Positions 1 through 12,919 of a stretch of 12,919 nucleotides of DNA are shown one piece after another. The notes under the pieces were generated by a model that saw only the letters and a program-made list of their open reading frames with translations, was not told the DNA's origin and made no database searches. Numbering within the stretch: position 1 is the stretch's first letter; the number at the start of each line of letters is the position of its first letter. The stretch spans positions 1 to 12,919 of the forward strand of contig JAIXNB010000004.1 in the NCBI GenBank assembly GCA_020697515.1. Reading direction: 5' to 3'. The DNA comes from Nanobdellota archaeon. Its GTDB lineage: Archaea > Nanobdellota > Nanobdellia > Nanobdellales > Nanobdellaceae. Made by a program: the position numbers and the translations under genes.

Positions 1-80
1 ACGGCACTCCCTTCAGCGAAGAGCAGGTGCATAGCCTTGTCCCTCGCCTACGGCTCATCAGCTCATCGGCGATACACTGT
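1..80. ncRNA. Truncated GC-rich, structured-RNA-like segment; identity and strand unresolved
   Basis: About 47 of the first 80 nt are G/C, against roughly one third elsewhere. The only comparable islands are the tRNA exons. The open frames here use codons (ggc, ccc, cgc, cgg, gcg, tcg) that are foreign to the AT-rich codon usage of every gene in the window, which argues for RNA rather than protein. There is a local hairpin, CTC-CC-TTC / AGC / GAA-GAG, at 7-23. On the minus strand a TATA-like ATTTTTAAAA (96-105) lies about 25 nt upstream of the GC block. On the plus strand the block is followed by GTTTGTTTTA (91-100). Either orientation is therefore possible, and the block runs off the window edge. 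Confidence 0.3.
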
Positions 81-289
81 AGTTATATTAGTTTGTTTTA
101 AAAATACTAAAAAGTCATCATAGTTTCCAAGAGAACCTAAGTGCTCGAATAAGTGAATAGTCCTTTGAAGTAACTGCCAAAAAAAGGAAAAATGGTATGG
201 ATATTTCGACTAATTAAACTTTTTGTATTAACAAGATAGCTTCCTATCCGGATCTGGATTTATATACTCCAAAAATTTCTTAGCAAAAA

Positions 290-297
290 TTTAAATA
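290..297 (+). promoter_or_regulatory. TATA box TTTAAATA at -30..-23 of the ATG at 320 (leaderless mRNA implied)
   Basis: This is an exact TTTAAATA octamer preceded by an A-rich stretch (AGCAAAAA). The same octamer occurs at the same spacing upstream of the PRC-barrel gene. Confidence 0.55.
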
Positions 298-319
298 TAG
301 AATATTAATAAATAGTACA

Positions 320-556
320 ATGAAAGATTGGATGAAAGAAATTCTGTTAGGTCTAATACTATTAGTTATAGGTCTGATATTAGTATATTATTATTTACCA
401 GAAGTGATCAAAGTAGTATTAGGTATTTTGGGGCCACTGCTAGCTTTCCTTGGTATTATATTTATTTGGATAGGTATTGAAGATAAAAAATTGGAAAAGG
501 AGCTAGAGGAACTCGAAAAAGAGTTAGAGAGGGAGGAAGATAGTGGCAAAGAATAA
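320..556 (+). CDS. Small membrane protein of unknown function, with two predicted TM helices and an acidic/lysine-rich coiled-coil-like tail
   Basis: The 78-aa ORF has hydrophobic stretches ILLGLILLVIGLILVYYYL and VLGILGPLLAFLGIIFIWIGI followed by EDKKLEKELEELEKELEREEDSGKE. A consensus TATA sits at the leaderless distance. I do not recognise a family. Confidence 0.6.
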   Translation: MKDWMKEILLGLILLVIGLILVYYYLPEVIKVVLGILGPLLAFLGIIFIWIGIEDKKLEKELEELEKELEREEDSGKE

Positions 557-690
557 TAAAATTTTAAATATCCTGACTCATAGAATTTATTTTTAGTACC
601 TCACATCATCAGCAGTTGTACATTTTGTAGAGTTCTGTAATAAAAGTAAAATGAGATTATATAGGAGGTTGTGATATAATATACTAACTC

Positions 691-698
691 TTTTAAAT
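691..698 (+). promoter_or_regulatory. TATA-like TTTTAAAT about 21-28 nt upstream of the rpl15e ATG
   Basis: The A/T octamer sits at the recurrent spacing. No Shine-Dalgarno motif lies next to the ATG. Confidence 0.45.
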
Positions 699-718
699 TT
701 TCTTTTTAAAATCGCTAA

Positions 719-1252
719 ATGTCTAAGTCATTTTACTGGTATGTTGCACAGCTTTGGAAAAGACCAAAAGATTACTTGGGTGAACTTTGGAAAGAAAGAT
801 TAATTAAATGGAGAAGGGAGCCCGCTATAGTTAAAATTGAGAGACCCACAAGAATTGACAAAGCAAGGAGATTAGGTTGGAAACCTATTCAAGGGATAAC
901 AGTTGTTAGAGTTAGGGTAAGAAGAGGTACTCGAAAAAGAGATGATATGCCAAGATCTAGAAGGACAAAGTCATATTACTGGTATAGACCTTTGGGGATA
1001 CCTTTACAGGTTATCGCAGAACAGAGAGCTGCTAGAAAGTATCCAAATATGGAAGTTTTATCCTCCTATTATGTAGGGGAAGATGGACAATATAAGTGGT
1101 ATGAAGTTATTCTTGTAGATCCATCCCACCCATCTATAAGAGCTAGAGAAGAATATGCATGGTTGGCACAAAGATCTCAAAGGAGAAGAGTGTTTAGAGG
1201 TCTCACACCAAGGATGAGAAAACACAGAAAAATATCCAATTATTGGAAATAA
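719..1252 (+). CDS. rpl15e: 50S ribosomal protein L15e
   Basis: The 177-aa product has the N-terminus SFYWYVAQLWKRPK, a very basic composition, and motifs GITVVRVRVRRG and RRTKSYYWYRP that are typical of archaeal/eukaryotic L15e. Confidence 0.93.
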   Translation: MSKSFYWYVAQLWKRPKDYLGELWKERLIKWRREPAIVKIERPTRIDKARRLGWKPIQGITVVRVRVRRGTRKRDDMPRSRRTKSYYWYRPLGIPLQVIAEQRAARKYPNMEVLSSYYVGEDGQYKWYEVILVDPSHPSIRAREEYAWLAQRSQRRRVFRGLTPRMRKHRKISNYWK

Positions 1253-1397
1253 CTATTAAAAGCTCAAAACTATTAATTTTTAATTTGTTTTTAAAATTTT
1301 TACAAAACTATAGTCTTATATCCAAATAGCTAAGCAAGTGTTTTTATAATTATTATATTAATTATATATTAAAAAGATATTATTTTAATAGAATCAT

Positions 1398-2372
1398 ATG
1401 CCTAAGCAGAAAAAAATACAAGATATTGAAGATTTACCCGGGGTAGGTCCAAAAACTGCAGAAAAGCTTAGACAAGCCGGTTATCATACTTTAATCGATA
1501 TTGCTGCTGCGTCGATACATGAGCTATCGGAAACTGTTGGTATTGGGGAGGAGACTGCTAAAAAGATAATAGAATCTGCCAAGGAAGCTTTGGGGTTTGG
1601 TTTCCAATCAGCTTATGATTACTATCTAGATAGACAGCAAGTGGAAAGGATAACCACTGGTTCTAAAGCGTTGGATGAGCTGCTAGGGGGTGGAATAGAA
1701 ACTCAGTCCATAGTGGAAGCATTTGGAGAGTTTGGAAGTGGGAAAACACAATTAGGTCATCAATTAGCGGTTAATGTACAATTACCAAAAGATAGGGGTG
1801 GACTTTCAGAAACGGATAAACCAGCAGAAGTCGTCTACATAGACACTGAAGGTACATTCAGACCAGAGAGAATTAGACAAATGGCTGAAGCTGTTGGTTT
1901 GGATCCTGACGAAGCATTGAAGCATGTTTTAGTTGCTAGAGCACTAAATACCGATCATCAAATGAACCTTGTCAGAAAGGTTCCAAAGTTAATTAAAGAA
2001 GGACACAATATACGGTTAGTTGTAATAGATTCCATAACAGCCCATTTTAGAGCAGAGTATGTAGGAAGAGGTACTTTAGCTGAAAGACAACAAAAGTTGA
2101 ATAAACATTTAAGAGATCTTCTTAAGTTGGCAACAACATATAATCTAACAGTTTATGTTACTAATCAAGTAATGGCAAAACCTGATAACTTTATAGGTAT
2201 AGATTTTGTACAAGCTGTTGGTGGACATGTTTTAGCCCATGCAATAACCTATAGGATTTTCCTGAGAAAAGGTAAAGGAGGTGTTAGAATCGCCAGACTT
2301 ATAGATGCCCCACATTTACCCGAAAGAGAAGTAACATTCAAAATAACAGACGAGGGTATAAAGGATGTATAA
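1398..2372 (+). CDS. radA: DNA repair and recombination protein RadA
   Basis: The 324-aa product has an N-terminal HhH region ([20 protein letters not shown]), a Walker A motif GEFGSGKTQ, a Walker B-like [15 protein letters not shown], and a conserved TNQV...GGHVLAH segment. Confidence 0.95.
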
Positions 2373-2373
2373 A

Positions 2374-2394
2374 TTTTTCTTTATTCTATTTTTT
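2374..2394 (+). terminator. Oligo-T tracts (T5 at 2374-2378, T6 at 2389-2394) just after the radA stop
   Basis: Archaeal RNAP terminates at oligo-T runs, and these start 2 nt after the TAA. Confidence 0.45.
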
Positions 2395-2427
2395 ATATAT
2401 TAATATTTTCCCATTCCTGAGGAAATT

Positions 2428-2435
2428 TTTAAATA
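2428..2435 (+). promoter_or_regulatory. TATA box TTTAAATA at -30..-23 of the ATG at 2458
   Basis: This is an exact consensus octamer at exactly the same spacing as at ORF 320. Confidence 0.55.
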
Positions 2436-2457
2436 AAACATAAAGATAGTATTTAAA

Positions 2458-2712
2458 ATGGATAGAATAGAGGGGTCATCCTTACTTGGAAGACTTGTTG
2501 TTAGTAATAAAGGAAGAAAGTTGGGAGAAGTGGCAGATTTAATATTTGATGCAAAAAGTGGAGAGATACTACATATTGTTTTAAAGAATCCAACAGATTA
2601 TGTTAATAAGATTGGATTAGAGAAAACCAAAGATGGGCAATTTCTTGTTCCTTTCTCTGCTGTATTATCTATTGGAGATTTTATAATCATAGCTGAAGAA
2701 GAGCTTGTATAA
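2458..2712 (+). CDS. Stand-alone PRC-barrel domain protein (candidate CdpB-like cell-division factor)
   Basis: The 84-aa product follows the pattern LLGRLVVSNKGRKLGEVADLIFDAKSGEILHIVL...FLVPFSAVLSIGDFIII, which matches the PRC-barrel fold signature (L-G-x-V-x3-G-x-LG-x-V-x-D-x-D-x3-G-x-I). Confidence 0.75.
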   Translation: MDRIEGSSLLGRLVVSNKGRKLGEVADLIFDAKSGEILHIVLKNPTDYVNKIGLEKTKDGQFLVPFSAVLSIGDFIIIAEEELV

Positions 2713-2979
2713 TCTTATTTTTCAAAACCTACCACAACCAAAAACTTTTCTTTAGAGTATAGGAAGAAATTAGATAGACCTTGGAAAATGTTCGAAAAAA
2801 ATTGATATTCAAATTCTTCATTGTCTTACGAATCTTGAGAACGAAAAAAGCATCCTATCTGAAATATTACTTAAATTTAGAAACTAATTTTGAACCCGGG
2901 CCGGGGGGGATTTGAACCCCCGACCTGCGGGTTAAGAGCTTCGGCGGCCACCCCCGCTAATTTTTAAATACCATTAAAA

Positions 2980-2987
2980 TATTTAAA
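2980..2987 (-). promoter_or_regulatory. Intronic TATA-like TTTAAATA at -30..-23 relative to the first G of the 3' GC arm (2957)
   Basis: The octamer and spacing are the same as at the promoters of ORF 320 and the PRC-barrel gene, and it is preceded by the purine-rich AAGAAGG. A chance occurrence in AT-rich DNA cannot be excluded. Confidence 0.35.
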
Positions 2988-3054
2988 CCTTCTTATTTGA
3001 GATATAAGCGAATAGTCTAGAGAGGCTTATTAGGATATAAACTAATAAATTTAT

Positions 3055-3059
3055 AAAAA
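3055..3059 (-). terminator. T5 tract immediately after the 5' exon and its GC clamp, inside the tRNA intron
   Basis: The minus strand reads CCCCCGCGG-TTTTT-AT. An oligo-T run after a GC-rich stretch is the archaeal terminator signal. Confidence 0.4.
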
Positions 3060-3138
3060 CCGCGGGGGTGGTCACCGCCGCTCTGCCAGGCTGAGCTACC
3101 GGCCCATTAAAGAAGATACAAAATTCTAGAAACTAAAC

Positions 3139-3146
3139 TATTTAAA
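3139..3146 (-). promoter_or_regulatory. TATA box TTTAAATA at -41..-34 relative to tRNA nucleotide 1
   Basis: The consensus octamer lies upstream of the tRNA. The spacing predicts a 5' leader of roughly 8-12 nt rather than a leaderless tRNA. Confidence 0.5.
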
Positions 3147-3284
3147 TATTACCTATCTGCTATTATCTTGTTTTCCTCTGACCTAGAAGGACTCATCGAC
3201 TCGGTTAGGGTAATGCTAAAAGTACTAATTAGGTGATCAAAGGGAGAACTTAGTGAGTATTTTAAGATTCAGCAGTAATTAAAT

Positions 3285-3290
3285 AAAAAA
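3285..3290 (-). terminator. T6 tract 3 nt downstream of the FKBP gene stop
   Basis: The minus strand reads TAA-TCT-TTTTT-AT directly after the stop at 3293-3295. Confidence 0.45.
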
Positions 3291-3292
3291 GA

Positions 3293-3862
3293 TTATAGAT
3301 TATAGTTCTTTAACTCATCTATAATTCTCCTTAATAGGTCTTTATATTCTTGCGGTAACTCTTTTCCATTTATACTAATTTTTATATTTTTATTATCTAT
3401 ATTTACAGTTATATTTTCCCTATCCACTCCAAATAAGAATGATAGTAATCCCTTTATTTTATCTTTTAGATCTTTTACTTCCCTTATAACTTCTACTTCA
3501 TATATAAGATCTTTTCCTGCAACTGGGTGATTAAAGTCTACTATTACTCTACCGCCAGATATACTTAAGATTATCCCTTTTCTCCCATCTACATTTACAA
3601 TCAGCCCGGGAGAAGGTCTTATACCTCTCCTAATGAATTCTGATAATGGGATTATCTTTATCAGTTCATCTTTTCTTTCACCAAACGGTTTGACGAACTC
3701 AAACCTATAGTGTTTACCGGGTTCTACATCTTGCAATGCTTTCTCTAAAAAAGTATACAACAATCCTTTACCAACAGGTACTACTATTGGCCTCTCAGAG
3801 TAATCAAATATCTGATTGGTTTCTTTGATGTATGCAATGTACCTTAACTCTAGAAATCGCAT
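3293..3862 (-). CDS. FKBP-type peptidyl-prolyl cis-trans isomerase (SlyD-like, with insert-in-flap domain)
   Basis: Diagnostic segments are VVPVGKGLLYTFLEKAL, FGERKDELIKIIPLSEF and GGRVIVDFNHPVAGKDLIYEVEVIREV; NHPLAGK-x-L-x-F-x-V is the family signature. I place the start at the second Met (3862) rather than the track start (3898). ATATAAAG at 3884-3891 then lies at -29..-22 as for other genes, and the 12 extra residues (MYHIKFCPTVYL) would cover that promoter. Confidence 0.85.
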   Translation of the reverse strand: MRFLELRYIAYIKETNQIFDYSERPIVVPVGKGLLYTFLEKALQDVEPGKHYRFEFVKPFGERKDELIKIIPLSEFIRRGIRPSPGLIVNVDGRKGIILSISGGRVIVDFNHPVAGKDLIYEVEVIREVKDLKDKIKGLLSFLFGVDRENITVNIDNKNIKISINGKELPQEYKDLLRRIIDELKNYNL

Positions 3863-3883
3863 TAGATAAACGGTGGGGCAAAA

Positions 3884-3891
3884 CTTTATAT
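3884..3891 (-). promoter_or_regulatory. TATA box ATATAAAG for the FKBP gene
   Basis: It lies at -29..-22 from the ATG at 3862 on the minus strand. Confidence 0.5.
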
Positions 3892-3952
3892 GATACAATG
3901 TTTAACCATAAGTGAAAAACTTAATAAGATTTAGATAAAGTTAATTTTAAGG

Positions 3953-5026
3953 ATGGAGTCAGAAAACATGATTGACAAAGAGTTGGAAGAATTTTTATCT
4001 CAAACTCTTAAAAAGATAAAAGTTGTTGGTTGTGGAGGTGGTGGAAGTAATACAATAGATAGACTCTATGAAATGGGGGTTTATGGTGCAGAACTAATTG
4101 CTATAAATACTGATGTTGGACATTTACTCAAAATTAAAGCTCATCAAAAGATCTTAATTGGTAAGCAACTGACTAGAGGTTTGGGTGCTGGCAAGAACCC
4201 CAAGGTAGGAGAGGAGGCTGCTAAGGAGTCTGAACAAGACATAAAACGTGCTCTAGAGGGAGCTGATGTTGTGTTTATTACTTGTGGTTTAGGTGGAGGA
4301 ACTGGTACAGGCTCTGCTCCAGTTGTAGCAGAGATAGCTAAAAAATTAGGTGCTATAGTTATCGCAGTTTGTACATGGCCATTTTCAGTTGAAGGGGCAA
4401 ATATATGGAATAATGCTTTGTATGGTTTAGAGAGGTTGGAAGATACTGTGGACCTATTAATTGTAATACCTAATGATAAAATTTTGGAACTCTACCCAGA
4501 TGTCCCGATATTACAGGCCTTCAAAGTTGTAGATACTGTTTTAGCAAATGCTCTAAAAGAATTAACAGAGTTATTGACTAAGCCTGGATACATAAATGTG
4601 GATTTTGCAGATTTCAAGGCAGTTGTTTCAGGTGCTGGTTACGGCCTATTCGGTGTGGGTGAATCTGATTCAGAAAATAGAGCAATTGAAGCTGTTGAGA
4701 GAGCATTAAATAATCCTCTAATAGATATAGATATATCCGGAGCAAGAGCTGCCTTAGTAAGAATTACAGGTTCAGAGGATATGACTCCAGAGGATATAGA
4801 GAAAATATTAGAATCTGTAAAGTCCAGAATAGATCCAAATGCGGCACTAATCTACGGTATTGCGTTTGAGGAAGGTAAAAAGAATTACATAAGAGTATCT
4901 GTAGTCGTAACAAAACTAAAAAGATCTCCAGAATTTATAAATAAAGTGAAAGGTAAAGAGGAGTTAATGAAGAAGGAAGAGAAAAAGAAATTGGAAGAAG
5001 AATTAGGGATTGAAGTAATAACATAA
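3953..5026 (+). CDS. ftsZ: Cell division GTPase FtsZ
   Basis: The 357-aa product has VVGCGGGGSN, the tubulin signature GLGGGTGTGSAP, the NTD...L element and the T7-loop region IPND. It ends in a Lys/Glu-rich linker and a short conserved C-terminal peptide. The start could also be Met6 (3968). Confidence 0.95.
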   Translation: MESENMIDKELEEFLSQTLKKIKVVGCGGGGSNTIDRLYEMGVYGAELIAINTDVGHLLKIKAHQKILIGKQLTRGLGAGKNPKVGEEAAKESEQDIKRALEGADVVFITCGLGGGTGTGSAPVVAEIAKKLGAIVIAVCTWPFSVEGANIWNNALYGLERLEDTVDLLIVIPNDKILELYPDVPILQAFKVVDTVLANALKELTELLTKPGYINVDFADFKAVVSGAGYGLFGVGESDSENRAIEAVERALNNPLIDIDISGARAALVRITGSEDMTPEDIEKILESVKSRIDPNAALIYGIAFEEGKKNYIRVSVVVTKLKRSPEFINKVKGKEELMKKEEKKKLEEELGIEVIT

Positions 5027-5053
5027 AAAAGTTGTTCTAATCAAGAAATAGTT

Positions 5054-5500
5054 TCACTCCTCCTCCCTTTTTATTATTCTAACACCATTAGCAGGGACTG
5101 TTATATTCAACGGTACTGGTGTATCCAATAGTTCTACAGTTAACTCTTCCTTCTTTGCATCGATTTTCAAAACTTTTGCTCTAGTACCTTTAAAGGCCCC
5201 AATAAGTATCTCTACTATATCTCCTCTCTTGAACTCTTCCACCTTCTTCTCCTCTTCTAAGAACTTAAATATTTCATCTGGATGTATTTCCTGAGGCAAT
5301 ACTACTTTAGCATGCCTCATTCCATGTATGGCCCTTTGGACCTCCAGTGGATTCGAAGCTTCTATTATTATATATCCTTTTAGACCAGGAATGGACATAA
5401 TAGAATATATCTCAAGTTTTTGTCTTTTTACTTCATGAGCAATTAATTCTACAACTAATTCTTCCTTCCCCGCTGTAGTTCTAACAGCATAAAACGGCAT
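5054..5500 (-). CDS. spt5: Transcription elongation factor Spt5 (archaeal NusG)
   Basis: The 148-aa product has an NGN domain (FYAVRTTAGKEELV...GLKGYIIIEA...HGMRHAK) and a KOW motif (GDIVEILIGAFKGTRAKVLKID). Confidence 0.9.
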   Translation of the reverse strand: MPFYAVRTTAGKEELVVELIAHEVKRQKLEIYSIMSIPGLKGYIIIEASNPLEVQRAIHGMRHAKVVLPQEIHPDEIFKFLEEEKKVEEFKRGDIVEILIGAFKGTRAKVLKIDAKKEELTVELLDTPVPLNITVPANGVRIIKREEE

Positions 5501-5502
5501 CC

Positions 5503-5673
5503 TTATAGTAAATATTCAATTAATATAAATATTACTAAGCCTATGAAACCCACCACCATTGAGATCAACAGGGTTATTATAACCATCTGCTTTGTTTCTT
5601 CCCATGTAGGTTTTCTAGCAATTTTCCAAACACTATAAAGTTCATCAATCAATTTTTTTATTTGGTCTATCAT
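5503..5673 (-). CDS. secE: Preprotein translocase subunit SecE / Sec61-gamma (56 aa; not in the supplied ORF track)
   Basis: My own translation of the minus strand gives MIDQIKKLIDELYSVWKIARKPTWEETKQMVIITLLISMVVGFIGLVIFILIEYLL*. The KPTWEE motif followed by a single C-terminal TM helix is the archaeal SecE hallmark. Its stop lies 2 nt before the spt5 ATG, which is the conserved secE-spt5 linkage. Confidence 0.85.
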   Translation of the reverse strand: MIDQIKKLIDELYSVWKIARKPTWEETKQMVIITLLISMVVGFIGLVIFILIEYLL

Positions 5674-5685
5674 TTAACTATTAAA

Positions 5686-5703
5686 TTTAAAAATGATTTT
5701 TAA
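5686..5703. promoter_or_regulatory. Interleaved divergent TATA boxes for rpl11 (+, TTTAAAAA 5686-5693) and secE (-, TTAAAAAT 5696-5703)
   Basis: The two ATGs (5673 minus, 5716 plus) are only 42 nt apart. Each box is at -30..-23 of its own gene, so the two promoters cross over each other. Confidence 0.5.
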
Positions 5704-5715
5704 GAGTAGTCATAA

Positions 5716-6213
5716 ATGGGTAAAAAGGAAATTGTTGAAGCACTAGTTGAAGGAGGTAACGCTAAACCGACACCGCCCTTGGGACCCAAACTTAGTCAAC
5801 TGAAATTACCTGTAGGGCAAGTAATTCAGAAAATAAATGAGGCTACAAAGGACTTTAAGGGAATACAAGTTCCTGTAAAAATTATAGTAGATGTAGAGAC
5901 TAAGGAATTTGAAATAGAAGTGGGTATGCCTCCAGTCTCTGCATTAGTTAAGAAGGAGTTGGGTTTAAATACTGCTGCACACTCTCCCGGCAAAGAGTGG
6001 GTAGGTGATCTCCCCATGGAGAAAGTAGTTAAAATAGCTAAAATGAAACTAAAAGATATGAATACTGCTGATTTAAAATCTGCGGTTAAAATGATAATAG
6101 GCACAATGCTGTCTATGGGTGTAACTGCAGACGGAAAGAATCCCAAGGAAGCTACTAGAGATGTTGATGCGGGCAAATATGATGAGCTAATTAACAAATA
6201 TAAATCGGAATAG
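5716..6213 (+). CDS. rpl11: 50S ribosomal protein L11
   Basis: The 165-aa product has the N-terminal segment GGNAKPTPPLGPKLSQLKL...INEATKDFKG and the segment PPVSALVKKELG that are typical of L11. Confidence 0.95.
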   Translation: MGKKEIVEALVEGGNAKPTPPLGPKLSQLKLPVGQVIQKINEATKDFKGIQVPVKIIVDVETKEFEIEVGMPPVSALVKKELGLNTAAHSPGKEWVGDLPMEKVVKIAKMKLKDMNTADLKSAVKMIIGTMLSMGVTADGKNPKEATRDVDAGKYDELINKYKSE

Positions 6214-6224
6214 AATAGATAAAA

Positions 6225-6383
6225 ATGGATCTATTATCTTTTATCGTAGGATTCCTTATTGGAGCAATCATAACAGCAGCTGCCATAATGGTATATATAA
6301 AAATAATGTTGAGGAGGATGATGTCTAGTTTTAATAATGTAAATATGCTATTGGAAATGCTGAAAAGAAGTAGACCAAAATAA
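6225..6383 (+). CDS. Candidate 52-aa single-pass membrane protein between rpl11 and rpl1 (not in the ORF track)
   Basis: My own translation gives MDLLSFIVGFLIGAIITAAAIMVYIKIMLRRMMSSFNNVNMLLEMLKRSRPK*. It has a clean N-terminal TM helix followed by a positive cluster. It fills an otherwise unexplained 198-nt gap. The TATA-like AATATAAA at 6196-6203 lies at -29..-22 of its ATG. Confidence 0.4.
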   Translation: MDLLSFIVGFLIGAIITAAAIMVYIKIMLRRMMSSFNNVNMLLEMLKRSRPK

Positions 6384-6411
6384 TTAAAATATTTTATAAT
6401 CTAAAACTAAG

Positions 6412-7065
6412 ATGGATGTTAAAACTGTTCAGCTAGTTCTTGAAAAGTCTAAAAAAAGAAGATTTCCTCAAACATTCGAGCTTATAGTAAATCTAAAACC
6501 AACATACGATCTAAGGAAGTCCGAAAATGTAGTTGTGGACTATGTTGAACTTCCAAAAGGTAGGGGGAAGAAGGTAAGAGTAGCTGCAATAGTTGGACCC
6601 GAACTTGAGAAAGTAGCTAAGGAAATATTTGATGAAGTTATAACCAAAGAGAACCTAAAAGAATTTGCTCAAGATAAAAGGAAAGCTAAGGAATTTGCAA
6701 AAAGAAATTATCATATTGTAGCACAAGTATCGGTTATGCCTGATGTAGGTAGATACCTTGGTAGATATTTAGGTCCAAGAGATAAGATGCCAAATCCAAG
6801 ATACGGTATGATATTCCCCGACAATGCCAATAAACAAATGCTTAAGACATTATATGATAGGTTACAAAAATTGGTTAGGGTTGTTATAAAGAAGCATCGA
6901 ACATTTGGAATTCCTATTGGTACTGAAAATATGGATGCTAAAGATGTTGCTGAAAATGCAAAATATGTAATTAACTGGTTGTTCAACAGAATTCCAGGAG
7001 GGAGACAATCTATAAAAAGTATATACCTTAAGCTCACTATGGGTCCTGCAGTCAGAATTTTTTAG
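6412..7065 (+). CDS. rpl1: 50S ribosomal protein L1
   Basis: The 217-aa product has the segments RRFPQTFELIVNLK, ELPKGRGKKVRVAAIV and LGPRDKMPNP that are characteristic of L1. Confidence 0.95.
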   Translation: MDVKTVQLVLEKSKKRRFPQTFELIVNLKPTYDLRKSENVVVDYVELPKGRGKKVRVAAIVGPELEKVAKEIFDEVITKENLKEFAQDKRKAKEFAKRNYHIVAQVSVMPDVGRYLGRYLGPRDKMPNPRYGMIFPDNANKQMLKTLYDRLQKLVRVVIKKHRTFGIPIGTENMDAKDVAENAKYVINWLFNRIPGGRQSIKSIYLKLTMGPAVRIF

Positions 7066-7066
7066 G

Positions 7067-7071
7067 TTTTT
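7067..7071 (+). terminator. T5 tract 1 nt after the rpl1 stop
   Basis: The sequence reads TAG-G-TTTTT-AT. rplP0 then has its own TATA-like TTTTAAAT at 7114-7121. Confidence 0.4.
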
Positions 7072-7147
7072 ATATAGCTAAAACCATTCTCTTTAGGACA
7101 AAGGGGCTCACAGATTCTTTTTAAATTTTCCCTTTAGATAAACTACA

Positions 7148-8143
7148 ATGGTTGCCCCTTGGAAGGTAGAATATGTTAATAATCTTGTTGAAGAATTAAA
7201 GAAATCTTCAACTTTCGCTATAGCAAACGCTATGGATATTCCATCTAGATCTATGCAGCAGATTAGGAAAAGTCTGAAGCAAAATAATGTTTACGTCAAA
7301 GTTGTTAAAAAAACTTTACTAATAAAGGCTTTAGACAAATTGGTGCAGGAAAATCCAAAATATAGAGAGATTATGGAGTTCCTTGAAAAACAAAAAAGAA
7401 TAACTATTACTTTACTGATACCTCGAGAGGATATGAATCCATTTAAGTTATATAGGATTCTGGAAGAGAATAAATCTTATAGGGCTGCAAGACCAGGAGA
7501 TATTGCTCCAAATGATATAGTGATTCCCTCAGGTCCTACTCCATTCACTCCTGGTCCAATCCTCTCTACACTTAAAAAGTTTAATCTAAAAACTAAAGTT
7601 GAGGGTGGAAAAATTGTTATAACAGAAGATAAAATTGTTGCAAAGAAAGGGGAAGAAGTAACATTTGAAATTGCAGATCTTCTTAATAAATTCGGGATAG
7701 AGCCAATAGAGGTAAAACTAAACATAGTACTAGCATATGATAAGGGTATAATATACACGGAAGATATACTATCTATACCTCCAGAGAAATACATTGAAGA
7801 TCTTCAAGGAGCATTTAGAAAAGCAGTGGCCTTATCTCTGGAAATAGTATTACCAACTAAATACTCTAAAGAATTATTACTCAAGAGGGCCTTTGAAAAT
7901 GCAGTTAAACTTTCCCTAAAGACAGGAATACCATCTAAAGATACTATAAAGCCAATGCTGAAGAGATTGATAGCTACTGCAGTAGCAGCGGCACAATACC
8001 TACCCGAAGATGTAAGGCCTATAAAAATACAGATGGAGCAAACTCAGATACAGGAAGAAAAGAGAGAAGAAAAATCAAAAGAAGAAGAGGATAAAAAAGA
8101 CGAGCAAGCACTAGAAGGATTGGGATCTTTATTCGGATTCTAA
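7148..8143 (+). CDS. rplP0: 50S ribosomal stalk protein P0 (L10)
   Basis: The 331-aa product has an N-terminal L10 domain (PWKVEYVNNLVEELKK...IRKSLK...VKVVKKTLL) and an acidic C-terminal tail ending EEEDKKDEQALEGLGSLFGF, the conserved stalk peptide. Confidence 0.95.
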   Translation: MVAPWKVEYVNNLVEELKKSSTFAIANAMDIPSRSMQQIRKSLKQNNVYVKVVKKTLLIKALDKLVQENPKYREIMEFLEKQKRITITLLIPREDMNPFKLYRILEENKSYRAARPGDIAPNDIVIPSGPTPFTPGPILSTLKKFNLKTKVEGGKIVITEDKIVAKKGEEVTFEIADLLNKFGIEPIEVKLNIVLAYDKGIIYTEDILSIPPEKYIEDLQGAFRKAVALSLEIVLPTKYSKELLLKRAFENAVKLSLKTGIPSKDTIKPMLKRLIATAVAAAQYLPEDVRPIKIQMEQTQIQEEKREEKSKEEEDKKDEQALEGLGSLFGF

Positions 8144-8146
8144 ATT

Positions 8147-8656
8147 TTATTTTTGATTCTTTAATACTTTAAATTCTACATTCATATTATTATTTTTTAT
8201 CTCTAGTATTGCTACAGACTTCATAACATCTCCATACTTCCCTGATCTGACACCAGTAGCTGTACCAGGGTTTATAAAGTAAATTTGTTTATAATATGTA
8301 AATAACGGCAAATGGGTATGGCCAAATACCACAATATCCACATTCTTAGCCTTAGCCAATTCATATATTTGTTTGATATCTCCCCTCGGATATATCTTGT
8401 CAGAGTGAAATACAAACATATTATAACTTCCAACCTTCAACGTTAGTTCTGAAGGTAGATCAATACTGTCCGTATTACCTCTAACAGCTTTTGTTGGCGC
8501 TATATCATTTAATATCTCTAAAACCTTGAAATCATTAATATCTCCACAATGTATGATAATATCTACTCTTTTACCCCTGAACCAGTCTAAGAATTTCTTT
8601 GGAATCTCCAATGCTCTCCAGGGGATATGAGTATCCGATATTAAACCTATCCTCAT
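8147..8656 (-). CDS. Metallophosphoesterase, MJ0936/YfcE family
   Basis: The 169-aa product has the calcineurin-like motifs ISDTH, HCGDI, GNTD and FGHTH in canonical order. Confidence 0.85.
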   Translation of the reverse strand: MRIGLISDTHIPWRALEIPKKFLDWFRGKRVDIIIHCGDINDFKVLEILNDIAPTKAVRGNTDSIDLPSELTLKVGSYNMFVFHSDKIYPRGDIKQIYELAKAKNVDIVVFGHTHLPLFTYYKQIYFINPGTATGVRSGKYGDVMKSVAILEIKNNNMNVEFKVLKNQK

Positions 8657-8676
8657 TCACGAAATTTGCTAAATAA

Positions 8677-8686
8677 TTATTAAAAA
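8677..8686. promoter_or_regulatory. Shared, overlapping TATA element for the divergent metallophosphoesterase and CaCA genes
   Basis: The start codons are 50 nt apart (8656 minus, 8707 plus). TTATTAAA (8677-8684, plus) and TTTTTAAT (8679-8686, minus) are each at -30..-23 of their gene and overlap by 6 nt. Confidence 0.5.
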
Positions 8687-8706
8687 CTCAATAGTCTCAT
8701 GTTTAA

Positions 8707-9651
8707 ATGATAATGATGGAGTTTATACTATTAGTAGTGAGTCTGACTCTTTTAGTAAAATCCGCAGATATTTTAATCAATAGCGCATCCAAACTAGCTA
8801 TGAAGCTTGGAGTATCTAAGAACATTATCGGACTCACTTTAGTTGCGTTTGGAACCTCTTTTCCAGAACTTGTTGTTAATACTCTATCATCATTGAAGGG
8901 GGAAAACTCAATAACTCTGGGAAACATTATCGGTTCTAATTTAGCAAATTTATCTTTAGTTATTGGAGCTTCTGCGATAATATCCCCCATAATAATACAT
9001 AGAAGAGCTATTTGGAGAGAGATTCCTCTTGCAACTGTGATTACTCTTGCAAACTTATTCTTAATAATGGATGGTAGTCTAACCTTCTGGGATGGTTTAG
9101 TTCTATATTTATTTTTCATACTTTTTCTGTTCTATACTCTAGAGCAGATAGTCTTAGAGAAAAATGATGATAGTAAGAAAGTTATGGAAATCAGAGATAG
9201 TTATAAAAAGCTCAATTTGTATATGATCTTATCTTTAGTAGGATTATATCTATCTGGTAAGTATCTCATAGATTCTCTTATTGCTGTCTCACAAAATCTC
9301 GGGGTGTCCCCTTATGCTTTATCTGCAATTTTAATTGCTGCAGGAACCTCTTTACCAGAATTAGTAGTAAGTGTACTAGCAGCTGTTAAAAAAGAGAGTG
9401 AACTAGTTGTTGGAAACATGCTCGGTAGTAATATATTTAATATAGGTTTCATTCTAGCAACATCCTCTATTATACATCCTATTAAAGTTTTCTCAGAAAA
9501 TATAATATTACATATAATACTAATACTAATAGCTACTGCAATATTGTTTATAGGTAATTTTACATTAAAGAGGAGAGTCATAGACCGTGAGGAGGGATTA
9601 CTACTTTTGTTAGTTTATGTAGTGTTCTTTATGAGCCTATTTTGCTCTTAA
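8707..9651 (+). CDS. Cation/Ca2+ exchanger, CaCA family (YrbG/NCX_Mj-like)
   Basis: The 314-aa product has about 10 TM segments and the two alpha-repeat signatures GTSFPEL (AFGTSFPELVV) and GTSLPEL (AAGTSLPELVVS), each followed by GNxxGSN. Confidence 0.85.
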   Translation: MIMMEFILLVVSLTLLVKSADILINSASKLAMKLGVSKNIIGLTLVAFGTSFPELVVNTLSSLKGENSITLGNIIGSNLANLSLVIGASAIISPIIIHRRAIWREIPLATVITLANLFLIMDGSLTFWDGLVLYLFFILFLFYTLEQIVLEKNDDSKKVMEIRDSYKKLNLYMILSLVGLYLSGKYLIDSLIAVSQNLGVSPYALSAILIAAGTSLPELVVSVLAAVKKESELVVGNMLGSNIFNIGFILATSSIIHPIKVFSENIILHIILILIATAILFIGNFTLKRRVIDREEGLLLLLVYVVFFMSLFCS

Positions 9652-9769
9652 TATCCACATCCTTGATTGAAGATCGATGATATCCAATGTTAGTATGTAT
9701 GGGCCTTGGTATATTTTTGGGGGATAATGATTACTTTTCGGGAAGACATTTGAAAATAAAAGAATTAAA

Positions 9770-11305
9770 TTGTTATTATTACAAGTGTGGTTAGAAAGAC
9801 CTGAAATACATTGGAATGCGCTAGATGTCTTAGCCCACCAAATAGTGGGGTTAACTATAGATTTTGGAGAAGTTGAAATTGATAAAGTATGGGAGACAAT
9901 AAAGAGGAGTTATGTATATAAAGATCTCTCTTATGGGGAGTTTTTAGAAGTTATAGAGTTTTTAGATTCTATCAGATTGATTAAGTTTGATAAAGAAAAG
10001 AACAAAATAACTAAAACAAGGAAAGGACACTTTTATTATATTGAGAACCTCTCTATGATTCCTGATGAAAAATCATATGATGTAGTGGATATAACCACTA
10101 AGATACGAATAGGAATTTTGCATGAAGAGTTCATAGCAAAATACGGTAATCCTGGTACTGTATTCATTTTGAGAGGATTTCCTTGGAAAATTGAGAAAGT
10201 TGAAAGAAACAAAGTTTTTGTATCTCTCTCCAAAGATTTTGAGAGCGCTATCCCATCTTGGGAGGGAGAACTATTACCAGTTCCATTTGAAATTGCTCAA
10301 GAATCCCAAAAAATAAAAGCAGAGTTAATAAATAAACTAGAAGATCTAAAGGAGCAGAAACTATATTTTATTCCTGATCCAAATTTGATTATTTTAGAGA
10401 GGTATAAAGATTGGTTCATAATCCATGCACCTTTTGGATCTAAAACAAATGACACGTTAGCCAGAATTATTGCATATATTATCTCTAGAGATTATGGCAT
10501 TGTAGTTGGTATAAGAACCGACCCATATAGGATATTGCTTAAAGCAGGGTATATTAATTTAAAAACTATCAAGGAAGTTTTAGAGAATCTCCCAGATGAA
10601 TTTGAGAATATGCTAGAAAAAGCAATAAAAAACACAGATTTATTCTTATGGAGATTTACTCATGTTGCTAAAAGGTTTGGGGTGATAAAAAAAGATGCAG
10701 ACTACTCTAAAAGTACCTTAAGAAGGATAGTGGAGGAGTTAATTGATACACCAGTATATAAGGAAACTATAAATGAAATATTCATCGAAAAGATGGATAT
10801 TCCCAACGCAAAGAAAGTTATAAGGAGGATAAAGGAAGGAAAAATAAAAGTTAAAATAATTAATAAAGAAAGACCCTCACCTTTAGCAATACTAGGATTA
10901 GAGCAAGTCGTATCTGATGTAATGTTATCTGATAAATGGAGAGAAATTTTAAGATTAGTTAAGGAAAGACTGGAAAACACTGAATTATATCTAGTATGTA
11001 TGAACTGTAAATCTATTTATAAGATTAAAGTAAAGGAATGGAATGAAAATTTTAGATGTAATAAGTGCGGTGGTGTATATTTTGGCGTTTCAAAAGGGTC
11101 AAAGTTTGATGATCAAACATTGGGTGTCACTGCAGATCTATTAAAATACTTCGGCAGGAAATTCCTATTAACTTATGCAGGTAAAGGAGTGAGCTATATT
11201 TCAGCTATAAGAATATTAAAAAGAGAATACAAGAATGAAGAGGAATTATTGAGGTATATCATTGAGGAGGAGAAAAGATTTTTTAAGATCAGAAAATATA
11301 TCTGA
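9770..11305 (+). CDS. C-terminal half of an Lhr-type (large helicase-related) helicase: winged-helix / DEAD-associated domain, domain 4 and a C-terminal Cys4 zinc ribbon. No helicase core is present.
   Basis: The segments NALDVLAHQIVG, SMIPDEKSYDVV, IGILHEEFI...FILRGFPWKIEKV and IPSWEGELLPVP align by eye with the Lhr region that follows motif VI (E. coli Lhr has NPLDVLAQQTVA, GTIPDRGMYSV, VGELDEEMV...WRIQQI and LPFWRGEG). A CxxC...CxxC motif sits at CMNCKS...CNKCGG. The track start is a TTG, the frame is open from 9731, and the first in-frame ATG is about 95 codons in. Confidence 0.75.
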   Translation: MLLLQVWLERPEIHWNALDVLAHQIVGLTIDFGEVEIDKVWETIKRSYVYKDLSYGEFLEVIEFLDSIRLIKFDKEKNKITKTRKGHFYYIENLSMIPDEKSYDVVDITTKIRIGILHEEFIAKYGNPGTVFILRGFPWKIEKVERNKVFVSLSKDFESAIPSWEGELLPVPFEIAQESQKIKAELINKLEDLKEQKLYFIPDPNLIILERYKDWFIIHAPFGSKTNDTLARIIAYIISRDYGIVVGIRTDPYRILLKAGYINLKTIKEVLENLPDEFENMLEKAIKNTDLFLWRFTHVAKRFGVIKKDADYSKSTLRRIVEELIDTPVYKETINEIFIEKMDIPNAKKVIRRIKEGKIKVKIINKERPSPLAILGLEQVVSDVMLSDKWREILRLVKERLENTELYLVCMNCKSIYKIKVKEWNENFRCNKCGGVYFGVSKGSKFDDQTLGVTADLLKYFGRKFLLTYAGKGVSYISAIRILKREYKNEEELLRYIIEEEKRFFKIRKYI

Positions 11306-11306
11306 G

Positions 11307-12677
11307 ATGTATTCTTTGGTCAGATATTTCAAAAACATTTTTAACGAAGAGGTATCAAGGTATTTTTTAATTTTCTTATTAGCATTTGTACCCCAATTAA
11401 TTATTATATTCACCGAATCTCCCATCTTGCTGTGGGAGGAGAATATACATTTAGCTACTGCTAAAAAATTCATTGAAGCTGATAATTATTCTGAAGGTTT
11501 CCAATTTTCAATATTGGAATGGATATTAGCATCATTAATTGTTATATTTGGAGATAACATAACTATAATTAAAATAGTTCTAATTCTCATATATTCCATT
11601 TCTGTAATATTTTTGTTTAAAATCTTTGAAGAATACTATAAGGATTCCTGGAAGAATAGTCTTTTTACCTTTTTTTATGTTGTTAATGGAATAAATCTGT
11701 TTTGGGCTAGTAGGATATGTTCGGATGTACTTGGGGCATCTTTTTTGATATTGTCATTATATTTTTATTATAGGTACTACTATAAACGAGAAGATAAAGA
11801 TCTTGTTTGCTCTACATTTTTTGGAGTGTTATCATTTTTAGCAAAGTTGTATTACGGGCTTTGGCTAGTTATATTGTTAATGACTTTAGAAAATAGAGTA
11901 AAAGTTAGATTTTTAATGTATTTATTGATATTTGTTTTTCCTTGGCTCTTATATAATATTATATATTATGAGAGTCCTTTACGGGTTTTAATAAACCAAT
12001 ATAATATAACCTTCTCCTGGCAACATTCAGAATCCATATTAAGGTTCATAAACAACTTGTTGGTATATATAGGTTTTATAACGGTATCCCTATTACTTTA
12101 TACAAAAATAAATGCTGTTGAGAGACCTATATATTTTTATACTTTAATTTTATTGGTCTATTTTACAGTCTTCGTAGAATTTAATAACCCTAGACACTTT
12201 ATAGCAATCCTACCAACTCTCATAATTCTTGCTAGGGCAACTGTTGACAGAATCCCTGGAACTTTACTAATTCTTCTTTTGGCTTATACATTCTCAGCAG
12301 GACAGTCTGCTTTAAAAGGAATAAATGACATAATTCAATATAGATTTTGTTGGGATGGAACAGATATAATATCATTTGCAATAAACTATCTTAGAAATCA
12401 CAATGCTTCTGTTGTTCTAAGCAATTGTTGTTGGATATGGATAAGAAATACCTTAGGAATAGAATCCTACGCATTATGGTCAGAAAATGTTTCATACCTT
12501 ATACAATTATATAAACCCGATTATATAGTGTATAGTCCGAATTACGGGATATTACTAAATTATAGTTTTAAAAATTTAGAAGAAGTAGTGGAATATGAAG
12601 ATGTCTGCGGATTAAAGGTGATAATTTACAGCCGGAAACCGCTCTCCCCTCAAAATTATTTAGAAAATAAACAATAA
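11307..12677 (+). CDS. Polytopic membrane protein, probably a GT-C-fold glycosyltransferase (GT39/ArnT/PMT_2-like)
   Basis: It has at least 10 hydrophobic segments, an acidic motif in the first predicted loop (LLWEENIHLATAKKF, compare the D/E-E motif of GT-C enzymes), and a soluble C-terminal domain of about 100 aa. I place the start at the ATG at 11307, 1 nt after the helicase stop, rather than at the track's TTG at 11262. The functional call is by architecture only. Confidence 0.55.
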   Translation: MYSLVRYFKNIFNEEVSRYFLIFLLAFVPQLIIIFTESPILLWEENIHLATAKKFIEADNYSEGFQFSILEWILASLIVIFGDNITIIKIVLILIYSISVIFLFKIFEEYYKDSWKNSLFTFFYVVNGINLFWASRICSDVLGASFLILSLYFYYRYYYKREDKDLVCSTFFGVLSFLAKLYYGLWLVILLMTLENRVKVRFLMYLLIFVFPWLLYNIIYYESPLRVLINQYNITFSWQHSESILRFINNLLVYIGFITVSLLLYTKINAVERPIYFYTLILLVYFTVFVEFNNPRHFIAILPTLIILARATVDRIPGTLLILLLAYTFSAGQSALKGINDIIQYRFCWDGTDIISFAINYLRNHNASVVLSNCCWIWIRNTLGIESYALWSENVSYLIQLYKPDYIVYSPNYGILLNYSFKNLEEVVEYEDVCGLKVIIYSRKPLSPQNYLENKQ

Positions 12678-12680
12678 TAT

Positions 12681-12823
12681 TTATCTACCTTGAGAGAGCC
12701 TCTCATTCCATAGTATATAGACTTCATCAGGGAACGTTCTAAATATAACTCCCCACATTCTGACTCTCCCTACCCTTTCGGGTTTGTCTATACCACATAC
12801 CGGTAGGGGATTGTATATGGCAT
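12681..12823 (-). pseudogene. Possible frame-disrupted small gene, or alternatively a structured small RNA
   Basis: On the minus strand, the ATG at 12823 lies 19-26 nt downstream of TTAAATAT (12842-12849), but that frame closes after 11 codons (MPYTIPYRYVV*). The -1 frame is open for 48 codons (RYAIYNPLPVCGIDKPERVGRVRMWGVIFRTFPDEVYILWNERLSQGR*). It ends 3 nt from the convergent gene's stop, the same spacing as the rplP0/phosphoesterase pair. The span is 143 nt, one short of a multiple of three. Confidence 0.25.
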
Positions 12824-12919
12824 ATCTTTATGTTACCTGATATATTTAATGTTACTAAAATTGGGAACAGTTTCGAATCTAATTATATAAAACTATAATT
12901 AACTAACCCATACAATGAG

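Follow-up and report, generated by a model that had tools for sequence, protein, structure and literature searches.

Is the sequence that interrupts a tRNA-Lys(CUU) gene in a nanoarchaeal genome a simple intron, or is it the spacer between two adjacent half-genes? The gene lies on the minus strand at 3105..2897 of the window (the whole 12,919-nt stretch of DNA analysed here); between tRNA positions 30 and 31, an insert of 135 nt separates a 5' exon of 31 nt from a 3' exon of 43 nt. Position 30/31 is a listed non-canonical site of archaeal tRNA introns (PMC4090602), and it is also the position at which the halves of tRNA-Lys(CUU), split in Nanoarchaeum equitans and in two Staphylothermus species, are joined (PMC3218864). 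This published split site had gone unmentioned in the preliminary description of the window. A literature search found no report of this locus, and a full-text search of the literature for the exon sequence returned nothing relevant. The N. equitans split tRNA-Lys(CUU) was reportedly described by Randau and co-workers in 2005, and introns bounded by non-canonically placed bulge-helix-bulge (BHB) motifs in archaeal tRNA genes are said to be treated by Marck and Grosjean in 2003 and by Sugahara and co-workers in 2008.

The window is part of the JGI metagenome contig Ga0180410_1000110, and the host is a thermophilic nanoarchaeon. The FKBP-like protein encoded beside the tRNA gene is 100% identical to a protein from an NCBI metagenome-assembled genome (MAG) labelled Candidatus Nanopusillus sp. 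The nearest RadA proteins among the matches listed belong to Nanopusillaceae, Nanobdella and other Nanoarchaeota, with one close MAG labelled Woesearchaeota; the RadA of N. equitans is not among the 120 RadA matches listed. Gene order in the region is L15e, RadA, PRC-barrel protein, the tRNA gene, FKBP-like protein, FtsZ, Spt5, L11, L1 and L10. The source samples, of vent or hot-spring origin, are JGI 3300013798 and ENA ERZ23486385, ERZ23486682 and ERZ27236680. The same insert is present at the same locus in five assemblies made independently, one from JGI, two from ENA and two of them NCBI MAGs, and it is therefore not an assembly artefact. In two of the five the insert is 134 nt long, the sole difference being a single-base deletion in its AT-rich centre.

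Two repeats were seen around the gene. A 20-nt direct repeat, 80% identical, flanks it (2868-2887 and 3117-3136); we estimate that about one such match per 700 nt would arise by chance at this base composition, and the repeat was not used to support any claim. The two ends of the gene also carry an inverted repeat of 13 nt (2708-2720 and 3285-3297), which may bear on the inversion of the gene relative to L105 and L003. A scan of viral contigs for the 3' exon, as a possible attP, gave no matches.

The interrupted gene is composed as follows.

3075..3105, minus strand: 5' exon, 31 nt, tRNA positions 1-30 (D loop of 9 nt), containing the acceptor strand, D arm, G26 and the first four anticodon-stem bases; sequence GGGCCGGTAGCTCAGCCTGGCAGAGCGGCGG
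2940..3074, minus strand: intervening sequence, 135 nt, between positions 30 and 31
2940..2945, minus strand: GCCG, which pairs with C25-C28, plus the AA of the 3' bulge
2897..2939, minus strand: 3' exon, 43 nt, tRNA positions 31-73, containing G31, the loop CUCUUAA, stem, variable loop, T arm, acceptor strand and discriminator G; sequence GCTCTTAACCCGCAGGTCGGGGGTTCAAATCCCCCCCGGCCCG

The anticodon CUU (2936-2934) lies in the 3' exon, and CCA is not encoded. When the exons are joined in silico, ARAGORN identifies the resulting 74-mer as tRNA-Lys(CUU) with Watson-Crick pairs throughout its stems; the anticodon arm has the stem GCGGG/CCCGC and the loop CUCUUAA, including U33. The unspliced gene was missed both by a default ARAGORN run on the window and by an Rfam scan of the window at the gathering threshold. 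Run in intron mode, a check suggested in the preliminary description, ARAGORN does recover tRNA-Lys(CUU) and gives its intron as 135 nt, but because the program allows only loop positions it sets the boundary at 31/32, at the cost of a U.C mismatch.

Fixed at the canonical position 37/38 (option -if), ARAGORN outputs a different tRNA, a tRNA-Gly(ACC) with a 120-nt intron. This candidate has the loop UGACCAC with G at position 33, an anticodon beginning with A34 and an over-long variable region, and it was rejected. It is also contradicted by three kinds of orthologue, intronless, with a canonical 12-nt intron and with a 36-nt intron at 30/31, all of which are tRNA-Lys(CUU); a tRNA-Gly at this locus is hardly credible. 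The earlier contention that a 37/38 reading fails is borne out, and the ARAGORN outcomes therefore show the case made for 30/31 to be correct.

The junction was also tested by comparison with orthologues. In L084-86 (FKBP-like protein 65% identical) and L107 (60%), the FKBP gene is followed 27-36 nt downstream by an intronless tRNA-Lys(CUU) gene, oriented as it is in the window, and the sequences equivalent to exon 1 and exon 2 are directly abutted. The window differs from these genes by one mismatch per exon, in the D loop and the T loop, and the 3' trailer is conserved. Together with the ARAGORN cloverleaf of the 74-mer, the abutted exons confirm a tRNA-Lys(CUU) gene with a 135-nt insert at 30/31, and all the coordinates and pairings given in the preliminary description are present in the sequence.

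Other relatives carry introns. In L003 (RadA 85%), the tRNA gene occupies the same intergenic gap on the opposite strand and has a 12-nt intron at the canonical position 37/38; its spliced product has the same anticodon arm and differs from the predicted tRNA of the window at 2 positions. In L105 (RadA 91%), which comes from the same samples, the gene is again on the other strand and has an identical 31-nt 5' exon, which is also identical in L093-L097. The L105 intron, TGGCTGCTCTAGAAGCTAGAGGAGGTGGCCGCCGAA, is 36 nt long, lies exactly at 30/31 and has neither a T5 run nor a box A. Its last 16 nt match the window insert at 15 of 16 positions, and the two inserts are therefore homologous. A 33-nt intron at 30/31 of tRNA-Lys(CUU) is present in L083, which is from an unrelated archaeon of about 50% GC. 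L083 was the one locus recovered when metagenomes were scanned with a 3'-exon pattern excluding intact genes; a metagenome scan with the exact 5' exon gave 0 matches. In the distant Nanoarchaeota L099-L104, the RadA-PRC pair is conserved and tRNA-Lys is not adjacent to it.

The insert is bounded by a BHB motif, of which positions G22-G30 of the 5' exon (3083-3075) form one strand. Helix h pairs G22A23G24 (3083-3081) with C32U33C34 (2938-2936). The 3' bulge consists of A2941, A2940 and G2939, with the predicted cut between A2940 and G2939. The central helix, H, pairs C25GGC28 (3080-3077) with GCCG (2945-2942) over 4 bp, and the 5' bulge consists of G3076, G3075 and U3074, with the predicted cut after G3075. 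Helix h' opens with G3073-C2946, continues with an A.C mismatch and then has ten pairs, ending at C3062-G2957. There are thus two 3-nt bulges with a 4-bp helix between them and a helix on either flank, and the predicted cuts give the observed junction. Each predicted cut separates bulge nucleotides 2 and 3, which is where canonical BHB substrates are cleaved. The description of the motif as a canonical 3-4-3 BHB that predicts these exact cuts stands, both from the pairing in the window and from its retention in two other 30/31 introns; the outer helix of 11 bp plus one A.C mismatch is likewise present, the A.C being the second pair of h'. The fold of the pre-tRNA is well below that of shuffled controls (z = -5.3).

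A competing register with the helix GGCGG/CCGCC and the bulges UGA and GAA (3-5-3), to which the preliminary description had drawn attention, does exist and is the more stable in the model. In ViennaRNA nearest-neighbour calculations its advantage is 7.2 kcal/mol at 37 C and 5.5 kcal/mol at 85 C; when the 37 C fold is left unconstrained, yet another register, a third one, is optimal. The canonical register is not the preferred free-RNA fold in the thermodynamic model, and thermodynamics alone therefore does not pick the productive fold. The preference of the free RNA is not in practice a defining requirement of a BHB; the enzyme chooses the motif.

To compare the three introns at 30/31 (window, L105 and L083), their BHB cores were aligned after substituting an AAAA linker for each interior. 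In this alignment 94.9% of cells are standard pairs, while slid registers all reach <=50%. Three h' pairs have changed on both sides among the three introns, and the central helix is kept in L083 through a change from G-C to G.U (the partner is GCUG, not GCCG). The 3-5-3 register is impossible in L083, as read from its sequence. Conservation favours the 3-4-3 register, an argument for its being the functional one despite its energetic handicap. The locus almost certainly encodes a tRNA-Lys that is spliced at 30/31 through this BHB.

Archaeal EndA recognises the BHB motif rather than its position and acts independently of the mature domain. It had been stated that an intron at this position requires a heteromeric or three-unit endonuclease, but this is overstated, as the motif is a strict hBHBh' bar one A.C mismatch and subunit type contributes least to specificity, the specificity loops mattering more (Hirata et al., 2018; PMC5829648). 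Alpha4 enzymes with an L3 loop in DPANN archaea also accompany disrupted tRNA genes; N. equitans has an (alpha-beta)2 enzyme, and the types found in DPANN are varied (PMC5829648).

An insertion may also simply have destroyed the gene, with another genomic copy supplying the tRNA. Only about 15 kb of the genome was examined, and the gene is inverted relative to L105 and L003; inversion between such close relatives shows the locus to be prone to rearrangement, and rearrangement is also what would separate the halves of a gene. Against this, each exon is intact and departs from its counterpart in the intronless orthologues at a single loop nucleotide, and a precise 3-4-3 BHB with a clamp complementary at 11 of 12 positions is not expected from random insertion. 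The structure is stable across the five assemblies. In addition, nanoarchaeal genomes are tiny and typically have one gene per tRNA; that of N. acidilobi has 43 tRNAs (PMC4935971). Inactivation is considered very improbable.

The intact gene with its conserved motif leaves the nature of the insert to be considered. The insert is GC-rich at both ends, and its interior is about 20% GC. From 5' to 3' its elements are U (base three in the 5' bulge), GACCACCCCCGC, GG, TTTTT, about 67 nt of AT-rich sequence, TTTAAATA, 22 nt, GCGGGGGUGGCC, GCCG and AA. The elements relevant to transcription and pairing, in and around the insert, are these.

3139..3146, minus strand: upstream box A/TATA-like element TTTAAATA, 33 nt before mature G1
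3062..3073, minus strand: 5' GC-clamp strand (helix h'), GACCACCCCCGC, found as an inverted repeat
3055..3059, minus strand: T5 run, 2 nt past the 5' clamp strand, candidate terminator of a 5' half
2980..2987, minus strand: internal box A/TATA-like element TTTAAATA, exactly 22 nt before G2957
2946..2957, minus strand: 3' GC-clamp strand, GCGGGGGUGGCC, starting at G2957
2844..2849, minus strand: T6 run lying 47 nt beyond the 3' end of the tRNA, which may terminate the gene or a 3' half

The 12-bp clamp has 11 Watson-Crick pairs and corresponds to the GC-rich complements of about 12-14 nt that lie beside the BHB in split tRNA genes. The T5 run is the only one on the sense strand of the locus or pre-tRNA. 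Elsewhere in the window, sense T5 runs occur 1-6 nt past the stop codons of the RadA, PRC, FKBP, L1 and L10 genes, and they are absent from 11 of the 16 gene bodies.

The TTTAAA of the internal box lies at -30..-25 relative to G2957. Two ATGs in the window are preceded by TTTAAATA at exactly the same distance of 22 nt (290-297 before 320, and 2428-2435 before 2458), a spacing rule drawn from only two genes of the same window. From the upstream box, transcription is predicted to start near 3116-3117, giving a leader of about 11 nt; a homologous upstream region accompanies the tRNA gene in L105 and L003. In N. equitans, RNA-seq has shown that transcription from the promoters of tRNA genes and tRNA half-genes starts at a purine, with box A (TTTAAA) about 26 nt upstream (PMC3491384). 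Estimates from base composition, which are post hoc and indicative only, put the chance of a box at this spacing (+/-1 nt) at about 0.002 and of a T5 run <=3 nt from the clamp at about 0.05; a TTTAAATA-like octamer anywhere in the interior of about 80% A+T is expected in about 6% of cases by composition.

If the gene were transcribed as two halves, the predicted 5' half would be 46-51 nt long after RNase P processing and the predicted 3' half 61 nt (an 18-nt leader plus the 43-nt exon). Cofolding of the predicted halves gives ddG values of -25 kcal/mol (37 C) and -16 kcal/mol (90 C). The insert has no RUGAUGA, no CUGA box and no ORF, in agreement with the earlier statement that it lacks an ORF and a C/D box. 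Its description as a long intron of 135 nt holds for the length; the GC clamp, oligo-T and box A, which together resemble the anatomy of adjacent split halves, had been missed. Rfam searches at E<=10 gave T-arm fragments only, and relaxed blastn searches for the source of the AT-rich interior of about 100 nt, against the window and eleven related loci, gave low-complexity noise only.

This anatomy can be compared with two known systems of split tRNA genes. The first is the split tRNA-Lys(CUU) found in N. equitans, Staphylothermus marinus and Staphylothermus hellenicus, which is the same isoacceptor with the same 30/31 junction; the host of the window and N. equitans belong to the same phylum. 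The 3' part is 43 nt in the window, in N. equitans and in Staphylothermus, and the 5' part is 31 nt in the window and Staphylothermus and 32 nt in N. equitans. In published descriptions, a perfect GC-rich duplex continues from the canonical hBHBh' of these split genes (PMC3218864), and the hBHBh' of the window, like those of N. equitans and Staphylothermus, leads into a GC-rich duplex of 12-13 bp. Their precursor and mature sizes, about 44-48/31-32 nt for one half and about 60-65/43 nt for the other (PMC3218864), match the half sizes predicted for the window. The arrangement differs. In the window the parts are adjacent, in order, on one strand and 135 nt apart, whereas the halves lie about 70 kb apart in N. 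equitans, on opposite strands near positions 308,963 (+) and 380,370 (-) of AE017199, and about 4.5 kb apart in Staphylothermus. Adjacency on one strand means that a cis precursor is possible in the window. The terrestrial nanoarchaea N. acidilobi and Nst1 have been reported to be without split tRNAs (PMC4935971).

The second system is Aeropyrum pernix tRNA-Asp(GUC), in which a 121-nt 'intron' contains a promoter and forms the spacer between adjacent halves, each transcribed separately; its GC stem has 14 bp (PMC3218864). It has been proposed as an intermediate between cis and trans arrangements (Chan et al., 2011; PMC3218864). As in the window, the 'intron' exceeds 100 nt, contains no C/D sRNA and has a canonical BHB followed by a GC stem of 12-14 bp. 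The A. pernix 'intron' has a same-strand promoter placed so as to give a short GC-rich leader, and the insert of the window has a candidate promoter in a like position. The two differ in the tRNA concerned and in position (37/38 in A. pernix, 30/31 in the window), and A. pernix belongs to the Thermoproteota. The A. pernix case is backed by northern and RT-PCR data, the window by sequence analysis.

The insert may alternatively be an ordinary cis intron. A 209-nt precursor would be transcribed from the upstream promoter and cut at the BHB, releasing a 135-nt intron that would probably be circularised, and the T5 run and TTTAAATA would be by-products of AT-rich filler with no role. The insert shares with other non-canonical archaeal introns its BHB boundaries and a position outside 37/38; L105 and L083 provide plain examples at 30/31, and the 36-nt intron of the close relative L105 lies at the same site and has a homologous 3' end. 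AT-rich DNA readily yields TATA-like words: TTTAAATA occurs 9 times in the window against 4.6 expected, and 13 of 200 shuffles reach 9. Of these nine copies, eight lie outside coding sequence. Some read-through precursor is detectable even in A. pernix (PMC3218864).

Several features fit a cis intron poorly. Archaeal tRNA introns were reported in 2011 to range from 11 to 129 nt, and the A. pernix tRNA-Asp was the one long intron without a C/D sRNA among them (PMC3218864); at 135 nt the window insert lies beyond that range, and the sole comparable case proved to be split. Typical introns (median 15 nt) have a short h', whereas the clamp in the window, of 12 bp and GC-rich, is of the sort usual in split halves and is not needed by a cis intron; the window has in addition terminator- and promoter-like signals. 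A box at the exact nanoarchaeal promoter distance, together with a T5 run 2 nt past the clamp, has a rough joint probability by chance that we infer to be about 1e-4. Conversely, the AT-rich interior and the two-gene spacing rule are reasons for reserve about a split gene, and the lower modelled stability of the canonical register and the A.C mismatch beside the first h' pair weigh against the reading as a whole. A plain cis intron retains an appreciable likelihood, if one clearly short of even. The clamp, the T5 run and the spacing of TTTAAATA make separate transcription of the halves plausible, as in A. pernix tRNA-Asp, and the chance that this takes place to a meaningful extent is judged to be about even.

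Both routes would lead to the same tRNA. On the pattern of established archaeal tRNA splicing, the endonuclease would cut after G3075 and after A2940 (GG/U and AA/G), and an RtcB-type ligase would join the exons into the 74-nt tRNA. Anatomy and precedent suggest that much transcription may stop at the T5 run directly past the 5' clamp strand and restart at G2957, the first base of the 3' clamp strand, from the internal box A. RNase P would trim the leader of about 11 nt from the 5' half, and the clamp would hold the half-transcripts (about 46-51 nt and 61 nt) together by pairing, for splicing in trans. Transcription past the T5 run would yield a cis precursor, with cleavage at this same motif. 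T5 is a weak, leaky terminator in archaea, and the cis precursor may dominate. The locus is probably a functional tRNA-Lys(CUU) gene interrupted at 30/31 by an insert able to yield either two adjacent half-transcripts or a cis precursor. Both are of known kinds, the non-canonical BHB intron and the adjacent split tRNA, and no new mechanism is involved.

Relatives of the window suggest an evolutionary order, from intronless gene to short intron, to the arrangement in the window and finally to dispersed halves. The series would start with an intronless ancestral gene, as in L084 and L107, which would have acquired a short hairpin intron at 30/31, as in L105. The clamp would then have been strengthened to 12 bp and about 100 nt of terminator-plus-promoter DNA placed in the hairpin loop, as in the window, before the halves were dispersed by rearrangement, as in N. 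equitans. The locus looks like a stage between the short cis intron of L105 and the separated halves of N. equitans, with part of this series directly visible in the relatives. That it is a living intermediate from tRNA intron to split gene, already transcribed as two halves in the phylum of N. equitans, is put forward more tentatively, at somewhat less than an even chance.

Standard tRNA finders miss this gene or misplace its intron, and tRNA-Lys(CUU) therefore appears to be 'missing' in such genomes. The value of the locus is comparative: within the phylum of N. equitans, and with graded relatives, it is the cis-linked equivalent of that organism's split tRNA-Lys(CUU). Whether split tRNA genes are ancient relics or recent derivatives of intron-containing genes has been debated since 2005. 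To our knowledge, earlier evidence of late splitting comes from the Desulfurococcales and not from the N. equitans lineage. As the nearest relatives of the window show both intronless and short-intron states, the question of split origin becomes testable there. If the proposed series is correct, it would provide direct comparative evidence that in N. equitans the splitting of tRNA-Lys(CUU) is a derived state ('split-late') rather than a survival from primordial half-genes.

The tRNA-Lys(CUU) gene and its promoter-proximal region lie on opposite strands in the window (2713-3292) and in two close relatives, L105 (1853-1986; RadA 91%) and L003 (3080-3252; RadA 85%). Two other relatives, L084 and L107, carry an intronless copy of the gene beside an FKBP gene. 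The orientations are as follows.

Orientation of the tRNA-Lys(CUU) gene
Window: minus strand
L105 and L003: plus strand
L084 and L107: co-oriented with the FKBP gene

In addition, the tRNA gene is flanked by far longer intergenic gaps in the window (185 and 187 nt) than in L003 (approximately 45 nt).

A 13-nt inverted repeat (2708-2720, TATAATCTTATTT; 3285-3297, AAAAAAGATTATA; 92% complementary) brackets the segment whose orientation differs between relatives, with its two copies at the 3' ends of PRC and FKBP, which are convergent genes. This repeat may be no more than a pair of similar terminators, or else may be the substrate of the inversion. A 20-nt direct repeat, with 16 of 20 positions identical, lies closer in on either side of the tRNA gene, one copy 9 nt past its 3' end (2868-2887) and the other 11 nt ahead of its 5' end (3117-3136); we estimate that chance would yield about one match of this kind in this AT-rich stretch of 700 nt.

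Three contigs, L105 and two others that reach this locus, end within it.

Contig ends within the tRNA-Lys(CUU) locus
L002: 3 nt into the insert
L098: exon nucleotide 20
L105: nucleotide 5 of the 3' exon

L002 and L105 both derive from one ENA sample. These breaks probably arose because the assembly graph was split by two co-occurring nanoarchaeal genomes with identical exons, differing in insert and in orientation.

The neighbouring FKBP-like protein (3293-3862, minus strand) and its closest relatives match only the FKBP26 insert-in-flap domain (PF22199). More distant homologues match FKBP_C (PF00254), the catalytic domain, as well. In this lineage, the isomerase domain may have diverged or been lost. 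Elsewhere in the window, a 506-aa ORF (9785-11305, plus strand) encodes only the C-terminal Lhr domains (WHD_Lhr and DEAD_assoc), without the helicase core, a pattern that fits previously known cases of split protein genes in Nanoarchaeota. This ORF shares 44 nt with the one that follows it (11262-12677, PMT_2-like). A sense TTTAAATA box (563-570, plus strand), located 7 nt past the stop codon of a 78-aa ORF and 148 nt ahead of the L15e start, has no gene at promoter distance in the window annotation. It could belong to a small RNA missing from the annotation or to a long leader.

The position of the insert, 30/31, recurs outside this group of relatives. A metagenome contig (Ga0209635_10024241; L083, 1581-1690), from an unrelated archaeon with a GC content of about 50% and an encoded CCA, contains a 33-nt bulge-helix-bulge intron at 30/31 of tRNA-Lys(CUU). 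Such recurrence may reflect the fact that tRNA-Lys(CUU) has the exon-side helix of the splicing motif in place from the outset, in G22-G24 and C32-C34.

What the first reader, a model, noticed from the sequence alone, without database searches (positions are those of the whole stretch)
2940..3074. The tRNA-Lys intervening sequence is organised like two head-to-tail tRNA half genes (possible cis/trans-splicing intermediate)
This is seen in the sequence, RNA sense. Exon 1 is followed by a 14-nt GC clamp (GACCACCCCCGCGG) and then immediately by TTTTT (3059-3055), the archaeal termination signal. About 70 nt of AT-rich spacer follow. Next comes TTTAAATA (2987-2980), whose position is exactly -30..-23 relative to the first G of the complementary GC arm GCGGGGGTGGCCGCCGAA (starting at 2957) that leads into exon 2. 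TTTAAATA at exactly -30..-23 is also the arrangement upstream of the leaderless ATGs at 320 and 2458, and the same octamer serves the tRNA's own upstream promoter. By established knowledge, Nanoarchaeum equitans makes several tRNAs from separately transcribed 5' and 3' halves. From memory, and to be verified, these include tRNA-Lys(CUU). The halves are brought together by GC-rich complementary trailer and leader sequences and processed by the splicing endonuclease (Randau et al. 2005). My inference is that this locus could produce the tRNA in two ways: from a read-through precursor (cis), or from two short primary transcripts that anneal through the GC arms (trans). If so, it would be a physical intermediate between intron-containing and split tRNA genes. 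The caveat is that A/T octamers arise by chance in AT-rich DNA; a plus-strand TTTAAATA also occurs at 2963-2970.
Basis: partly seen in the sequence, partly recalled or inferred. Interest (0 to 1): 0.85.

Follow-up and report, generated by a model that had tools for sequence, protein, structure and literature searches.

The report
tRNA-Lys gene built like adjacent halves
A nanoarchaeal lysine-tRNA gene is interrupted, at the same spot where Nanoarchaeum equitans keeps this tRNA as two separate genes, by a 135-base insert that carries a stop signal after the first half and a start signal before the second. It therefore looks like a split tRNA gene whose halves still sit side by side, a rare but already described kind of arrangement.

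Summary
A tRNA-Lys(CUU) gene lies on the minus strand: exon 1 at 3105-3075, a 135-nt intervening sequence at 3074-2940, and exon 2 at 2939-2897. ARAGORN in its default mode and Rfam both miss it. The exons join at tRNA position 30/31 through a canonical hBHBh' motif. [quoted passage not shown]

The insert reads C-rich arm, T5, about 100 nt of 80% A+T, TTTAAATA, 22 nt, then G-rich arm. Metagenomic Desulfurococcales-type loci with halves 216 nt, about 816 nt or more than 1.5 kb apart show the same geometry. Ordinary 30/31 introns in about 100 other archaeal loci are 12-42 nt long and lack such arms.

T5 runs are nearly absent from gene sense strands here and common just after stop codons, so the T5 probably terminates transcription. 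The internal promoter is less secure. It is significant as an exact octamer (p about 0.001-0.006) but not under a lineage promoter matrix (p = 0.23).

Relatives carry an uninterrupted gene or a 12-nt canonical intron, so the insert is species-specific.

Verdict: a new member of a known kind, the adjacent split tRNA (compare A. pernix tRNA-Asp). Whether trans-splicing occurs needs transcript data.

The parts
3139..3146 (-). TTTAAATA box upstream of the tRNA, the gene's own promoter. It predicts a start near 3118-3117 and a 5' leader of about 12 nt.
   Evidence: The lineage BRE+TATA matrix scores it 7.9-9.0, at or above 60-71% of 35 gene promoters.
3075..3105 (-). Exon 1 of tRNA-Lys(CUU), tRNA positions 1-30 (31 nt).
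   Evidence: It differs by 1 nt from the uninterrupted orthologues in L003 and L011.
3062..3073 (-). 5' (trailer) arm GACCACCCCCGC. It pairs with 2957-2946: 12 bp with one A.C mismatch, 10 bp perfect. U3074 together with G3076 and G3075 forms the 5' splice bulge.
3055..3059 (-). T5 run two bases after the 5' arm. It is a candidate terminator for a 5' half transcript.
   Evidence: p = 0.036 by shuffling. T>=5 runs are depleted on gene sense strands and frequent after stop codons.
2958..3054 (-). A+T-rich spacer; with the T5 run it forms the 102-nt core (80% A+T). No C/D box, no Rfam match, no credible ORF, and no similarity to the tRNA flanks.
2980..2987 (-). Internal TTTAAATA, a candidate box A for a 3' half transcript. 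Its first T lies 30 nt upstream of G2957.
   Evidence: The lineage matrix scores it weakly.
2946..2957 (-). 3' (leader) arm GCGGGGGTGGCC. The predicted start of a 3' half transcript is A2958 or G2957.
   Evidence: The TATA-to-leader geometry matches L069, L175 and L134.
2940..2945 (-). BHB part of the insert. GCCG (2945-2942) pairs with C25-C28 of exon 1 (3080-3077). A2941 and A2940 together with G2939 form the 3' splice bulge.
   Evidence: Twenty-six of 109 distinct other 30/31 introns end in the same GCCGAA.
2897..2939 (-). Exon 2 of tRNA-Lys(CUU), positions 31-73. CCA is not encoded. C32-U35 (2938-2935) pair with A21-G24 (3084-3081) in the precursor.
2844..2849 (-). T6 run. It is the first T>=5 run after exon 2 and the likely terminator of the tRNA or 3' half transcript.
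   Evidence: read directly from the sequence.

Best explanation
The locus is an adjacent (head-to-tail) split tRNA-Lys(CUU) gene in a marine-vent nanoarchaeote.

Shown:
- The two exons are separated at tRNA position 30/31 by 135 nt.
- The ends of the insert form a canonical helix-bulge-helix-bulge-helix motif backed by a 10-12 bp G/C duplex.
- The interior of the insert carries a T5 run directly after the 5' arm.
- A consensus TTTAAATA box lies 30 nt before the first base of the 3' arm.

Inferred mechanism:
- Transcription from the upstream promoter (start near 3118) often stops at the T5. This gives a 5' half of about 60 nt: leader, exon 1 and C-rich trailer.
- A second start at A2958 or G2957 gives a 3' half: G-rich leader, exon 2 and a trailer running to the T6 at 2849-2844.
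- The halves anneal through the arms and the acceptor stem.
- The splicing endonuclease cuts both 3-nt bulges, and an RNA ligase joins G30 to G31.
- Transcripts that read through the T5 fold into the same motif and are spliced in cis, so both routes give the same tRNA.

What remains uncertain is how the two routes share the work, not what the product is.
For: - Gene and junction: the spliced product is a perfect cloverleaf. The hBHBh' pairs were listed and their energy evaluated. N. equitans and Staphylothermus split tRNA-Lys(CUU) use the same 30/31 junction (PMC3218864).
- Length and arms: 30/31 introns of tRNA-Lys(CUU) in about 100 loci from two collection scans are 12-42 nt long. Their internal stems are 1-7 bp in 84 of 86 cases. 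Here the insert is 135 nt and the arms are 10-12 bp, like split halves (12-16 bp).
- Geometry: L175 (216 nt apart), L134/L202 (817 and 815 nt apart) and the separate 3' halves L019, L026, L037, L069 and L070 all show a TATA box about 30 nt before a purine that lies at, or within about 7 nt upstream of, the G-rich leader (0-3 nt in L069, L175 and L134).
- N. equitans rules: box A TTTAAA about 26 nt upstream of the start, T-stretch terminators, and half transcripts that rarely extend beyond the G/C stretch (PMC3491384).
- Terminator: sense-strand T>=5 runs number only 5 in 12 ATG-start genes (7.7 kb). Nine of 14 genes have such a run within 40 nt after the stop. Intergenic DNA has 7.3 per kb per strand.
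- Shuffle tests: p = 0.0012 to 0.006 for the octamer, and 0.0015 for T5 plus a relaxed box.
- The promoter-to-leader segment is the reciprocal best match of the separate 3' half gene in L069 (score 19 against a null of 10.2+-2.0, p = 0.003).
- The predicted dimer of halves is favoured by -19 kcal/mol at 85 C.
- Precedent: in A. pernix tRNA-Asp(GUC), a 121-nt 'intron' with an internal promoter, northern blots show the halves (PMC3218864).
Against: - No transcript evidence is available.
- The lineage BRE+TATA matrix gives the internal sense site 3.6 bits at best in the allowed registers (p = 0.23). Two G residues sit directly 5' of TTTAAA, which none of the 35 training promoters shows.
- Plus-strand (antisense) sites inside the insert score higher, 10.3 and 9.5. 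TATA-like strings are therefore generic in this A+T-rich DNA.
- The halves are contiguous in all 8 independent contigs, so cis-splicing is always possible.
- The shuffle tests were designed after seeing the pattern.
- No relative carries the insert, so conservation of the T5 and the TATA box cannot be assessed.
- The similarity to L069 is modest after correction for 7 comparisons (about 0.02) and could be convergent.
Confidence: 0.5

Rival explanations
1. This is an ordinary, unusually long, cis-spliced BHB intron at position 30/31. A short hairpin intron of the widespread type acquired about 100 nt of A+T-rich filler in its loop. The T5 and the TTTAAATA are incidental, and only the full-length precursor matters.
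For: - The exons are contiguous and on the same strand in all 8 contigs.
- The BHB design, ending in GCCGAA|G, is the same as in dozens of short 30/31 introns.
- Desulfurococcaceae hairpin introns of about 36 nt already have 9-12 bp stems (L017, L041), so long arms do not by themselves prove a split.
- The internal promoter is not significant under the lineage matrix (p = 0.23), and antisense sites score higher.
- Archaeal tRNA introns of up to 129 nt were already known (PMC3218864).
Against: - A T5 run sits immediately after the arm in an organism whose genes avoid sense-strand T5 about tenfold. A cis-only intron should avoid it too.
- The exact consensus octamer lies at the exact spacing (p about 0.001-0.006).
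- 135 nt falls in the empty gap between ordinary introns (42 nt or less) and adjacent halves (216 nt or more).
- The one earlier archaeal tRNA intron longer than 100 nt without a C/D box sRNA turned out to be two transcripts.
Confidence: 0.38
2. The insert is a remnant of a mobile element, or of horizontally acquired DNA, that entered the tRNA gene by recombination through the highly conserved exons, for example from a crenarchaeal host's split tRNA-Lys locus. Its signals are relics of the donor locus and are not necessarily used in the nanoarchaeon.
For: - The promoter-to-leader segment is the reciprocal best match to the 3' half gene of Desulfurococcales archaeon ex4484_58 (L069; p = 0.003; shared AATTAG-N-GGGGG-(C)TGGCC).
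- The insert is species-specific. Relatives with 79-85% identical RadA lack it.
- The tRNA sits at a rearrangement hot spot. It is inverted in L083 and L086, and synteny is broken in L003 and L089.
- A mobile-element model for tRNA disruption has been published (PMC3293823).
Against: - The exons are of the nanoarchaeal type (1 nt per exon from L003), not the Desulfurococcales type (2 and 6 differences).
- The insert has no ORF, no repeats and no similarity to the flanks.
- The similarity to L069 is short and only modestly significant.
- This explanation concerns origin and is compatible with either expression mode.
Confidence: 0.1
3. The interrupted gene is decaying and no functional tRNA is made from it.
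For: ARAGORN in default mode and Rfam do not detect it. tRNA-Lys(UUU) could in principle read AAG codons.
Against: - Both exons are intact and give a perfect cloverleaf.
- The BHB motif places the cuts exactly.
- The exons are identical in 8 contigs from several samples and 1 nt per exon from the orthologues.
Confidence: 0.02

Closest known systems
Aeropyrum pernix tRNA-Asp(GUC), adjacent head-to-tail split tRNA (Chan, Cozen and Lowe 2011, PMC3218864)
   Same: Both have two exons on one strand separated by just over 100 nt (121 there, 135 here). Both have a canonical hBHBh' motif backed by a G/C-rich stem (14 bp there, 10-12 bp here). Both have an internal box A or TATA placed so that the 3' transcript starts with the G/C leader, and neither has a C/D box sRNA. 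The authors already described that gene as an intermediate between cis- and trans-spliced forms.
   Different: The junction is 37/38 there and 30/31 here. The tRNA, the phylum (Thermoproteota there, Nanoarchaeota here) and the base composition all differ. Half transcripts were shown by northern blot there and are untested here. The internal promoter there scored in the top range of its genome, whereas here it scores poorly with the lineage matrix.
Nanoarchaeum equitans split tRNA-Lys(CUU) (Randau et al. 2005; coordinates in PMC3218864, Table 1)
   Same: Same tRNA, same 30/31 junction, a 43-nt 3' exon, G/C-rich complementary trailer and leader, the same broad lineage (Nanoarchaeota), and the same promoter and terminator rules (TTTAAA about 26 nt upstream, T-stretch).
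   Different: In N. equitans the halves lie about 71 kb apart on opposite strands, whereas here they are 135 nt apart on one strand. N. equitans lacks RNase P and starts tRNAs at +1, whereas here a 5' leader of about 12 nt is predicted. I could not fetch the N. equitans sequences, so homology of the arms is untested.
Staphylothermus marinus and S. hellenicus split tRNA-Lys(CUU), and the Desulfurococcales-type loci found here (L175, L134/L202, L019, L026, L037, L069, L070)
   Same: All share the 30/31 junction, a BHB part ending in GCCGAA or GCCGAT, G5-containing leaders, and a TATA box about 30 nt before the leader. The distances form a graded series: 216 nt, about 816 nt, more than 1.5 kb, and 4.5 kb in S. 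marinus.
   Different: The exons are of the Desulfurococcales type (8 differences from the window). The window's spacer (135 nt) is shorter than any of these.
Ordinary short BHB introns at 30/31 of tRNA-Lys(CUU), widespread in Thermoproteota, Bathyarchaeia, Methanomethylicia, Woesearchaeota, Hadarchaeales and Micrarchaeota
   Same: The position and the BHB design are identical: C25-C28 pair with GCCG, the bulges are GG|N and AA|G, and the anticodon-loop bases CUCU pair with A21-G24.
   Different: These introns are 12-42 nt long (median about 20), have internal stems of mostly 7 bp or less, and have no room for a terminator plus a promoter.

Membership tests
Archaeal BHB (endonuclease-spliced) tRNA intron at a non-canonical position | The flanking exons join to give a complete cloverleaf tRNA. 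| tested here: met
   a 74-nt tRNA-Lys(CUU). The junction GCGG|GCUC restores the G31-C39 pair and matches the uninterrupted orthologues.
Archaeal BHB (endonuclease-spliced) tRNA intron at a non-canonical position | Two 3-nt bulges separated by a 4-bp helix, flanked by outer helices, with the cuts at the exon borders. | tested here: met
   outer helix h (A21-G24 with C32-U35), bulge [A A|G31], central helix H (C25-C28 with GCCG), bulge [G29 G30|U], outer helix h' (12 bp). The unconstrained minimum-energy fold prefers a register shifted by 2-3 nt, as it would for the short homologues.
Archaeal BHB (endonuclease-spliced) tRNA intron at a non-canonical position | The genome encodes a splicing endonuclease able to cut at non-canonical positions, of the (alpha-beta)2 or epsilon2 type. 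| not testable with these tools
   No such gene lies in the 12.9-kb window, and the rest of the genome was not available.
Split (trans-spliced) tRNA gene | G/C-rich complementary trailer and leader outside the BHB motif, about 10 bp or more. | tested here: met
   Ten perfect bp, or 12 bp with one mismatch. The dimer of halves is stable to 95 C in silico.
Split (trans-spliced) tRNA gene | The 3' half has its own promoter at the right distance. | tested here: inconclusive
   The exact TTTAAATA lies 30 nt before G2957 (p = 0.001-0.006), and the geometry equals that of real 3' half genes. However, the lineage matrix gives 3.6 bits, p = 0.23.
Split (trans-spliced) tRNA gene | A terminator follows the 5' half. 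| tested here: met
   At the sequence level only. T5 lies 2 nt after the arm, and T>=5 runs behave as terminator signals in this organism.
Split (trans-spliced) tRNA gene | The halves are encoded at separate loci. | tested here: not met
   The halves are 135 nt apart on the same strand in all 8 contigs. This places the locus in the 'adjacent halves' subtype defined by A. pernix tRNA-Asp, not among classical dispersed split genes.
Split (trans-spliced) tRNA gene | Separate primary transcripts are observed. | not testable with these tools
   This needs RNA from the organism or a metatranscriptome.
tRNA intron hosting a C/D box sRNA (tRNA-Trp type) | C and D boxes within the intron. | tested here: not met
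   No C-like or D-like box on either strand. No Rfam match down to E = 10.

The most novel reading that the evidence does not exclude
This locus is a working dual-mode gene that makes one tRNA both by cis-splicing of a read-through precursor and by trans-splicing of two short primary transcripts. It would preserve, within Nanoarchaeota, the state that preceded the dispersed N. equitans tRNA-Lys(CUU) halves. A further possibility is that its promoter-leader module was exchanged with a crenarchaeal (host-like) split tRNA-Lys locus. If so, tRNA splits could spread horizontally by recombination through conserved exons.
Probability: 0.25. Interest if true: 0.75.

Novelty: new member of a known kind. 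Interest (0 to 1): 0.55.

Why it matters
Split tRNA genes are central to the debate on whether tRNA began as two half genes or whether splits are late products of intron expansion and genome rearrangement.

Published genomes of non-equitans Nanoarchaeota (Nst1, Nanopusillus acidilobi) are reported to lack split tRNAs entirely (PMC3655853, PMC4935971). In the genomes analysed so far, the N. equitans splits therefore stand alone within the phylum.

This study found four states of the same tRNA:
- an uninterrupted gene in some nanoarchaeal relatives;
- a short canonical intron in other relatives;
- a 135-nt half-gene-like insert at 30/31 in this organism;
- a parallel Desulfurococcales series with halves 216 nt, about 816 nt and several kb apart.

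Together these give a concrete, testable path: intron, then adjacent halves, then dispersed halves.

There is also a practical consequence. Default tRNA finders miss this gene, so such genomes will wrongly appear to lack tRNA-Lys(CUU).

Tried and rejected
- Fetching the N. equitans halves. Neither N. equitans, Staphylothermus nor the window's own MAG matched the pattern in the single genome-contig scan (H + exon 2). N. equitans RadA was not among the 120 best RadA hits. The PNAS paper with the sequences is not held, and the supplements of Fujishima 2008 contain no sequences. Homology of the arms with N. equitans therefore remains untested.
- A metagenome scan restricted to this lineage's acceptor stem (CCGGCCC) found nothing, not even the window's own contig. 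That collection evidently does not hold this contig.
- Origin by tandem duplication (spacer = 3' flank of one copy plus 5' flank of the next). The core shows no similarity to either flank beyond the TATA box (p = 0.32 and 0.61).
- A C/D box sRNA, another RNA family or a small protein within the insert. None was found.
- A fixed-register promoter matrix was uninformative because TATA positions vary by 2-3 nt between genes. It was replaced by an iteratively re-registered matrix (EM-style realignment).
- Conservation analysis of the T5 and TATA box. The 8 contigs that carry the insert are nearly identical, differing by one 1-nt deletion in the core. The two closest distinct lineages (FKBP 82-83% identical, L007 and L008; PRC 95% identical, L082) are on contigs that end before the tRNA.
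- ARAGORN's alternative junction (GCGGU|CUCUU) was rejected. It creates a U31.C39 mismatch, disagrees with the uninterrupted orthologues and does not fit the BHB motif.

Full report
WHAT IS THERE

On the minus strand, 3105-3075 and 2939-2897 join to give a perfect 74-nt tRNA-Lys(CUU) cloverleaf. CCA is not encoded.

ARAGORN in its default mode and the Rfam gathering search find no tRNA in the window. ARAGORN with introns enabled finds the gene but places the junction one base off.

The correct junction is G30|G31. It restores the G31-C39 pair and reproduces the uninterrupted orthologues. It is also the junction set by a canonical helix-bulge-helix-bulge-helix motif (pairs listed and evaluated):
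- Outer helix h: A21-G24 pair with C32-U35.
- 3' splice bulge: [A A|G31].
- Central helix H: C25-C28 pair with GCCG (2945-2942).
- 5' splice bulge: [G29 G30|U].
- Outer helix h': GACCACCCCCGC (3073-3062) pairs with GCGGGGGTGGCC (2957-2946), 12 bp with one A.C mismatch.

Two details need adjusting. The arms pair over 10-12 bp, not 14-18. The tRNA's own TTTAAATA (3146-3139) lies at -41..-34 from G1, which implies a 5' leader of about 12 nt.

WHOSE GENOME

The window is part of a 15-kb JGI metagenome contig. NCBI labels the identical FKBP protein 'MAG TPA: Candidatus Nanopusillus sp.'. The best named RadA hits are from Nanopusillaceae, Nanobdella aerobiophila and Nanoarchaeota NZ13-N, at 70-72% identity. 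The organism is therefore a marine-vent nanoarchaeote that is not close to N. equitans.

COMPARISON WITH KNOWN SPLIT tRNAs

N. equitans tRNA-Lys(CUU) is split, and it is split at 30/31. The same is true of the Staphylothermus gene, whose halves lie 4.5 kb apart (PMC3218864).

The same paper describes A. pernix tRNA-Asp(GUC). A 121-nt 'intron' there contains a BRE/TATA promoter and a 14-bp G/C stem. Northern blots show the two halves, and the read-through product is seen only by RT-PCR. The authors call that gene a possible true intermediate between cis- and trans-spliced forms. The concept is therefore already published, and this locus would be a further example.

Randau (2012) gives the N. 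equitans rules: box A TTTAAA about 26 nt upstream of the start, T-stretch terminators, and half transcripts that mostly do not extend beyond the G/C stretch (PMC3491384). The window's layout follows these rules.

HOW UNUSUAL THE INSERT IS

I made two collection scans for tRNA-Lys(CUU) 3' exons preceded by a base other than G. They returned 172 loci.

About 100 loci carry ordinary 30/31 introns of 12-42 nt. These occur in Thermoproteota, Bathyarchaeia, Methanomethylicia, Woesearchaeota, Hadarchaeales and others. Most end in GCCGAA, GCTGAA or GGTGAA, which is the window's BHB design. Their longest internal stems are 1-7 bp in 84 of 86 cases.

The recurrence of this position has a simple reason, visible in the sequence. 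The anticodon-loop bases CUCU (32-35) are complementary to AGAG (21-24), which supplies the outer helix of the motif.

Beyond 42 nt, the only genuine cases are Desulfurococcales-type genes with half-gene features:
- L175: halves 216 nt apart, 12-bp arms, T5 after the 5' arm, and TTTAAAAA 30 nt before the leader.
- L134 and L202: halves 817 and 815 nt apart, with 16-bp arms.
- L019, L026, L037, L069 and L070: 3' halves with no exon 1 nearby (none within the 8-kb locus in the three searched fully, L019, L026, L037).

In each, a TATA box is followed after about 22 nt by a purine that lies at, or within about 7 nt upstream of, the G-rich leader (0-3 nt in L069, L175 and L134). The window has the same geometry. 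At 135 nt it falls in the gap between ordinary introns and these adjacent halves.

ARE THE SIGNALS REAL?

Terminator. Sense-strand T>=5 runs are almost absent from genes here: 5 in the twelve ATG-start genes, which total 7.7 kb. Nine of 14 genes have such a run within 40 nt after the stop codon. Intergenic DNA carries 7.3 runs per kb per strand. T5 therefore behaves as a termination signal in this organism. A T5 two bases after the 5' arm is not what a purely cis-transcribed intron should tolerate.

Promoter. The evidence depends on the model used.
- In 20,000 dinucleotide shuffles of the core, the exact octamer at the exact offset has p = 0.0012 (0.006 within +-2 nt). T5 together with a relaxed box (at most one mismatch, +-1 nt) has p = 0.0015. 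These tests were framed after the pattern had been seen.
- A BRE+TATA matrix learned from 35 leaderless genes of this lineage scores the tRNA's own promoter well (7.9-9.0). It scores the internal site at only 3.6 bits, p = 0.23.
- Two antisense sites within the insert score higher, 10.3 and 9.5.

In favour of the promoter, the 56-nt promoter-to-leader segment is the reciprocal best match of the corresponding segment of the separate 3' half gene in L069. The score is 19 against a null of 10.2+-2.0, p = 0.003, or about 0.02 after correction for seven comparisons. The two share AATTAG-N-GGGGG-(C)TGGCC.

In silico, the two predicted halves form the expected dimer, favoured by -19 kcal/mol at 85 C.

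RELATIVES

Eight contigs from several samples carry the same insert. The only difference is a 1-nt deletion in the core in two of them. The insert is therefore fixed in this population, and the halves are always linked.

More distant relatives differ.
- L003 and L011 (FKBP 60-65% identical) have an uninterrupted tRNA-Lys(CUU) directly after FKBP.
- L083-L086 (RadA about 85%, PRC 83-85% identical) have the gene on the opposite strand, with a 12-nt intron at the canonical 37/38 position.
- L089 and L090 have no tRNA after the PRC gene.

The 30/31 insert is therefore species-specific and sits at a rearrangement hot spot. Published non-equitans nanoarchaeal genomes are reported to lack split tRNAs (PMC3655853, PMC4935971). 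I found no paper describing adjacent halves in this group.

ALTERNATIVES EXAMINED

The insert contains no C/D box sRNA, no Rfam family and no credible ORF. It shows no similarity to the tRNA flanks, which argues against origin by tandem duplication.

VERDICT

The structural claim is confirmed: the insert is organised like two head-to-tail half genes. It is strengthened by the comparison with real adjacent and separated tRNA-Lys(CUU) halves and by the behaviour of T5 in this genome.

The functional claim, that separate transcripts are made and trans-spliced, remains open. I put it at about 0.5, against about 0.4 for a purely cis-spliced long intron. The product, a BHB-spliced tRNA-Lys(CUU), is the same either way.

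This is a new member of a known kind, and moderately interesting. It places a half-gene-like intermediate at the N. equitans junction inside Nanoarchaeota.

Noticed in passing
window 58-121, minus strand: A 64-nt stretch begins with a consensus C box (ATGATGA) and ends with a D box (CTGA): ATGATGACTTTTTAGTATTTTTAAAACAAACTAATATAACTACAGTGTATCGCCGATGAGCTGA. It may be an unannotated C/D box sRNA. Rfam did not report it.
   Followed up: no
window 563-570 (+) and 590-700: A plus-strand TTTAAATA has no ORF start 30 nt downstream. L15e starts at 719 with its own TATA box. The fixed-register promoter matrix also ranks a start near 591 highly. An unannotated small transcript may start near 593.
   Followed up: no
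window 2955-2968 and 3044-3057, plus strand: Two promoter-like sites on the strand antisense to the tRNA lie inside the insert. They score 10.3 and 9.5 with the lineage matrix and predict starts near 2990 and 3079. They may drive antisense transcription, or they may simply reflect the near-palindromic nature of TATA boxes.
   Followed up: partly
L175 (Ga-type JGI contig), L134 and L202: These are Desulfurococcales-type tRNA-Lys(CUU) genes whose 5' and 3' halves lie head to tail, 216 nt apart (L175) and 817/815 nt apart (L134/L202). Each has 12-16 bp arms and its own TATA box. With S. marinus (4.5 kb) they form a graded series of separation distances. I do not know whether they have been described.
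   Followed up: partly
L069 (Desulfurococcales archaeon ex4484_58, NJDP01000053.1) against window 2995-2946: The promoter-to-leader region of this separate 3' half gene is the reciprocal best match of the window's internal segment, at about 70% identity over 54 aligned positions (p = 0.003). This could reflect exchange between a nanoarchaeon and a host-like crenarchaeon, or convergence.
   Followed up: partly
L083-L085 2801-2886; L086 1741-1826: In relatives with about 85% identical RadA, the tRNA-Lys(CUU) gene lies between the same neighbours (PRC and FKBP) but on the opposite strand. It carries a 12-nt intron at the canonical 37/38 position. Within one family the same tRNA therefore has at least three gene structures and two orientations.
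   Followed up: partly
L002 (ends 3 nt into the insert), L079 (ends in exon 1), L081 (ends just after exon 2): Several independent metagenome contigs of this organism break at or inside the tRNA gene. This may be an assembly effect of tRNA sequences shared among co-occurring archaea, or a sign of population heterogeneity at the locus.
   Followed up: no
L022, L031, L048, L059 and other Bathyarchaeia loci: These tRNA-Lys(CUU) genes carry a second interruption near the 5' acceptor or D-arm region (for example GGGCCCGTAAACC...GGTCGGGAAGCTCAG) in addition to the 30/31 intron. They are multi-intron forms of the same tRNA.
   Followed up: no
window 9770-11305 and 11262-12677, plus strand: These two TTG-start ORFs hold 17 of the 22 sense-strand T>=5 runs found in all ORFs. 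Either they are unusually Phe-rich (membrane?) proteins or the ORF calls and starts are wrong.
   Followed up: no
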